Shown: positions 1 through 64,000 of the stretch, in pieces
Layout of the letters: each line of letters starts with the position of its first letter
How positions within the stretch are numbered: the stretch's first letter is position 1
Assembly: GCA_944390685.1 (NCBI GenBank)
Contig: CALXQL010000008.1
Span: 15,676 to 79,675, forward strand
Origin: an uncultured Alphaproteobacteria bacterium
GTDB taxonomy: Bacteria > Pseudomonadota > Alphaproteobacteria > Rs-D84 > CACZYB01
Direction of reading: 5' to 3'
DNA length: 64,000 bases
Program-made: the position numbers and the translations under genes
The notes under the pieces: generated by a model
Database searches by the model: none
The model's input: the letters and a program-made list of their open reading frames with translations, nothing else
Told to the model about the DNA's origin: nothing

Positions 1-645
1 CGAATCCAATATAGTCATTTTGATACCACTTCCTTCAGCACCATTAAATTTTGCTATTTTCTCAAATTCTTCACAAGTACTTATATTTTTTGTATCATTT
101 TCTGCTTGGCTTAATTGATTATTTTTTATAATGTATGGTATTATTGTATATTCCATACTATTATTTTTCATATTATTTATAAATTGATTGACTTCTTCAT
201 CTTGGACTTTTACATAGGCTCTTAATACTTGCATTGTAAATTTCATCCAAATCAAATCTTCTTCAATTTGTTTATTTAAAACAGATTCATCAACTCCTAT
301 TTCTTTTAAAAGTTTTGCATAACCATCTTCTCCCAATTGTAAAGTCTTTTCCATATTTTTTTTGGCTTCTTTTAATTCAGTAGATGAAATACTAATATTA
401 TATTTCTTTGCTTCATCAATTTTGACTAAATCTTCTATCATTTCATTGATAACATTTTCTTTGATTTTTTCATCAGTCATTTTGATTTTGCTATGTTCTA
501 ATAAGGCTTTTGAAAGTTTCATTCTTTCATTTATATCATAATTTGTTATTATATTATCGTTTACAATTGCCTTTATTGATATTGTATTTGCAAAGGTAAT
601 ATTTGATATAAATAAAATCATAATACAGAATATTTTTTTTAACAT
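1..645 (-). CDS. surA: SurA-like periplasmic chaperone, N-terminal part (ORF runs off the window start)
   Basis: My translation of the minus strand from the ATG at 645 gives MLKKIFCIMILFISNITFA (signal peptide) followed by a helical SurA_N-like region. The frame is open to position 1. It lies directly downstream of lptD, as in the conserved lptD-surA arrangement. Confidence 0.65.
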   Translation of the reverse strand, partial: MLKKIFCIMILFISNITFANTISIKAIVNDNIITNYDINERMKLSKALLEHSKIKMTDEKIKENVINEMIEDLVKIDEAKKYNISISSTELKEAKKNMEKTLQLGEDGYAKLLKEIGVDESVLNKQIEEDLIWMKFTMQVLRAYVKVQDEEVNQFINNMKNNSMEYTIIPYIIKNNQLSQAENDTKNISTCEEFEKIAKFNGAEGSGIKMTILDS

Positions 646-656
646 TTAGCCCCCTT

Positions 657-2819
657 TTAACTGCTTTCTCCTACTCCAAAATTAGATGATATTGTTCCCA
701 ATGTTTTAAATGTAAATGTAAAGTATATAGATTTATCACCAATATAATCCCTATCTCGAGTAAATTCATTAACAAAATTCAAACCGAATCTGAAACAATC
801 ATTTTCATAGGCGATCCCTCCTATAATATTTATATCTCTATTTTGATATAAATCATAACGATTTCCAACAAAAGCTCTCCAATTTCTAGTCAATTGTGAT
901 GATAAATATGTATTTATTTCATCTTTTCTTACTGCTATATCATCTTCTATAAACATATTTCTTAAATATACGTAATTAACCATCAAGTTCAATGCTGGTG
1001 AACCTATAAATAAATTCACATCGTTTCTATTCACCCTATAATCATTATTTGATAATCTTGTTTTATATTGAAGATTGAAAAAACTACTTGGGGAATAAGA
1101 TACACTTGCAACTATATCCGATAAACCTTTAATATTTTTAAGTCCACTATTATCAAGATATATATTATCTGGAACATCAATATTATAATTTTGACCAATG
1201 AAAAATGATACTTTTTGATTATTATTATAGTTTTGGATAAATTGTAATCCATAATTTAATCTTGTTCCGGATTCAAAAATATCATATCCAGAAAACCTAT
1301 CCGTTGAAAAAAGATTTTCCACCTCTAATTCCATATATTTACTATCCATATTTGGAATTTCCGGTGTTGCATCTTGTTTTTTTGATGTGATTATTTGTAT
1401 TGTTGGCTGTAAAATTTCAGTGCGATTTTCATAACTTCTATATAATGGATATTTCCATATTAAATCTGCACTTATATCTCCCCTTGCTTTATTTCCGGAA
1501 TAATAATTTGTATTACCTATATCATCTTTATTTTGTATATCATCAAGTATATATAAATCACCACGACCAAATATAGAAAAGTCAAATAAGTGTCCACTAT
1601 CAGTTTTAAATGGTTGGGTATACTTTATTATTGAAGATGTTCTAAAATTTTTTTCGGTAGGTAAAAGATGATCCGTATAATCCTTCATTATATAAGCACT
1701 ATTTATATTTAAATCCCAATATCCACCTATACTATTTGGCTCTGACACTCTTCTATAATCTATCATTGGCAAAACCGTTGGTGTATAACTATCCGCCAAA
1801 TTTCTTAAATCTTGGTAAAAATAGGTGTTGGCTGTGAAATAACTTCTATTTAACGATGCTTCAACTCCAATTTGTGAAGAAAGCCATGGGTCAGAGTTGA
1901 AATCATATAATCTTAAATATGTATCATCAGATGTGCGTTCTATATTTGCAATACCTCGCCATATATCATTTATTTCAAAATAGTTTTTTGTTCCTATATA
2001 CCATCTGCTATCTTCATCATCAGTTCTGATTTTGAAAGAAAAATTTGTTTTACTTTGTAAAAAATCTTGATTAGTTCTATATTCTCCCAAAAATAATGTT
2101 CCTTTTTTTGATGTGAACATAGGTGAAATTGTCATATCATTATATGGATTTATTTTTATGAATATTGGAAATTGCCCTATATATCCCAAATTTGATGAAC
2201 TTCCAAAAGTTGGAAATAATAAGCCAGTTTTATTTTTTACATCAGGTGTATATGTTTGTAAATATGGTAAGTAAAATACTGGAAAATCAAATAAATATAA
2301 TATTGCATGATGATATGATAATGAACTATCCCTTTTATCATGTGTAATACTATTTGCCCCAATTTTCCAAGTGGGTTTTTCACCACAGCCTTCAAGCCCT
2401 TCTTTACATGCAGTATATTCAACCTTATGTAATATTGTTTTATTTTGATCAATCATTTCCGCAGTTTTAGATGACGCATAAGAATTTTCACCAAATGAAA
2501 CATTAGTTTTTCCTATGGTAGCATTTTTTTCCTTTGTATTGATTATCAAATTTTCCGTATTCATTATGCCACCAGGATTGGATACATTTATGGAACCTTT
2601 TGCTACTATTTCATTTTTATTTGTATCAAATTCCAAAGTTTTAGTTTTTAACTTTGCCTTATCATATTCAATATCCGTATAACCAATGGAGGTAAAAACA
2701 CCTGTATTTTTATTATAGATGACTTCTTCTGCTTCAAAATATGTGTCCTTACTTTCATTTGCATAAACGGAAGTAGCGAATAATGTCATAACTATTAGAG
2801 ATATTATTTTTTTAAGCAT
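657..2819 (-). CDS. lptD: LPS-assembly outer membrane protein LptD
   Basis: 720 aa with a signal peptide, an OstA-like N-terminal domain (YFEAEEVIYNKNTG..AKGSINV) and a long aromatic-rich beta-barrel region. Overlaps the upstream LptF/G permease gene. Confidence 0.9.
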   Translation of the reverse strand: MLKKIISLIVMTLFATSVYANESKDTYFEAEEVIYNKNTGVFTSIGYTDIEYDKAKLKTKTLEFDTNKNEIVAKGSINVSNPGGIMNTENLIINTKEKNATIGKTNVSFGENSYASSKTAEMIDQNKTILHKVEYTACKEGLEGCGEKPTWKIGANSITHDKRDSSLSYHHAILYLFDFPVFYLPYLQTYTPDVKNKTGLLFPTFGSSSNLGYIGQFPIFIKINPYNDMTISPMFTSKKGTLFLGEYRTNQDFLQSKTNFSFKIRTDDEDSRWYIGTKNYFEINDIWRGIANIERTSDDTYLRLYDFNSDPWLSSQIGVEASLNRSYFTANTYFYQDLRNLADSYTPTVLPMIDYRRVSEPNSIGGYWDLNINSAYIMKDYTDHLLPTEKNFRTSSIIKYTQPFKTDSGHLFDFSIFGRGDLYILDDIQNKDDIGNTNYYSGNKARGDISADLIWKYPLYRSYENRTEILQPTIQIITSKKQDATPEIPNMDSKYMELEVENLFSTDRFSGYDIFESGTRLNYGLQFIQNYNNNQKVSFFIGQNYNIDVPDNIYLDNSGLKNIKGLSDIVASVSYSPSSFFNLQYKTRLSNNDYRVNRNDVNLFIGSPALNLMVNYVYLRNMFIEDDIAVRKDEINTYLSSQLTRNWRAFVGNRYDLYQNRDINIIGGIAYENDCFRFGLNFVNEFTRDRDYIGDKSIYFTFTFKTLGTISSNFGVGESS

Positions 2820-3945
2820 TATTCTTTTTTCTTTCTTTTTTAATTTTTAATGATTTTTCCTTATAAAGCATTTTGAATAAACTATATATCAATATTATTG
2901 TAAATAAATATACAAATGGATATAGGTTCATTTTTACCCTTAATAAATTGAATAATGATATATATAAAAGTTCTATACCAATTACAGCTGCAACTGCAAA
3001 TATTGTATTTTTATTTTCACTTCTTTTATTAAGTGGCGTTCTAAATATTGCTATCAGTGCAATCAATACAAATATTATAGCATAAAGTGGTTGTATCAAT
3101 CTATTATGTAATTCAGCCAAATATTTTGGATAGGTTTGATCATTGGCATATCCCAATTCCTTTGCAAATATTAAATCAAAGTTTCCTAACTCACTTGTTT
3201 TTAAATCCCTTTTTGATGAAGTAGCGATTACCCCCAAATCCGCTGTATAGCGTTCAAAACTTCCCATAGTATATTTATCATTTAACTTTTCTTGGATGCT
3301 TCCATGTTCAAGTGTTAATGTAATATTATTTTTTGATGTGGTAACAATTCCCCTTTCCGCTAAAATACTTCTTATACTTTTTGGATTTCTTTGATCATTA
3401 ATGAATATATCAGATAAAACATTATTATGTGAATTATTAACATATATTGTTAATCCTGTTGTAATTTGATTAAATTCACCTTCCTTTATTAAAAGAGCAG
3501 ATAAATCATTTCTTGAATCAAATGCAAATGTTCTATATTTCCTTGCATATAATGGTCCAATGTGTAATGTTATCAAATACAAAAACATTGTTAAAATTAT
3601 TGTTATATATATTGCCGGTTTGGATAGGCGTTTTATATTTAAACCTATTGCCTCCATTATTATAAGTTCCTTATCCGATATCATTTTATTATATACAAAT
3701 AAAATAACTGCAAATAATGAAATTGGTAAAATTATTGTTATTAGGTTTGGCAATAACAATGATGTCATTTTTAAAAATGTCCACATGGATAAATTATTAT
3801 TCACAAGGTAAGATAATAATCTTATTATTTGTGAAAACCATGCAATACCCAATAATATAGAAGATACAATTAACAATCCAAATAATATTTGTTTTGAAAT
3901 ATATTTTTCTATTATATTTATATTATGTATTTTTATCTTTTTCAT
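2812..3945 (-). CDS. LptF/LptG family LPS export permease
   Basis: 377 aa polytopic protein with the YjgP/YjgQ-like layout (three N-terminal TM segments, a periplasmic insert, three C-terminal TM segments). Overlaps lptD by 8 nt. Confidence 0.85.
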   Translation of the reverse strand: MKKIKIHNINIIEKYISKQILFGLLIVSSILLGIAWFSQIIRLLSYLVNNNLSMWTFLKMTSLLLPNLITIILPISLFAVILFVYNKMISDKELIIMEAIGLNIKRLSKPAIYITIILTMFLYLITLHIGPLYARKYRTFAFDSRNDLSALLIKEGEFNQITTGLTIYVNNSHNNVLSDIFINDQRNPKSIRSILAERGIVTTSKNNITLTLEHGSIQEKLNDKYTMGSFERYTADLGVIATSSKRDLKTSELGNFDLIFAKELGYANDQTYPKYLAELHNRLIQPLYAIIFVLIALIAIFRTPLNKRSENKNTIFAVAAVIGIELLYISLFNLLRVKMNLYPFVYLFTIILIYSLFKMLYKEKSLKIKKERKKNNA

Positions 3946-4092
3946 AACTTTTAATTTTAATATTCTTTTTTTATTTTTTAAAGCATTTTTTATATTATAT
4001 ATTTTTATTTATTTTTTTTTAAATTTTACTTGATATATTTTAAAATAAATTGTAAAACAAAAAACGGAGAAGGATGAAAGGGCTTTAAAGGA

Positions 4093-5655
4093 ATGCAAAA
4101 GAGGTTTTATTTATTTTTGATGTTCATTTCTTGCATCAGTGGTAATGCCTCTGCCCTTGAATCAAGGAGGTCTTGGGGTACTTCTTCTAAAAAAGTGCCC
4201 CTTGATTTATCTCTTGCTCCTAATGTCGCATCTATCAATGATATGGTTGTTTTAGCTCCTAATGTCGCATTCGTCCCTTCAAAAGACAATATCATTGAAT
4301 ATAATTCTTTACCAGATGATGAACAAAATTCAAATCAAAGTAATGATGTTGATGTGGCTATGAATTCCAATAATACTGATACTAAAAAATCTTTTAATGA
4401 TAAAGAAAAAGTTGAGGATAAAAAACAAGCTGATAATTTGAAAACTTCTATTCCTACTCTTCGCCCTGATGAAGTTAGTAAAAATGTCGCATCTGTTAAT
4501 AGGCAACTTGATCTTGTAAAGAAAAAACTTCCTAAAAATAATAGCAATATTGTTAAAAAGGATAATGCCTTTCCTGATATAAATCCAAAGGAAGGTGAAG
4601 AAGTTTTAGTGTCCGTTTCCAAAACTTTGGAAGAAAATATAAAACAAAAAAATAATGAAGCTTTAACTAAACAAGAAATTGCTAAATCTATTATGCCTGA
4701 GGCTTTCAATCCAGATGATTATTTTGAAGAAGAAAATAATGATGCTGTTAATTCTTCTAATGATAATCCTTTTGGTGTAGAAGTAAAAAATTTAGCTTCA
4801 AATGATGTAAAAATAAATTCTTCCACTAATAAAAAACCTGATATTTCATTTGGGCAATCAAATAATCCTTTTGTAAAGGCTTTTTCCGCCATAAGACCTG
4901 AAAAACCTCAAAATAACATTGCTCAAAATAATAAGAAAAAAGATGAAAAGGTTATTGCTCAGGTATCATCTAAAAATTTAAAGCAAGATTTATATCATAC
5001 TTATCTTTCCGATAATCAATATTTATCACCTGTTGAATATTATAATGATACTGCAGAATTTTTACAAGATGAAGCAGAAGAACAATTCTTTGAAGATGCA
5101 GTACAAACTCAAGAACAATTTGCAGAAGATGAAGATTTTAAATATGATAAAAATGTAGGAGATGCTTTGGAAGGTGATGTTGGACCTGTTAATGTAAATA
5201 AAATTAGGGAAAAATTAACTAAAACAAAAAAATCTGTTGATTTACCTTCCGGTCCATTGAAAGTAGGTAATAGAGAAGTATTACAAATGAAATTGGAATT
5301 TGAACCTAATAGTAGTGCCATAAGTGGTGAAAGTGTAAATATTATTCGTTCTTTTGCTCAAATCGCGACTGATCAACCTACAAATTCAATTCAAATTGCT
5401 ATTTCTCAAAATGTCATGAATGATACAAAAGCTAAAAAACTTGCTGCTCGTAGACTTGCCATTGTTAGCAATGTTTTAAGAAATGCTGGTATCGCTGATA
5501 AGCAAATAAATCCTGTACTTACAAATAGAGATATTGATTCTTTTTCTTTTAGAGTTATTAACAATGATAATTTTGAAAAATTAAGAATATCAAAGGGTAA
5601 GGATATGTTCGGTGAAGATGAAAATGTTCAAGAATATAATTTAATGCGTTGGTAA
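4093..5655 (+). CDS. Secreted acidic, Asn/Lys-rich protein with a degenerate OmpA/MotB-like C-terminal region
   Basis: Sec signal peptide (..GNASA/LE), a long low-complexity acidic middle region and a LAPNVAS/LAPNVAF repeat. The C-terminus (LEFEPNSSAISGESVN..KKLAARRLAIVSNVLRNAGI) resembles the OmpA-like fold but lacks its usual conserved motifs. Confidence 0.6.
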   Translation: MQKRFYLFLMFISCISGNASALESRRSWGTSSKKVPLDLSLAPNVASINDMVVLAPNVAFVPSKDNIIEYNSLPDDEQNSNQSNDVDVAMNSNNTDTKKSFNDKEKVEDKKQADNLKTSIPTLRPDEVSKNVASVNRQLDLVKKKLPKNNSNIVKKDNAFPDINPKEGEEVLVSVSKTLEENIKQKNNEALTKQEIAKSIMPEAFNPDDYFEEENNDAVNSSNDNPFGVEVKNLASNDVKINSSTNKKPDISFGQSNNPFVKAFSAIRPEKPQNNIAQNNKKKDEKVIAQVSSKNLKQDLYHTYLSDNQYLSPVEYYNDTAEFLQDEAEEQFFEDAVQTQEQFAEDEDFKYDKNVGDALEGDVGPVNVNKIREKLTKTKKSVDLPSGPLKVGNREVLQMKLEFEPNSSAISGESVNIIRSFAQIATDQPTNSIQIAISQNVMNDTKAKKLAARRLAIVSNVLRNAGIADKQINPVLTNRDIDSFSFRVINNDNFEKLRISKGKDMFGEDENVQEYNLMRW

Positions 5656-6386
5656 TTGTGAAGTCTTTATTATCTAAAATTGTGAATTTTATATTCCCTC
5701 CTCAATGTATTATTTGTAAATCTATTATTGATAATGAAGATGGACTTTGTCCCGTATGTATCAATGATATAAATTTCATCACGGATCCAAAATGTGAATA
5801 TTGTGGTTATCCATTTGAATTTAAAACTGATAATAAATTTTCTGTTAAACTTTCTATTTGTGCAAAATGTCTCAATAATAAGGCAAAATTTGATAGAGCT
5901 TTAAGCGTTGTTCATTATAATGATGCATCAAAGAAAATAATTCTTCCTTTCAAACATGCTGATAAAACTAATTATGCTAAAATCATGGGAAATATGATGG
6001 CTAATACAATTGCTCCGTTTGTAGCAAAAATGGATTTCATCATTCCTGTTCCTATACATATTAAACGTATGATAAAAAGAAAGTATAATCAATCTGCTTT
6101 GTTGGCTTCTCATATTTCAAAAAGACTTGATATACCTGTTCTTTATAATGTGCTTGTTCGTTCTCATTTTAAACATTCTCAAGGAAAGCTTTCTTTTGAT
6201 GATAGAAAAGCAAATGTTTTAAATGCCTTTGATATTAAAAATCCATATAAAATAAAAGGTAAGAATATCTTACTTGTTGATGATGTAATGACTACTGGTG
6301 CAACTTTAAACGAATGTGCAAGAATACTTAAAAACTTTGGTGCTAGACGGGTTTATGTAATTACTTTTGCAAGAGTTGTAAGGTAA
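5649..6386 (+). CDS. ComF family phosphoribosyltransferase-domain protein
   Basis: N-terminal double CxxC zinc ribbon (CIICKS..CPVC, CEYCG..CAKC) and a C-terminal PRTase motif (LLVDDVMTTGATL). The start is TTG at 5649 or GTG at 5658. Confidence 0.85.
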   Translation: MVIVKSLLSKIVNFIFPPQCIICKSIIDNEDGLCPVCINDINFITDPKCEYCGYPFEFKTDNKFSVKLSICAKCLNNKAKFDRALSVVHYNDASKKIILPFKHADKTNYAKIMGNMMANTIAPFVAKMDFIIPVPIHIKRMIKRKYNQSALLASHISKRLDIPVLYNVLVRSHFKHSQGKLSFDDRKANVLNAFDIKNPYKIKGKNILLVDDVMTTGATLNECARILKNFGARRVYVITFARVVR

Positions 6387-6464
6387 TTTATATTTTCCCT
6401 TGTAAATATCTTATTTTTTATATATCATTTAGTAAATGTTAATCAAAATTTAAAAGGTTTTTTT

Positions 6465-8144
6465 ATGCAAAAAGATAGAATACTTATTACTTCTGCTCTT
6501 CCTTATGTAAATGGAATCCCTCATTTAGGACATTTGGCTGGCTGTTTGCTTCCAAGTGATGTGTTCGCTAGATTCAATCGTTTAATCGGTAATCAAGTCC
6601 TTTATATTGCTGGAACTGATGAACATGGTAGCCCTTGTGAAATTGGTGCTAAAAAAGAAAATGTTTCGGTGGAAGAATATACCTCTAAATATCATAATAT
6701 TCATAAGGATATTTATCAAAAATTTAATCTTTCCTTTGATTATTTTGGAAGAACTTCTTCAAAGGAAAATATTGAAACCACTCAATCTATTGCAAAAGAA
6801 TTATTTAATAATGGTTTTATTGAACAAAGAGAAGATGAACAAATTTTTTCAATAGATGATAATATGTTCCTTCCAGATAGATATGTTATTGGAACTTGTC
6901 CTTTTTGTGGGGCGGATAATGCAAGGGGAGATCAATGTGAAAATTGCACAAAGGTTTTGGATCCTCGTGATTTGATTAATCCTAAATCTTCCATATCTGG
7001 ATCTTCCAATCTTGAATTTCGTAAAACTAAACATCTTTATCTTTTACTTTCAAAATTAAGTGATAAGGTGAGAAGTTGGGTCGAAACTAGAAATTGGAAT
7101 AAACTTACTTTGGGTATAGCTTATAAATGGCTTGATGAAGGTTTAAAAGATAGAAGTATCACTCGTGATTTAAAATGGGGTGTGCCGGTTCCTTTGGATG
7201 TGTTTCCCGATATGAAAGATAAAGTTTTTTATGTATGGTTTGATGCGCCTATTGGTTATATTTCTATTACAAAAGAATTGTTAGGTGATGATTATCAATC
7301 TTGGTGGTTAATGGATAAGGGAGCAAGTGAGGTTCAATATTTCCAATTTATGGGTAAAGATAATGTTCCTTTTCATGCAATTACTTTCCCTGCAACTCTT
7401 TTGGGGGCAAATGAAAATTATAAAAAGGTTGATACATTAAAAGGTTTAAGTTATTTGAATTTTAATGGTGGGAAATTCTCTAAATCTGCAGGTCGTGGCA
7501 TTTTCGCTGATAAAGCGATTGAAGAATTTGATGCTGATTATTGGCGTTATTGGCTTATTAAAAATGCTCCGGAAACTGATGATACCGACTTTTCTTTTGA
7601 AAGATTCAGTGAAGAAATTAACAAAGATTTAAATGATGTTTTGGGTAATTTTATATTACGTGTACTTAAATTTTATAATTCTAAATTCTCAAATGTAATT
7701 TCTCATGACATTATAATTGGTGATAAGGAAAAGCAAATTATATCATTATTGCAACAAAAAATTCATAATTATTCTTCATTCATTAAATCATTGGAATTTA
7801 GAAAGGCTATGGCTGAATTACGTTCCATTTGGGTAATGGGTAATGAATATATTGATGAAATGGCTCCTTGGGCTATTTATAAAACTGATGTAAATAAAGC
7901 TGGGCAAATTTTAGCTTTTGCTATAAATTTAATTCGTATATTCATGATTATTTCCCAACCTATTATTCCCGATTCTTCATTGAAGGTTTTAAATGCTTTG
8001 AATACTTCAGGTGATTGGGTGTTTGATGTGGAACATGATATATCCATTATAAATAAAGGTCATAGTTTTAATGTGCCTGAGGCTATATTTACCAAAATTT
8101 CAAGTGATAGAGTTAGTGAATTAAACGAAAAGTATAATAAGTAA
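6465..8144 (+). CDS. metG: Methionine--tRNA ligase
   Basis: HIGH-type motif (PYVNGIPHLGHL), KMSKS-like motif (KFSKS) and a CxxC..CxxC zinc knuckle. 559 aa. Confidence 0.95.
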   Translation: MQKDRILITSALPYVNGIPHLGHLAGCLLPSDVFARFNRLIGNQVLYIAGTDEHGSPCEIGAKKENVSVEEYTSKYHNIHKDIYQKFNLSFDYFGRTSSKENIETTQSIAKELFNNGFIEQREDEQIFSIDDNMFLPDRYVIGTCPFCGADNARGDQCENCTKVLDPRDLINPKSSISGSSNLEFRKTKHLYLLLSKLSDKVRSWVETRNWNKLTLGIAYKWLDEGLKDRSITRDLKWGVPVPLDVFPDMKDKVFYVWFDAPIGYISITKELLGDDYQSWWLMDKGASEVQYFQFMGKDNVPFHAITFPATLLGANENYKKVDTLKGLSYLNFNGGKFSKSAGRGIFADKAIEEFDADYWRYWLIKNAPETDDTDFSFERFSEEINKDLNDVLGNFILRVLKFYNSKFSNVISHDIIIGDKEKQIISLLQQKIHNYSSFIKSLEFRKAMAELRSIWVMGNEYIDEMAPWAIYKTDVNKAGQILAFAINLIRIFMIISQPIIPDSSLKVLNALNTSGDWVFDVEHDISIINKGHSFNVPEAIFTKISSDRVSELNEKYNK

Positions 8145-9275
8145 TTATTTTATTATTTCTCTTAATATACTATCTAAAACTAACATACCTTTGTCAGTGG
8201 TTTTAATATTGTTATCATTTAATATGATAAAATCATTATCTATCATATTTTGTAATTTTTTCATATCTATGAAATTAAAAAACGAATCTCTTATAATATT
8301 TTCAAACTGAGTAATAGATATACCCTTTACTTGACGAAGACCCATTATTATTAATTCTTCGGCTCTTTCATTTTGGGTTAATTCTTCAAAATGCCAATTA
8401 TTATCATTTATTTTTTCTTTCCATTTAGAAATAGTGGACTCATTTTCATTTAGGTAAAATTTTTTATTTTTTGTAATTCTACTTGCTGATGCCACACCTA
8501 TACCTATATAATCACCACCTTCCCAATAATTTATATTATGTTGGCTTTGGTAAGATGTTTTTGCATAATTAGAAACCTCATATTGAGGAGTTGTATTTTT
8601 TAAATATTCATTTGTAAGTATATACATATCAGTCGCGATATTCTCATTTATTATGTTAACTTTACCAGCGATAACATCTTTATAAAGTTTTGTATTTTCT
8701 TCTATTATCAATTCATATAATGATAAATGTGGAAGATTCAGTTTTACTATATCCCTTAATTCATTTTCCCACATACTTAATGTTTGATTTGGTATGGCAT
8801 ATATGAAATCCGCATTGATATTATCAAAATAATTTTGTGCAAGAGATAGTGTTTGTAGTGCATCTTCTTTATCATGAATGCGGCCCAAAAATTTAAGTGA
8901 ATCATTATTGAGTGATTGGATTCCTATTGATAATCTATTTATATTATATGTTTTATAAGCTTTTAATTTATCTTTTGTTATGGTTTTTGGATTGGCTTCA
9001 ATAGTAATTTCAATATCTTTTTTTATATGCCATAATTTATTTATATGATTTAGTATACTTTCAAGCATACTAAGTGGCATAAGTGATGGTGTGCCTCCTC
9101 CAAAATATATACTAGTGATTTCATCATTTTTTGTAATTGTATTAAAGTAATCAAGCTCCTTTAAATAAAAATCCGTTAAGTTTTCCATTTCTTTATTAAG
9201 GCAAGGAAAACTTATAAAATCACAATAATGGCATTTGGATAAGCAATAGGGATAATGTATATATATGCTTGTCAT
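8145..9275 (-). CDS. hemW: Radical SAM heme chaperone HemW (HemN-like, oxygen-independent coproporphyrinogen oxidase family)
   Basis: CxxxCxxC radical SAM motif (CLSKCHYCDF), a GGGTPS motif and a HemN_C-like tail. Its stop abuts the metG stop with 0 nt between them. Confidence 0.9.
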   Translation of the reverse strand: MTSIYIHYPYCLSKCHYCDFISFPCLNKEMENLTDFYLKELDYFNTITKNDEITSIYFGGGTPSLMPLSMLESILNHINKLWHIKKDIEITIEANPKTITKDKLKAYKTYNINRLSIGIQSLNNDSLKFLGRIHDKEDALQTLSLAQNYFDNINADFIYAIPNQTLSMWENELRDIVKLNLPHLSLYELIIEENTKLYKDVIAGKVNIINENIATDMYILTNEYLKNTTPQYEVSNYAKTSYQSQHNINYWEGGDYIGIGVASASRITKNKKFYLNENESTISKWKEKINDNNWHFEELTQNERAEELIIMGLRQVKGISITQFENIIRDSFFNFIDMKKLQNMIDNDFIILNDNNIKTTDKGMLVLDSILREIIK

Positions 9276-9883
9276 TATTTGGTTTGTTCTTGTTCTTCTT
9301 CTTTCTTTAAATATTCAATAAATTTTTCAAGGGCCAATCCTCTATGACTTATTTCACATTTTTCATCATCGCTTAATTCTGCAAATGTGCGTCCCATTCC
9401 ATTTGGCACAAAGATTGGATCATAACCAAATCCATTGTCCCCTCTTTTTGGAAAATTCACAAAGCCATTACAAATACCTTCAAATATTTCCGTTGGTTTA
9501 TCTGGTCTTGCAAAAGCAATGACACATACAAAAGATGCGTCCCTATCTTTATCCTTTAATCTTTCTTCCAATATATTAAATGTATTATCGTATCCACCTT
9601 GGGCTTCGGCATAGCGGGCAGAATAAAGTCCAGGTTCATTATTCAATGCCTTAATACAAAAACCACTATCATCTGCAATTGTCGGTAATTTTGTTTTTTG
9701 TGAAATGGTTTCCGCTTTTAGTTTTGCATTTTCAATAAATGTGGTTCCTGTTTCTTCAATATCTTCATATTCTTTTTTTAAAACTTCCTTTGCAGATACA
9801 ACCTTTATATTCAAAGGTGAAAGGATTTTTTTCATTTCCAATATTTTATGTTCATTTGATGAAGCTATCACAATTTTTTTCAA
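9275..9883 (-). CDS. rdgB: Non-canonical purine NTP pyrophosphatase RdgB/HAM1
   Basis: 202 aa. Motifs SNEHK, ADDSGF and FGYDPIF are typical of the Ham1/RdgB family. Overlaps the hemW start by 1 nt. Confidence 0.9.
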   Translation of the reverse strand: MKKIVIASSNEHKILEMKKILSPLNIKVVSAKEVLKKEYEDIEETGTTFIENAKLKAETISQKTKLPTIADDSGFCIKALNNEPGLYSARYAEAQGGYDNTFNILEERLKDKDRDASFVCVIAFARPDKPTEIFEGICNGFVNFPKRGDNGFGYDPIFVPNGMGRTFAELSDDEKCEISHRGLALEKFIEYLKKEEEQEQTK

Positions 9884-9894
9884 TTTAATTCTCC

Positions 9895-11367
9895 TTAACT
9901 ATGTGGATTTTGACCATCGTAGAAATTACCAAATTTAAAGTATTCACCGACAAAAGCAACATCAATTGAACCAGTTGGACCATGACGTTGTTTCGCAACA
10001 ATAATTTCTGCCATATTTTTTATTCGTTCCAATTTTGCCTTCCATGTTGCATATTCTTCACTATTTTCGTTTTCAGGTTCCTTTCTTTCATAATAATAGG
10101 ATTCCCTATATACAAATAATACAACATCAGCATCTTGTTCAATGGAACCAGATTCCCTTAAATCTGATAACAATGGTTTTTTATCATCTCGCGCTTCCAC
10201 AGAACGGGATAATTGTGATAATGCTATAACAGGAACATTTAATTCCTTTGCCAAAATTTTTAATCCCCTTGTCATTTCTGAAATTTCTTGAACCCTATTT
10301 TCCGATTTTTTACCACCTGGGGAATTTAATAATTGAATATAGTCAATCACAATCAAAGATAATTTATTATTGCTTATTCGTTTTAATCTTCTACATCTTG
10401 TTCTTATAGCAGATACACTTAAATCAGGTGTGTCATCTATAAATATTGGAACTGTTGATAAAGCCCTTGAATGTTCAGCTATACGATTAAATTCTTCCTC
10501 TGTAATATTTCCTGTCCTCATTTTATGTGCGGAAACTTCGGCTGAAAAAGACAATACACGTGATGCCAATTGATCCGCAGACATTTCAAGTGAGAAAAAA
10601 GCTACTGGACCTTGAAGACTTTCCGGACCTCTATTATTTAATACTTCATTTGCAACATTAAATGCAAGATTGACTGCAAATGCAGTTTTTCCCATACCAG
10701 GACGTCCCGCAACTATTATTAAGTCAGATGGATGAAGTCCTCCCAATTTTTTATCAATATTATCTATACCTGTTGATATACCAGATATACTTCCATCACT
10801 TTTATATGCTTGTTCAATTATGGATAAAGAACTTCTCAAACTTTCTTCAAAATTTTGAAGCCCACTTTCAGAATAGCCAGATGTCGCAAGATCATATAAT
10901 TTTTGTTCCGCAAGTTGTATTTGCCCAGTGGCTGATACCTCTTCATCATTTACCTGTCCACCAAATGCAGTATTAACTATATCTGTTCCTATATTTATCA
11001 AATCCCTTTTTATTGCACAATCGTATATAAGTTTTCCATAATCTTGTGCATTTATTATTGATGTGGCATTACTTGATAGACTTGTTAAATAATCAATACC
11101 ACCTATTGCCTCCAATTCACCACTTTGAAGTAAGTAATTTTTTAATGTTATTATATCGGCAAGATGTCCCTTTTCTATCAATTTTAGACATGCGTCATAA
11201 ATTTTTTTATGTGCAATTTCAACAAAATGTTCTGGACGAAGGTATTCTGATACTTTTTCTATTGCTTTATTATTTGTAATTATAGCTGATAGTAAAGCTT
11301 GTTCTGCCTCTATACTAGATGGAGGTTGCCTTAAAAAATCGCCATTTATATTTTTTTCTTTATCCAT
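9895..11367 (-). CDS. dnaB: Replicative DNA helicase DnaB
   Basis: N-terminal motif PPSSIEAEQALLSAII, Walker A GRPGMGKT and a C-terminal RecA-like domain (IVAKQRHGPTG). Confidence 0.95.
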   Translation of the reverse strand: MDKEKNINGDFLRQPPSSIEAEQALLSAIITNNKAIEKVSEYLRPEHFVEIAHKKIYDACLKLIEKGHLADIITLKNYLLQSGELEAIGGIDYLTSLSSNATSIINAQDYGKLIYDCAIKRDLINIGTDIVNTAFGGQVNDEEVSATGQIQLAEQKLYDLATSGYSESGLQNFEESLRSSLSIIEQAYKSDGSISGISTGIDNIDKKLGGLHPSDLIIVAGRPGMGKTAFAVNLAFNVANEVLNNRGPESLQGPVAFFSLEMSADQLASRVLSFSAEVSAHKMRTGNITEEEFNRIAEHSRALSTVPIFIDDTPDLSVSAIRTRCRRLKRISNNKLSLIVIDYIQLLNSPGGKKSENRVQEISEMTRGLKILAKELNVPVIALSQLSRSVEARDDKKPLLSDLRESGSIEQDADVVLFVYRESYYYERKEPENENSEEYATWKAKLERIKNMAEIIVAKQRHGPTGSIDVAFVGEYFKFGNFYDGQNPHS

Positions 11368-11435
11368 ATAATATAAATCCCTTTATTTTGATGTTTATAT
11401 TATATAAATTTATATCATTTTGCAAGGGTTATTTA

Positions 11436-11467
11436 TTAAAAAATCCCCCTTATATAAAGGAGGATTT
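11436..11467 (-). terminator. Intrinsic terminator after the Yip1-family gene
   Basis: On the minus strand there is a hairpin AAATCCTCC..GGGGGATTT followed by a T-run. Confidence 0.55.
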
Positions 11468-11485
11468 CGTTTAATTATTTTATCC

Positions 11486-12259
11486 TTATTTAGTTTTTAC
11501 AACAGGTAATATATCGTTCATAGAATCCTTTTGAAATTTTACAAAATGATGTTTCAATGCAATACGTGGATTCTTACTTGAAATATATAGAGAACCTGTT
11601 GATGAAAAATGTAATATTATCACAAAAAGTGCAAATATTGAACATATAACCTTTGAAAGATTTACTTCACTTTTTAAACAATAAGTGGTTGCAGTATAAA
11701 GTAAAAATACTATATACAAATCTATTACCAATGAGAAGAAGAATAATATCCAATAATTAAATGCAATTTGGTATGCAACAAATGCTACTGGATACATAAA
11801 TATGCATGATGCAACAGATTTTAATGAAGTTTCAAAATTCATTTCACCCTTTGCTAAATATGAAAAGAATAACATCACTCCTGATAGAGCAAAAGTTATC
11901 AATAATGCATATATTGGCATCAATATTATTGCAGAAATTGCACCAACTAATGTTATACTTGCTATATTAAATAATATCTTTATACCAGCGGTAATCAAAC
12001 CATACATTAAAACCTTTACAATTGCATTTTCGTAATTACCATCTGCTTTTATTGAAGTAAAATATTTTACAGGATGGAATAACATATATAATGCATCTGT
12101 AATAAATTTCTCAATGTTGATTTTTTTTACCTTCTTTTCCGCAGTTTTAAAATAATTTTTTGCGGTTTCAACAACTTCTGGATTTATTGTAGATTTTTTT
12201 GTTGTTGTCTTTTTTGAAGATGTAGTTGTTTTTTTTGCTGTTTTCTTTTTTACTACCAT
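11486..12259 (-). CDS. Yip1-family integral membrane protein with a Lys/Thr-rich N-terminus
   Basis: Five predicted TM helices after a basic low-complexity head (KKTAKKTTTSSKKTTTKK). The Yip1/DUF1282-like topology is my inference. Confidence 0.55.
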   Translation of the reverse strand: MVVKKKTAKKTTTSSKKTTTKKSTINPEVVETAKNYFKTAEKKVKKINIEKFITDALYMLFHPVKYFTSIKADGNYENAIVKVLMYGLITAGIKILFNIASITLVGAISAIILMPIYALLITFALSGVMLFFSYLAKGEMNFETSLKSVASCIFMYPVAFVAYQIAFNYWILFFFSLVIDLYIVFLLYTATTYCLKSEVNLSKVICSIFALFVIILHFSSTGSLYISSKNPRIALKHHFVKFQKDSMNDILPVVKTK

Positions 12260-12395
12260 ATTGTTCTCCTTATTTTGTTAACAAATTTATTATAGTGTAA
12301 TTTTATTTTTAATTCCACAAAAATAATTTGGTAATTGCATTATTTTTCATTTTATAATATAGTATTTTTATAATATTTTAATTTATAGGAATAAT

Positions 12396-13817
12396 ATGAT
12401 AAAAGTTGCGATTATTGGACGACCTAATGTCGGTAAATCTACTCTGTTTAATAAGTTAATCAGAAGAAATGTGGCTATTGTCTATGATACTGCGGGAACA
12501 ACTCGTGATGTTAAAGAATATGTAGTTAGTGATTTTGATGGATTTGAATTCGTATTGATGGATACTGCTGGGCTTGAAAAAGCAAAAAAAGATTCTATTG
12601 CTGATAGAATGACTAATAAAACACTTGATGCAATAAGAGCCGCTGATTTAATTCTTTTTATGGTTGATGCAAAAATTTCTGTTATACCAGAAGATATACA
12701 CTTTGCTAGTATAGTTAAAAAGCATAATAAACCTGTCATCTTAATCGCTAATAAAGCCGAAAATATAAATAATTTTAAAAATAATCTTGGGGATTTTTAT
12801 AAACTTGGCTTTGGTGATCCTATTGCTTTATCCGCTGAACATGGTCAAGGTATGCTAACTTTACTTGATAAATTGAAATCTAAAATAAAACTAATTGAAA
12901 GCGAATCTAATATTCAAAATAATGATGATGAATTGGATTATAATGAACTTAAAGATATAATTGAAATTGTAGAATCTTCACAAGATGAACAACCTATTGA
13001 TTTAAGTGTTAGAGTTTCAATTATTGGACGCCCTAATGTCGGTAAATCTACCCTTGTTAATGCTTTACTTGGCGAAGATAGAATGCTTGTTGGTGATGAA
13101 GCTGGGCTTACCCGTGATGCAATTGATACAGATTTCGTTTATAAAGGACGCGATGTTAAATTGATTGATACTGCTGGGCTTCGTAAAAAATCAAAAGTAT
13201 ATGAAGAACTGGAAAAACTTTCCACCGCAAGATCAATAGAATCAATTAAAAATTCCGATGTTTGTGTCATTGTTATTGATGCGACTTTGGGTATTGATAA
13301 ACAAGATTTAATAATCGCAAATGTGGCTGTGCGTGAAGGGAAAGGCTTAATATTTGTCCTTAATAAATGGGATTTAATCAAAGATAAAAAATATATTCTT
13401 AACCAGGTTAAAGATAAATTGGAGGAATCTTTTGCTCAGGTAAAAAATATACCTATAATTTGTATTTCTGCAATTAAGGCAAAAGGTATTAAGGATATGA
13501 TGAAGGAAGTTTTTGATTTATATGATTTACGATGTCTTCGCATACCTACCGGTAAACTTAATAAATGGCTTGAAAAAATCGTGCTTCGTAACCCTCCTCC
13601 TTTATCACGTCTTAAAAGACCTATGAGCATTAAATATATCACTCAAAGTGCTATTAAACCTCCTACATTCACTTTGTTCGTTGGAGGGGCTTCTATTCTT
13701 CCCGATAATTATAAGCGTTATCTTATAAATTCTCTTGGGGAAGAATTTGGATTTGATAAGATTGTTATAAGACTTAAAACTAGAACAAGTAAAAATCCTT
13801 ATTTGGATAAAAAATAA
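12396..13817 (+). CDS. der: Ribosome-associated GTPase Der (EngA)
   Basis: Two tandem GTPase domains, each with GRPNVGKST and DTAGL motifs, plus a KH-like C-terminus. Confidence 0.95.
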   Translation: MIKVAIIGRPNVGKSTLFNKLIRRNVAIVYDTAGTTRDVKEYVVSDFDGFEFVLMDTAGLEKAKKDSIADRMTNKTLDAIRAADLILFMVDAKISVIPEDIHFASIVKKHNKPVILIANKAENINNFKNNLGDFYKLGFGDPIALSAEHGQGMLTLLDKLKSKIKLIESESNIQNNDDELDYNELKDIIEIVESSQDEQPIDLSVRVSIIGRPNVGKSTLVNALLGEDRMLVGDEAGLTRDAIDTDFVYKGRDVKLIDTAGLRKKSKVYEELEKLSTARSIESIKNSDVCVIVIDATLGIDKQDLIIANVAVREGKGLIFVLNKWDLIKDKKYILNQVKDKLEESFAQVKNIPIICISAIKAKGIKDMMKEVFDLYDLRCLRIPTGKLNKWLEKIVLRNPPPLSRLKRPMSIKYITQSAIKPPTFTLFVGGASILPDNYKRYLINSLGEEFGFDKIVIRLKTRTSKNPYLDKK

Positions 13818-13834
13818 TTAAGAGGGGAATTAAA

Positions 13835-14347
13835 TTGAAAAAAACTTTTAATAATTGTATCGCTATTATATCTTTTCTTTTTGTATTAGATTTCATTTCT
13901 AAATTTTTGATATTAAAAGCTACCGGATTTCCCGTCCCTTTTTATGGACATTATACAAATTTCTTCCCTACATATTTCAGCTTATATAATATTTTCCCTT
14001 TTTTTGATATAATACTTGTTTGGAATGATGGTGTCAGTTTTTCTATGTTATCATCTCAATCTCAATTCGCAAGATGGGCTTTGGTCATATTTACCTCATC
14101 CATTATTGGTTATATCATTTATTTATTAACAAAGGAGAAAAATCCTTTCAATAGATTTTCTTTTGCTTTGATTATTGCGGGGGCTATGGGTAATATATTT
14201 GATAGAATAAGATATGGGGCTGTTATTGATTTTCTTGATTTTTATATTGGTAAATATCATTGGCCTGCATTTAATTTAGCGGATATATTTATATCTGTGG
14301 GTGTATTTTTACTCATTATAAACAATATTTCTTTTAAGAAAAAATAA
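13835..14347 (+). CDS. lspA: Lipoprotein signal peptidase II
   Basis: 170 aa with four TM segments and motifs NDGVSFS and FNLADIFISVG. TTG start 7 nt after a GAGGGG RBS. Confidence 0.9.
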   Translation: MKKTFNNCIAIISFLFVLDFISKFLILKATGFPVPFYGHYTNFFPTYFSLYNIFPFFDIILVWNDGVSFSMLSSQSQFARWALVIFTSSIIGYIIYLLTKEKNPFNRFSFALIIAGAMGNIFDRIRYGAVIDFLDFYIGKYHWPAFNLADIFISVGVFLLIINNISFKKK

Positions 14348-14411
14348 TTGGTTTTTATACTTATAGATAATTTATTCCCTTTCTTTTAATATTAAAAAAA
14401 AGGGGGATATC

Positions 14412-15245
14412 ATGAAAAAATTGATGTTTAAATTATTACCTTATATTGTTTGTGTGATAATTGGTTTTACATTATTTTTTATTCAATTTTTTATAGATAA
14501 TTTTGACATACAAAATTTGGTATTAAATGTCGCTGCTGGATTCATAAGTGTTTCTTGTGTGTTTTTATCTTATGAACTTGCAAAATTTTTCATTGAAAGA
14601 AAAATGCGAAATAAAATAATTACTTATATGCAATATCATATTGAAAAGTCTTTATTTGTAATAGTGAAATATTTTTTTGCATGGTTTTATCCAACAGAAA
14701 GAAATACTATAATATTAACTGATGACAGATTAGATATGCTTTTTTCACTTAATCAACAAATGTTAGAAAAATTCTTCATGGAAAGAAAAATGTTGGGATT
14801 TTTTATTTATAAAAATATAACCCCTGTCATTGAAGAAATGACAGGTGTAATTAAAAATCCTAATTTAAATATATATATGACTCCAAATGAAATGGTGCAT
14901 TTTATGGATATTCTTCGCAATATCACTTTGATAAGACAAGAAATTCTTGATTTCATGCCGGAAGATATGGATACAAGATTTGTTATAAAAAAAGATCCAA
15001 ATCCAAATAATCATCAATTAGAACTTTTTAATAAAAATATCAAAATTGATTATGCTGAATTTGAAACAAATGATATGGATAATGAAAAACTTTTACAATA
15101 TTTTAGAGTGCCAACCGAAAATATTGAATTACTTTCTTCTCAAATTGCTTGGTTATTAAAAGATATTTACGAAATTATTGATATCATGGATATTGATTTT
15201 TGGAAAGAAGAATATGCATATGGTATAAAAAATACAAATATTTAA
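14412..15245 (+). CDS. Hypothetical membrane-anchored protein
   Basis: Two N-terminal TM helices followed by a soluble domain of about 200 aa. I recognise no family. GGGGGA RBS upstream. Confidence 0.5.
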   Translation: MKKLMFKLLPYIVCVIIGFTLFFIQFFIDNFDIQNLVLNVAAGFISVSCVFLSYELAKFFIERKMRNKIITYMQYHIEKSLFVIVKYFFAWFYPTERNTIILTDDRLDMLFSLNQQMLEKFFMERKMLGFFIYKNITPVIEEMTGVIKNPNLNIYMTPNEMVHFMDILRNITLIRQEILDFMPEDMDTRFVIKKDPNPNNHQLELFNKNIKIDYAEFETNDMDNEKLLQYFRVPTENIELLSSQIAWLLKDIYEIIDIMDIDFWKEEYAYGIKNTNI

Positions 15246-15291
15246 AAAGTCCTTGAAAATTTTTATTTTTTCGCTATTCTTTTTCTTATAT

Positions 15292-15367
15292 GTTCCCATC
15301 GTCTAGTGGTCTAGGACACAAGATTCTCATTCTTGCAACACGGGTTCAAATCCCGTTGGGAATGCCA
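15292..15367 (+). tRNA. tRNA-Glu (anticodon CUC)
   Basis: Cloverleaf read by hand: acceptor GTTCCCA/TGGGAAT, D arm GTCT..GGAC, anticodon stem CAAGA/TCTTG with loop TTCTCAT, T arm ACGGG-TTCAAAT-CCCGT and an encoded CCA. The track ORF 15290..15499 is a shadow of this gene. Confidence 0.9.
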
Positions 15368-15374
15368 AAATTAA

Positions 15375-15404
15375 AAATCCCTCTTTTGAGAGGGATTTAT
15401 TTTT
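15375..15404 (+). terminator. Intrinsic terminator (bidirectional: tRNA-Glu and rlpA)
   Basis: Hairpin AAATCCCTC-TTTTGA-GAGGGATTT flanked by an A-run and a T-run. Confidence 0.7.
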
Positions 15405-15417
15405 ACATCATTTATTA

Positions 15418-16533
15418 TTATAATTTCCATTTGAAAGAGCCGTCTTCCTTTAAAATAACACGTGAACCTTCAATTCCATTATTTGTTATTTCTTGTTGAA
15501 TCTTTTCAGCTTCTTCTTTTGTTGTAAATTCTCCTAAACGAACTTTATATAATGTGTTTCCATTTACAACAGATTTGAAAATCTTAACGGTTCCTATATG
15601 TGATAATTTATTTTTCATAGAATCCGCTTTATCATAAGTGGAATAAGCTCCAACTTGAACATAATAATCTCCTGTTGTAGCACTTGTTTGTTGTGGAGCT
15701 GGTGTTTCAACACTTTGTGTATCCTTTTCAATAGGAGTAATTGGTGTTGGTTCAGCAGGTGCGCTTGCAATTGGTGCTACATTTACTGATGAATATTTTA
15801 CATCAGGTGGATAAATATCTGTATTTTGTGATGAGATTGCAAGTTCTTTTAATTTTTTACTTTCTTCTGGTAAAATTTCTACCTTAACTCTTGCACTACC
15901 TTTTGCCTTTATACCCAATATATCTGCTGCTGCAGATGATAAGTCAAGTATTCTATCCCTTGCATAAGGACCTCTATCATTTATTTTTACATTTACAGAA
16001 GTACCATTTTCCAAATTTGTCACTCTTACAAGTGATGGCATTGGTAAAGTTCTATGGGCTGCTGTTAATTTGTTTTCATCAAAGGTTTCCCCGTTTGATG
16101 TTTTTCCACCATGAAAATCAGGTCCATACCATGATGCAATTCCAATTTCACTATATGTATAATCTTCATGTGGATAATAAGATACTCCATCAATTAAATA
16201 TGGATTACCTATTTTATAATTACCCATTGCACCAAATGCTGTATTTTTCACATCAACATTTTGTGTTGTTGTTTCAGTTGTTGTTTGATTTGTTGTGGTT
16301 GTATTTGTTGTGTTTACAGATGTTGTGTCATCTGTATTTGTTGTTTCGGTTGTGGTAGTTGTTGTTGTTTCTGTTGTTGTTTGATTTGTTGAAACATCAT
16401 CATAACTATCATCATAGAATGTTGTCTCTGTATAAGGAACAGGTTGTGTTGCAGAACGTATTGGAACATTATTATTTGTTGCACATGCAGTAAGTAATAA
16501 AATTCCTGTTATACTTAATAAATGTTTTTTCAT
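15418..16533 (-). CDS. rlpA: Septal ring lytic transglycosylase RlpA family lipoprotein with C-terminal SPOR domain
   Basis: Lipobox LLTAC, a Thr-rich linker, a DPBB domain (ASWYGPDFHGGKTSNGE..AAHRTLP) and a SPOR-like C-terminus (YYVQVGAYS..YKVRLGEF). Confidence 0.85.
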   Translation of the reverse strand: MKKHLLSITGILLLTACATNNNVPIRSATQPVPYTETTFYDDSYDDVSTNQTTTETTTTTTTETTNTDDTTSVNTTNTTTTNQTTTETTTQNVDVKNTAFGAMGNYKIGNPYLIDGVSYYPHEDYTYSEIGIASWYGPDFHGGKTSNGETFDENKLTAAHRTLPMPSLVRVTNLENGTSVNVKINDRGPYARDRILDLSSAAADILGIKAKGSARVKVEILPEESKKLKELAISSQNTDIYPPDVKYSSVNVAPIASAPAEPTPITPIEKDTQSVETPAPQQTSATTGDYYVQVGAYSTYDKADSMKNKLSHIGTVKIFKSVVNGNTLYKVRLGEFTTKEEAEKIQQEITNNGIEGSRVILKEDGSFKWKL

Positions 16534-16592
16534 TGTGGTTCTCCTTATTTTACTTTTTTTATAATATCATCTTTTTTGTTTTCGTGCAATAT

Positions 16593-17399
16593 TTATTTAT
16601 TTAAAAAAAAGTATAAAAAAATTGCAAATAATATCCTATATATCGCAAAAATTTTAAATGAAGATTTTTTTACCCAACCTATCATAAATTTTATTGCTGT
16701 TAATGAAAAAATAAATGACATCATTATTGTAAATAATAAATAATTTATATTTATTTTTACAGGTGAATTTATGAACTCCAATACTCCCGCACAACCTGCC
16801 ATCATTATTGTAGGAATAGATAATAAAAATGTATATTTAACTATACTACTTCTTGTTTGACCTAAACCCATGCCTGTTGTAATTGTTATACCGCTTCTAC
16901 TTACTCCTGGAATCAATGCCAATGTTTGTGATAAACCTATTATAAGAGAATCTTTATAGCTTAATTGTTTTAACTCTTTTTGTTTTTTACTATATTTATC
17001 GCTTATATATAACAATATTCCAAAAATTATACTTGTATATATTACTATATTAGGATTTCTAAAATTATCTAAACCTGTTAAGTATATGATACCTCCTATT
17101 ATAATTATAGGAAACAGAGATAAAAGCAGATTCATAAATAATTTATCATCTTCTTCATTTTTTTTCACTCTTAATATACTTAAAATTATTTCATATATTT
17201 CTTTTCTATAAAAATATAATACTGCTAATAATGAACCTATATGTGCAGATATATCAACTATTATACCTTGATCTGCAACATTTAATATATTTGGTAAAAT
17301 TAATAAGTGTCCAGATGAACTTATTGGTAGGAATTCCGCTACTCCTTGGATTAGTGATAAAAGTGTTAAATATATAAAGGGATATAGGCTTTCTAACAT
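16593..17399 (-). CDS. uppP: Undecaprenyl-diphosphate phosphatase
   Basis: BacA/UppP motifs (QGVAEFLPISSSGHL, PGVSRSGITI). 268 aa, polytopic. Confidence 0.9.
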   Translation of the reverse strand: MLESLYPFIYLTLLSLIQGVAEFLPISSSGHLLILPNILNVADQGIIVDISAHIGSLLAVLYFYRKEIYEIILSILRVKKNEEDDKLFMNLLLSLFPIIIIGGIIYLTGLDNFRNPNIVIYTSIIFGILLYISDKYSKKQKELKQLSYKDSLIIGLSQTLALIPGVSRSGITITTGMGLGQTRSSIVKYTFLLSIPTIMMAGCAGVLEFINSPVKININYLLFTIMMSFIFSLTAIKFMIGWVKKSSFKIFAIYRILFAIFLYFFLNK

Positions 17400-17424
17400 T
17401 TTACTCTCCTTTTTAAAAAAAACT

Positions 17425-17453
17425 TGTTTTATTATGCCTTTTTTGATATAATT
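17425..17453 (+). promoter_or_regulatory. Sigma70-type promoter for carD (TTGTTT-N17-TATAAT with extended -10 TG)
   Basis: -35 TTGTTT, a 17-nt spacer ending in TGA, and a -10 TATAAT. Confidence 0.5.
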
Positions 17454-17516
17454 TCTCTATTATATAAGAAAAATTCTTTTTTTCTACTTAATTTTTAATT
17501 ATAGATGGAGTTTGGT

Positions 17517-18077
17517 ATGGCTAAAAATGAATGGGAAATAACGGTTGGTGATTATGTAGTTTATCCTACACATGGTGTGGGACAAGTCGAATCTATTGTT
17601 GATGAAAATATTGCTGGAATGGATATTGAATTTCTTGTTATTCGTTTTGCAAAAAATCGTATGACCCTTAAAATTCCTGTTGATAAAATTGATGTGTCCG
17701 GCCTTAGAAAATTATCTTCTGAATATGAAATCAAAAAGGCTATTGATATCATGAAAACTCCTCCTCAACAAAAACGTATTGTATGGGCTAAACGCGCTCA
17801 AGAATATGAGGAAAAAATAAATAGTGGCGATCCTTTGGTCGTTGCAGAAGTTGTTCGTGATTTATATAAACGTTCTGATAAACTTGAACAATCTTTCAGT
17901 GAAAGACAAATTTATGAACATGCTTTAAGCAGACTTGCTGATGAATATGCTGTCATATATGATTTACCTTCTGATGAGGCCGTTGCAAAAATTGAAGCTA
18001 TCATGGAAAAGGAAGATAAAAAACAACAAGCTAAAAAGAATGTTGAAAAAAATATTGATGATGATTTTGATGAATAA
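17517..18077 (+). CDS. carD: CarD family transcriptional regulator
   Basis: N-terminal Tudor-like motif (VGDYVVYPTHGVGQV) and a helical C-terminal domain. I prefer the second ATG (17517) because GGAG lies 6 nt upstream; the track ORF starts at 17505. Confidence 0.9.
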   Translation: MAKNEWEITVGDYVVYPTHGVGQVESIVDENIAGMDIEFLVIRFAKNRMTLKIPVDKIDVSGLRKLSSEYEIKKAIDIMKTPPQQKRIVWAKRAQEYEEKINSGDPLVVAEVVRDLYKRSDKLEQSFSERQIYEHALSRLADEYAVIYDLPSDEAVAKIEAIMEKEDKKQQAKKNVEKNIDDDFDE

Positions 18078-18103
18078 ATTATTTCTTTTTTCTAATATAA
18101 AAA

Positions 18104-18130
18104 AACCACCTTTTCGGTGGTTATTTTTTT
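18104..18130. terminator. Bidirectional intrinsic terminator between carD and the FNR gene
   Basis: Hairpin AACCACC-TTTTC-GGTGGTT flanked by an A-run and a T-run. Confidence 0.7.
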
Positions 18131-18908
18131 AGTGCTTATCAAAATAAAGATTTCCTTTTTCCTTTAAGGTGTGTCTTTTGAAACCTTTATTTAGGAATAT
18201 TTCAACTGTTTCATCTACCATACGTGGATTTCCACAAAGGAATACATGAAAATCTTCTGCTGTAATTTTTTTACCGAAATCTTTTTCAATTACTCCATCT
18301 AATATCAATGATTGAGCATGTCCCCTATATCCTTTCCATTGTTCACCCATTTCTTGGTCAGCCCTTGAAACTATTGGATAATAATGAAAATATGGTGATT
18401 GTTTTTGTAATTCTTCTAATTCCCCTTTAAAACCCAATTCATAAGTATGTCTTGCACCATGAATTAAGGCAACTTGTCTTTTACCATTTAGTATTTCATT
18501 TTTATGTTCTCTTATAATACTAACAAATGGAGCAATACCTGTTCCTGTGCTTATAAATAATAAATCTGATGTTTCCTCAACCCCATCAAAATTCATAAGT
18601 CCAGCTGGCTTTTCACCCATAAAGATTTCATCTCCTATTTTTAAATCAAATAAACGTGGGGTGAGGCGTCCATCTGGAACCAACACTATATAAAATTCAA
18701 CTTCATCTTGTGATGGTGATGATGTGATTGAATATGCTCTTTTATGCCATTCGCCATCAAGATTATTTTTATCATCAGGTAATCCCAATACAGCAAATTG
18801 ACCTGCTTTAAAATCAAATTTATGTCCATCTTTAAATTGTATAAAAAACAATTTTATTTCTGGTGTAATTTCTTTTATATTTTTTACTATTGCATTATAT
18901 GGCATCAT
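18129..18908 (-). CDS. Ferredoxin--NADP(+) reductase (FPR type)
   Basis: FAD-binding RAYSITSSP motif and NAD(P)-binding motifs GTGIAPF and FLCGNPRM. 259 aa. Confidence 0.85.
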   Translation of the reverse strand: MMPYNAIVKNIKEITPEIKLFFIQFKDGHKFDFKAGQFAVLGLPDDKNNLDGEWHKRAYSITSSPSQDEVEFYIVLVPDGRLTPRLFDLKIGDEIFMGEKPAGLMNFDGVEETSDLLFISTGTGIAPFVSIIREHKNEILNGKRQVALIHGARHTYELGFKGELEELQKQSPYFHYYPIVSRADQEMGEQWKGYRGHAQSLILDGVIEKDFGKKITAEDFHVFLCGNPRMVDETVEIFLNKGFKRHTLKEKGNLYFDKH

Positions 18909-19087
18909 AATTCCTTTTTGTTTGTAAGTTGCTTTATTTTAAAATAAAACTTATAAAAAATCAATTGCAAAAAAATTTTTATATGATATCATTTTTTTTA
19001 CATTACTTTATTAAACAATCTTAACAAAATAATTACTCTTTATATGCTTTTTACAAAGTGTAATTTTTTTATTATAAGGAGACTTGA

Positions 19088-19564
19088 ATGATTGATAAAA
19101 TGCCTATTACTCCAAAAGGTTATCAAAAACTTGAAGACGAATTAAAAGAATTAAAATATAAGGAAAGACCTGCTGTTATTCAAGCAATAAGTGAGGCAAG
19201 AGCTTTGGGTGATTTATCCGAAAATGCTGAATATCATAGTGCAAAAGAAAAACAAGCTTTAATTGAAGGCAAAATCGCTTATTTGGAAAGTGCTCTTGGC
19301 AGTGCTGAAATTATTGATCCTCTTAAAATGTCAGGTGATGTCGTAAAATTTGGTGCTACTGTTAGATTCGTTGATGTCGAAACAGATGAGGAAAAAACTT
19401 ATCAAATAGTAGGTAAAGAAGAAGCTGATCTTGAACATGGTCTTATTTCTTTTGAAAGTCCTATTGCTCGTGCTTTAATAGGTAAATCCGTTGGTGATGA
19501 ATTTGTTGTATCATCTCCAAAGGGAAATAGGGAATTTGAACTTTTAAGTGTTGAATATAAATAG
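19088..19564 (+). CDS. greA: Transcription elongation factor GreA
   Basis: 158 aa with a coiled-coil N-terminus containing the DLSENAEYH motif and a GreA C-terminal domain. Confidence 0.95.
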   Translation: MIDKMPITPKGYQKLEDELKELKYKERPAVIQAISEARALGDLSENAEYHSAKEKQALIEGKIAYLESALGSAEIIDPLKMSGDVVKFGATVRFVDVETDEEKTYQIVGKEEADLEHGLISFESPIARALIGKSVGDEFVVSSPKGNREFELLSVEYK

Positions 19565-19571
19565 GTTTATT

Positions 19572-19688
19572 ATGAAATTTATTATATTATCTTTGATTTT
19601 TTCTTGTTTTTTGGTTTCTTGTGGAGTGAAGGGATCTCTTGATACTCCACCTGAAGCTAAATATAGAAGAACTTATCCCGCTTATTAA
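19572..19688 (+). CDS. Small lipoprotein (38 aa), LptM/YifL-like
   Basis: Absent from the ORF track because it is under 60 aa. Sequence MKFIILSLIFSCFLVSCGVKGSLDTPPEAKYRRTYPAY has the lipobox LVSC followed by G-x-KG-x-L..PP, the pattern of small YifL/LptM-type lipoproteins. Starts 8 nt after the greA stop. Confidence 0.55.
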   Translation: MKFIILSLIFSCFLVSCGVKGSLDTPPEAKYRRTYPAY

Positions 19689-19717
19689 TTTTAGGTTTTT
19701 TATCCCTTTTTTCAAAC

Positions 19718-19746
19718 TTGACTTTATATCTCTTTATTTATAATAT
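19718..19746 (+). promoter_or_regulatory. Sigma70-type promoter for rpoH (TTGACT-N17-TAATAT)
   Basis: A near-consensus -35/-10 pair that occupies the first codons of the track ORF 19718..20680. Confidence 0.5.
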
Positions 19747-19771
19747 TAGTTATTATTTAAAGGTTATGTAT

Positions 19772-20680
19772 ATGGATAATTCTTCTAAAAATATGTTATC
19801 TAAATCCGTTAATTTTAATATTACCGGTGGGCTTCCCGCTTCTGTAAATGATGGCGGTATTGCTAATTATATCAATATGGTAAAGAATATACCTCATCTT
19901 ACACCAGAAGAAGAATTTGATTTAGCTGTAAAGGTTCAAGAAAATCATGATTTAAAGGCTGCGGAAAAACTGATTGAATCTAATCTATTTTTAGTGGTTG
20001 CTACTGCTTTTGAATATAAAGGTTATGGTCTTCCAATTTCTGACATTATTTCAGAGGGGAATATTGGTCTTATGAAAGCGGTTAAAAAGTATGATCCTAA
20101 AAAAGGATTCCGTCTTTCTACTTATGCTCTTTGGTGGATTAGGGCTACTATCAATGAGTTTATTCTTTCTTCTTGGAGTTTAGTAAAAATTGGAACCCAA
20201 AGCGCACAAAAAAAATTGTTTTTCAGTCTTAAAAAATTAAAGGCTAAACTTGGTATATATCATGATAATGAATTAACAAGTGATAAGGTTAAACAAATTG
20301 CTAAACATTTAGAAGTAGATGAAGATGATGTGGTGGAAATGAATAATCGTATGGTTAAGGATACATCTCTTAATAATCCTATCGCATCTTCTGATAATAA
20401 TGATGAAAGAATTTCTCAACTTGCTTCGCAAACTCCAAATAGTGAAGAAATTGTCGCAAATAATGAAGATAAAACTTTACGCATGAAATTATTATTTGAT
20501 GCCATGCAATCCCTTAATCCTAGGGAACAAATTGTCATTAAAAAAAGAAGGCTTGTTGATGAACCTGCCACTTTGGAAGATTTATCAATGGAACTTAATA
20601 TAAGTAAAGAAAGAGTTAGGCAAATTGAAAATAAAGCTATGGAAAAATTAACTAAATTCCTTACCAATCATAAAATTTAA
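19772..20680 (+). CDS. rpoH: RNA polymerase sigma-32 factor RpoH
   Basis: Sigma70 regions 2-4 with the RpoH box (WWIRATINEFIL plus QKKLFFSLKK). Start chosen at the ATG 8 nt after AAAGG; the alternative is 19766. The upstream part of the track ORF is promoter. Confidence 0.9.
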   Translation: MDNSSKNMLSKSVNFNITGGLPASVNDGGIANYINMVKNIPHLTPEEEFDLAVKVQENHDLKAAEKLIESNLFLVVATAFEYKGYGLPISDIISEGNIGLMKAVKKYDPKKGFRLSTYALWWIRATINEFILSSWSLVKIGTQSAQKKLFFSLKKLKAKLGIYHDNELTSDKVKQIAKHLEVDEDDVVEMNNRMVKDTSLNNPIASSDNNDERISQLASQTPNSEEIVANNEDKTLRMKLLFDAMQSLNPREQIVIKKRRLVDEPATLEDLSMELNISKERVRQIENKAMEKLTKFLTNHKI

Positions 20681-21588
20681 TTTTTCTTTATTTTTGATAA
20701 AGGGTGGTTTTCAATAACCGCTTTTTTTAATTTATCTTTCATTATATGTGTATATATTTGTGTGGTTGATATATCCGTATGACCAAGCATGGTTTGAACA
20801 GAACGTAGGTCTGCACCGCCTTCTAATAAATGAGATGCAAAACTATGTCTAAATACATGTGGAGATACTTGATTTATTATACCGCTTTTTAATGCTAAAT
20901 CTTTTAATTCCTTATAAAAAGCGAATCGGGTTAAATGTCCTTTATTACTTTTTGATGGAAATAAATATTTTGAATCTGTTTGTGTTTTATTTATAAAATT
21001 TTTCCTTATTTTTTCATAGCGTTCTTTTTTTTCAATAACTCTATGATTTATTGGTATCAATCTTTCCTTTGCCCCCTTACCCATTACTTGTATATATTCA
21101 TTTTTTATAAATGCTTTATATGGAAGAGATACCAATTCCGATACACGCAAACCTGTTGCATATAGCAATTCAACCAAAAAATCCAATCTTATACCTTTAT
21201 CCTTATTATTTTTATGGGCATAAGTAATTAGTTTTTCTATTTCATCTTGGCTTAAATATTTTGGAAGAGATTTTTGTTTTTTTGGTGTATGAATATTTGA
21301 TGCAGGGTTAGTGGTTATCAAATTTTCACTTAAACAAAATAGGTAAAAACCATTTATAGCGGTTAATTTTCTTGATTGTGTTTTGGCTGTGATATTATTT
21401 TCCCTTAAATATGATAAATAATATTTTATATCATCTTTTTTTACCAAAAGAAGATTTGTTTTTCCCAATTCCTTTTTTAGAAAAGTTTCAAAATGAACTA
21501 AATCACTACCATAGGCAAGTATTGTGTTTTTTGAACACCCCTTTTCCGCCCCAAGCATATCCAAAAATTCTTTTATTTCCTTTTGCAT
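20677..21588 (-). CDS. xerD: Tyrosine recombinase XerD (XerC not excluded)
   Basis: SAM-like N-terminal domain and catalytic residues within ATGLRVSEL, HVFRHSFASHLL and LGHTDISTTQIYTH. Confidence 0.85.
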   Translation of the reverse strand: MQKEIKEFLDMLGAEKGCSKNTILAYGSDLVHFETFLKKELGKTNLLLVKKDDIKYYLSYLRENNITAKTQSRKLTAINGFYLFCLSENLITTNPASNIHTPKKQKSLPKYLSQDEIEKLITYAHKNNKDKGIRLDFLVELLYATGLRVSELVSLPYKAFIKNEYIQVMGKGAKERLIPINHRVIEKKERYEKIRKNFINKTQTDSKYLFPSKSNKGHLTRFAFYKELKDLALKSGIINQVSPHVFRHSFASHLLEGGADLRSVQTMLGHTDISTTQIYTHIMKDKLKKAVIENHPLSKIKKN

Positions 21589-21652
21589 GTCTATAAGTAT
21601 AGCACTTTTTTTTTTAAAAGAAAGTTTTTCAACCTGTGGTTTGTAAAAATTA

Positions 21653-21681
21653 TTGCCTTTTTATTTTTTTACGAATATATT
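21653..21681 (+). promoter_or_regulatory. Candidate promoter TTGCCT-N17-TATATT driving the structured leader
   Basis: This -35/-10 pair places the TSS near 21688, the first base of a perfect 10-bp hairpin. Confidence 0.4.
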
Positions 21682-21686
21682 TTTTA

Positions 21687-21917
21687 TATCCTTAAACCTA
21701 TTTTAAGGATAAAGACATAAGTTAGTGAAGAGGGCTTAATCACCCAGATGACTAACACTTTTTAGTGTTTTGACTAACACTCACCCGACGTTTCATATTC
21801 GCCGGGAAGTCGCTATCATACAATAGGATAAGTTTCCTTATGGCTTATCTAAAAGTAGCGAGGTCAAAGTTATCTGACTGATTAACTTCCCGACTTCTTC
21901 TAATGGAAGTCTTTTTT
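21687..21917 (+). ncRNA. Candidate structured RNA or cis-regulatory leader of unknown class, ending in an intrinsic terminator upstream of a PAP2 gene
   Basis: GC-enriched island in an AT-rich gap. It has a 10-bp perfect hairpin (21687-21711), a long-range helix 21722-21753 with 21868-21903, alternative helices, and the terminator GACTTC-N8-GAAGTC plus T6 (21892-21917). See findings. Confidence 0.45.
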
Positions 21918-21946
21918 ATTAACTTAACAAACGAAAGGGAAGTATT

Positions 21947-22486
21947 ATGTCAAAAATCTTAATCAATTTGATAACTTGTTCTTCTATTTTATTTATGTAT
22001 AATAGTCCGTCTCAGGCTAAATCTATTCGTGAAATTGGTGATGCACTTAAACTGGTAGTGCCTGCTTATGCTTTGGGACTTACTATGGCTGAAGATGGTT
22101 ATGAGGGAGCAAGTCAATTTGCTCTATCTCTTATTTCTTCTCAACTTACAATTGAAGGACTTAAAAAAATAACAAAAAGAAAGCGTCCGGATTATGTGGA
22201 AGGTGATAAAAGAGATTCTTTCCCAAGTGGGCATAGTGGAAGTGCTTTTTCCGGTGCTACATTCATTCATAAAAGGTATGGTTTAAAACAAGCAATCATC
22301 CCTTATATTGGTGCTACATTTGTCGCATATTCTCGTGTGGAAAGTAATAGACATCATATAGAAGATGTTGTAGGAGGGGCTTTGGTATCCGCTTTTTATA
22401 CGTGGGTATTTGTTGATAAATTCCCTAACACTTCATTATCCGCTGATAGTGATGGGGTTGTATTAAAGTATAAAAAGGCTTTTTAA
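21947..22486 (+). CDS. PAP2-superfamily phosphatase (secreted or membrane-associated)
   Basis: Signal peptide and the three PAP2 motifs: KRKRPDY, PSGHS and SRVESNRHHIEDV. Confidence 0.85.
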   Translation: MSKILINLITCSSILFMYNSPSQAKSIREIGDALKLVVPAYALGLTMAEDGYEGASQFALSLISSQLTIEGLKKITKRKRPDYVEGDKRDSFPSGHSGSAFSGATFIHKRYGLKQAIIPYIGATFVAYSRVESNRHHIEDVVGGALVSAFYTWVFVDKFPNTSLSADSDGVVLKYKKAF

Positions 22487-22525
22487 TTTGAATTTACTTT
22501 TCTTTTATACTATAATCATTTAATT

Positions 22526-23062
22526 ATGGTTATAAAAGATAAAGTTTTTAGAAAGTGCGATCATCCCGATTGTCAAAAAGAGGGAGAGTATCGCGCACCT
22601 AAAAACAGAAATCTTGATGATTATTATTGGTTCTGTCTTCAACATGTAAGCGAGTATAATAAGTCTTGGGATTTTTATAAGGGTATGTCAATTGATGAAA
22701 TTGAAGCAGAAAATAAATTAGATATGACTTGGCATGAAAAAACTTGGAAATTTGGTGTGAACCTTGATAAACTTCATAAACAAGGAAATCTTGATGATCC
22801 TTTCCAAATTTATAATGATTATATGAAGGGGAATAATTCTTTTTTTAAAAAACATAATGATACTCCTAAATTATCAATAAAAGAAAAGGAGGCTTTAACC
22901 CTTTTTGGTCTATCTTATCCTTTTTCAAAAGAAGATTTGAAAAAAAAGTATAAGGTATTGGTTAAAAAACATCATCCTGATTTAAATGCTGGGTCAAAAG
23001 AAGCTGAGGAAAAATTTAAAATTATTTCCGCTTCTTATGCTATCTTAATTAAAAAGTGTTAA
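22526..23062 (+). CDS. J-domain protein with N-terminal Cys/His-rich region
   Basis: C-terminal J domain with HPD (YKVLVKKHHPDLN). The N-terminus has CDHPDC..FCLQH. Confidence 0.8.
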   Translation: MVIKDKVFRKCDHPDCQKEGEYRAPKNRNLDDYYWFCLQHVSEYNKSWDFYKGMSIDEIEAENKLDMTWHEKTWKFGVNLDKLHKQGNLDDPFQIYNDYMKGNNSFFKKHNDTPKLSIKEKEALTLFGLSYPFSKEDLKKKYKVLVKKHHPDLNAGSKEAEEKFKIISASYAILIKKC

Positions 23063-23068
23063 AAAAAT

Positions 23069-23090
23069 CCCCCTTTTAAAGGGGGTGTTT

Positions 23091-23092
<2 letters not shown>
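23069..23092. terminator. Bidirectional intrinsic terminator (J-protein gene and gyrB)
   Basis: Hairpin CCCCC-TTTTAAA-GGGGG flanked by an A-run and a T-rich tail. Confidence 0.7.
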
Positions 23093-25712
<2,620 letters not shown>

Positions 25713-25870
25713 TTAAAAAAGCAAGGTTTTTCCTTATATTTTTTATATTAAAGGATTTATATTTTACAAAAAATTTATGGGGATTTTTATAAATATTTCT
25801 ATTTCGCGTTTAAATCAATTTTAAAAGGGGTTTTATATTTTTATTGTGGACAAAAACCCCTTTTTAATAA

Positions 25871-26242
25871 TTATTCTTTACAAGAACAGCCCATTTCATC
25901 ACACATTGAGCCTTCACTTGAATATTCATTATTTTTTATTTTTTCTTCTATTTTTGCCATCTTTGTTTTAAAGGCTTCTTCTATATTTATATTCATTGTT
26001 TTTGCTAACATTAATGCATATATAACTACATCTGCAAATTCTCCATCAAGTTTACTTGGGTGTTCAAGACGTTTTCTGCTTGCAAAACCAAAAGAACGTG
26101 CTACTTCTCTTGCGTATTCACCCACTTCTTCGGTTAATTTTACCATTAAAACAAATGCTTTTGTTTGATTATCTAATTTTTCATGGGTTTTATTCCAATG
26201 TTGTGAAAAATTATCTATAAAGTTTTGTAGTTCTTTATCCAT
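25871..26242 (-). CDS. MazG-like all-alpha nucleotide pyrophosphohydrolase with a Cys-rich tail
   Basis: ExxE (LTEEVGEY) and ExxD (GEFADVVIY) metal-binding motifs. C-terminal tail MCDEMGCSCKE. Confidence 0.7.
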   Translation of the reverse strand: MDKELQNFIDNFSQHWNKTHEKLDNQTKAFVLMVKLTEEVGEYAREVARSFGFASRKRLEHPSKLDGEFADVVIYALMLAKTMNINIEEAFKTKMAKIEEKIKNNEYSSEGSMCDEMGCSCKE

Positions 26243-26324
26243 TTTTACCTCCTTTTTTTATTTCTACATATTAAATTATAGTATAAAAATAGGGTAAAAA
26301 CTATGAGTCTATATTCAAAAGAAT

Positions 26325-26960
26325 TTAATCCTTTTTTACTTTACAAAACTTCTTTATATAACAATTTTCACAATGAGGATTTTGTGCTTTACATTCATAT
26401 CTACCATATAATACTAAATAATTTGATATATATGGTTTATAATAATCTGGTATTATTTTATCAAGGTAATATTCAACTTTTTCCGGTGTTTTTGCATCAT
26501 TTGGAACTAAATCTAATCTATGAACCAATCTTAAAACATGGGTATCTACACCTATTGTTGGGGTACCATATAATTCATTTAATATGACATTGGCTGATTT
26601 TCTTCCTATACCTGCAAGTTGTTGTAATTCATCCCTTGTTTTTGGAAGGATGCCATCAAATTTATCAATTAAAGTTTGGGACATTTCCATTACATGTTTT
26701 GCTTTACTATTATATAATCCTATAATTTTTATATAGTCTTTTAAGCCTTTTTCTCCTAAATCAAGCATAGATTGTGGATTATCAATTATTTCAAATAAAT
26801 CTTTTGTCGCTTTATTCACTATTTTATCTGTTGATTGTGCAGATAATAAAACTGCAACAGCAAATTGATATGGATTTTTGTAATTAAGTTCAGATTTTTT
26901 TGCACCAATGTTTTTTTCAAATAAACTTAATAATTCTTTTAAATTTTTATTTGTTATCAT
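26325..26960 (-). CDS. nth: Endonuclease III
   Basis: HhH-GPD motif (LQQLAGIGRKSANV) and a C-terminal 4Fe-4S cluster (CKAQNPHCENCYIKKFC). Confidence 0.95.
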   Translation of the reverse strand: MITNKNLKELLSLFEKNIGAKKSELNYKNPYQFAVAVLLSAQSTDKIVNKATKDLFEIIDNPQSMLDLGEKGLKDYIKIIGLYNSKAKHVMEMSQTLIDKFDGILPKTRDELQQLAGIGRKSANVILNELYGTPTIGVDTHVLRLVHRLDLVPNDAKTPEKVEYYLDKIIPDYYKPYISNYLVLYGRYECKAQNPHCENCYIKKFCKVKKD

Positions 26961-28706
26961 TTAAATTAAATCCTCTATTTGTTTATTGATTGCTTCTATT
27001 TCATTATTTATTTCTTTTAATCTTTGAGTTAAAAATTCAACCTCATTTTCCGGTGCTTTTAATATATTTTTAGTCAATTCCAATTTTTCAAGTTGAAGAT
27101 TTTCTCTATGCAGATTTAAGATTTTTTCCCTTATTATATTTTCTGCAGTATCTGGTTTTTTTATTAGTGCATCTATTTCAAATTTAAGCAATAATGATGG
27201 ATTGAAATTTTTATCTTCTAAATATTTCATCAATGTTTCACGAGTATGAGGATTTACACTTATTTCATTTATCACTATATCATAAATTTTTTTATAAACT
27301 TTATTATTAAGTGTTATGGTTTTACCTTCTTCTAAAAACTTTAAAAATAAGTTTGGGTAGGTTATGGCAAATGCCAATATCATCTTTTCATTTGCATTTT
27401 CCGGATTTGCCTTTGGCTTTGTGATTTTTTTCATAGGTTTTGTTGTTTTTATTTCCGACATACGTTTTTTGAAATCTTCAATATAAAACTTTTTAACACT
27501 TTCATTTTTAATTCGTGATAATTCCTTATATATACTTTCTTCTAACCCAGATTTTTGTTCGGGTGTTTGGATAGTCTTTCCATTTGTAAAATATAACCAT
27601 AAAATATCAGATAAACTTATACTTTTTGTTTTTAACATTTCTTCAAATTTATCATGGCCAAAAGTATGCAAAAATTCATCGGGATCCTTTGCTCCTTCTA
27701 TTAAGCAAAATTTTAACGATTTTCCCGGTTTTAATATTGGAAGAACTCTTAATGCTGCTCTTATACCGGCCTTTCTACCAGCTGTATCAGAATCAAAACA
27801 TAAAATAGGTTCGTTTGCCAATTTCCATAATAATTCTATTTGCATTTCTGTTATTGCTGTTCCAAGTGGAGCTACTGCAGTTTTAAAACCAAATTTATGT
27901 AGTGATATTGTATCCATATATCCTTCTGTTGCAATCACTTGATTATTTTCAATTGCATCAATTCTTGCTTGCGCAAGTCCGTATAAATTTCTTCCCTTTG
28001 AAAAAATTAAACTTTCCGGTGAATTTAAATATTTTGGAAGGGAATCGTCTAAAACTCTACCCCCAAAAGCAATTATTCTACCCTTTGAATCTGTAATAGG
28101 GAAAAGAACTCTATTCCTAAAATAATCGTATGGCGTATTGGTTTTTTCACTTATTCTTGCAAGTCCAGCCTTTAATATTAAATCCAGCGGAATGTGTTTA
28201 TTTTCCAAATATTTTAATAATTTATTTCCAGATGGTGCATAACATAAATGAAAATTTGATATTATATTATCACTTAACCCTCTTTTCCTAAAATAATCTA
28301 AACCTGCTTTTCCTTCATCTGTATATAAACATTCTTTATAAAAATCACAAGCGAGTTTTAATACCTCATATAAATCATGGGATTGTTTATCTTTTTGTCT
28401 TTGTTCCTTTGTTGATTTTGGAATTTCTATACCATAATCTTGGCAAATTTTTTCTATTGCCTCAATAAATGATAAATGTTGATATTGCATTGTAAATGTT
28501 ATTATGTCTCCATGTGCTCCACAGCCAAAACAATGATAAAAACTTTTATCTTCAACTACCGAAAATGATGCGGTTTTTTCACTATGAAATGGACAAACAC
28601 CCCAATTTTCCTTTCCCTTTTTTGTAAGGGGAATATATTTTGATATTAAATCAACTATTGATACTCTATCACGAAGATTTTCTATAAATGTCTTATCTAT
28701 ATTCAT
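26961..28706 (-). CDS. dnaG: DNA primase
   Basis: Zinc finger (CPFHSEKTASFSV..YHCFGCGAHGD), a TOPRIM domain (EGYMD) and a helical C-terminal domain. Confidence 0.95.
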   Translation of the reverse strand: MNIDKTFIENLRDRVSIVDLISKYIPLTKKGKENWGVCPFHSEKTASFSVVEDKSFYHCFGCGAHGDIITFTMQYQHLSFIEAIEKICQDYGIEIPKSTKEQRQKDKQSHDLYEVLKLACDFYKECLYTDEGKAGLDYFRKRGLSDNIISNFHLCYAPSGNKLLKYLENKHIPLDLILKAGLARISEKTNTPYDYFRNRVLFPITDSKGRIIAFGGRVLDDSLPKYLNSPESLIFSKGRNLYGLAQARIDAIENNQVIATEGYMDTISLHKFGFKTAVAPLGTAITEMQIELLWKLANEPILCFDSDTAGRKAGIRAALRVLPILKPGKSLKFCLIEGAKDPDEFLHTFGHDKFEEMLKTKSISLSDILWLYFTNGKTIQTPEQKSGLEESIYKELSRIKNESVKKFYIEDFKKRMSEIKTTKPMKKITKPKANPENANEKMILAFAITYPNLFLKFLEEGKTITLNNKVYKKIYDIVINEISVNPHTRETLMKYLEDKNFNPSLLLKFEIDALIKKPDTAENIIREKILNLHRENLQLEKLELTKNILKAPENEVEFLTQRLKEINNEIEAINKQIEDLI

Positions 28707-28833
28707 TAATGTTTCCTCATCCTATATATTAAGAATTTTTTTTTATTTTTCAATATTTTGTTATTTATTATTTTTATTGCTTTTACTTTTTTAAAGTTTA
28801 TAATTACTCCATATTAAATTTATGAGGTATGAA

Positions 28834-30762
28834 ATGATTAAAATTACTCTTCCCGATGGAAATATTAAAGAATTTGAAAATCCAGTTTCCGGTTTAGAAA
28901 TTGCAAATGCTATATCAACAAGTCTTGCTAAATCCGCTTTGTTTTTAAAAGTAGATGGTGAATATTATGATTTAAATTCAACAATTTCTGTTGATAGCAA
29001 TGTGAAAATATTAACTATAAAAGATGAAGAAGTGCTTCCTCTTATACGTCATTCTTGTGCTCATATAATGGCTCAAGCTATTAAACAAATTTATCCAGAT
29101 GCAAAGTTGGCTATTGGTCCTTCTATTGAAAATGGATTTTATTATGATATTGATCTTGATCATCGTATCACAGAAGAAGATTTCCCAAAAATTGAAAAAA
29201 AGATGGTAGAAATCATAAATCATAATTTTAAAATTGAAAGAAAAGAACTTTCCACAAGTGATGCTAAAAAATTCTTCCTTCAATTAAATGAATCTTATAA
29301 AGTTGAATTAATTGATGATTTGGAAAAAAATAATATAAATTCTGTATCCATTTATTCTCAAGGAGAATTTAGCGATCTTTGCCGTGGACCTCACCTTCCT
29401 TCTACTTCAAAAATGCCTGTAGATGCATTCAAAATTACTTCTATTGCTGGCGCTTATTGGAGAGGAGATTCAAAAAATAAAATGCTTCAAAGAGTCTATA
29501 CAACTGCTTGGCTAAATAAAGATGATTTAAAAGCTTATTTAATTCAAAAAGAAGAAGCTGAAAAAAGAGATCATAGAAAAATAGGTGTGGCAATGGATTT
29601 ATTCCATTTTGAACCTGATTATGCTCCTGGTGCTGTATTTTGGCATCCAAAAGGTTGGGCTTTGTTCCAAAAACTTATTTCTTATATGAGAGATACTCAA
29701 AACAATAATGGATATATAGAAGTATCAACTCCTACTATTATGAATAGATGTCTTTGGGAAACTTCCGGACATTGGGATAAATATAAACATAATATGTATA
29801 CCGCTTCCGTTCAAGATGAAGATACTGAATTCGCTGTAAAACCTATGAATTGTCCTGGTGGTGTATTGATTTATAAACAAGGCATTAAAAGTTATAGAGA
29901 TCTTCCTATTCGTATGGCTGAATTTGGTAAAGTTAATAGATATGAACCTAGTGGTGCTCTTCATGGAATACTTCGCGTGCGTGAATTTACTCAAGATGAT
30001 GCTCATATCTTTTGCACAACTGAACAAATGGAAGATGAATGCATCAAAGTTATAAAACTTATTATGAATATTTATAAGGATTTTGGATTTGATAATGTTC
30101 GCATTAAACTTTCTACCCGTCCAGAAAAACGAATCGGTGATGATAAAGTGTGGGATATGCTTGAAAATACTCTTGCTACTGCTCTTGAACATCATGGATA
30201 TCAATATACCATTTTCCCAGGAGAAGGTGCTTTCTATGGCCCTAAATTAGAATTTGTCCTTCGTGATGCTATTGGTAGAGATTGGCAATGTGGAACTTTA
30301 CAAGTAGATATGAATCTACCTGAACGTTTTGATATAAATTATATAGGTCAAGATGGCGAAAAACATAGACCTGTTATGCTTCATAGAGCTTTGTTTGGTT
30401 CTCTTGAAAGATTTACGGGTATATTAATTGAAAATTTTGCTGGGCATTTGCCTCTTTGGTTATCTCCTGTGCAAATTGCTGTTTGTAGTGTTGCGGAAAG
30501 TGCCGCATCTTATGCAAGCGAAATTTATGACTTATTAAAACAAAATGGTATTTTATCAATACTTGATATTTCTGAGGAAAAAATAAGTTATAAAATACGT
30601 AATTACTCTTCATCAAAAACTCCTATCATCGCTGTTATTGGTGAAAAGGAAAGAGATAATCAATCTATCACAATTCGTCGCATAGGTAGTGATAAGTCTT
30701 TTACCTACCCTATTGATGAATTTATTGATTTAATTAAAAAAGAAATTAGTGATAAAAAGTAA
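28834..30762 (+). CDS. thrS: Threonine--tRNA ligase
   Basis: TGS domain (MIKITLPDG), the editing-domain motif (HSCAHIM), a class II core and an anticodon-binding domain. Start set at the ATG 6 nt after GAGG; the track ORF begins at 28822. Confidence 0.95.
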   Translation: MIKITLPDGNIKEFENPVSGLEIANAISTSLAKSALFLKVDGEYYDLNSTISVDSNVKILTIKDEEVLPLIRHSCAHIMAQAIKQIYPDAKLAIGPSIENGFYYDIDLDHRITEEDFPKIEKKMVEIINHNFKIERKELSTSDAKKFFLQLNESYKVELIDDLEKNNINSVSIYSQGEFSDLCRGPHLPSTSKMPVDAFKITSIAGAYWRGDSKNKMLQRVYTTAWLNKDDLKAYLIQKEEAEKRDHRKIGVAMDLFHFEPDYAPGAVFWHPKGWALFQKLISYMRDTQNNNGYIEVSTPTIMNRCLWETSGHWDKYKHNMYTASVQDEDTEFAVKPMNCPGGVLIYKQGIKSYRDLPIRMAEFGKVNRYEPSGALHGILRVREFTQDDAHIFCTTEQMEDECIKVIKLIMNIYKDFGFDNVRIKLSTRPEKRIGDDKVWDMLENTLATALEHHGYQYTIFPGEGAFYGPKLEFVLRDAIGRDWQCGTLQVDMNLPERFDINYIGQDGEKHRPVMLHRALFGSLERFTGILIENFAGHLPLWLSPVQIAVCSVAESAASYASEIYDLLKQNGILSILDISEEKISYKIRNYSSSKTPIIAVIGEKERDNQSITIRRIGSDKSFTYPIDEFIDLIKKEISDKK

Positions 30763-30766
30763 ATAT

Positions 30767-30791
30767 TCCCACTTTTAAAGTGGGATTTTTT
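30767..30791 (+). terminator. Intrinsic terminator after thrS
   Basis: Hairpin TCCCACTT-TTA-AAGTGGGA followed by T6. Confidence 0.75.
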
Positions 30792-30879
30792 ATTTCAAAA
30801 TAAAAACTTGCCTTTTTTGTTAAAATATGGAATAATTATCTTTGTTGAAAGACAAATAAATAAATGAAAGGATATACCT

Positions 30880-31374
30880 ATGAAAAAACTTTTAAATTAT
30901 ATTGCTATTGCTGGACTTGCTCTTTCTGTATCTGCTTGTTCTTCTAACGAAGCTCCTGAAACAGATATGGATACAACTGAAGTTTCTCTTTCTGCTGAAA
31001 TCGCTGGTATTGAACCTGGAACTCAAGCTGATTTAGAAGCTCGCGCTGGTAATATTGTTTACTTTGGTTATGATAATCATGGTTTAACACCTGATGCAAC
31101 AAAAACTCTTAAAAGACAAGCTGCATGGTTAAAAATGTATCCAAATGTAAATATCGTAATTGAAGGTAATTGCGATGAAAGAGGAACAAGAAAATATAAC
31201 CAAGCTCTTGGCGAAAAACGTGCTAATGCTGCAAAAAGATATTTAATCGCTCAAGGTGTTCCTGCTAAACGTATTACAACTGTTTCTTATGGTAAAGATA
31301 GACCAGCAGTTCTTGGTAATACAGAAGAAGCTTATGCTAAAAATCGTCGCGATGTAACTATCGTTGCTGAATAA
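30880..31374 (+). CDS. pal: Peptidoglycan-associated lipoprotein Pal (OmpA family)
   Basis: Lipobox LSVSAC and an OmpA-like domain (VYFGYDNHGL..EGNCDERGTRKYNQALGEKRA). Confidence 0.9.
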   Translation: MKKLLNYIAIAGLALSVSACSSNEAPETDMDTTEVSLSAEIAGIEPGTQADLEARAGNIVYFGYDNHGLTPDATKTLKRQAAWLKMYPNVNIVIEGNCDERGTRKYNQALGEKRANAAKRYLIAQGVPAKRITTVSYGKDRPAVLGNTEEAYAKNRRDVTIVAE

Positions 31375-31401
31375 TTTAGTAATTATTCATTCTTTTTAAA
31401 A

Positions 31402-31426
31402 AGACTTCCTTAGGGGAGTCTTTTTT
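31402..31426 (+). terminator. Intrinsic terminator after pal
   Basis: Hairpin AGACTTCC-TTAG-GGGAGTCT followed by a T-run. Confidence 0.7.
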
Positions 31427-31498
31427 CTTCTTTTTTATTTACTTTGTCGTTTTATTATGTTAAATTTTATTTACTTAATTTATGAAAAGGAATCTATT

Positions 31499-32071
31499 AT
31501 GACTTACTCTAATTATAATGAAATTAAATCTGATATTAACTCAAAAATGTCAAAGGCTATTGATGTATTAAAAAAGGATTTATCCGGTCTTAGAACTGGA
31601 CGCGCTTCTATCAATCTTCTTGATAATATTATGGTTATGGCTTATGGAACCCCTACTCCTATAAATCAAGTGGCTAGTCTTTCCACCCCTGATGCCAGAA
31701 CTATTTCCGTTTCCGTTTGGGATAAAACTATTGCTCCTGCAGTGGAAAAAGCTATTCGCGATTCCGATCTTGGGCTTAATCCTGCTTCCGATGGTACTTT
31801 GATTAGAATCACTCTTCCTACTCTTACAGAAGAAAGAAGAAAAGAACTTGTAAAAGTCGCAAATTCCTATGCCGAACAAGCAAAGGTTTCTATCCGTAAT
31901 ATTAGAAGAGATGCTATGGATGGTATTAAATCTTTGGAAAAAGATAAACTAATTTCCGAAGATGATCGTAAAACCTATGAAGATGAAGTGCAAAAAATCA
32001 CTGATAAATTCGTAGCTGATGTTGATGAACATTTAAAGTCAAAACAAACTGAAATTATGTCAATTTCTTAA
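31499..32071 (+). CDS. frr: Ribosome recycling factor
   Basis: Typical RRF sequence (DLSGLRTGRAS..LL, LNPASDG, RRDA). Start set at the ATG 7 nt after AAGGA; the track ORF starts at 31457. Confidence 0.9.
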   Translation: MTYSNYNEIKSDINSKMSKAIDVLKKDLSGLRTGRASINLLDNIMVMAYGTPTPINQVASLSTPDARTISVSVWDKTIAPAVEKAIRDSDLGLNPASDGTLIRITLPTLTEERRKELVKVANSYAEQAKVSIRNIRRDAMDGIKSLEKDKLISEDDRKTYEDEVQKITDKFVADVDEHLKSKQTEIMSIS

Positions 32072-32084
32072 ATGGGAGAAATTT

Positions 32085-32798
32085 ATGACTGAAACTAACC
32101 TCAAAATACCTTATCACATTGGAATAATCATGGATGGTAATGGAAGATGGGCAAAGAGTAGAGGTCTTCCTAGACATGTAGGTCATACCAATGGCGCAAA
32201 AGCTATGCAAAGGATTGTTGAGGCTTGTAAAAAGTTTGGCGTAAAAATATTAACTGCTTATGCTTTTTCAACTGAAAATTGGGCTAGACCAAAAGAAGAA
32301 GTAGATTTTTTAATGAATCTTTTTGCTAAATATCTTAAAACTCAGGCTGATAAACTTATTGAAAATAAAATTCATTTTAAAGTATTGGGCGATAAATCTC
32401 GTTTTTCAAAAGAAATTCAAGATTCTATGATCAAACTTGAAAATGATACAAAGGATTTTGATGAGTTTTATCTTAATGTCGCTATGAATTATGGAGCAAG
32501 AGAAGAAATTTTAAAGGCAGTAAGGGAAATCTCAACAGATGTAAAAAATGGTAATTTATCCATAAAGGATATAAATGCTGATGTATTTCAATCTCATCTT
32601 TATACAGCTGGGCAAAATGATCCTGATTTAATTATTAGGACAAGTGGGGAACAAAGATTAAGTAATTTCTTATTATGGCAATGTTCTTATAGCGAATTTT
32701 ATTTTCCTAAAATACATTTCCCCGATTTTGATGAGGAACAAATAAAACTTGCTATTGAAGAATATACAAAAAGGGATAGACGTTATGGAAAAGTTTAA
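32085..32798 (+). CDS. uppS: Ditrans,polycis-undecaprenyl-diphosphate synthase
   Basis: Motifs HIGIIMDGNGRWA and RTSGEQRLSNFLLWQ. Confidence 0.95.
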   Translation: MTETNLKIPYHIGIIMDGNGRWAKSRGLPRHVGHTNGAKAMQRIVEACKKFGVKILTAYAFSTENWARPKEEVDFLMNLFAKYLKTQADKLIENKIHFKVLGDKSRFSKEIQDSMIKLENDTKDFDEFYLNVAMNYGAREEILKAVREISTDVKNGNLSIKDINADVFQSHLYTAGQNDPDLIIRTSGEQRLSNFLLWQCSYSEFYFPKIHFPDFDEEQIKLAIEEYTKRDRRYGKV

Positions 32799-33651
32799 AA
32801 ATTTTATTGGTTTTTTTAGTGCTACTAATAGAAGATTAAGAATTACTTCTGCGGTAATTATGTTATTATTAGCATTTGTAATTTTTAAAATTGGTTTTTT
32901 TGCCGTATCTGGTTTGGCTTTGTTTATTGCTGGGGCAATGATTTATGAATATGATATAAAATTGTTTAAAACTAAATCTTGGAAATTTGCATGGGATTTA
33001 ATTTCTATATTATCCATTCTTATTTTATTTTGTGCAAATAGAATTTATAATAATTACCCTATCTATTATTTTTCTATCGCATTTATACTTTTATTCACAT
33101 TATCAAATATTATAAATATATCTTTGGATAAAAAACACTGGGTTTTGGAAAGTTTACCTCCTTTATATATAGGTTTCGGTTTAATGTCTTTCCTTTATAT
33201 TTATTTATATTCAAGCATTCTTTCTTTAATTTATGTATTTGTAATCACTATCACTACAGATAGTGGCGCTTATTTCATAGGTTCGTTAATTGGAGGCCCT
33301 AAACTTTGGGAAAAAATTAGCCCTAAAAAAACTTGGAGCGGTTCAATAGGTGGTGTATTATGTGCATTTGCCTTTGGAACCTCATATATAATTTTTTCTC
33401 TTTGGTTTTCTGGATTCGATCATTTTAATAGCGTTTATATATGGGGGCTTATCAGCATTTTACTTTCTATTTTATCTCAATTTGGAGATTTATTCGAATC
33501 TTGGCTTAAAAGAATTAATAATATCAAAGATTCAAGTAATATAATACCTGGACATGGTGGCGTGCTTGATAGATTTGATAGTTTTCTATTTGTGGCTCCT
33601 ATTATGGCATTGGTTATTGCTTTCACAAAAGTAGGTTATTTCATGTTATAA
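32785..33651 (+). CDS. cdsA: Phosphatidate cytidylyltransferase
   Basis: Polytopic protein with the CTP_transf_1 signature (SQFGDLFESWLKR..KDSSNIIPGHGGVLDRFDS). The probable start is MEKFKNF at 32785; the track ORF starts at 32749. Confidence 0.85.
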   Translation: MEKFKNFIGFFSATNRRLRITSAVIMLLLAFVIFKIGFFAVSGLALFIAGAMIYEYDIKLFKTKSWKFAWDLISILSILILFCANRIYNNYPIYYFSIAFILLFTLSNIINISLDKKHWVLESLPPLYIGFGLMSFLYIYLYSSILSLIYVFVITITTDSGAYFIGSLIGGPKLWEKISPKKTWSGSIGGVLCAFAFGTSYIIFSLWFSGFDHFNSVYIWGLISILLSILSQFGDLFESWLKRINNIKDSSNIIPGHGGVLDRFDSFLFVAPIMALVIAFTKVGYFML

Positions 33652-33675
33652 TTTTTTGGATATAGAGGTGTTAAA

Positions 33676-36621
33676 TTGAAAAATATTTTTAATATTTCTC
33701 CTCTTTATCCTTTTCTTGATGTGTTGGCTCAATTCGTTATTGATTCCGCACATAAACAAAATATCAATATTGCTAATGATATTATTTTACTGCCTACAAG
33801 AAGGGCTTGTCGTGCATTAAAAGATGTTTTTGCAAAACTTTCAGCCGGTAATAGTTTGCTTCCTAAAATTCTTCCTCTTGGTGATATTGATGAAGATGGG
33901 TTTGCCTTTCTTGATTATCAAAATGATAATTTGGATTTGATGGATTTACCTCCCGCTATTCCAGATATTGAACGAAATTTAATACTTTCTTCTTTAATTA
34001 AGAAAAAATCACCATCTCTTAATGATGAACAGGCTTTTTCTTTGGCTGTGGATTTGGCTCATCTTATGGACGTGGTGGAAATGGAAATGTTAGATTTCAA
34101 AAATCTTCAATATATAGTGCCGGAAAATCTTTCACTTTATTGGCAAGAAAATTTGGAATTTTTACAAATCATCACTGATTGGTATCCTCAAATATTAAAA
34201 GAACGGGGATATCTTAATCCTGTGGATAGAAAAATTAAACTGATTTATAAACAAGTAGAAGTTTGGCAAAAATACCCTATAAAAGGCCGGATATTTGCTT
34301 GTGGTTCTACGGCTTCTCTTGTTCCTATTTCTTATATGATTACATCTATTTCAAATATGGAAAATGGGTATGTGGTGCTTCCCCATCTTGATAAAATATT
34401 AAGTGATGAAGATTTTTATAATGTTGGGCAAAATCATCCTCAATATGGTATGAAAAATCTTCTTATTAAAATGAAAGTAAAAAGGGAAGAGATTATTGAT
34501 TTAAAACCTTTAAACCCTATTAAAAATATTGCTGATAAAGATAGGGAAATTTTATCCAGTTTCATCATGCTTAATTCATCTTTGTCGCAAACTTGGCAAA
34601 ATATGCCAAAGCTAAATAATGATGTATTAAATGGAGTGGAAAAATTATCCCTTAATAATGATGCTGATGAAACCTTGGCTATTGCATTTACTATTCGTAA
34701 AATGATTGAAGAAAATAAGAAAACTTTGCTTATTACTCCTAATAGAAATATTGCTAAGGCTGTGGCTTCCGAACTTAAACGATGGAATATTGATGTAGAT
34801 GATAGTGCCGGAACTGGGGCAAGTGAAATTCCAACAGGTAATTATTTCATCTTACTTATCAATGCCATTGTGGATAATTTTGCCCCTATTCCTTTGCTTT
34901 CCATATTAAAGCATTCTTTAACTCATTTTAATATGGATAAAGTTTATTTGGATAGCTTAGTAGATAATTTTGAACAATTTATTTTGCGTGAAAATTTTTC
35001 ATTAACTAATATTGATTTAATCATTTCAAAGTGTGAAGAATTTTCATTTATTAACAATAAATTTGATATAAACTCTATTTTAAATATTCTTTATTATATT
35101 AAAAAATCCCTTTCTTCTTTTCTTAATTTATTTAATGAAGATGGGAAAGCTTTTCTTTTTGATATATTAACAGAACATATAAAACTTGTTGAAAATTTTG
35201 TGCAAAATAATCAAAAAGAGCCGGATTTTTATTTAAATGCTTTATATAAAGGGGATTTAAATTCTCAATTCAGTGAAGGTTTAAGAAATCTTTTAGATAG
35301 CCTTTATAAATTAAAAGGTGATGATATTTCAAAAATGACTTTGAAATCATATAGGGATTTTATTGCCAATTATTTATTCAATTTGAAATTAAGACCTGTT
35401 ATTCAATCTCATCCATTAATTGCTATTATGAACTCTATTGAAGCAAGACTTCTTAATGCTGATGTGTTCATTTTGGCTGGATTAAATGAAAATACTTTTC
35501 CTTCGGTCAGTGCTGATGATCCTTGGATGAGTAGGCCTATGAAAGCGGAGTTTAAACTTCCTTTACCGGAAAGAAAAATTGGTTTGTCGTCTCATGATTT
35601 TGTGGAATTTTTTTGTAAGAAAAATGTCATACTTACAAGATCTCAAAAATCAGATGGACTTAATACAATTGAATCTAGGTGGCTTCAAAAACTTGATGCA
35701 ATTATTAAAATTAGTAATATCAATTTTTCTTCCAATAACGATATTTTGAATTGGATTCAAGTTTTTACAAAACCTTTATGTGATGTGCAAAAATGTAAAC
35801 GACCTATGCCTTGCCCTCCTCTTTATGCAAGACCAAAAGAATTATGGGCTACCAGCATTGAAAAACTTTATAAAGATCCTTATATAATTTTTGCTCGTTA
35901 TATATTAAATCTTAAAAAATTAAAGGATATAAATGCAGATACTTTACCAGCCGATTTTGGTGATATTGTTCATGCTTGTTTGGAAGAATTTAAAAATAAA
36001 AATCTTTCATCTATTGATGAATTAAAACAAATTTTTATCCGTAAATCTCTTGCCTTTCATAATATTGATATTATTGATTTTTGGTTTAAACAATTTGATG
36101 ATATTGCAAAAAATTTTATTGATTATGAAAACAATATTAAGGATTCTGTTAAACAAAGTTTTACCGAACTTGAAGGCTCTCTTAAAATAACCGACTTTTT
36201 TACATTAAAAGCAAAAGCGGATAGAATAGATATATTAAATGATAATAATGCTGTGGTTATGGATTATAAAACAGGTTATGCCCCTTCTGATAAAGAGGTA
36301 TTAAGTGGTTATGCTCCTCAACTTCCGTTAGAAGCCTTAATATTAAATAATAATGGTTTTAATATAAAAAATGCCAAAACTTCAAGTATGTTATATTTAA
36401 AACTTTCTTCAAAAGATGGAAAATATATAACTAATATTGATAAAAATATTGATGAAATTTTAGATAATACTTATAAATCTCTTATTGAAATAGTTTCAAA
36501 ATTTTATGATGAAAACACCCCTTATATTTCACGACCTAATCCCAATAAATTGGGGGATATGATAAAGAAATATTCAGACTATAACCATCTTGCCAGAGTA
36601 AAAGAGTGGGAAGAAGAATAA
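33676..36621 (+). CDS. addB: Double-strand break repair protein AddB (alphaproteobacterial type)
   Basis: 981 aa with a degenerate N-terminal helicase-like region (ILLPTRRACRAL) and a C-terminal PD-(D/E)XK nuclease motif (KADRIDIL..VVMDYKTG). TTG start after an AGAGGTG RBS. Confidence 0.75.
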   Translation: MKNIFNISPLYPFLDVLAQFVIDSAHKQNINIANDIILLPTRRACRALKDVFAKLSAGNSLLPKILPLGDIDEDGFAFLDYQNDNLDLMDLPPAIPDIERNLILSSLIKKKSPSLNDEQAFSLAVDLAHLMDVVEMEMLDFKNLQYIVPENLSLYWQENLEFLQIITDWYPQILKERGYLNPVDRKIKLIYKQVEVWQKYPIKGRIFACGSTASLVPISYMITSISNMENGYVVLPHLDKILSDEDFYNVGQNHPQYGMKNLLIKMKVKREEIIDLKPLNPIKNIADKDREILSSFIMLNSSLSQTWQNMPKLNNDVLNGVEKLSLNNDADETLAIAFTIRKMIEENKKTLLITPNRNIAKAVASELKRWNIDVDDSAGTGASEIPTGNYFILLINAIVDNFAPIPLLSILKHSLTHFNMDKVYLDSLVDNFEQFILRENFSLTNIDLIISKCEEFSFINNKFDINSILNILYYIKKSLSSFLNLFNEDGKAFLFDILTEHIKLVENFVQNNQKEPDFYLNALYKGDLNSQFSEGLRNLLDSLYKLKGDDISKMTLKSYRDFIANYLFNLKLRPVIQSHPLIAIMNSIEARLLNADVFILAGLNENTFPSVSADDPWMSRPMKAEFKLPLPERKIGLSSHDFVEFFCKKNVILTRSQKSDGLNTIESRWLQKLDAIIKISNINFSSNNDILNWIQVFTKPLCDVQKCKRPMPCPPLYARPKELWATSIEKLYKDPYIIFARYILNLKKLKDINADTLPADFGDIVHACLEEFKNKNLSSIDELKQIFIRKSLAFHNIDIIDFWFKQFDDIAKNFIDYENNIKDSVKQSFTELEGSLKITDFFTLKAKADRIDILNDNNAVVMDYKTGYAPSDKEVLSGYAPQLPLEALILNNNGFNIKNAKTSSMLYLKLSSKDGKYITNIDKNIDEILDNTYKSLIEIVSKFYDENTPYISRPNPNKLGDMIKKYSDYNHLARVKEWEEE

Positions 36622-36622
36622 T

Positions 36623-37270
36623 TTATCCTATTGTATTTGATAAAAGCCATTTATTATTTTTCACATTATAATTTCTTGTAAATTGCCATTTATCAACTAT
36701 TGTTTCAATTTGATTATCATCCCCTAAAATTATTTTATTGTTATCATCTTTTAAAACTATTGTTTGTTCTGTTGTAAATTCAACTATTATATCAGCAATT
36801 TTTTTATTTATATTTATATCCTTTATCATTATCTTTTTAAAACGGATGATTTCTGTATTTATTTTTTGTTTCTTTTTTTCCAATTCTTCAATGTTGCTTT
36901 CAAATAGCTTATATACATTTGGTGAAACATATTGTTTTAATGTTTCCCTATCCTGTTTTTCAAAAGCCTTTAATATATCACTAAATAAAACCTTACTATT
37001 TTCCATAAAAGATTGTGGTAGAAATTCCTTATCAATTTTTGATAATTTTTCCGCCTTTGTTTCAATACTTTCCGTTACAATAGTATTCAATAAATTTTTT
37101 GATATTTTTTTATTTGCTTGTTTTATAATACTTTTTATTATTTTTTTATTTGCTGTATTAGTTGCAATTATACTATTTATTTCAGCATTTTCAGGTTTAA
37201 ATACTTTATATATTGAAAAAAGTATTGTGACAAATAATATTATTATAAAAAAATCCATAAATGTTAACAT
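36623..37270 (-). CDS. Tim44-like domain protein (membrane anchored)
   Basis: N-terminal TM helix and a C-terminal Tim44-like fold (..IVEFTTEQ..DKWQFTRN..NKWLLSN). Divergent from secB, as is common in alphaproteobacteria. Confidence 0.7.
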   Translation of the reverse strand: MLTFMDFFIIILFVTILFSIYKVFKPENAEINSIIATNTANKKIIKSIIKQANKKISKNLLNTIVTESIETKAEKLSKIDKEFLPQSFMENSKVLFSDILKAFEKQDRETLKQYVSPNVYKLFESNIEELEKKKQKINTEIIRFKKIMIKDININKKIADIIVEFTTEQTIVLKDDNNKIILGDDNQIETIVDKWQFTRNYNVKNNKWLLSNTIG

Positions 37271-37352
37271 ATTTTACCTTTAAAAATTTGCTTGTTTAAT
37301 TTATATTATATAATATAGTATAATTATAATTAAATTTAAAGAGGAAAATAAA

Positions 37353-37838
37353 ATGAATCAAAATGTTCAAAATAATAATCAAATTATGCCAAAATTTGAA
37401 ATTCTTAATCAATTCATTAAAGATTTATCTTTTGAGGCTCCTAACTCTCCTAAAATTTTCTTTGATAAAATTGAAGATAAACCAAATATGGAAATCAATT
37501 TGGAAGTTAAATCAACTCCTGTTAATGAAAATTTATTTGAAATAGTTCTTCATATAAAAGTTAAAAATTCCGTAAAAGAAAATGTTCTTTTCTTTATTGA
37601 TCTTTCTTATGGCGCTATGGTAGTTCTTCATGAAAAAGATGAAGAAGTTAGAAAAAATATTCTTTTGAAATCTGTGCCTGCTCATATCTTCCCTTTTGTT
37701 AGAAGTTTAATTGCTGAATTAACAAAAGAAAGTGGATTTATGCCTTTGGTACTTCAACCTATTGATTTTAATGTTTTACAGGCTCAACCTATACCTCAAA
37801 ACAATCAAAACCCTCAACCTGCAAACGAAAATAAATAA
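37353..37838 (+). CDS. secB: Protein-export chaperone SecB
   Basis: 161 aa. The motif FEILNQFIKDLSFEAPNSP is typical of the SecB N-terminus, and the tail is acidic and polar. Confidence 0.85.
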   Translation: MNQNVQNNNQIMPKFEILNQFIKDLSFEAPNSPKIFFDKIEDKPNMEINLEVKSTPVNENLFEIVLHIKVKNSVKENVLFFIDLSYGAMVVLHEKDEEVRKNILLKSVPAHIFPFVRSLIAELTKESGFMPLVLQPIDFNVLQAQPIPQNNQNPQPANENK

Positions 37839-37847
37839 AGGCTTTAT

Positions 37848-38630
37848 ATGTTCAAAAATATTATTGCTTTTATAAGGTTATTTTTCTTTGTTTTTTGGAT
37901 GTTTGTGCAATTGCCTGTTTTATTCGTTGTGCATTTCACAAATCTTGTCCCAATTTATGCTATTTTCTTTTTTAAAGTAGTTTGCTTTATTTTGGGTATT
38001 AAAGTTAAAATTAAACAAGGAAAGCTTATTAATTCAAATAAGTTATTGATACTTTCTAATCATACCTCTTATTTGGATATTTTCGCTCTTAACTCTGTTT
38101 TTAAAACTTATTTCGTTTCAAAAGCAGATGTGAAAAAGTGGCCTATATTTGGTTTAATTGCTAACCTTGGAAATACTATTTATATTTCTCGTAATAGAAT
38201 GCAAGCAAAACAACAAATAAATGTTATTGATGATGCTTTTAAAAAATCTCCTATCCCTATCATCATTTTTCCAGAAGGGACTAGTTCAAATGGCTGTGAA
38301 GTACTTCCTTTTAAAAGTTCTATGTTTGCTTTGTTTGAAAATAGTATAGGTAAAACTGGTAATGATAATATTTCTATACAACCTATTTCTATTGCATATG
38401 TATCTCATAATGGTAAAAAAATGAATGATGAACAAAGATCTGTTTTTTCTTGGTGGAGAGACGATCAAACTATTGTTAATCATCTTTTTACCGCAATTAA
38501 GGCTATGCCTGTAGAAGTGGAAATTATTATTCATGATCCTATTGATATTTCAAAATTTAAAGATAGAAAAGAACTTGCAATCCATTGTCAAAAAATTGTT
38601 GAAGATGGTTTTTATAAACTTATTAAATAA
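37848..38630 (+). CDS. plsC: 1-acyl-sn-glycerol-3-phosphate acyltransferase family protein
   Basis: HX4D motif (NHTSYLDI) and the FPEGTSS motif. N-terminal TM helices. Confidence 0.8.
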   Translation: MFKNIIAFIRLFFFVFWMFVQLPVLFVVHFTNLVPIYAIFFFKVVCFILGIKVKIKQGKLINSNKLLILSNHTSYLDIFALNSVFKTYFVSKADVKKWPIFGLIANLGNTIYISRNRMQAKQQINVIDDAFKKSPIPIIIFPEGTSSNGCEVLPFKSSMFALFENSIGKTGNDNISIQPISIAYVSHNGKKMNDEQRSVFSWWRDDQTIVNHLFTAIKAMPVEVEIIIHDPIDISKFKDRKELAIHCQKIVEDGFYKLIK

Positions 38631-38644
38631 ATGTGAGGTGTTTT

Positions 38645-38827
38645 ATGTTAGGTAATAAACGTATTGCTATTGGTAATAATAGAAGAAAAGAACCTATTTC
38701 CAAAAATAAAATCTTTCTTATTATATCTATTCTTTTATTAGTATTTCTTGCCATATGGCAAATGCCAATCAAACAAAATGAGGTTTCACAAAAAATTGAA
38801 CCGCCTAAACCTATAGAAGTAAAATAA
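38645..38827 (+). CDS. Small bitopic membrane protein (hypothetical)
   Basis: 60 aa from the ATG that follows GAGGTG, with one TM helix. Follows plsC closely. No family recognised. Confidence 0.4.
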   Translation: MLGNKRIAIGNNRRKEPISKNKIFLIISILLLVFLAIWQMPIKQNEVSQKIEPPKPIEVK

Positions 38828-38846
38828 TAAGCGAGGTAAAACTCGC

Positions 38847-39149
38847 TTATTTTATAAATCTTTTATCGTTTATTTTTATTTTACTTAATATTGCTTCATT
38901 TAAATCTATATCACAACTTTGTGCCAAAGCATATAAATATATTGCCACATCCGCCATTTCATGTTTGAGAGAACTTTTATCTTCTTCCGGTATATCAGGT
39001 TTATTATATATATATTTATTTCTTATTGCAGATGCCAATTCCCCTAATTCACATGTTATACCGCATAATAATAACATTTTATCTTCTTTATCAAAATTCC
39101 ATCTTTTTCTTGCTTCTACTATCTCATTTTGTATATTTAAGTTGGTCAT
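38847..39149 (-). CDS. MazG-like all-alpha nucleotide pyrophosphohydrolase (second copy)
   Basis: ExxE (CELGELA) and ExxD (HEMADVAIY) motifs. 100 aa. Confidence 0.7.
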   Translation of the reverse strand: MTNLNIQNEIVEARKRWNFDKEDKMLLLCGITCELGELASAIRNKYIYNKPDIPEEDKSSLKHEMADVAIYLYALAQSCDIDLNEAILSKIKINDKRFIK

Positions 39150-39161
39150 GATAACCTCCTT

Positions 39162-40439
39162 TTATAACTCTTTTTTTATAATATTTGATATAGTATTATA
39201 AACTTCATCTATATTTATATTATTTTCATATTCTCCTTTCAATCCACTATATTTCATTTCAAAAACACCGGCTTCTTTATTCTTTTTACTAATTATTGCC
39301 CTTATAGGAGCGCCGATTAAATCAGCATTGGCGAATTTTGAACCTGCCCTATCATTTGTTGTATCAAGTATTACATCTATACCATCATTTGATAATTGTT
39401 CATATAACTTTTCAGAATAATTTATTATATCTGTTTCATCCCCTATACTTATTATATGAACCTTATATGGAGCAATATTCATATTAAACACTGCTTTACT
39501 TTCCGATTCACTTTGTTCCAATAAACAGGCAAGACATCTTGATACACCTATACCATAACAACCCATTATTGGATTTGTGGATTTACCTTCTTCGGTCATA
39601 TATTCTACTTTCATTGATTTAGTATATTTATCCCCTAATTGGAATATATTGCCTACTTCAACACCTCTTAATTTATTTAATTTTTTTCCACATTTTGGGC
39701 AAAGAAGTATATCCTCAGCATCTTTATCTGTTAAAACTTCTTTATTTGCTCTATAATCACAAGATTCACATACATATATTGTATCTTCTCCTATATCACT
39801 TATCATTTGAAATTCATGTGAAATCTTTCCACCCATATCCCCAGTAGGGGCAAGTATATCTATCACTTTTGATAGACCTATCTTTTCATATATGTTTTTA
39901 TAAGCATTTAGCATTTTATCATAAAATTCATTTAAAGAATCCCATGATGTATGGAAAGAATAAGCGTCCTTCATCATAAATTCTCTTGTTCTTATCAATC
40001 CGGCTCTTGCCCTTAATTCATCTCTATATTTTGTTTGAATTTGATATAAGCAAAATGGAAGTTGTTTATAACTTTGTAGACCGCTTCTTACATAATCACT
40101 TATTATTTCTTCATGTGTTGGATTTAAAACTGCATCCATACCTGCCCTTGTTTTAAATTTTAATAAAACATCAACACTTTCATATCTTTCACTTTCCTTC
40201 CATAATGATGCAGGTGATACCATAGGCATCAATATTTCTTGGCAATTCAATTTATTTAATTCTTCTCTTATTATTTTTTCTATATTTAATAATAATCTTA
40301 ATCCCAATGATGAATATGTGTATAATCCAGCACCAGTTTGATGGATATAACCTCCCTTTAATGCCAATTTATGTCCAGGTGTGGTTGCATCAGATGGAAG
40401 TTCCTTTGTTCTTTTTATAAATAAATTTTCTATTTTCAT
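39162..40439 (-). CDS. proS: Proline--tRNA ligase (short form without the INS editing domain)
   Basis: Class II motifs, 425 aa, a small CxxC..CxxC insert (CESCDY..CPKCGKK) and a C-terminal anticodon-binding domain. Confidence 0.9.
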   Translation of the reverse strand: MKIENLFIKRTKELPSDATTPGHKLALKGGYIHQTGAGLYTYSSLGLRLLLNIEKIIREELNKLNCQEILMPMVSPASLWKESERYESVDVLLKFKTRAGMDAVLNPTHEEIISDYVRSGLQSYKQLPFCLYQIQTKYRDELRARAGLIRTREFMMKDAYSFHTSWDSLNEFYDKMLNAYKNIYEKIGLSKVIDILAPTGDMGGKISHEFQMISDIGEDTIYVCESCDYRANKEVLTDKDAEDILLCPKCGKKLNKLRGVEVGNIFQLGDKYTKSMKVEYMTEEGKSTNPIMGCYGIGVSRCLACLLEQSESESKAVFNMNIAPYKVHIISIGDETDIINYSEKLYEQLSNDGIDVILDTTNDRAGSKFANADLIGAPIRAIISKKNKEAGVFEMKYSGLKGEYENNINIDEVYNTISNIIKKEL

Positions 40440-40687
40440 TATAATTCTTCTTTTATTGTTCCTTGTTTATCTTTATATCTAAATGTTATGCGACCTTTTG
40501 ATAAATCGTATGGTGTCATTTCGACATTTACTATATCCCCTACCATAACCCAGATTCTAAATTTTCTCATTTTTCCAGCGGTATGAGCTATGACTTGGTG
40601 TCCATTTTCCAATTCAACCTTAAACATTGCATTTGGAAGTTTATCTATAACTGTTCCTTTAAACTCTAATAATTCTTCTTTATCCAT
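40439..40687 (-). CDS. infA: Translation initiation factor IF-1
   Basis: S1-like fold ([35 protein letters not shown]) with a C-terminal extension of about 10 aa. Confidence 0.95.
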
Positions 40688-40769
40688 TTTTTTACCTTTT
40701 TTGTTGTTTTTATTCTATTTTTTATATATATTATAAAAATAATAATTAAATTGCAACAAGGATTTAACA

Positions 40770-41717
40770 ATGTCTTTTTTAGAATTTTTTCATTTTGATA
40801 AGGATCCTTTTCCTCTTAACTCTTCATATAATTATGTGTTTAAAAATAAGGCTCAATTCAACATCATTGATGAAGTTGTTAATAATTTAAGGTTTTATCA
40901 TGGAATTTATTCTATCGTAGGACATAGCGGTATTGGAAAAACCTTTATGTTAAATCAAATTCTTATGCAAGTAAAAAATAATGATTTTACTTTCTTTATT
41001 TGTGCAAATGAAAAAACTAATTTATTTAAAATGTTTGCTGAACAATTTTCTCTTAAAAAATATGAGGAAAATGACATCATTCAATTCATTTCTAAACATT
41101 ATAAAAATGGTGAAAACATTTTCTTTTTTATTGATGATTTTCAAAATTTAAATGAAAGTGAAAGAATTAAACTTTTCTCCCTTTTATATCATCTTAATTA
41201 TATAAATATTATAGTTGCAGGGGATAAGTCTATAATTAAAATTTTAAAGGATAAAAAATTTCCTTTTTTAAAAAAATCTATTCGTAAAATTTATAAAATT
41301 TCTCATTTTTCTATTTGGAAATCTATGCGTTATATAAATTCTATATCTATTCAAGCTTTATCTTTAAGTCAATATAAACAACTTTTCGGTTTTTTTAAAC
41401 GATTTTTGATTTCCTTTTTTTCAAATAGAAATATAAATGATATCAATTTAATTGCATCATCTACTTTAAAAGAAGCCTATAAAAATAAAAACTCTAAAAT
41501 TACTTTTCATGATGTATTTTATGCTATAAAAATTAACCTCAATCTTGTTAAAGAAAATTTATATTTTAAGTTTCAAAAGATTTTCTTTGTAATTCTCATT
41601 TTAATTTCTTTATTTTTTGCTATTAAAATTGTTATAGATAGGCAATTTTTATTACAAAAAATTGAAATTGAAAAATCTATTGATGAACAAGAACAAAATT
41701 TTCAAAATTTCTTTTAA
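40770..41717 (+). CDS. ExeA/GspA-like AAA+ ATPase with a C-terminal TM helix
   Basis: The N-terminal FHFDKDPFPL motif resembles the ExeA family. Walker A GHSGIGKT and Walker B FFFIDDFQ. There is a TM segment near the C-terminus. Confidence 0.6.
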   Translation: MSFLEFFHFDKDPFPLNSSYNYVFKNKAQFNIIDEVVNNLRFYHGIYSIVGHSGIGKTFMLNQILMQVKNNDFTFFICANEKTNLFKMFAEQFSLKKYEENDIIQFISKHYKNGENIFFFIDDFQNLNESERIKLFSLLYHLNYINIIVAGDKSIIKILKDKKFPFLKKSIRKIYKISHFSIWKSMRYINSISIQALSLSQYKQLFGFFKRFLISFFSNRNINDINLIASSTLKEAYKNKNSKITFHDVFYAIKINLNLVKENLYFKFQKIFFVILILISLFFAIKIVIDRQFLLQKIEIEKSIDEQEQNFQNFF

Positions 41718-43348
41718 TAATTTAGTTTTCTTAATTCTTCATATACAGATGGATTGATGATTATTTTCTTTGCTAAATTAACCGCAAATGTTTGTGCATT
41801 TTTTAATGGATATAATGATGGACAAGATTTTCTTACTTTATCTACCTCTTCATCTGTTATTGTTTTGTATTTTTGTCGGTTATCCTTAAAATCACCATTT
41901 TCTACATTCATGATAAAGGTATCAACATCTTTATCCGATGTAAAACTTGATATACACACTATTGGTATTACACCAACCTTATCAAGAGCATAGTCATTCA
42001 ATGTTAATGCTTTTTTCGTGGCAATTTTTATTTCCGCTTTGTTTGGTAAAGTATAAGTATCAGAAATTGTTCCCTTTCCAAATGTTGGCGAACCAATTAT
42101 AACCGCCCTACCCCTTGATTCTAATATAAAAGCAAATAGTTCCGCCTCTGCCTTTGTGGTATTATCCGCAATCACAACTATTGGTAAATCATTTAAAATA
42201 TCACCGGATTTTGCTGTATATATTTGATTTTTATCAGCCCCTAACCCGGTAGTTTTAAACATATCTCCACCTGAAATGACAAGATTTGCCATTTCTAAGG
42301 CTTCTTTTAAATTACCTCCATTATTTGCTCGTAAATCTAAAATTACCCCCTTTATTTCATCTTGATTTAAAGAATCAATTGCATCTTTAAATTCATAAGA
42401 AGAATTTTCTTTAAAATTCATTATTGAAATAACCGGAATTTCCTTATTTTTGTTATCTATAAATATTGATGATAATTTTGGTTTATTTCTTTTTATATAA
42501 GTTTCTCCTGCTCGTCCATTTATATAACTTATATAATCAAGATGTATTATTTCAATATCATTGTTAGTAAATGAAGCTTCTATTTGTTCATCTTTTAATG
42601 ATTTTACCGGTGTGGTGTTTATATGGGTAATTACATCTCCTTCTATTATATTAGAATAATATATTGGAGAATCTTGAATTATACTTAATACTTGAAGTCC
42701 TTGTGGAATTTTTCTATATGTAAAACCTAATGTAGCGGAATTGTATCCTTTTTGCTTTTTTAATAAACTTATATAATCTGTATATGTTGCATTTTCATCA
42801 AGGCTTTTTATTAAATATAATGTAGTTAAATAATATATTTGTTCAGGATGTGCCTTCATTACATCGGGATTTTTTTCCCTTAAACTTAATATTATATTAA
42901 CTATTAAATTTGCCCATGCCCTAGAATCTCCTTCAAGTGGCGTGTTAAAATTTGCAACCAATTTTAAATTTTTATCGTGGATTAAAACTCTACTATTTGC
43001 TATAGTAATTTCCAATTTCCCAGCAAGATGTGATATTCCATCCAATATAAGATTTAGAATCTTATCATATTTAACATCATATAAGAAATTCTTTTGTATG
43101 ATATCTATCAATTGTGTGTAAAAATCACTCGCTTCTTTTATTGAAAAATTATTGACTATATCACTTCCACTTATCCAATATTCATATTTATTATATTTAT
43201 AATTATCCTTTTGTTCATATGGTATTGGTATCACTTCTACTGAAACCTTATTATTTTTTATCACTTGGGAAGAGGTATCAGCCATTGATACATTACTCAT
43301 CAATGACATAATACTTAAACCATATAATAATGTTTTTCTTCCCCCCAT
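41714..43348 (-). CDS. S41 (Ctp/Prc-like) peptidase family protein, possibly catalytically inactive
   Basis: Signal peptide, a PDZ-like segment, and the DLRANNGG and PTFGKG motifs. The expected SASASE serine motif reads TTKAEAE. Confidence 0.75.
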   Translation of the reverse strand: MGGRKTLLYGLSIMSLMSNVSMADTSSQVIKNNKVSVEVIPIPYEQKDNYKYNKYEYWISGSDIVNNFSIKEASDFYTQLIDIIQKNFLYDVKYDKILNLILDGISHLAGKLEITIANSRVLIHDKNLKLVANFNTPLEGDSRAWANLIVNIILSLREKNPDVMKAHPEQIYYLTTLYLIKSLDENATYTDYISLLKKQKGYNSATLGFTYRKIPQGLQVLSIIQDSPIYYSNIIEGDVITHINTTPVKSLKDEQIEASFTNNDIEIIHLDYISYINGRAGETYIKRNKPKLSSIFIDNKNKEIPVISIMNFKENSSYEFKDAIDSLNQDEIKGVILDLRANNGGNLKEALEMANLVISGGDMFKTTGLGADKNQIYTAKSGDILNDLPIVVIADNTTKAEAELFAFILESRGRAVIIGSPTFGKGTISDTYTLPNKAEIKIATKKALTLNDYALDKVGVIPIVCISSFTSDKDVDTFIMNVENGDFKDNRQKYKTITDEEVDKVRKSCPSLYPLKNAQTFAVNLAKKIIINPSVYEELRKLNY

Positions 43349-43358
43349 AATAAAATCC

Positions 43359-44252
43359 TTACTTTATTCTTTTTTTATTAAATAAAAGTAGTGATGATGT
43401 AGATATCAACATGGATGAATAAGTTCCAACAATTATTCCAAATAACATTACAGCAGAAAAGCCCTTTAATACTTCACCACCAAATAAATATATTGCCAGA
43501 ACCGCAAATATTGTAGTAAAACCTGTTAATAATGTTCTTGAAAAAGTTTCATTTATTGATAGGTCAATTATATCTCCTAATTCTTTACTTCTATATTTTT
43601 TTATATTTTCTCTTACCCTATCATATATAACAACTGTATCGTTTATGGAATAACCAGCTAAGGTCAATAATGCTGCAAGTGTGGTTAAGTCAAACTCTAT
43701 ACCTGTAATACTCAACATTGCAAGCGCCAATAAAACATCATGTAATAATGATAATCCTGTACCTACAGCAAATGGTAATTCAAATCTTATCCATATATAA
43801 ATAGATATTACTAAGATAGATAATAAAACCGCCAAAATTCCATTCTTTATTAAATCAGCTCCTACCTTTGGTCCAACTATTTGTGTATTTCTATATTCTA
43901 TTTCTTCACCTAAAATTGTTTTAACAGATGACAAATCTTTTGTTATTTGTGCTTCATCTTTATTTTCTTGTGGCAAATAAATTGAAACTATATCACCAGT
44001 ATCACCTTGTGATTGAATTGTTGGTGAAAAAGATTTTAATTTGGAACGTAAGTCTTCAATATTTGCTTTGGAAGGTGTTTGTATTTCTATTAAAACTCCA
44101 CCTGTAAAATCTATACCATAATTAAATTTATTTGTTGCAACTATTATTATTGATGTAAGTGAAAAAATTATTCCCAAAAGTGCAAATAGCACACTATGTT
44201 TCATCAATTTAAATTTTGTTTGGATTGGTATTACTTTAATTAATTTAAACAT
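43359..44252 (-). CDS. secF: Protein translocase subunit SecF
   Basis: Six-TM SecD/F-type protein with motifs GIDFTGG and YSINDTVVIYDR. Confidence 0.9.
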   Translation of the reverse strand: MFKLIKVIPIQTKFKLMKHSVLFALLGIIFSLTSIIIVATNKFNYGIDFTGGVLIEIQTPSKANIEDLRSKLKSFSPTIQSQGDTGDIVSIYLPQENKDEAQITKDLSSVKTILGEEIEYRNTQIVGPKVGADLIKNGILAVLLSILVISIYIWIRFELPFAVGTGLSLLHDVLLALAMLSITGIEFDLTTLAALLTLAGYSINDTVVIYDRVRENIKKYRSKELGDIIDLSINETFSRTLLTGFTTIFAVLAIYLFGGEVLKGFSAVMLFGIIVGTYSSMLISTSSLLLFNKKRIK

Positions 44253-44261
44253 TTGATATCC

Positions 44262-44555
44262 CTACTCTATTATTTTTGGAACAGTGAAATATTCACCCTC
44301 ATCATCAGGAGAAGGTGCATTTTTTAAAACTTCTTCCCTTGAGGCTTGTGGTAAAACTGTGTCTGGACGTCTAGGAAGTGGATGATCCGCAACAGAAATC
44401 AAAGGTTCAACACCATCTACATTTACGTCATCTAAACCCTTTATCCATTCAATAACATTTTCAAGTTCTCCGACCATTTTTTCAGCCATTTCGTCGGTTA
44501 AACCTATACGAACCATTTTTGCATTATTTTTAACTTTTTCCTTTGTGAAATACAT
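44262..44555 (-). CDS. gatC: Glu/Asp-tRNA amidotransferase subunit C
   Basis: 97 aa. LTDEMAEKMVGELENVIEWI is typical of GatC. Confidence 0.85.
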   Translation of the reverse strand: MYFTKEKVKNNAKMVRIGLTDEMAEKMVGELENVIEWIKGLDDVNVDGVEPLISVADHPLPRRPDTVLPQASREEVLKNAPSPDDEGEYFTVPKIIE

Positions 44556-44725
44556 ATTAATTACCTCTTTTATTTTGTTTTGGATTGTAGCATATTGTTT
44601 TTTATCTAGTCAAGAAAAACCATCTTTTTTATCGTGATTATCTTCCTACTGACTTAAAAGATAAAAAATTGTATCATAAAATTATCCTTTATGGATATAT
44701 TTAACAAAAAATGAAAGGATTTAAA

Positions 44726-44938
44726 ATGAATAGTTTTATTAAATTTGTATGTCTTCCTTTAATGATTATTGGTGCTTTAAATTGGGGACTTGTAGGTGCT
44801 TTTAATTTCAATCTTGTTTCTCTTCTTTTTGGAACAGGTGTATTAGCAAGAATCATTTATCTTCTTGTTGGTATTGCTGGTATTTGTTCTTTATATATTT
44901 ATAAAGAAGCAAAAGATATGGAAAGACATTCTAAATAA
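44726..44938 (+). CDS. DUF378-like small membrane protein
   Basis: Two TM helices with the motif IGALNWGLVG. Start set at the ATG after AAAGGA; the track ORF starts at 44711. Confidence 0.7.
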   Translation: MNSFIKFVCLPLMIIGALNWGLVGAFNFNLVSLLFGTGVLARIIYLLVGIAGICSLYIYKEAKDMERHSK

Positions 44939-44962
44939 ATTTATTTTCATTAAATATAAAAG

Positions 44963-44984
44963 GGCCTAAATATAGGCCTTTTTT
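44963..44984 (+). terminator. Intrinsic terminator after the DUF378 gene
   Basis: Hairpin GGCCT-AAATAT-AGGCC followed by T6. Confidence 0.7.
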
Positions 44985-44999
44985 GTTTCACGTGAAACA
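44984..44999. promoter_or_regulatory. parS centromere-like site (perfect palindrome TGTTTCACGTGAAACA)
   Basis: Exact match to the ParB-binding consensus TGTTNCACGTGAAACA. Lies between two convergent terminators. Confidence 0.8.
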
Positions 45000-45042
45000 T
45001 TTAATAATAAAAAAATCGCCACAATAGGCGACTTATAAAACT

Positions 45043-45117
45043 TGGCTGGGGTGGCTGGATTCGAACCAACGAATGGCGGAACCAAAACCCGCTGCCTTAC
45101 CACTTGGCGACACCCCA
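45043..45117 (-). tRNA. tRNA-Gln (anticodon UUG)
   Basis: The reverse complement folds as a cloverleaf: acceptor TGGGGTG/CACCCCA (U1-A72, G73), anticodon stem GCGGG/TCCGC with loop TTTTGGT, T arm GTTGG-TTCGAAT-CCAGC, and an encoded CCA. Confidence 0.9.
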
Positions 45118-45227
45118 ATATTGAAATGATTATAATACAAACCTTTTTAAATGCAAGTAAAAAATTACCTTTTAATTAAATTGAATTTCTTTTATATTAT
45201 TATATCATATTTTCAAAGTGAGGTAAT

Positions 45228-45617
45228 ATGCAAAATTTTATTAAAGTAGGTGTGGGCGTTTATATTTTTAATGATAAAAATCAAATTTTACTTGGTTTTA
45301 GAAATAGTAAACATGGAAATGGCTCTTGGGCCCCTCCTGGAGGTCATATTGAATTTGGTGAAACTCCTGAACAAGCTATTATTCGTGAAGTAAAAGAGGA
45401 AACTAATTTAACATTAAATCCTTTGGATATAGAATTTAAAGATTTTACAAATGATTTTTTTGAAAAAACACATGTTCATTATATCACTTTACACTTCTTT
45501 TGTAAAAAATTTACCGGATCTCCTTTAATAATGGAACCAGATAAATGTCTTAAATGGGAATGGTTTGATATAACAAATTTACCGGAAAATCTTTTCCTAC
45601 CTAATCAAAATTTTTAA
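45228..45617 (+). CDS. Nudix hydrolase
   Basis: Nudix box GGHIEFGETPEQAIIREVKEETNL. Confidence 0.85.
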   Translation: MQNFIKVGVGVYIFNDKNQILLGFRNSKHGNGSWAPPGGHIEFGETPEQAIIREVKEETNLTLNPLDIEFKDFTNDFFEKTHVHYITLHFFCKKFTGSPLIMEPDKCLKWEWFDITNLPENLFLPNQNF

Positions 45618-45640
45618 AAAAAATATACTTTAAAAAAATA

Positions 45641-45668
45641 TTGACAAAAACTGAAATTAAGTTATATT
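45641..45668 (+). promoter_or_regulatory. Sigma70-type promoter (TTGACA-N16-TATATT) for ORF 45718
   Basis: Consensus -35 hexamer and an AT-rich -10 about 50 nt upstream of the ATG. Confidence 0.45.
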
Positions 45669-45717
45669 TTTAATAGTGTTATTCATTTAATATAATGATG
45701 AGCTGAAAGGAACTTAA

Positions 45718-46149
45718 ATGAAAATAAAACAAAAACTATTCTTTGCAATAGAATGTTATTCAAATTTTATGGCATATAAAGAAGTAACAGAAAAATTTGA
45801 TACTAAAAAGGAACTTTTTGATACATTAAAATCCAAAAAAGATTTAGAATCATTTAAAGTTTCATCAGCAATTATTACTGTTGATGGTGATAAAAAAATT
45901 ATTTCTAACTTAAAACATGAAGGTTATTATATTATCGCTCATTCAGAATTATTAACAAAAGAAAAAGTGATAAAAACTGTTAAACATAATGCTAATTTAT
46001 TAAAGAATATGAAAAATAATGGTTGGGATTATGTAGTAAAAACAATTCAAGGCTTTTTACCTGTTGAAAAGGATACTATTGTCTTAAATAAAAATTTTAA
46101 TCAAATTTATCCTATACAACAAATAACTAAACTTAATCAAGGTAGATAA
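45718..46149 (+). CDS. Hypothetical protein (orphan, 143 aa)
   Basis: Has its own promoter and an intrinsic terminator (AAGGGATTT..AAATCCCTT plus a T-run at about 46159-46187), and AAAGGA lies upstream of the ATG. I recognise no family. Confidence 0.5.
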   Translation: MKIKQKLFFAIECYSNFMAYKEVTEKFDTKKELFDTLKSKKDLESFKVSSAIITVDGDKKIISNLKHEGYYIIAHSELLTKEKVIKTVKHNANLLKNMKNNGWDYVVKTIQGFLPVEKDTIVLNKNFNQIYPIQQITKLNQGR

Positions 46150-46231
46150 GATATAGAAGGGATTTACTAAAAATAAATCCCTTTTTTATTTATAATTTTA
46201 ATATGTTATTTTTTAAACTGTTTCATAATTT

Positions 46232-46305
46232 TGGCTGGGGTAAATGGATTCGAACCACTGTTAACAGAGCCAGAATCTGTTGTCCTACCACTAGACGATA
46301 CCCCA
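46232..46305 (-). tRNA. tRNA-Gln (anticodon CUG)
   Basis: Reverse-complement cloverleaf: acceptor TGGGGTA/TACCCCA (U1-A72, G73), anticodon stem ACAGA/TCTGT with loop TTCTGGC, T arm AGTGG-TTCGAAT-CCATT, and an encoded CCA. Confidence 0.9.
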
Positions 46306-46354
46306 ATTGCCTTTATTATATATTCTTTATTTTCCTTTTCAATTAAAATATAGT

Positions 46355-46383
46355 TTGACTTATTTTTTTTCATATTTTAGAAT
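46355..46383 (+). promoter_or_regulatory. Sigma70-type promoter (TTGACT-N17-TAGAAT) for the UvrD-like helicase gene
   Basis: Near-consensus hexamers with 17-nt spacing, about 28 nt upstream of the ATG. Confidence 0.5.
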
Positions 46384-46410
46384 CTTTATAGAACAAATGA
46401 AAGTTTTTTT

Positions 46411-48429
46411 ATGAATTTTATTGATAATAATGTTTTGCCAAATTGGCTTGATAAACTTAATGATGAACAAAAATTAGCCGTTCAAACTACAGAAGGGCCT
46501 TTATTGGTTTTATCCGGTGCAGGAACAGGTAAAACTCGTGTGCTTACTTCTCGCATCGCATATATCATTTATAAACAACTGGCTTTACCTTGGCAAATTT
46601 TAGCTGTAACTTTCACTAATAAAGCTGCAAACGAAATGAAAAATCGTATTAAATCTATTATTGGGGAAGGGGCAGACAATCTTTGGATTGGAACTTTTCA
46701 TTCAATTGGTTTAAGAATTGTTAAACGTTATTATGATTTAATTGGGCTTAAAAAAAACTTTCTTATCTTTGATGAGAGTGATCAAAAAATCCTAATTAAA
46801 AAAGTTATGGAAGAAGATTTAAAAATTGATATTAAAAAATGGAATCCTGCCGTAGTGTTAGAAAATATTGCCAGGTTAAAAGATAAAGGTTTTTATTTTG
46901 ATGATGAAAATATCAATATGATTGATGTGGATACTATCAATGGAAGATTATTAGATGTTTATAAACATTATCAAGAAAAATTATTGGAATTAAATGCTGT
47001 GGATTTCGGGGATTTGTTATTATATCCTCTTATGATTTTTGAAAAAAATCCAGTGATTTTAAATGAATTTCAAAATAAATTTAAGTATATTTTAGTTGAT
47101 GAGTATCAAGATACAAATGCTGTGCAATATAAACTTTTAAAACTTCTTTCCGAAGTGCATCATAACATTTGTTGCGTAGGTGATGATGATCAATCTATTT
47201 ATTCTTGGCGTGGTGCCGAAATTGAAAATATACTCCGCTTTGAAAACGATTTTGAAAATGCTAAAATCATACGACTTGAAACTAATTATAGATCTACTCC
47301 TCATATACTTCATGCTGCTTCTTGTTTAATCGCAAAAAATAAGGGTAGGTTGGGTAAAGAACTTCGCCCTTGTAAAGCAAAAATTGATGAAACATCAAAA
47401 AAAATCCAGGTTCATGGTGTGTGGAATGGTGATGAAGAGGCTCATGAAATTGTGGATCAAATTGAATTTTATCAAAGAAAAGGGATACCTTTATCGGAAA
47501 TGGCTGTATTAGTTAGAGCAGGGTATCAAACAAGACTTTTTGAAGAATATTTCATTAAATCCGGTATTTCATATAAAATTATTGGCGGACTTCGCTTCTA
47601 TGAAAGACAAGAAATTAAGGATATCATCGCTTATTTAAGATTACTTGTTTATCCTCAAGATAATATCTCTTTTGAAAGAATTATAAATGTTCCAAAACGT
47701 GGAATTGGTGATAAGACTTTGCAAAATATAAATATTTATGCTAGGGAAAGGCATATCTCTTTATTTGATGCAACAGAAGAAATGTTAAAAAATAATAAAA
47801 TAACCGGAAAAGCAAGTTTAACTCTTCAAAAATTTATTGATGATTTTCATAGATGGCGAATTATTTATAATGGCGATGCCGTAGACTTACTTGATAATCA
47901 TAAAATTACTGAACATTATCAATTAGTTGAAATGATGCTTAAAGAATCCGGCTATATTGAAATGTGGCAAAATTCAAAAAAAGCCGATGCAGAAGCAAAA
48001 ATTCAAAACATTATGGAATTTTTAGGTATCATAAAATCCGATTTTGAAACTATAAATGAGTTCTTGGAATATATCACTTTGTTCATTGAAAATAATGAAA
48101 CTACTATAGATAGTAAAAATTACGTTTCTCTTATGACTTTACATGCTGCAAAAGGGCTGGAATTTGATATTGTATTTTTACCAGGGTGGGAAATGGGTAT
48201 TTTCCCAAATGAAAAATCTTCATTTGAAAACTCTACATCTTTGGAAGAAGAAAGAAGGCTTGCCTATGTAGGAATTACAAGAGCTAAACAAGTAGTAGAA
48301 ATATTTTTTGCCGGTAGTAGAATGGTCTTTGGTCAATGGCAACAAAATTTACCTTCTATATTCTTAAATGATTTACCCGAAGAAGATATTGAAATTCATT
48401 CCTTTTCAAATGCATATTCCAGTTTTTAA
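46411..48429 (+). CDS. UvrD/Rep/PcrA-family ATP-dependent DNA helicase
   Basis: SF1 motifs: GAGTGKT, VDEYQDTN, NYRST and TLHAAKGLEF..VGITRAK. 672 aa. Confidence 0.9.
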   Translation: MNFIDNNVLPNWLDKLNDEQKLAVQTTEGPLLVLSGAGTGKTRVLTSRIAYIIYKQLALPWQILAVTFTNKAANEMKNRIKSIIGEGADNLWIGTFHSIGLRIVKRYYDLIGLKKNFLIFDESDQKILIKKVMEEDLKIDIKKWNPAVVLENIARLKDKGFYFDDENINMIDVDTINGRLLDVYKHYQEKLLELNAVDFGDLLLYPLMIFEKNPVILNEFQNKFKYILVDEYQDTNAVQYKLLKLLSEVHHNICCVGDDDQSIYSWRGAEIENILRFENDFENAKIIRLETNYRSTPHILHAASCLIAKNKGRLGKELRPCKAKIDETSKKIQVHGVWNGDEEAHEIVDQIEFYQRKGIPLSEMAVLVRAGYQTRLFEEYFIKSGISYKIIGGLRFYERQEIKDIIAYLRLLVYPQDNISFERIINVPKRGIGDKTLQNINIYARERHISLFDATEEMLKNNKITGKASLTLQKFIDDFHRWRIIYNGDAVDLLDNHKITEHYQLVEMMLKESGYIEMWQNSKKADAEAKIQNIMEFLGIIKSDFETINEFLEYITLFIENNETTIDSKNYVSLMTLHAAKGLEFDIVFLPGWEMGIFPNEKSSFENSTSLEEERRLAYVGITRAKQVVEIFFAGSRMVFGQWQQNLPSIFLNDLPEEDIEIHSFSNAYSSF

Positions 48430-50150
48430 TTTAATCCAAAATGAATTTTATTTTGTAAAATAGTTTCATTCAAACCTTCATCTTCTTTTTCATTAGTTAA
48501 ATAGCTAATTGCTTTTTTCCATTCGTATTTGGCTTCTTCTTTACGGCCTACTTTCCAATAGGCATCTCCTAAATGATTTATTATAACTGCGTTTTTTGGT
48601 TTAATTGATTTTGCATATTCAAACATCTTTATTGCATCATCATATTTTTCTTGTTTATAATATGCATAACCATAGGTATCCAAATAATATGGATTTAATG
48701 GTTCATAGGTCATAGCCCTTTCTGCAAATGAAAAACCTTCTTTTATATCTATATCATTTCTAAGAAGAAAATAAGCATAGTAATTTAAAACTATATGATT
48801 TTTTGTATTTAATTTTAGTGATTCCTTTAAATCCTCTTGGGTCTTATCTTTTTTATTAAGATTATCATATATGATGCTTCTTAAATAATAAAGTTCCGCT
48901 TTTAATGTAGGATTATTGACTTCTCTTTTTATTCCTTCTGTATAATAAAATAAGGCTTTATCATAATCATCTTGTTTTTTATAATAATTACCTAAAACTT
49001 GATATAATTGTAAAACATCTGGGTATTCTTTTATTAAATTTTTAAGAATATCTATTGCTTCATTTGTATGTATATCTCTTTTTAATAAATATTGTGCATA
49101 ATTTATCTTATTTATTAAATTTATATAAGATGTATCCGGTATTAAATTTATCATGTCTTTATAATAATCAAATTTATTATTATTTTTATAAACTTCAGCT
49201 TTCATAAGTTGAGCCATGTATAAATTTGGATTTAAATCTAATACCATATTCAAATACATTAAATATATATCAAAATTTTTTGGAAATAAAATTAACATTA
49301 TATTTGATAAATCAAACAAAGCCTTTGCCATATAATCATTAAGTGTAAAATTTTGAACCTTATATTTATTAGATTTTATTGATTCTAATAATGCATAAGT
49401 TGATATAGAATCCTGTGTTTTTGTATAATATTCATTTAATATATCTATGGCTTTTTGTTTTTGATTCTTTTTAAGATAGTAATTGGCTATAACTTCTATA
49501 TCATATAAATTTAATTTTGTAGTTAAAGCCTCTTGATATAATTCATCTGCATAACTATCTTGATTAGATAATTCAGCCATTGCTCCTAAATTCATTAAAA
49601 TTATGTTATCAAAAGCCGGATTATTTATTTCTGTTTCCAATAAATCCATTGCTTTATCATTTTCATTTAAGGCTATTAAATTCCATCCTTTTAATAATTT
49701 AATGATAAATGTATCTTTTTTATTTTTTATATTATTTAGTAAATCATACGATTGTTGATAATTACCATTTTTAAATTCTATAAAACTTAAATATATGACA
49801 GGTATAATGTTATGAGGATTTTTTTCTATTTCTTTTTTGGCTTCTTTTATTGCATTTTCCTCATCATTGCTTGCCACCTTTAATATAAAAGATTTACCTA
49901 AAAAGTCAGATCCAGTTTGCTTAATAGCCTCATCATAAAAATTATTCAATTTAAAATAATCATTATCAATTTCCGCATGAAAACTTGAAAGATATAGTCC
50001 ATATTTATTATCGGTAAAATCTATATTTTCATAACCTATTGTATTTACATTTTTTTTGGTAGGTTTCATTATAATTATTAACCCTATAAAAATAAGGATA
50101 AAAATTAAAAACATTTTTATTAAATATTTTTTTACTTTATTGTTTTGCAT
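48426..50150 (-). CDS. TPR-repeat protein with an N-terminal membrane anchor
   Basis: One TM helix followed by many TPR-like repeats (..YYLRSIIY.., AIKMFEYAKSIKPKNA, LGDAYWKVGRKEEA). Confidence 0.7.
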   Translation of the reverse strand: MQNNKVKKYLIKMFLIFILIFIGLIIIMKPTKKNVNTIGYENIDFTDNKYGLYLSSFHAEIDNDYFKLNNFYDEAIKQTGSDFLGKSFILKVASNDEENAIKEAKKEIEKNPHNIIPVIYLSFIEFKNGNYQQSYDLLNNIKNKKDTFIIKLLKGWNLIALNENDKAMDLLETEINNPAFDNIILMNLGAMAELSNQDSYADELYQEALTTKLNLYDIEVIANYYLKKNQKQKAIDILNEYYTKTQDSISTYALLESIKSNKYKVQNFTLNDYMAKALFDLSNIMLILFPKNFDIYLMYLNMVLDLNPNLYMAQLMKAEVYKNNNKFDYYKDMINLIPDTSYINLINKINYAQYLLKRDIHTNEAIDILKNLIKEYPDVLQLYQVLGNYYKKQDDYDKALFYYTEGIKREVNNPTLKAELYYLRSIIYDNLNKKDKTQEDLKESLKLNTKNHIVLNYYAYFLLRNDIDIKEGFSFAERAMTYEPLNPYYLDTYGYAYYKQEKYDDAIKMFEYAKSIKPKNAVIINHLGDAYWKVGRKEEAKYEWKKAISYLTNEKEDEGLNETILQNKIHFGLN

Positions 50151-50218
50151 ATTTCCTTGCCTCTATTATTTTTATGTTTTATTATAACATAAATTCAATT
50201 AAAAAAAAAGAGTCTTAA

Positions 50219-50779
50219 ATGAAAAATTTTGATAAAAATGATTTCAAACTTTATATGGATATTTTACTTAAATGGCAAAAATCTATAAATCTCATTAGTA
50301 ATAATTCTATACCTAATTTATGGGAAAGACATTTTGAAGATAGTTTATATTTATATGATTATTTAAAAAATGAAAAAAATATTTTTGATATAGGTAGTGG
50401 GGCGGGCTTTCCTGGTATGGTATTAAGTATTGCTGGAATAAAAAATATAACTTTTATTGAAAGTGATAAAAGAAAATGTTTATTCCTTAATGAAATTAAA
50501 AGAAATTATAATCTTGATGTAAACATAATAAATGATAGAGTTGAAAATATATCTTATAAAAATAAAAATTGTATTATTGGACGGGCTTTTGCATCTGTTA
50601 ATAACTTTATTACTTTATGTTTTGGTATTGTTAATAAAAATACAAAAATGTTTCTACTTAAAGGTAATAATGTAATAAATGAAATAGAAGAAGCTAAACA
50701 ATCCTATTATTTTGATTATGATTTATATAAAAAACCGGATGGTTTTATACTAAAATTATCTAATATTTCAAAAAAATAG
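50219..50779 (+). CDS. rsmG: 16S rRNA (guanine527-N7)-methyltransferase RsmG (GidB)
   Basis: SAM-binding motif DIGSGAGFPG. 186 aa. Sits upstream of parAB. Confidence 0.9.
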   Translation: MKNFDKNDFKLYMDILLKWQKSINLISNNSIPNLWERHFEDSLYLYDYLKNEKNIFDIGSGAGFPGMVLSIAGIKNITFIESDKRKCLFLNEIKRNYNLDVNIINDRVENISYKNKNCIIGRAFASVNNFITLCFGIVNKNTKMFLLKGNNVINEIEEAKQSYYFDYDLYKKPDGFILKLSNISKK

Positions 50780-50791
50780 TTAATAAAAAAA

Positions 50792-50807
50792 TGTTTCACG
50801 TGAAACA
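50792..50807. promoter_or_regulatory. parS centromere-like site (perfect palindrome TGTTTCACGTGAAACA)
   Basis: Exact match to TGTTNCACGTGAAACA, 13 nt after the rsmG stop and 140 nt upstream of parA. Confidence 0.85.
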
Positions 50808-50885
50808 ATTTCTTTTTTTATTTTGTAAAATCAAATAGTTAATGTTTTTAATATTTCTATAATATTTTTAATTTTAATATTTTTA

Positions 50886-50914
50886 TTGCATTGTTTTTAA
50901 AAAAATATTATATT
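50886..50914 (+). promoter_or_regulatory. Sigma70-type promoter (TTGCAT-N17-TATATT) for parAB
   Basis: Hexamers with 17-nt spacing, followed by a strong RBS (TAGGAGG) before the parA ATG. Confidence 0.45.
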
Positions 50915-50946
50915 TAAACTAGGTTTTATAATTTTTAGGAGGAAAA

Positions 50947-51756
50947 ATGTCTTTATTTCAAAATACAAAAATCATTTCAATTACAAATCAAAAAGGTGGC
51001 GTTGGCAAAACTACTACTGCTGTGAATCTTGCTACTGCTTTGGCTTCCGTAAATAAAAAAGTATTAGTTATAGATTTTGATCCTCAAGGTAATGCAAGCA
51101 CCGGTTTAGGTATTGAAAATAATGAAAGAACTTGTGATATTTATTCTTTATTATTTGAAAAAAATTCTATAAATCAATCTATAAAAAATACAAAAATAAA
51201 AAATTTAGATGTAATACCTGCATCAATAGATTTATCCGCTGCTGAAATAGAATTATCCAATGTCCCAGAAAAAACTTTGAAATTAAAAAATATTTTTCAA
51301 CAAAATCCTGTGCTTTCTAAATATGATTATATTTTTATTGATTGTCCTCCTGCTTTAGGTTATCTAACCTTAAATGCTTTGGCTACATCAGATTCTGTCA
51401 TGATACCTTTACAATGTGAATTCTTTGCTTTGGAAGGTGTTAGTCATCTCATGAACACTATTCAATTAGTTCAACAAAATGTTAATCCAAATTTACAAAT
51501 AGAAGGAGTAATACTTACTATGTATGATAAAAGAAATAAACTTTCTGAATTAGTTGAAAAAGATGTTAAAAATTGTTTTGGTGAGTTTGTATTTAATACT
51601 CTCATTCCTAGAAATGTAAGAGTGTCCGAAGCTCCTTCACATGGAAAACCTGTTATTTTATATGATTTTGATTGTGCAGGTAGTCAAGCTTACATAAATC
51701 TTGCAGCAGAATTTTTAACTAGAAACGAAAACAATAATTTAAGAAAGGTGGCTTAA
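50947..51756 (+). CDS. parA: Chromosome partitioning ATPase ParA (Soj)
   Basis: Deviant Walker A NQKGGVGKTT. 269 aa. Confidence 0.95.
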   Translation: MSLFQNTKIISITNQKGGVGKTTTAVNLATALASVNKKVLVIDFDPQGNASTGLGIENNERTCDIYSLLFEKNSINQSIKNTKIKNLDVIPASIDLSAAEIELSNVPEKTLKLKNIFQQNPVLSKYDYIFIDCPPALGYLTLNALATSDSVMIPLQCEFFALEGVSHLMNTIQLVQQNVNPNLQIEGVILTMYDKRNKLSELVEKDVKNCFGEFVFNTLIPRNVRVSEAPSHGKPVILYDFDCAGSQAYINLAAEFLTRNENNNLRKVA

Positions 51757-51757
51757 T

Positions 51758-52669
51758 ATGAAAATTGAAAATAGATTAGGTAAAGGTTTATCCGCTTTTT
51801 TTGATAATAAAAATCAAGTGCCTGTTTTTAATCCTTCAAAAAATAATGATGCTCAAAATGTTCAAGAAGTTAAAAATAATCTTCAAAAAGAAGGTGTAGT
51901 TTATATTCCGGTTGGCAATATCGTTCCTAATCCAAATCAGCCAAGAAAAGATTTTAAAGAAGAACAACTTCGTGAACTTGCTTCTTCTATTGAAAAAAAT
52001 GGTCTTCTTCAACCTATATTAGTAAGAAAAACTCAAAATCCAGCTGTTTTTGAAATAATTGCAGGTGAAAGAAGATGGAAGGCTTCTAATCTTGCCGGTA
52101 TTTATGAAATACCTGCAATTGTAAAAGATTTTTCTAATAAAGAAACTTTTGAAATTGCTTTGGTGGAAAATTTACAACGTGAAAATCTTTCTCCTATTGA
52201 AGAAGCTAATGGTTTTAAAAAACTTCTTAATGATTTTAATTATACTCAAGAAGATGTAGCTAAACTTATAAATAAAAGTAGATCTTATGTAGCAAATATT
52301 TTACGTTTGCTTTACCTTCCTGATGAAGTGCAAAAAATGGTTTCTAATGGTGATTTATCTTATACTATCGCTAGAACTTTGATTGGAACAGAAGATCCTT
52401 TAAAAATGGCTAAATCTATTTTAAAAGGTGATTTGAATGTTAGAGAAGCTGAAAAAATTAAAAAAGAAAAAGTTTCTAAACCTAAAAAAGATATTTCTAA
52501 TAATAATGAGTTAGATAGTGAACTACTTTCTTTGAAAGAAAATTTGTCTTCTCTTTTAAATTTAGATGTAGATATCAAATTTAAAAATAATAAAGGTGAG
52601 ATTGTGATTAAGTTTGGTAATTTAAAAGAACTTGATAACATCATGACTAAACTAAATAATAATATATAA
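51758..52669 (+). CDS. parB: Chromosome partitioning protein ParB (Spo0J)
   Basis: ParB box GERRWKAS, an HTH (QEDVAKLINKSRSYVAN) and a C-terminal dimerisation region. Confidence 0.95.
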   Translation: MKIENRLGKGLSAFFDNKNQVPVFNPSKNNDAQNVQEVKNNLQKEGVVYIPVGNIVPNPNQPRKDFKEEQLRELASSIEKNGLLQPILVRKTQNPAVFEIIAGERRWKASNLAGIYEIPAIVKDFSNKETFEIALVENLQRENLSPIEEANGFKKLLNDFNYTQEDVAKLINKSRSYVANILRLLYLPDEVQKMVSNGDLSYTIARTLIGTEDPLKMAKSILKGDLNVREAEKIKKEKVSKPKKDISNNNELDSELLSLKENLSSLLNLDVDIKFKNNKGEIVIKFGNLKELDNIMTKLNNNI

Positions 52670-52722
52670 TAAGTTAGTTTTTGTTGGGCTTGTTAATTAT
52701 GTTTATTATTTTTTATTATATT

Positions 52723-52894
52723 AGTTATTAACATTTATTTTTTCTTTTTGATATAAAAAATCCCTAATTTTAGGGTTTTTTTTGTTAGTTATTCACAGAT
52801 TTTATTTTTTATAATATTTTATTAACATGTGTATAAATTTGTGTGTCTTTTTTAGATATATGTTTTATTGTGAATTTCTTTTAAGTTATTAACA
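52723..52894 (+). repeat. Array of direct AGTTATTMACA repeats (DnaA-box-like TTATNCACA variants)
   Basis: AGTTATTAACA at 52723 and 52884, AGTTATTCACA at 52787 (TTATTCACA fits TTATNCACA exactly) and TTTATTAACA at 52818. All share one orientation and lie in a 230-bp gap between convergent genes. Confidence 0.6.
52762..52783. terminator. Intrinsic terminator after parB (flanked by an A-run and a T-run)
   Basis: Hairpin CCCTAA-TT-TTAGGG followed by T8 and preceded by A6. Confidence 0.65.
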
Positions 52895-52899
52895 ATTTA

Positions 52900-53583
52900 T
52901 TAAATTTTTATTTCTTCTAAACTATAATTTAGTGATGATTGGATTTCATTTAAGTGTTTATCCAACATTGTTAATTTGTTATTTTCATATAAAAAGTTCA
53001 TGGTTTCTTCATCTTTGTTAAATGGTTTTAATTGATATATTATTGTTTTATTTTTTCCTTTTAATGTATTTTTTTTACCATTCATATTAAATGTAATATC
53101 TTTTCCTTTTTCGCCTTCTATATATGTTAATGAAGCTTTAAATATACCATCATTGTTATTTAAATCGTATATGGTAATGTCATATATTATTCCTGGATTT
53201 GATGCTGCGGGTAAGGTGCCTTTATATTGTTTTATATCTTTTATTTTTAAATATTTTATTTCGTAGTTAGTATTTTTATTTAGTATCATATAAGTTGGAG
53301 TAATTTCTTTTATTGTAAAATTATCTTTAAATTCAATTGTTTGTCCGTTTCCTATACTTTTACCTGTTAGGGTTAATATATTATCTTTTATTTCCCATGT
53401 TTCATATTGTAGAGTTGCCATATTTATTGATTGGGCTTTGTTTTGTGGAGATAAGCTAATTCCTTGGATAAAATTATTATTGAGTGCATTTTCTTCTATC
53501 CAATTACCTATAAATTTATTATTATTATTTGAGCAAGATGTTAATAAAAATAATATACTTATAATAGTTAAAAATTTTTTCAT
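52900..53583 (-). CDS. Lipoprotein with a lipocalin-like N-terminal domain and an NlpE_N-like C-terminal domain lacking the CXXC
   Basis: Lipobox LLTSC (start at MKKF, 53583). GNW.. lipocalin-like beginning. The second half (YKGTLPAASNPGIIYDITIY..YENNKLTMLD) resembles the NlpE N-terminal domain without its cysteines. Confidence 0.55.
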   Translation of the reverse strand: MKKFLTIISILFLLTSCSNNNNKFIGNWIEENALNNNFIQGISLSPQNKAQSINMATLQYETWEIKDNILTLTGKSIGNGQTIEFKDNFTIKEITPTYMILNKNTNYEIKYLKIKDIKQYKGTLPAASNPGIIYDITIYDLNNNDGIFKASLTYIEGEKGKDITFNMNGKKNTLKGKNKTIIYQLKPFNKDEETMNFLYENNKLTMLDKHLNEIQSSLNYSLEEIKI

Positions 53584-53686
53584 TTTATCCCCCATTCATA
53601 ATATAAGTATAGTATTTTTGGGTATTATTGTCAATATGGAGTAAAATTAGATAAAAATTAAGAGGGAGATTTAACTCCCCCTTTTT

Positions 53687-54166
53687 TTATTTGCTTTTTA
53701 TTTCAATTTTTCTTACGGATTCTTTTGCTTTTTCCGTTTTTGGAGCTTCTATATTTAAGATACCTTTTGTAAATGTTGCATTTATTTTATTTGTATCTAT
53801 ATCTGTTGGAAGGGCTATTGTTCTTTGTACCATTCCATAACTTCTTTCACTGAAATAATGGTGTTTGCCTTTTTCTTCATTTGAAGATTTCTTTTCTCCT
53901 CTTATTGTTAAATAACCATCATTTGTTATGTTTAATTCTATATCTTTTTCATCCATTCCTGGTAATTCAACGGATATTTTTATATCTTTATCTGTTTCTA
54001 TTAATTCAATTTTTGGTTCAATAAACATTTCATTTGCTGTTGCAAGTGGAAAGTCAAAAATATCCAAAAAGTTATCAAAAACTTTATTTACTTCATTTTG
54101 AAGCATGCCATAACCATTATTATAATTTTTATTTGTTAATGATTTATTGTTTTTATACCATACCAT
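53687..54166 (-). CDS. Hsp20/alpha-crystallin family small heat-shock protein
   Basis: Alpha-crystallin domain (DIKISVELPGMDEKDIELNI..LTIRGEKK..ERSYGMVQRTIALP..GILNIEAPK). Strong AAGGAG RBS. Confidence 0.9.
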   Translation of the reverse strand: MVWYKNNKSLTNKNYNNGYGMLQNEVNKVFDNFLDIFDFPLATANEMFIEPKIELIETDKDIKISVELPGMDEKDIELNITNDGYLTIRGEKKSSNEEKGKHHYFSERSYGMVQRTIALPTDIDTNKINATFTKGILNIEAPKTEKAKESVRKIEIKSK

Positions 54167-54203
54167 TTTTTATCTCCTTATATTTGTTCTTGTACATTTA
54201 TTT

Positions 54204-54233
54204 ATATAAGGAATGGTTGGAATGTTTTTCAAG
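54204..54233 (-). promoter_or_regulatory. Candidate sigma-32 (RpoH) heat-shock promoter for hsp20
   Basis: The minus strand reads CTTGAAAAACATTCCAACCATTCCTTATAT, i.e. CTTGAAA plus CCTTATAT, resembling CTTGAAA-N13-15-CCCCATNT. The spacing is 1-2 nt longer than consensus. Confidence 0.4.
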
Positions 54234-54286
54234 GATTTAAGATTTTATTCTTAAAAATTTATTGTAAAATCAATATGATATTTTTT

Positions 54287-54363
54287 TGGTGGAGATGATG
54301 GGAGTCGAACCCACGACCTCTACAATGCCATTGTAGCGTTCTAGCCAACTGAACTACATCCCC
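54287..54363 (-). tRNA. tRNA-Ala (anticodon GGC)
   Basis: Reverse-complement cloverleaf: acceptor GGGGATG/CATCTCC with the G3-U70 Ala identity pair, anticodon stem CTACA/TGTAG with loop ATGGCAT, T arm GTGGG-TTCGACT-CCCAT, and an encoded CCA. Confidence 0.9.
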
Positions 54364-54365
54364 GT

Positions 54366-54662
54366 TTAATATTCGTCATCGTTCATATAGTTATGTTTAT
54401 GTGATATGGTATCATCGTCTTCCATATCAAAGAACATTTCTGATTCTGATAAATCCATTTCATCCATATCTATATTATCAATGATTTTTGTTTCTTCTTC
54501 TGTAATTTTGGATTCTGCCTTTTTCTTTTTTCTTATGAATTCCATTTCATCTTCTTTTGAAAGGGATTGTTTACATTTTGGGCAATTGATTACTTCTTTG
54601 TTCATGTCATAGAACATTGCATTACAGAAAGGACATATGTGTTTTTTTCCTCTTATATCCAT
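54366..54662 (-). CDS. FYDLN_acid (TIGR02300-like) zinc-ribbon protein with an acidic tail
   Basis: CPFCNAMFYDMNK..CPKCKQ zinc ribbon followed by a very acidic C-terminus. Confidence 0.75.
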   Translation of the reverse strand: MDIRGKKHICPFCNAMFYDMNKEVINCPKCKQSLSKEDEMEFIRKKKKAESKITEEETKIIDNIDMDEMDLSESEMFFDMEDDDTISHKHNYMNDDEY

Positions 54663-54735
54663 TTTTAACCTCTTTGTTGTTTAAAGGTTTATTATCAATG
54701 AAAATATATATATATATTAAAATGTCAAGCCTTTT

Positions 54736-55389
54736 TTACCAATCATTACAACTTTCTTTTACTTTTATGTATTCTTCTTTGCTATCATATTTTTGATTTT
54801 TTGTTATTATTGTCTTTAATAATCTTTGTTTTAAGAGTTTTATATTTTCATTGTTATTTATCATTATGTCAATGTTTTTTCTTAATTCTTTTTCATTTTT
54901 TATTGTGTTTATATAGAAAGAATGGTTTGTTTCAAGTAGGTATTTCAATTCTTCTATTATTAATTTTGCATAATATTTGAGTTCGTTTTGATAAATTTTT
55001 ACATGAGTTTTTTCATGTTTTTTTATTGCATCATATTCGCAAGTATCTTTTTCATATTTATCATCAATTAGGACTTTTAAATCTTTATATCCTATTTCAA
55101 AATTAATTTTACTTATATTTATACAATAACCATCATTTATTTTGTTTGTTGAGAAGTTTATTGAATAACCTATACTGAAATTGGCAATAGTTAATCCCAT
55201 AGTATTAAGGGGGTTTTTTAGTCCTGTGATTTTTATTATATTTTGTTTTGGGGTAGAGATATAATTTGGTGTGCCATAATTTATTGTTGTAATTATTTCA
55301 GGTAATGGGTATTGAGGGCATAATTCATTATTAGCAAAGCTTATTTTGCTGGTTAATAATAATGTTATTAGAAATATTGTTTTTTTCAT
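54736..55389 (-). CDS. Secreted DUF922-like predicted Zn-dependent protease (HExxH)
   Basis: Signal peptide MKKTIFLITLLLTSKISFA (start at the M16 of the track ORF, 1 nt after the virB4 stop). The core GYCINISKINFEIGY..CEYDAIKKHEKTHV resembles DUF922/COG5661 with an HEKTH motif. Confidence 0.6.
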   Translation of the reverse strand: MKKTIFLITLLLTSKISFANNELCPQYPLPEIITTINYGTPNYISTPKQNIIKITGLKNPLNTMGLTIANFSIGYSINFSTNKINDGYCINISKINFEIGYKDLKVLIDDKYEKDTCEYDAIKKHEKTHVKIYQNELKYYAKLIIEELKYLLETNHSFYINTIKNEKELRKNIDIMINNNENIKLLKQRLLKTIITKNQKYDSKEEYIKVKESCNDW

Positions 55390-55390
55390 T

Positions 55391-57826
55391 TTATGTAAAT
55401 GAATCCAAGTAAACATCAACAAATTTATTGCCATGTAATTTTCTTAATTCTTCGGCAAGAAGAACAGCTTTTCTTCCACTATTAAATAATTGTATGTATG
55501 GACCAAGGCCAGATAAATCAATATTTAATATTACAGATTCATCAATTGTTGGTTTTCTAAATAATATAGCGTATTTCAAATCTTTATATATTTTTCCTTG
55601 GATAAAAGACATTTCCTTTGGAGTTAGATTCCAACTTTCGTAATCTTCTGGTCTGGCTTGGACATTTCTAAAAAATATTTGGGTTTGGCATTGTCCTCTT
55701 ATTACCTCACCTATACCCAATTTATCCAAAATGTTTGGTTGTTGGAATGCAGCAAGGTATGCTTGGCGTTTTTTTCTTCCTTCCTGTAATCCTGTTATGA
55801 AATTTTGCCTAAATACAGGGTTTGATAGCATAGGTGCCGTTTCATCAATTATTATCAAACTTGGATCACCTGTTCTTCCTGTTATGTTTTGTATTCTATT
55901 CATTAAATAACTTACAACCGCAGGAGCAAGTGTTTCATCTTCAAAAATATATGTAAAATCAAAGGCATTGAAACGATTAGATAAATCCAAACTATCGGAT
56001 TCACTATTAAATAATTGTCCATATTGATTATCATCAACCCAACGAAATAGTTCACGACGCATCTTTCCAGCAGGTGAAAAACATGATTTATATAAGTTTT
56101 TAAGGCTTCTTTTATTTGGTTCAAGGTAATCAAATGCTGTTGTGATGGCTCTTGCTATTTCAGATTCACTGTTGGCATCATTTACAAGTGTGATTTCCTT
56201 TAACCATCTTCTTAAAAATGCACGATTTTCAGGTGTGTCATCTATTCTAAATGGATTAAGGTAAGTTTTTATTCCTCCCTTTTGGACATCTTTATCTTTT
56301 GTATCACCTTCAAAATTTATGTAGGAGCCGTTTATAGCAGATGTGAAAACTTCAGCTCCTCTATGTCTATCAAAAAAGAATACTTTTAAATCCTTGAAAC
56401 GAAGAGCTTGACCAGCTAAGAATGAATAAAGGGTTGTTTTTCCTTGTCCGGTTGGTCCTATGGCTATTGTATGGGCAACAGCACTAGCTTCTTCACTTAC
56501 ATGAAATTCAAATTGATATGCAGTTCCTTGATAAGTTGGAAATATTGCAATAGGTCCGTTTCCCCAATCACATTTTGATAATCCCTCTGGTTGGCGTTCA
56601 AAATTGAAACTGGTTGCAACTGCACGGGATAACATCTTATACATTCGTGGGTATTTATCATAAGTTGGAAATTGTGAAAACCAGGAAGCCTGTGCAACCC
56701 AACCTTCCCTTATAGGGGTTATTCCATATAAACGGCATATTTTTTCAATTTCAAATACTGCTTTGTTTAATTCTTCTAAGCTTTCTCCAGTTATGAAAAA
56801 TGTTTCAGCATAGTTTACAAGTGTTTGGTGATCTTCATCATTTTGCTCTATTAAGGCTAAGGCGTCGTCAAATTGTCTTAATACATCGTATGAAAAAGTG
56901 CTGGAATTAGCCATACGACGTTGATTTATTAATATCATTTGTGCCTTCATTTTTGGTATAGGAAATAAATTATGTAATACACTTAATTCATAATTTAATG
57001 CCAATATATCAGATAGCATTTGTTCATCAACGGTATTTGATTGTTGTTTTATTCCAACAACAGCCATATATTTTTCTTTATTTCCAGAACGAAATCTTAT
57101 ATATCCTTTATTGGAAAAAAAGATTTCATCTGAAACCATTATTTCCGATATGTTATCATATATTATATTTGTTGATTTTGGATTAGGGCGAGATATAGGA
57201 TTTATTATATGAGCAAAAAAAGTTAATGGACTTTCGCTATTGTCTTCTTCCTTTAGTATATTTACACCATAATTTGATAAAATAGCCTCTAAATTTGCGG
57301 TGGCTGTATCTAAATCCTTTAAAGCATCTTTTCTATCGTTTACAGATAAAACTATATAATGGGTATTTTTGAAGATATCTTCTTGTGATTGGTTCCATTT
57401 TTCCGATATTTCTTTTAAAACTTTATTATCTTGGTTTATTAATTTTTCGGTTTGAACTCTTTCCCTTAGTGTAAAAATACGACTTTCAATACTTATTTCG
57501 GATAAACTATCAATCCATTTTTTTCTTTCTTCCAATAGAGATTCTATTGTTTCATGACGGGCAAAAGCTATACTTGCCCCAGTGATTTTGAAAATTCTTA
57601 CCAAACTTCCATTTGAACATAGTATAGTTTTTTTATCATCTAATAATTTTTCAAATGGGAGATAGTCAACCAATCTTGTATCGTAAGGGCGAGGTAAAAA
57701 TATATTTACCTTTTTGGTTAAAAATAGGCTTGTCAATATTGCAATAGATAAAATACCAAGAATCAGTGAAATTATGTATGTATTGCTTAAATTATTTAAT
57801 AATATTTGTGTTAAATCAAAATTCAT
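55391..57826 (-). CDS. virB4: Type IV secretion system ATPase VirB4
   Basis: 811 aa with an N-terminal TM segment, Walker A GPTGQGKTT and Walker B (SLIIIDE). CagE/TrbE/VirB4 family layout. Confidence 0.9.
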   Translation of the reverse strand: MNFDLTQILLNNLSNTYIISLILGILSIAILTSLFLTKKVNIFLPRPYDTRLVDYLPFEKLLDDKKTILCSNGSLVRIFKITGASIAFARHETIESLLEERKKWIDSLSEISIESRIFTLRERVQTEKLINQDNKVLKEISEKWNQSQEDIFKNTHYIVLSVNDRKDALKDLDTATANLEAILSNYGVNILKEEDNSESPLTFFAHIINPISRPNPKSTNIIYDNISEIMVSDEIFFSNKGYIRFRSGNKEKYMAVVGIKQQSNTVDEQMLSDILALNYELSVLHNLFPIPKMKAQMILINQRRMANSSTFSYDVLRQFDDALALIEQNDEDHQTLVNYAETFFITGESLEELNKAVFEIEKICRLYGITPIREGWVAQASWFSQFPTYDKYPRMYKMLSRAVATSFNFERQPEGLSKCDWGNGPIAIFPTYQGTAYQFEFHVSEEASAVAHTIAIGPTGQGKTTLYSFLAGQALRFKDLKVFFFDRHRGAEVFTSAINGSYINFEGDTKDKDVQKGGIKTYLNPFRIDDTPENRAFLRRWLKEITLVNDANSESEIARAITTAFDYLEPNKRSLKNLYKSCFSPAGKMRRELFRWVDDNQYGQLFNSESDSLDLSNRFNAFDFTYIFEDETLAPAVVSYLMNRIQNITGRTGDPSLIIIDETAPMLSNPVFRQNFITGLQEGRKKRQAYLAAFQQPNILDKLGIGEVIRGQCQTQIFFRNVQARPEDYESWNLTPKEMSFIQGKIYKDLKYAILFRKPTIDESVILNIDLSGLGPYIQLFNSGRKAVLLAEELRKLHGNKFVDVYLDSFT

Positions 57827-57835
57827 TTTTCATTC

Positions 57836-58165
57836 CTATGGGGTAAATTTATTACCATTTTCCTTTATCATATTTTTTGTTTTTACTTTTATATTGCTTC
57901 TAGCCCTTAATAAATTATCAATATGAGGTTCCTTTTTGGCGACTAAAATCAATATGGCGTGTATTATCATTATTCCAATTATTGGAACCCATACATATCC
58001 AATGTAACCAAATGAAATGCAATATAATATGCCAACAATTCCAAATAATAAATTTATTATGGTAAGACCAAATGGTGCATAGAAAATTAAACTTGGATAT
58101 GCAATTGATTTTAATAATTCTTCTTTCAAAATTTCCCCCTCTTTATTTATTTCAAATTTTAACAA
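57836..58165 (-). CDS. virB3: Type IV secretion system protein VirB3
   Basis: 109 aa with two TM helices. The N-terminal motif LLKSIAYPSLIFYAPFGLTI parallels the VirB3 motif (LFKGxTRPxMxxGVP). Lies 10 nt upstream of virB4. The only in-frame start is TTG at 58165. Confidence 0.75.
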   Translation of the reverse strand: MLKFEINKEGEILKEELLKSIAYPSLIFYAPFGLTIINLLFGIVGILYCISFGYIGYVWVPIIGIMIIHAILILVAKKEPHIDNLLRARSNIKVKTKNMIKENGNKFTP

Positions 58166-58315
58166 AATTTATCTTTTAAAACAAGAGAAATTTATCTTTT
58201 CTTGAATATATTCAAATAGATTTTTGTTTTCCTTTTTTTATAATGTTTTTAGGAGGCTTTTATGGGGTGGTAATGAAGGTATTAATTGGGCTTTACATTT
58301 TAATGATAAGTAGTG

Positions 58316-58732
58316 TCATTTTTTGGTTTTTCCAAGTCCAGCTTGTTTTGCAAGAGTAGCCCTCTTTTTTGCATAATTTGGTGCAATCATAGGATAATCA
58401 CTTGGAAGAGCCCATTTTTCCTTATATTCTTTTTCACTCATGTTATATTTTGTTTTTAGATATCTTTTTAACATTTTTAATTTTTTGCCATCTTCTAAGC
58501 ATATAAGGTAATCGTTATGTATGGAATCCTTTATATCAATATAGGGGGTTAATGTATAGCTATCGGTTTTTTCATTTATTGAGATAAAATGGGAATAAAC
58601 TTTTTCTATTAAATCGGGTAGTTCCGTTTTATTAGGTTTATTTGTAGTTATATAGCTACTTACTATTTGTGCAGTGGCATTTATTATTGATATTTGTATA
58701 TTTTCGTTTATGTTTTTTTTATTTGATGTCAT
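58316..58732 (-). CDS. mucR: Ros/MucR family transcriptional regulator (zinc ligands largely substituted)
   Basis: Aligns residue for residue with Agrobacterium Ros: ours YLICLEDGKKLKMLKRYLKTKYNMSEKEYKEKWALPSDYPMIAPNYA against Ros [47 protein letters not shown]. Confidence 0.85.
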   Translation of the reverse strand: MTSNKKNINENIQISIINATAQIVSSYITTNKPNKTELPDLIEKVYSHFISINEKTDSYTLTPYIDIKDSIHNDYLICLEDGKKLKMLKRYLKTKYNMSEKEYKEKWALPSDYPMIAPNYAKKRATLAKQAGLGKTKK

Positions 58733-58821
58733 TTTTTACCTTTGGTTTCTTTTTTTCTTGTATTATATCAAATTTTAAGGTAAAAGTAAAAGGTAATTTT
58801 AGTAGTCAAATGAGGTTTATT

Positions 58822-60063
58822 ATGAGTCTTTTTTCATCTGGGTTTAATTTTAATATTGATATTTTGCCTACCCTTCCCTTGAAAGTATCTTTTTGGGGGG
58901 TAATAGCTTTATTTTTATTTGCATTTTTTCCTTCTTATATTGCCTATGCAAAGCAATCAATTCAAAGAAAGAGAATTTATATTTTTTCGTTAATTGATTT
59001 CATTGTTTTTTACTTTTGTATCTTTGTTAAAATAGAAGATTTTTATTTTGATAGGGCGGATATTACAATTTTTGCTAAGTTATTATATGTTTTATTAGTG
59101 TTAGGTAGTATAATTGATGCAGAAGATAAACAGGCAAATTTTTATAGAAAAAAATCTTTCTTTAAAAAATTTATTCAACATCCGTTGGAGTCTTTTTTTG
59201 CTCATGTTTTATTTTTTGTATTTAAAATTTTGCCCCCTTCTTTTTCTTCTTGGCTTGGGGGAAGAATTGCAAGATTTTTATCTTTTTTTCAAATAAAGTA
59301 TAATAAATTGATAGATGCGAATTTAAAAATTGCTTTCCCAAAAAAATCAATGGAAGAAAAAAGAAAAATTAAGGCTTCTATGTGGGATATGATGGGTAGA
59401 TATGTTTCAGAACCAGAGCATTTTGATACCATTTTTAGAAATTATAAAAAATATTTAACTTTTGAAAATGATGGCGTTTTAGATGAGTTAAAAGGTAAAC
59501 CTTTTGTTGCTTTTATTGCTCATTATGGTAGTGTCGGTTTGGTGTCCATACCTTTTGCTTTGCATAAGGTTCCTTGTTCCATTATTTATAAATATCCTAG
59601 TAATAATTTAACAAATAAATTGGTTATTAAGTCTTTTGGTAATGGTATTGGAGATTTGAAATTTATACCTGATACTTCAAATGGGACTAAAGATGCTATG
59701 AAAGTTTTAGCTTCTGGTGGTGCCATTATGGCTGTGCCAGATCAAAAATTCCAAACAGGTGTTGCCACAAAATTTTTTGGTAAGGCGGTGAAAAGTCCTA
59801 TTGGTGTTGCAAAATTGGCGGGGCATTTTAATTGTCCTATTTTACCTGTGCAACTTATTCGTGAAAAAGGAATTCATCATAAAATTGTCTTTGGAGAACC
59901 TTTTATGCCTTTTAAATCCAAAAATAAAGAAGATGATGCAATTAAAACTACACAAAAAATTAATGATATCATTGAATCTTGGATTAAGCAAAATCCTTCT
60001 CAATGGTTTTGGGTTCATGATAGGTGGAATATTAAAAATCTTTTGAAAAAGGAGAAAAAATAA
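58822..60063 (+). CDS. LpxL/HtrB-family lipid A acyltransferase with an extra N-terminal polytopic segment
   Basis: The C-terminal 290 aa or so match the lysophospholipid/lipid A acyltransferase family (..IAHYGSVG.., ..MAVPDQKF.., PSQWFWVHDRW). Start set at the ATG 6 nt after GAGG; the track ORF (58669) overlaps mucR. Confidence 0.75.
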   Translation: MSLFSSGFNFNIDILPTLPLKVSFWGVIALFLFAFFPSYIAYAKQSIQRKRIYIFSLIDFIVFYFCIFVKIEDFYFDRADITIFAKLLYVLLVLGSIIDAEDKQANFYRKKSFFKKFIQHPLESFFAHVLFFVFKILPPSFSSWLGGRIARFLSFFQIKYNKLIDANLKIAFPKKSMEEKRKIKASMWDMMGRYVSEPEHFDTIFRNYKKYLTFENDGVLDELKGKPFVAFIAHYGSVGLVSIPFALHKVPCSIIYKYPSNNLTNKLVIKSFGNGIGDLKFIPDTSNGTKDAMKVLASGGAIMAVPDQKFQTGVATKFFGKAVKSPIGVAKLAGHFNCPILPVQLIREKGIHHKIVFGEPFMPFKSKNKEDDAIKTTQKINDIIESWIKQNPSQWFWVHDRWNIKNLLKKEKK

Positions 60064-60914
60064 TGATGCAAAAGACTATTGCTGATAAAATTTCTTTTTG
60101 TGGTATAGGTCAACATAAAGGTTTAGAAAATTCTATCAATTTATATCCTGCAGATGTGAATACTGGTATTGTATTTGTTATAAAAGGACAGGAATTTCAT
60201 TATGATGTGAATAATGTTTTTGGTGCAGGTGGGTATACTTGTATAGGTGATAAAGATGGAATAAATCTTAAAACTATTGAACATTTAATGTCGGCTGTTG
60301 CAGGGCTTGGTATTGATAATTTGCTTTTGAAAACGGATAGTGAAGAAATGCCTATTTTAGATGGCTCTTCTCTTCCTTTTATCACTAAATTGAAGGAAGT
60401 GGGTATTGTGGAGCAAAATGCCAAAAAGAAATTTATCAAAATTTTGAAAAAAGTTGAGTTTCAAGATGAAAATGCTTTTGTTAGTATTGAACCAACTCAA
60501 AAAAATCTTTTAACTTTAGATGTTTCAATTGAATATAATGATATTCCTGTAATTGGTAATCAAAATTTCGTTGTGGATTTAAATGAAGAAAATTATTTGA
60601 ATTTTATCGCTCCGGCTAGAACTTATGCTAGAATGAAAGATGTGGAATATCTTCATTCAAAGGGGTTATGTTTAGGTGCTACACTTAATAGTGGTGTCGC
60701 AGTAGATGAAAATGGTGTCATCAATCCTGAAGGTTTAAGATTTGGTGATGAATTTGTTAAACATAAGATTTTAGATGCTGTTGGTGATTTATTCGTTTTT
60801 GGTCATAGTGTAATAGGGTATTATAAAAATATTAAAGGTGGCCATTTCCATAATAATCAATTGGTTAGAAAAGTTTTAGCAGATACATCTAATTTTGAAA
60901 TAATTGAGTTATAA
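60063..60914 (+). CDS. lpxC: UDP-3-O-acyl-N-acetylglucosamine deacetylase
   Basis: Motifs TIEHLMSA, HKILDAVGDL and GHFHNNQL. 283 aa. Confidence 0.9.
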   Translation: MMQKTIADKISFCGIGQHKGLENSINLYPADVNTGIVFVIKGQEFHYDVNNVFGAGGYTCIGDKDGINLKTIEHLMSAVAGLGIDNLLLKTDSEEMPILDGSSLPFITKLKEVGIVEQNAKKKFIKILKKVEFQDENAFVSIEPTQKNLLTLDVSIEYNDIPVIGNQNFVVDLNEENYLNFIAPARTYARMKDVEYLHSKGLCLGATLNSGVAVDENGVINPEGLRFGDEFVKHKILDAVGDLFVFGHSVIGYYKNIKGGHFHNNQLVRKVLADTSNFEIIEL

Positions 60915-60915
60915 T

Positions 60916-61392
60916 ATGATTATTATGGGAATAGATCCAGGATTACGTTTTAACGGATTTGGAATTATTGAATATAATTCTTTGCAATTTAAGCATATTG
61001 CAAATGGGACTTTTAAAACTAATGAAAAGTTATCTTTACCTGAAAGGCTTTCTCAAATATATCTTAATTTAACAGATATTATCAAAACTTATAAACCAGA
61101 AGAAGTTGCAGTGGAAGAGGTGTTCGTTAATGTCAATCCTTCTTCTACTTTAAAATTAGGGCAGGCAAGGGGGGTGGCTATTTTGACTCCTTCTTTATTA
61201 GGAATTAAAGTTTTTGAGTATTCCCCTAATTTAATTAAAAAGGCTGTGGTTGGTGTGGGGCATGCTTCAAAAGAGCAGATTCAAATGATGGTAAAGTTAT
61301 TGCTTTCCAATCCCGTTATTGATAGTGAGCATAGTGCAGATGCCTTGGCTATGGCTATTTGTCATGCTCATAATAGAAATAAAATCATCTAA
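60916..61392 (+). CDS. ruvC: Crossover junction endodeoxyribonuclease RuvC
   Basis: MIIMGIDPGL start, EEVFVN, and the SADALAMAICHA motif. The track ORF starts at 60904 and overlaps the lpxC stop. Confidence 0.9.
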   Translation: MIIMGIDPGLRFNGFGIIEYNSLQFKHIANGTFKTNEKLSLPERLSQIYLNLTDIIKTYKPEEVAVEEVFVNVNPSSTLKLGQARGVAILTPSLLGIKVFEYSPNLIKKAVVGVGHASKEQIQMMVKLLLSNPVIDSEHSADALAMAICHAHNRNKII

Positions 61393-61542
61393 TCTTTTAA
61401 AAAGTTTATTTTTAGGATTTTATGCTTGATTATTTTATTTTTTTGTTTCACAATATTTGTGTAAAAGCTTTTTGTATGGCTTGTCGTTATATTAAAGGCT
61501 TTTACACTTTTTTTGTGTTAAAAGGGGTTTTATACCCTTTTT

Positions 61543-62058
61543 TTATTTCCTTAAATAGATGTAAAAAGCTCCGTCATTTTTATTTTTATATGGAGCCAAT
61601 TCAACATATAGTATAAGTGGTTTTATTGAAGGGGTATTTATCCAATTTGGAAATTCTTTTCTTATAGTTCCTGTTTGTTTTTCGGGGTTACCCTTTCCTG
61701 TTATTAATAATAAAGTGCGATTTTTCATTTGATAATTTGTAATTATAAATTGTTCAAATTTATCATAGGCTTTTTGTAATGTATAACCATGTAAATCCAA
61801 TACTGAATCCGGCTTTTTTTTATTATTTTTGATTTGTTTTTCTATGGTTTTATCAATCCTTGAAGTATCAGAAATTTTTAAATCTTTTTCATAAAGTGGA
61901 AGAGGGTGACGTTTTTTCATTTCCAATATGTCAATGAAATTAACTTCTATATTTTTATCAATGTTTTTGTGAGTTAGTTTGGGTGTGTTAATATTACCCC
62001 GTTGTTTCCTTTTTAATGGGGATATGTTTTTTATTATTTCGTCCCATAAATTTGTCAT
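61543..62058 (-). CDS. Smr domain-containing protein
   Basis: C-terminal Smr domain (LDLHGYTLQKAY..LLLITGKGN). Confidence 0.8.
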   Translation of the reverse strand: MTNLWDEIIKNISPLKRKQRGNINTPKLTHKNIDKNIEVNFIDILEMKKRHPLPLYEKDLKISDTSRIDKTIEKQIKNNKKKPDSVLDLHGYTLQKAYDKFEQFIITNYQMKNRTLLLITGKGNPEKQTGTIRKEFPNWINTPSIKPLILYVELAPYKNKNDGAFYIYLRK

Positions 62059-62095
62059 AAGTTTATGTTAGTTAATTTTTTTTATTTTGCAAATG

Positions 62096-62118
62096 AAAAA
62101 TCCCCCTTTGAAGGGGGA
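62096..62118 (-). terminator. Intrinsic terminator after dnaN
   Basis: The minus strand carries the hairpin TCCCCCTT-CA-AAGGGGGA followed by T5. Confidence 0.7.
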
Positions 62119-62138
62119 ATAATTTCAATTTATTGTTA

Positions 62139-63257
62139 TTATATTCTCATAGGCATCAATACATATATTACAGATTCGTCATCTAATTCTGTAATGATTG
62201 CAGGTGATGAACTATCAGATATCATAAATTTCATAAATTTACCTTCTATTTGTGAAGCAATATCAAGAAGGTATTTTGAATTGAAACCTATTTCCATATT
62301 TTCATTGTCGTATACAACTTCTAAATCTTCAAATGCACTTCCAGAATCAGGTGTTGATGCAAGTAGAGTCAATTTTGATTTAGATAATTTCATCTTTATT
62401 GCCTTTGATTTTTCATAGGATACAGAAGAAACTCTGTCAACAGCTTCGGCAAAAAGTTTACAATCAACTTCCATTGCTTTATCGTTTGATGTTGGAATTA
62501 CCTTTTCATAATCAGGGAATTTCCCATCAATTAGTTTTGAAGTTAAAGTGGTGTTAGAAAATGAGAATTTTATTTTAACTTCATTTAATTCAATTTGTAT
62601 ATCAGATGATGTATCGTCCAATAATGCACGTAATTCTGTTACAACTTTTCTTGGTATTATTATTCCAGGCATGCCCTTTGCTCCTTCTGGACTGATTATA
62701 TCTTGTCTTGCAAGTCTATGTCCATCGGTTGCAACAGAACGAAGGTAATCTTTTCCATCTTTTTCAAATGTGTGTAAGAAGATTCCGTTTAAGAAATATC
62801 TTGTTTCTTCAGTTGATACAGCAAATTTTGTTTTATCAATCAATTTTATTAAATCATCACAAGCAAGTGTGAATTTAAAAGGCATTGATATGCTATTCAT
62901 TATTGGAAAATCATCAACTGGAAGTGATGGTAAAGTAAATTCAGAATTTCCAGCCTTTATTACAACTTTTGAATTATCAGTTGATGTTTTAAGTTCAATT
63001 TCACCTTCTGGTAATTTTCTTACAATGTCGTATAAAATGTGTGCTGGTATTGTTGTTGCACCTTTTTCCTTTATTGTTCCTTCGGTAATTTCAACTATAT
63101 CCAAATCAAGGTTTGCAGATGTGAATTTTAAATTATCCCCAGCATCAATTTTGATATTTGATAATACAGGGATAGTTGATTTCTTTTCAACAATTCTATA
63201 TAAATGGGATAGAGTTTTTGATAAATTTGATTTTTCTATTGTAATATACATTTTCAT
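62139..63257 (-). CDS. dnaN: DNA polymerase III beta sliding clamp
   Basis: 372 aa with three-domain clamp architecture and the typical C-terminus (..IYVLMPMRI). Confidence 0.95.
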   Translation of the reverse strand: MKMYITIEKSNLSKTLSHLYRIVEKKSTIPVLSNIKIDAGDNLKFTSANLDLDIVEITEGTIKEKGATTIPAHILYDIVRKLPEGEIELKTSTDNSKVVIKAGNSEFTLPSLPVDDFPIMNSISMPFKFTLACDDLIKLIDKTKFAVSTEETRYFLNGIFLHTFEKDGKDYLRSVATDGHRLARQDIISPEGAKGMPGIIIPRKVVTELRALLDDTSSDIQIELNEVKIKFSFSNTTLTSKLIDGKFPDYEKVIPTSNDKAMEVDCKLFAEAVDRVSSVSYEKSKAIKMKLSKSKLTLLASTPDSGSAFEDLEVVYDNENMEIGFNSKYLLDIASQIEGKFMKFMISDSSSPAIITELDDESVIYVLMPMRI

Positions 63258-63335
63258 CTCCTTTTATTATTTATGATTATTTTATTATATAATGAGTCAT
63301 AAAAGCAAGAAGTTTTTTATATATTTTTCTATATT

Positions 63336-63360
63336 AAAAAAGGCTCTTTTAAGAGCCTTT
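63336..63360 (-). terminator. Intrinsic terminator after tig
   Basis: 9-bp hairpin AAGGCTCTT-TT-AAGAGCCTT flanked by an A-run and a T-run. Confidence 0.7.
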
Positions 63361-63363
63361 GAT

Positions 63364-64000
63364 TTATTTTTTTACCTTTGTAAATTCGGTTGATGGAACT
63401 TCATGAGGTTTTGTTTTTACCTTTGATAATATTATATCCAAAACCTTATCTTCAAAGATTCCAGCACGAATAGCCTCAGTTGCGGATGGATTTTTTTGAT
63501 AGTATTCAAAAATTTGTCCGGCTTGTGTTGGGTATTTCATTGCTTCATTCATAATGGCTTGTTGTATATCGTTTTGTGAAATTTCAACTTTTTCTTTTTG
63601 TCCTACATCAGCCAAAATTAAACCTAATTTAACTCTATTTTCCGCTTGTTTTTTTAGTTCTTCTTTTTTCTTCTTTTCTGCTTTTTCATCAAGTTTTTCG
63701 GTTGTAGAGTGTTGGAATTGATGGAACATGAAATCTGTTTCTTGATTTACCAATGATTCTGGAAGTTCAATTTTTTCATTTGATAATTTATCAAGAAGTT
63801 CATCTTTCATCATATTTTTTGATGCTGTTTCATAATTTTGTTCCAATAGTTCCTTTATATATTGTTTTAGATCGGCTAAATCTTTTCTTTTTAATTCAAC
63901 AGCCAATGCATCATTGATTTCAGGAATCTTTTTTTCTTTTATATCCTTTATTTTTATTTTAAATACAACAGGTTTTCCAGCAAGAGCTTGGTGTCCGTAA
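63364..64000 (-). CDS. tig: Trigger factor, C-terminal part (ORF continues past the window end)
   Basis: The frame stays open upstream of the track ORF (63364..63906) to the window edge (..GKPVVFKIKIKDIKEKKIPEINDALAVELK..). The helical C-terminal domain is typical of trigger factor. Confidence 0.8.
   Translation of the reverse strand, partial: YGHQALAGKPVVFKIKIKDIKEKKIPEINDALAVELKRKDLADLKQYIKELLEQNYETASKNMMKDELLDKLSNEKIELPESLVNQETDFMFHQFQHSTTEKLDEKAEKKKKEELKKQAENRVKLGLILADVGQKEKVEISQNDIQQAIMNEAMKYPTQAGQIFEYYQKNPSATEAIRAGIFEDKVLDIILSKVKTKPHEVPSTEFTKVKK

Follow-up and report, generated by a model that had tools for sequence, protein, structure and literature searches.

The spacer between xerD and a PAP2 phosphatase gene, in the 64,000-nt stretch of DNA analysed here (the window), contains a real, conserved and structured plus-strand RNA that has a promoter and a terminator of its own. 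Judging from sequence comparison, this RNA is probably a cis-acting, riboswitch-like 5' leader of about 230 nt on the PAP2 mRNA, and constitutes a credible new riboswitch-like control element outside the catalogued RNA families. The spacer is set apart by its base composition, which peaks at 0.44 GC per 100 nt in a window of 28% GC, and the GC-enriched island of the original prediction was indeed borne out when all gaps across the window were compared. Gaps that hold neither an RNA gene nor a small ORF have at most 30% GC in every 100 nt, and mostly at most 0.23; the gaps of 0.42-0.56 GC are those with the four tRNA genes, and two more, with maxima of 0.36 and 0.39, contain small protein genes, leaving the xerD–PAP2 spacer as the sole remaining GC-rich gap.

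Homologous elements were detected by nhmmer 5' of PAP2 in the loci L008, L010-L019 and L025 (E values of 3e-69 to 3e-44), and the covariance model R1 added L026 (38.5 bits, E = 4e-8) and L034 (23.8 bits, E = 3e-4). The element is thus carried by five metagenomic lineages besides that of the window, all six of them uncultured Rickettsiales-like bacteria; the window, L008, L010 and L025 are here called the main clade, and L026 and L034 the diverged copies. The four main-clade lineages have almost the same sequence in the 3' half of the RNA, even though the PAP2 proteins of the other lineages are only 54-68% identical to that of the window. In all six lineages, the element directly precedes PAP2 in the same orientation, and 25-30 nt separate its U-run from the start codon; the covariance model detected no further copy in the window or in the other parts of the loci, and every occurrence in these approximately 440 kb was next to PAP2. 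The remaining neighbors differ wherever they can be seen. Upstream they are xerD in the window, a SIMPL gene in L008 and tRNA-Met in L010, this comparison being partial for L025, L026 and L034, the short contigs of which show no upstream gene; downstream they are a DnaJ-domain gene and gyrB in the window, xseB and ndk in L010, 5S and 23S rRNA in L026, an EF-P fragment in L034, and just a cut, unidentified minus-strand ORF in L008 and L025.

Relatives of the window's proteins numbered 371 for PAP2, and those of GyrB (P0125-P0135) were 78-88% identical. PAP2 homologues without a copy of the element were P0004/L009, P0005/L020, P0008/L021-22, P0013/L023-24, P0016/L027 and P0020/L028-31. The PAP2 of L009 is 85% identical to that of L025, yet it is preceded by a plain promoter and not by the RNA, which therefore looks like an optional regulatory add-on. 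In the sister lineages L020-L022, PAP2 is found directly 3' of tRNA-Leu(GAG) on the same strand. Scanning of metagenomes with the conserved 19-mer GACTGATTAACTTCCYGAC produced only two chance matches, one in a GC-rich contig and the other in a simple repeat, while scans of viral contigs with two conserved blocks produced 0 and 24 matches, none of the 24 being recognized by the model; a genome scan with XerD returned only two Clostridia loci, of 27-28% identity. The close copies stem from ENA and Logan only, and L026 and L034 are JGI contigs that the 19-mer pattern does not match.

A sigma-70-type promoter, composed of TTGCCT at 21653, a 17-nt spacer and TATATT at 21676 (21653..21681, plus strand), was located exactly where it had been predicted, and was also listed by the promoter scan; transcription is predicted to start near 21688. 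A promoter-like pair lies at an equal distance 5' of the first hairpin in L008 (TTGCCT-16-TATATT), L010 (TTGTAT-17-TAACCT) and L026 (TTGAAT-17-TATAGT). Promoter-like sites are slightly enriched in the window (15 against 10.2 expected), and two such sites within the RNA, at 21770-21799 and 21792-21819, in junction J3/4 and the variable P4 loop, were rejected for want of conservation. No conserved promoter was found between the terminator and the ATG, either by the scan or in the homologue sequences, in line with the original claim that PAP2 lacks a promoter of its own 3' of the T-run; the end of the run (21917) and the ATG (21947) are separated by only 29 nt.

The predicted transcript (21688-21920, plus strand) folded with a minimum free energy (MFE) of -71.7 kcal/mol, compared with -44.5 +/- 4.8 for dinucleotide shuffles (z = -5.7), and none of the 200 shuffles was as good; the homologues likewise folded with z of -4.9 to -7.2. 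The shared architecture begins with a 5' hairpin, continues with a P0-P1-P2 stalk that carries a four-way junction (P3, P4, P5/P6), and closes with a terminator 25-30 nt before the start codon. The six-lineage alignment (A5) comprises 8 helices and 57 pairs, is 95.2% paired and has compensatory both-side changes in 25 pairs, although, being made by hand with N padding and fitted to the structure, it gives counts that lean towards structure, and four of its six lineages are close to one another in the RNA. As for controls, 0 of 500 shuffles scored as high, and slid controls were 37-48% paired with 1-6 pairs changed on both sides. When the diverged copies were aligned with MAFFT or the covariance model (A1, A4), P1-P3 did not line up correctly, and the hand alignment was used instead; L026 and L034, the most diverged sequences, also gave the same helices and architecture when folded singly. 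With the covariance model the plus strand scored about 200 bits against 15-19 bits for the minus strand, and the RNA was assigned to the plus strand since many of its G-U pairs become A-C mismatches on the opposite one. The original prediction had left covariation among homologues to be seen, and structure is indeed conserved 5' of the PAP2 orthologues in this hand alignment of six lineages, with which the single folds agree. The RNA thereby shows the covarying, conserved structure that is expected of a riboswitch, as well as the expected location in a 5' UTR, in cis to a consistent gene, in six of six lineages, given the predicted start site. Between the clades there are few invariant nucleotides besides GGAAG and CUUCC, and the most conserved motifs are two complementary strands, X (CRGGAAG, resembling a Shine-Dalgarno sequence) and Y (CUUCCY, resembling its complement). 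No recognizable ligand pocket was found in the conserved fold.

The RNA opens with a hairpin at 21687..21711 (TATCCTTAAA at 21687, loop CCTAT, TTTAAGGATA at 21702; plus strand, as are all parts below), which is part of the MFE fold and the arms of which were as originally described. Equivalents of unrelated sequence occur in L008, L010, L026 and L034, the L025 sequence being cut off there, and the hairpin may act as a 5' stabilizer. The conserved 5' segment that follows, AAGACAUAAGUUAGUGAAGA (21712..21731), is a candidate antiterminator strand, its complementarity extending over the 5' arm and loop of the terminator, the 3' arm, and the first U residues. The 5' strands of the stalk (21732..21753) are P0 (GGG, 21732-34), P1 (CUUAAUCA, 21735-42), a CCC joiner and P2 (AGAUGACU, 21746-53), and its 3' strands (21862..21891) are the joiner GGUCAA, P2 (AGUUAUCU, 21868-75), the joiner GAC and P1 (UGAUUAAC, 21879-86), followed by strand Y, ACUUCCCG (21885-92), which includes the P0 3' strand CCC and is also able to pair with X. 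By the A5 pair counts, both-side changes affect 5 of 8 pairs in P1 and 4 of 10 in P2, and P0 shows G-C to G-U changes only. The strands of the long-range helix in the original prediction were all in place (TTAG at 21722, GAAG at 21727, TTAATC at 21736 and CAGATGACT at 21745, with AGTTATCTG at 21868 and GATTAA at 21880 as partners); its outer segments, TTAG/CTAA and GAAG/CTTC, compete with the terminator, and belong to the complementarity between 5' segment and terminator that is conserved in the main clade.

Of the junction helices, P3 (21754..21769: AACACU, loop UUUU, AGUGUU) is paired in 100% of the alignment cells, with both-side changes in 4 of 6 pairs. It is joined to P4 by J3/4, UUGACUAACACUCA (21770..21783), inside which ACUAACAC is found again; this repeat could form an alternative P3 with the P3 3' strand, or pair with GUUAGU of the 5' segment. 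The duplication, proposed for GACTAACACT, is indeed present at 21750 and 21772. The UAACA of J3/4 is invariant in all four main-clade sequences, and in L010 the two repeat copies and the middle strand have changed jointly (AAUGC / GCAUU / AAUGU). P4 (21784..21806: CCCGAC, 11-nt loop, GCCGGG) is paired in 94% of cells, with both-side changes in 2 pairs, and is 8-9 bp long in L010, L025, L026 and L034; its 3' strand plus AAGU constitutes the Shine-Dalgarno-like strand X, GCCGGGAAGU (21801-21810). The last arm (21810..21861) starts with P5 (UCGCUAU/GUAGCGA), continues through a conserved internal loop (CAUACAAUAG / UAAAA) and ends in P6 (GAUAAG/CUUAUC), the loop of which is variable; both helices are 100% paired and have both-side changes in 4 of 7 (P5) and 3 of 7 (P6) pairs. 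L026 and L034 have no P6, and their P5 closes a loop of 14 nt. Strands of this arm had been pointed out from the beginning, CGCTA (21811), TAGCG (21856) and GATAAG (21827) at their correct positions, and CTTATC one position early, at 21843 instead of 21844.

A competing helix had also been proposed between CGGGAAGT (21803) and ACTTCCCG (21885), within X and Y. It can form in six of six lineages, with 94% of cells paired, but shows just one compensatory event (G-C to A-U), and the partner of CGGGAAGT that covariation supports is the local hairpin P4, which the original proposal did not list. By inspection, Y is complementary to the Shine-Dalgarno sequence in all six lineages as well (GGGAAG at 21937..21942 in the window, read from the sequence, 4 nt 5' of the ATG); nonetheless, sequestration of this site by Y was rejected, since base-pair probabilities did not predict consistent occlusion across the six lineages.

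The intrinsic terminator at 21892..21917 (GACUUCU, loop UCUAAU, GGAAGUC, U6) has the GC-containing stem-loop and U-run by which such terminators are defined. The terminator scan recovered it as 7 pairs at 21892-21911 followed by TTTTTT, which confirmed the predicted GACTTC (21892), GAAGTC (21906) and T6 (21912). It is conserved in all six lineages, with 100% of cells paired and 3 pairs changed on both sides in A5, the U-runs of L026 and L034 being interrupted. Because it is placed directly 3' of the putative sensor domain, 29 nt before the start codon, PAP2 would be expressed from read-through transcripts only. The duplex between the 5' segment and the whole terminator amounts to -12.1 kcal/mol in the window (p = 0.012 against shuffles), and to -12.8 to -14.1 kcal/mol in L008, L010 and L025 (p <= 0.007); the terminator loops of this clade vary in sequence and length, with pairing to GUUAGU retained. 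This pairing is contained in the main-clade MFE fold, which beats the terminator-forced fold by 3.5-6.5 kcal/mol, i.e., the thermodynamically best structure there is already the antiterminated one, and at full length it is an end-to-end paired rod that takes in the terminator 3' arm and the first U residues. In the main clade, these complementarities suggest that the 5' segment could serve as an antiterminator. The diverged L026 and L034 have stronger terminators (-11.4 and -13.6 kcal/mol) that lack complementarity to the 5' segment (p = 0.2 and 0.97), and a single, family-wide antitermination mechanism is therefore not supported. The other partner suggested for the terminator 5' arm, GAAGTCG at 21806-12, was rejected, as it fails in the same two homologues, where the terminator sequence is different.

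The presumed regulated gene (21947..22486, plus strand) encodes a PAP2 lipid-phosphate phosphatase of 179 amino acids (Pfam PF01569, E = 8.7e-18). Its AlphaFold model has a pLDDT of 87, and the closest folds are those of Bacillus subtilis PgpB (5jki), Aquifex LpxE (6ebu, TM 0.63-0.68) and Escherichia coli PgpB, so that the best reading of the model is an envelope lipid phosphatase of the PgpB/LpxE type. Enzymes of this kind act in undecaprenyl pyrophosphate recycling, in phosphatidylglycerol synthesis or in removal of the lipid A 1-phosphate, and they thereby shape the cell envelope and its charge.

For the leader reading, the following sequence of events is envisaged. Transcription would begin near 21688, and the 5' hairpin would form first, followed by the sensor domain, in which the P0-P1-P2 stalk bears the four-way junction of P3, P4 and P5/P6. 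In the main clade, the segment at 21712-21731 could then pair with the emerging 5' arm and loop of the terminator, which would lengthen the stalk and block the terminator hairpin. The junction domain would read a signal, most likely a small ligand or ion, that decides whether the 5' segment is free, and the outcome would set the amount of the PgpB/LpxE-type phosphatase. More specifically, and quite tentatively, the RNA may represent a new riboswitch class, found only in uncultured Rickettsiales-like alphaproteobacteria, that senses an envelope cue (divalent cation, lipid or cell-wall precursor) and controls this phosphatase.

The main rival is a separate small RNA, co-transcribed with PAP2, either trans-acting or of housekeeping function with a rod like that of 6S RNA, which would stop at its own terminator and refold with paired 5' and 3' ends, PAP2 riding on read-through from the strong promoter. 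We consider it rather unlikely, although it would accommodate the promoter, the 5' hairpin and the conserved terminator, the end-to-end rod of the main clade, and the diverged copies with strong terminators and no visible antiterminator. The order tRNA-Leu(GAG)-PAP2 also indicates that PAP2 can depend on a stable-RNA promoter, as the orthologue there (54-56% identity) is likewise placed 30-50 nt 3' of a same-strand RNA gene with no obvious promoter of its own; in that case, however, the upstream RNA is an ordinary tRNA, unrelated in sequence to the element, with no evident terminator before PAP2. Conserved adjacency to an ORF is known for trans-acting RNAs too, as exemplified by ssrS-ygfA, in which 6S RNA (ssrS) is co-transcribed with the downstream ORF, ygfA in E. 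coli. Like 6S RNA, the element is about 200 nt long, has ends that pair into a long stalk, its own promoter, and conserved adjacency to a 3' protein gene. Unlike 6S RNA, it lacks the rod with a large central bubble and terminal stem, having instead a four-way junction on P2 with a 3' joiner of just 6-7 nt; it is separated from the ORF by an intrinsic terminator, varies in presence among close relatives and always accompanies PAP2. A housekeeping RNA should not be lost between L009 and L025. Searches for known families point the same way: in Rfam 15 at gathering score, the whole window yielded tRNAs only, and 21560-21980 yielded only 13-17-bit noise against unrelated families at E <= 10, with no 6S match; in the homologues L008, L025, L026 and L034, nothing was found at E <= 1 besides rRNA in L026. 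ARAGORN reported four tRNAs in the window and no tmRNA, i.e., no tRNA-like domain with a tag frame. The original statement that the RNA could not be matched to a known riboswitch class, to tmRNA, SRP RNA or RNase P RNA hence stands, and the Rfam 15 search extends it to all other families there, 6S RNA and alphaproteobacterial sRNAs included.

It is improbable, in our estimate, that the RNA is a cis-acting leader without small-molecule sensing, that is, an attenuator dependent on a protein or RNA factor, or a constitutive structured 5' UTR for stability, processing or translation of the PAP2 mRNA. Consistent with such a role, conservation across clades is highest in the X and Y strands instead of the junction nucleotides that a ligand pocket would typically involve, a hairpin at the 5' end is a common feature of stabilizers, and the default fold in the main clade already allows read-through. 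On the other hand, a four-way junction domain of some 150 nt that, in the main clade, includes an invariant internal loop exceeds the usual stability element in complexity, the predicted Shine-Dalgarno occlusion is inconsistent, and autoregulation is unlikely because PAP2 is not an RNA-binding protein. Ribosome-mediated attenuation through a leader peptide has next to no likelihood: the 13-codon uORF MAYLKVARSKLSD of the original prediction does exist (21840-21881), ending near strand Y, but it starts within the P6 loop, which is variable, and neither an ATG nor an ORF occurs at that place in L008, L010, L025, L026 or L034, no other short ORF being shared, so that the conserved short ORF of such an attenuator is missing and this mechanism is out. 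Chance complementarity in a functionless AT-rich spacer, where short AT-rich helices are common and promoter-like sites barely enriched, is about as negligible in the face of the fold stability, the near-identical 3' half in four lineages with recognizable copies in two diverged ones, and the 25 compensated pairs.

The preferred reading, a cis-acting riboswitch-like leader, has its closest known counterparts in transcription-terminating riboswitches with large multi-helix aptamers, such as the M-box Mg2+ sensor and SAM-I. The element resembles them in its promoter-proximal multi-way junction on a closing stalk, followed by an intrinsic terminator just 5' of the Shine-Dalgarno sequence of one gene, in having one strand with two pairing options in the terminator region, and in being a GC-rich island within an AT-rich genome. 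It differs in that it matches no Rfam 15 covariance model even at E = 10, that a 5' segment lying beyond the stalk, and not a shared P1 strand, provides the candidate antiterminator, for which the diverged clade shows no equivalent, and that the literature search found no riboswitch associated with PAP2 or LpxE.

To our knowledge, few regulators are known, and almost no RNA sensors have been described, in Rickettsiales-related bacteria with reduced AT-rich genomes. If the element is a small RNA instead, it would still be a new, well-supported RNA family in lineages known only from metagenomes. If the leader senses a signal, envelope lipid chemistry would be linked to an RNA switch in these bacteria, and the leader would form a new orphan class, the gene context of which narrows the candidate ligands; should it prove to be a new riboswitch class of the kind proposed, it would give PgpB/LpxE-type enzymes their first associated RNA sensor.

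Direct examination of the xerD-PAP2 gap (358 bp; xerD at 20677-21588 on the minus strand, PAP2 at 21947-22486 on the plus strand) located every string quoted in the original prediction at its assigned position, bar a one-nucleotide slip (CTTATC is at 21844). The proposed promoter (TTGCCT-17-TATATT, 21653-21681) and terminator (21892-21911, followed by T6) were recovered by promoter and terminator scans, respectively, and, as also surmised, no conserved promoter lies between the terminator and the PAP2 start. The description of the gap as a GC-enriched island was likewise borne out. Overall GC in the window is 28%; gaps free of RNA genes and small ORFs reach no more than 30% GC over any 100 nt (most, 0.23 or less), the four gaps that peak at 0.42-0.56 are those containing tRNA genes, two further gaps (0.36 and 0.39) contain small protein genes, e.g., infA and a MazG-like ORF, and the xerD-PAP2 gap, peaking at 0.44, is the sole other GC-rich gap in the window. 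A tRNA-Gln pair (anticodons UUG and CUG) is found on the minus strand at 45043-45117 and 46232-46305, less than 1.3 kb apart. The plus strand of 21688-21920 folds at -71.7 kcal/mol, compared with -44.5 +/- 4.8 in dinucleotide shuffles (z = -5.7). At the gathering score, Rfam 15 returned only four tRNAs in the whole window, and at a permissive E <= 10 just 13-17-bit noise from unrelated families in 21560-21980, none of it from a riboswitch, tmRNA, 6S, SRP or RNase P family; the original prediction had likewise matched the RNA to no riboswitch class, nor to tmRNA, SRP RNA or RNase P RNA. ARAGORN detected no tmRNA in the window, four homologous loci searched against Rfam at E <= 1 gave nothing except the 5S and 23S rRNA genes elsewhere in contig L026, and none of the papers found in a literature search linked a riboswitch with PAP2 or LpxE genes.

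The source organism is an uncultured alphaproteobacterium whose GyrB shows 74-77% identity to the closest named entries, MAGs carrying the label Rickettsiales or Alphaproteobacteria, and no close relative was found among species-representative genomes. In contigs encoding an identical PAP2 protein, the gap was identical in L004-L007 and had five differences in L003 (2644-3000, against window 21589-21946), a within-species variant with four substitutions and one deletion. Three located differences (TTGTCT instead of TTGCCT as the -35 box, one substituted base immediately 5' of the hairpin, and a 5'-hairpin loop shorter by 1 nt) fall outside the junction domain, and the remaining two are further upstream. 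Diverged homologues were sought by looking up contigs that encode diverged PAP2 proteins, and conservation upstream of orthologous PAP2 genes, a check named in the original prediction, was indeed found, copies lying directly 5' of PAP2 in six lineages. In the main clade these are the window, L008 (PAP2 P0002, 68% identity), L025 (P0003, 62%) and L010-L019 (P0006, 54%); the covariance model R1, built from these four lineages, recognised the copies of the diverged clade in L026 (P0007; 38.5 bits, E = 4e-8) and L034 (P0015; 23.8 bits, E = 3e-4). The 3' half of the RNA, CGGGAAGUCGCUAU to CCCGACUUCU, is almost invariant across the main clade, although the PAP2 proteins are merely 54-68% identical to that of the window. 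R1 scored only 15-19 bits on the minus strand and found no further copies in the rest of the window or in all other fetched loci; nothing recognisable lies upstream of the PAP2 homologues of L023, L024 and L027-L031.

For the four close lineages, RNAalifold produced a stalk of helices P0 (GGG/CCC), P1 (UUAAUCA/UGAUUAA) and P2, a junction bearing the P3 and P4 hairpins and a P5-P6 arm whose internal loop is conserved, and then the terminator. Folded singly, L026 and L034 adopted the same plan (5' hairpin, P0, P1 of 8-9 bp, P2, P3, P4 of 9 bp, P5 and terminator; z = -6.3 and -7.2 against shuffles). Their helix sequences are for the most part different; P1, for example, is GUUAAGUC/GACUUAAC in L026 and AGUAACUC/GAGUUACU in L034. 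The six lineages were then aligned by hand (A5), every segment being checked against the real sequences. The 57 pairs in 8 helices were 95.2% paired, with changes on both sides in 25 pairs (P1 5, P2 4, P3 4, P4 2, P5 4, P6 3, terminator 3); none of 500 column shuffles reached any observed measure, and sliding the partners by 1-3 columns left 37-48% paired and 1-6 pairs changed on both sides. Since A5 was fitted to the structure and comprises six lineages only, the single-sequence folds serve as an important independent check. All five lineages whose contig covers the 5' end have a hairpin there, each time with an unrelated sequence.

Several alternative pairings were also evaluated. In the main clade, the 5' arm, loop, 3' arm and first U residues of the terminator find their complement in a conserved 5' segment, (A)AGACAUAGUUAGUAAAG (window 21712-21731). 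The duplex energy lies between -12.1 and -14.1 kcal/mol, with p <= 0.012 for every one of the four lineages when compared with shuffles; the terminator hairpin alone is worth -7.0 to -8.0. This pairing is part of the full-length MFE, which is 3.5-6.5 kcal/mol better than the terminator-forced fold, and its contacts with the terminator 5' arm and loop form even when the 3' arm is made unavailable. The terminator loops vary (UCUAAU, ACUAAC, AUUAACU, ACUAAUAAU), with the GUUAGU pairing kept in all. The pairing corresponds to TTAG/CTAA plus GAAG/CTTC of the original prediction and is the best candidate antiterminator. Such complementarity is absent from L026 and L034 (p = 0.2 and 0.97), where the terminators are stronger (-11.4 and -13.6 kcal/mol), with interrupted U-runs. 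Strand X (GYCRGGAAGU, made up of the P4 3' strand and AAGU) can pair either with the P4 5' strand or, in the mutually exclusive helix of the original prediction, with strand Y (ACUUCCYGAC, overlapping P0 and the first three terminator bases). The X/Y helix is 94% paired across the six lineages, but it shows a single G-C to A-U double change and was not clearly separated by shuffles (32/500). Inspected by eye, strand Y and the PAP2 SD are complementary throughout the six lineages, and strand X is SD-like; occlusion of the SD was not consistent in the predicted accessibilities across them. The proposed uORF was abandoned, its ATG being within the variable P6 loop and absent from the other lineages. 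Main-clade copies also carry ACUAACAC twice, at the P2/P3 boundary and in the J3/4 junction strand (window 21750-21781; L010 2780-2981); in L010, the P3 3' strand changed in step with both copies, a hint of an alternative P3. Both copies, and a similar CUAAY in the terminator loop, are able to pair with GUUAGU of the 5' segment, a three-way pattern accounted for by no model tested.

Wherever visible, the genes flanking the RNA and PAP2 differ among lineages. Upstream are xerD in the window, SIMPL in L008 and tRNA-Met in L010 (the short contigs L025, L026 and L034 contain no upstream gene); downstream are a DnaJ-domain gene and gyrB in the window, xseB and ndk in L010, 5S and 23S rRNA in L026, an EF-P fragment in L034, and just a cut, unidentified minus-strand ORF in L008 and L025. 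The L026 rRNA genes (1050-1451; 5S and the 3' end of 23S) are on the opposite strand, ~150 nt 3' of PAP2. In the otherwise near-identical L010-L019, gene content upstream of the minus-strand tRNA-Met (about 1-2620; tRNA at L010 2545-2621) varies, with a zeta-toxin gene, GmrSD, small hypothetical gene sets and DUF6994 present or absent, and looks like an integration hotspot close to the tRNA; the RNA-PAP2 unit downstream is constant. The element is a real, conserved, plus-strand RNA and, across genome rearrangements, it and PAP2 move as one unit. In L009, whose PAP2 is 85% identical to that of L025, the element is absent and a plain promoter is found instead; this gene (589-1519) follows an HTH_3 gene, precedes several small hypothetical ORFs and so may have been transferred or relocated, with a simple promoter. 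In L020-L022 (PAP2 orthologues of 54-56% identity), a tRNA-Leu(GAG) on the PAP2 strand replaces the structured RNA 30-50 nt before the PAP2 start (L020 1623-1707, L021 192-276, L022 440-524); here PAP2 seems to depend on a stable-RNA gene promoter.

The window PAP2 protein matched only the general PAP2 family in Pfam, with weak similarity to LpxE, SepP and UppP models. Its AlphaFold model (pLDDT 87) was closest to B. subtilis PgpB, Aquifex LpxE and E. coli PgpB, all transmembrane lipid-phosphate phosphatases; because of this likeness and the family match, it is predicted to be an envelope lipid phosphatase. The C terminus of the subfamily (window 22430-22483, residues 162-179; homologues in alignment A6) is a predicted beta-hairpin with a conserved Y-K-x-x-F or F-R-x-x-F motif, which recalls the outer-membrane protein C-terminal signature, an unusual feature in an inner-membrane enzyme of the PgpB/LpxE type.

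The most economical reading, which we consider probable, is a cis-acting leader in which the ~150-nt junction domain would be the sensor and terminator read-through would set the level of PAP2 expression; that it binds a small ligand, as a true riboswitch, is possible but doubtful. The main rival, which we consider unlikely, is a small RNA in its own right, with ends that pair once transcription has terminated and PAP2 merely co-transcribed. In its favour are the tRNA-Leu-PAP2 arrangement of the sister lineages and, in the diverged clade, the strong terminators; against it are the strict association of the element with PAP2, its loss between close relatives and an architecture unlike that of 6S RNA. 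A cis element without ligand sensing, either a stability element or a protein-dependent attenuator, appears improbable. So far known solely from metagenomic contigs of Rickettsiales-like alphaproteobacteria, the element represents a new RNA family, though one of a familiar type: the structured leader that bears a terminator.
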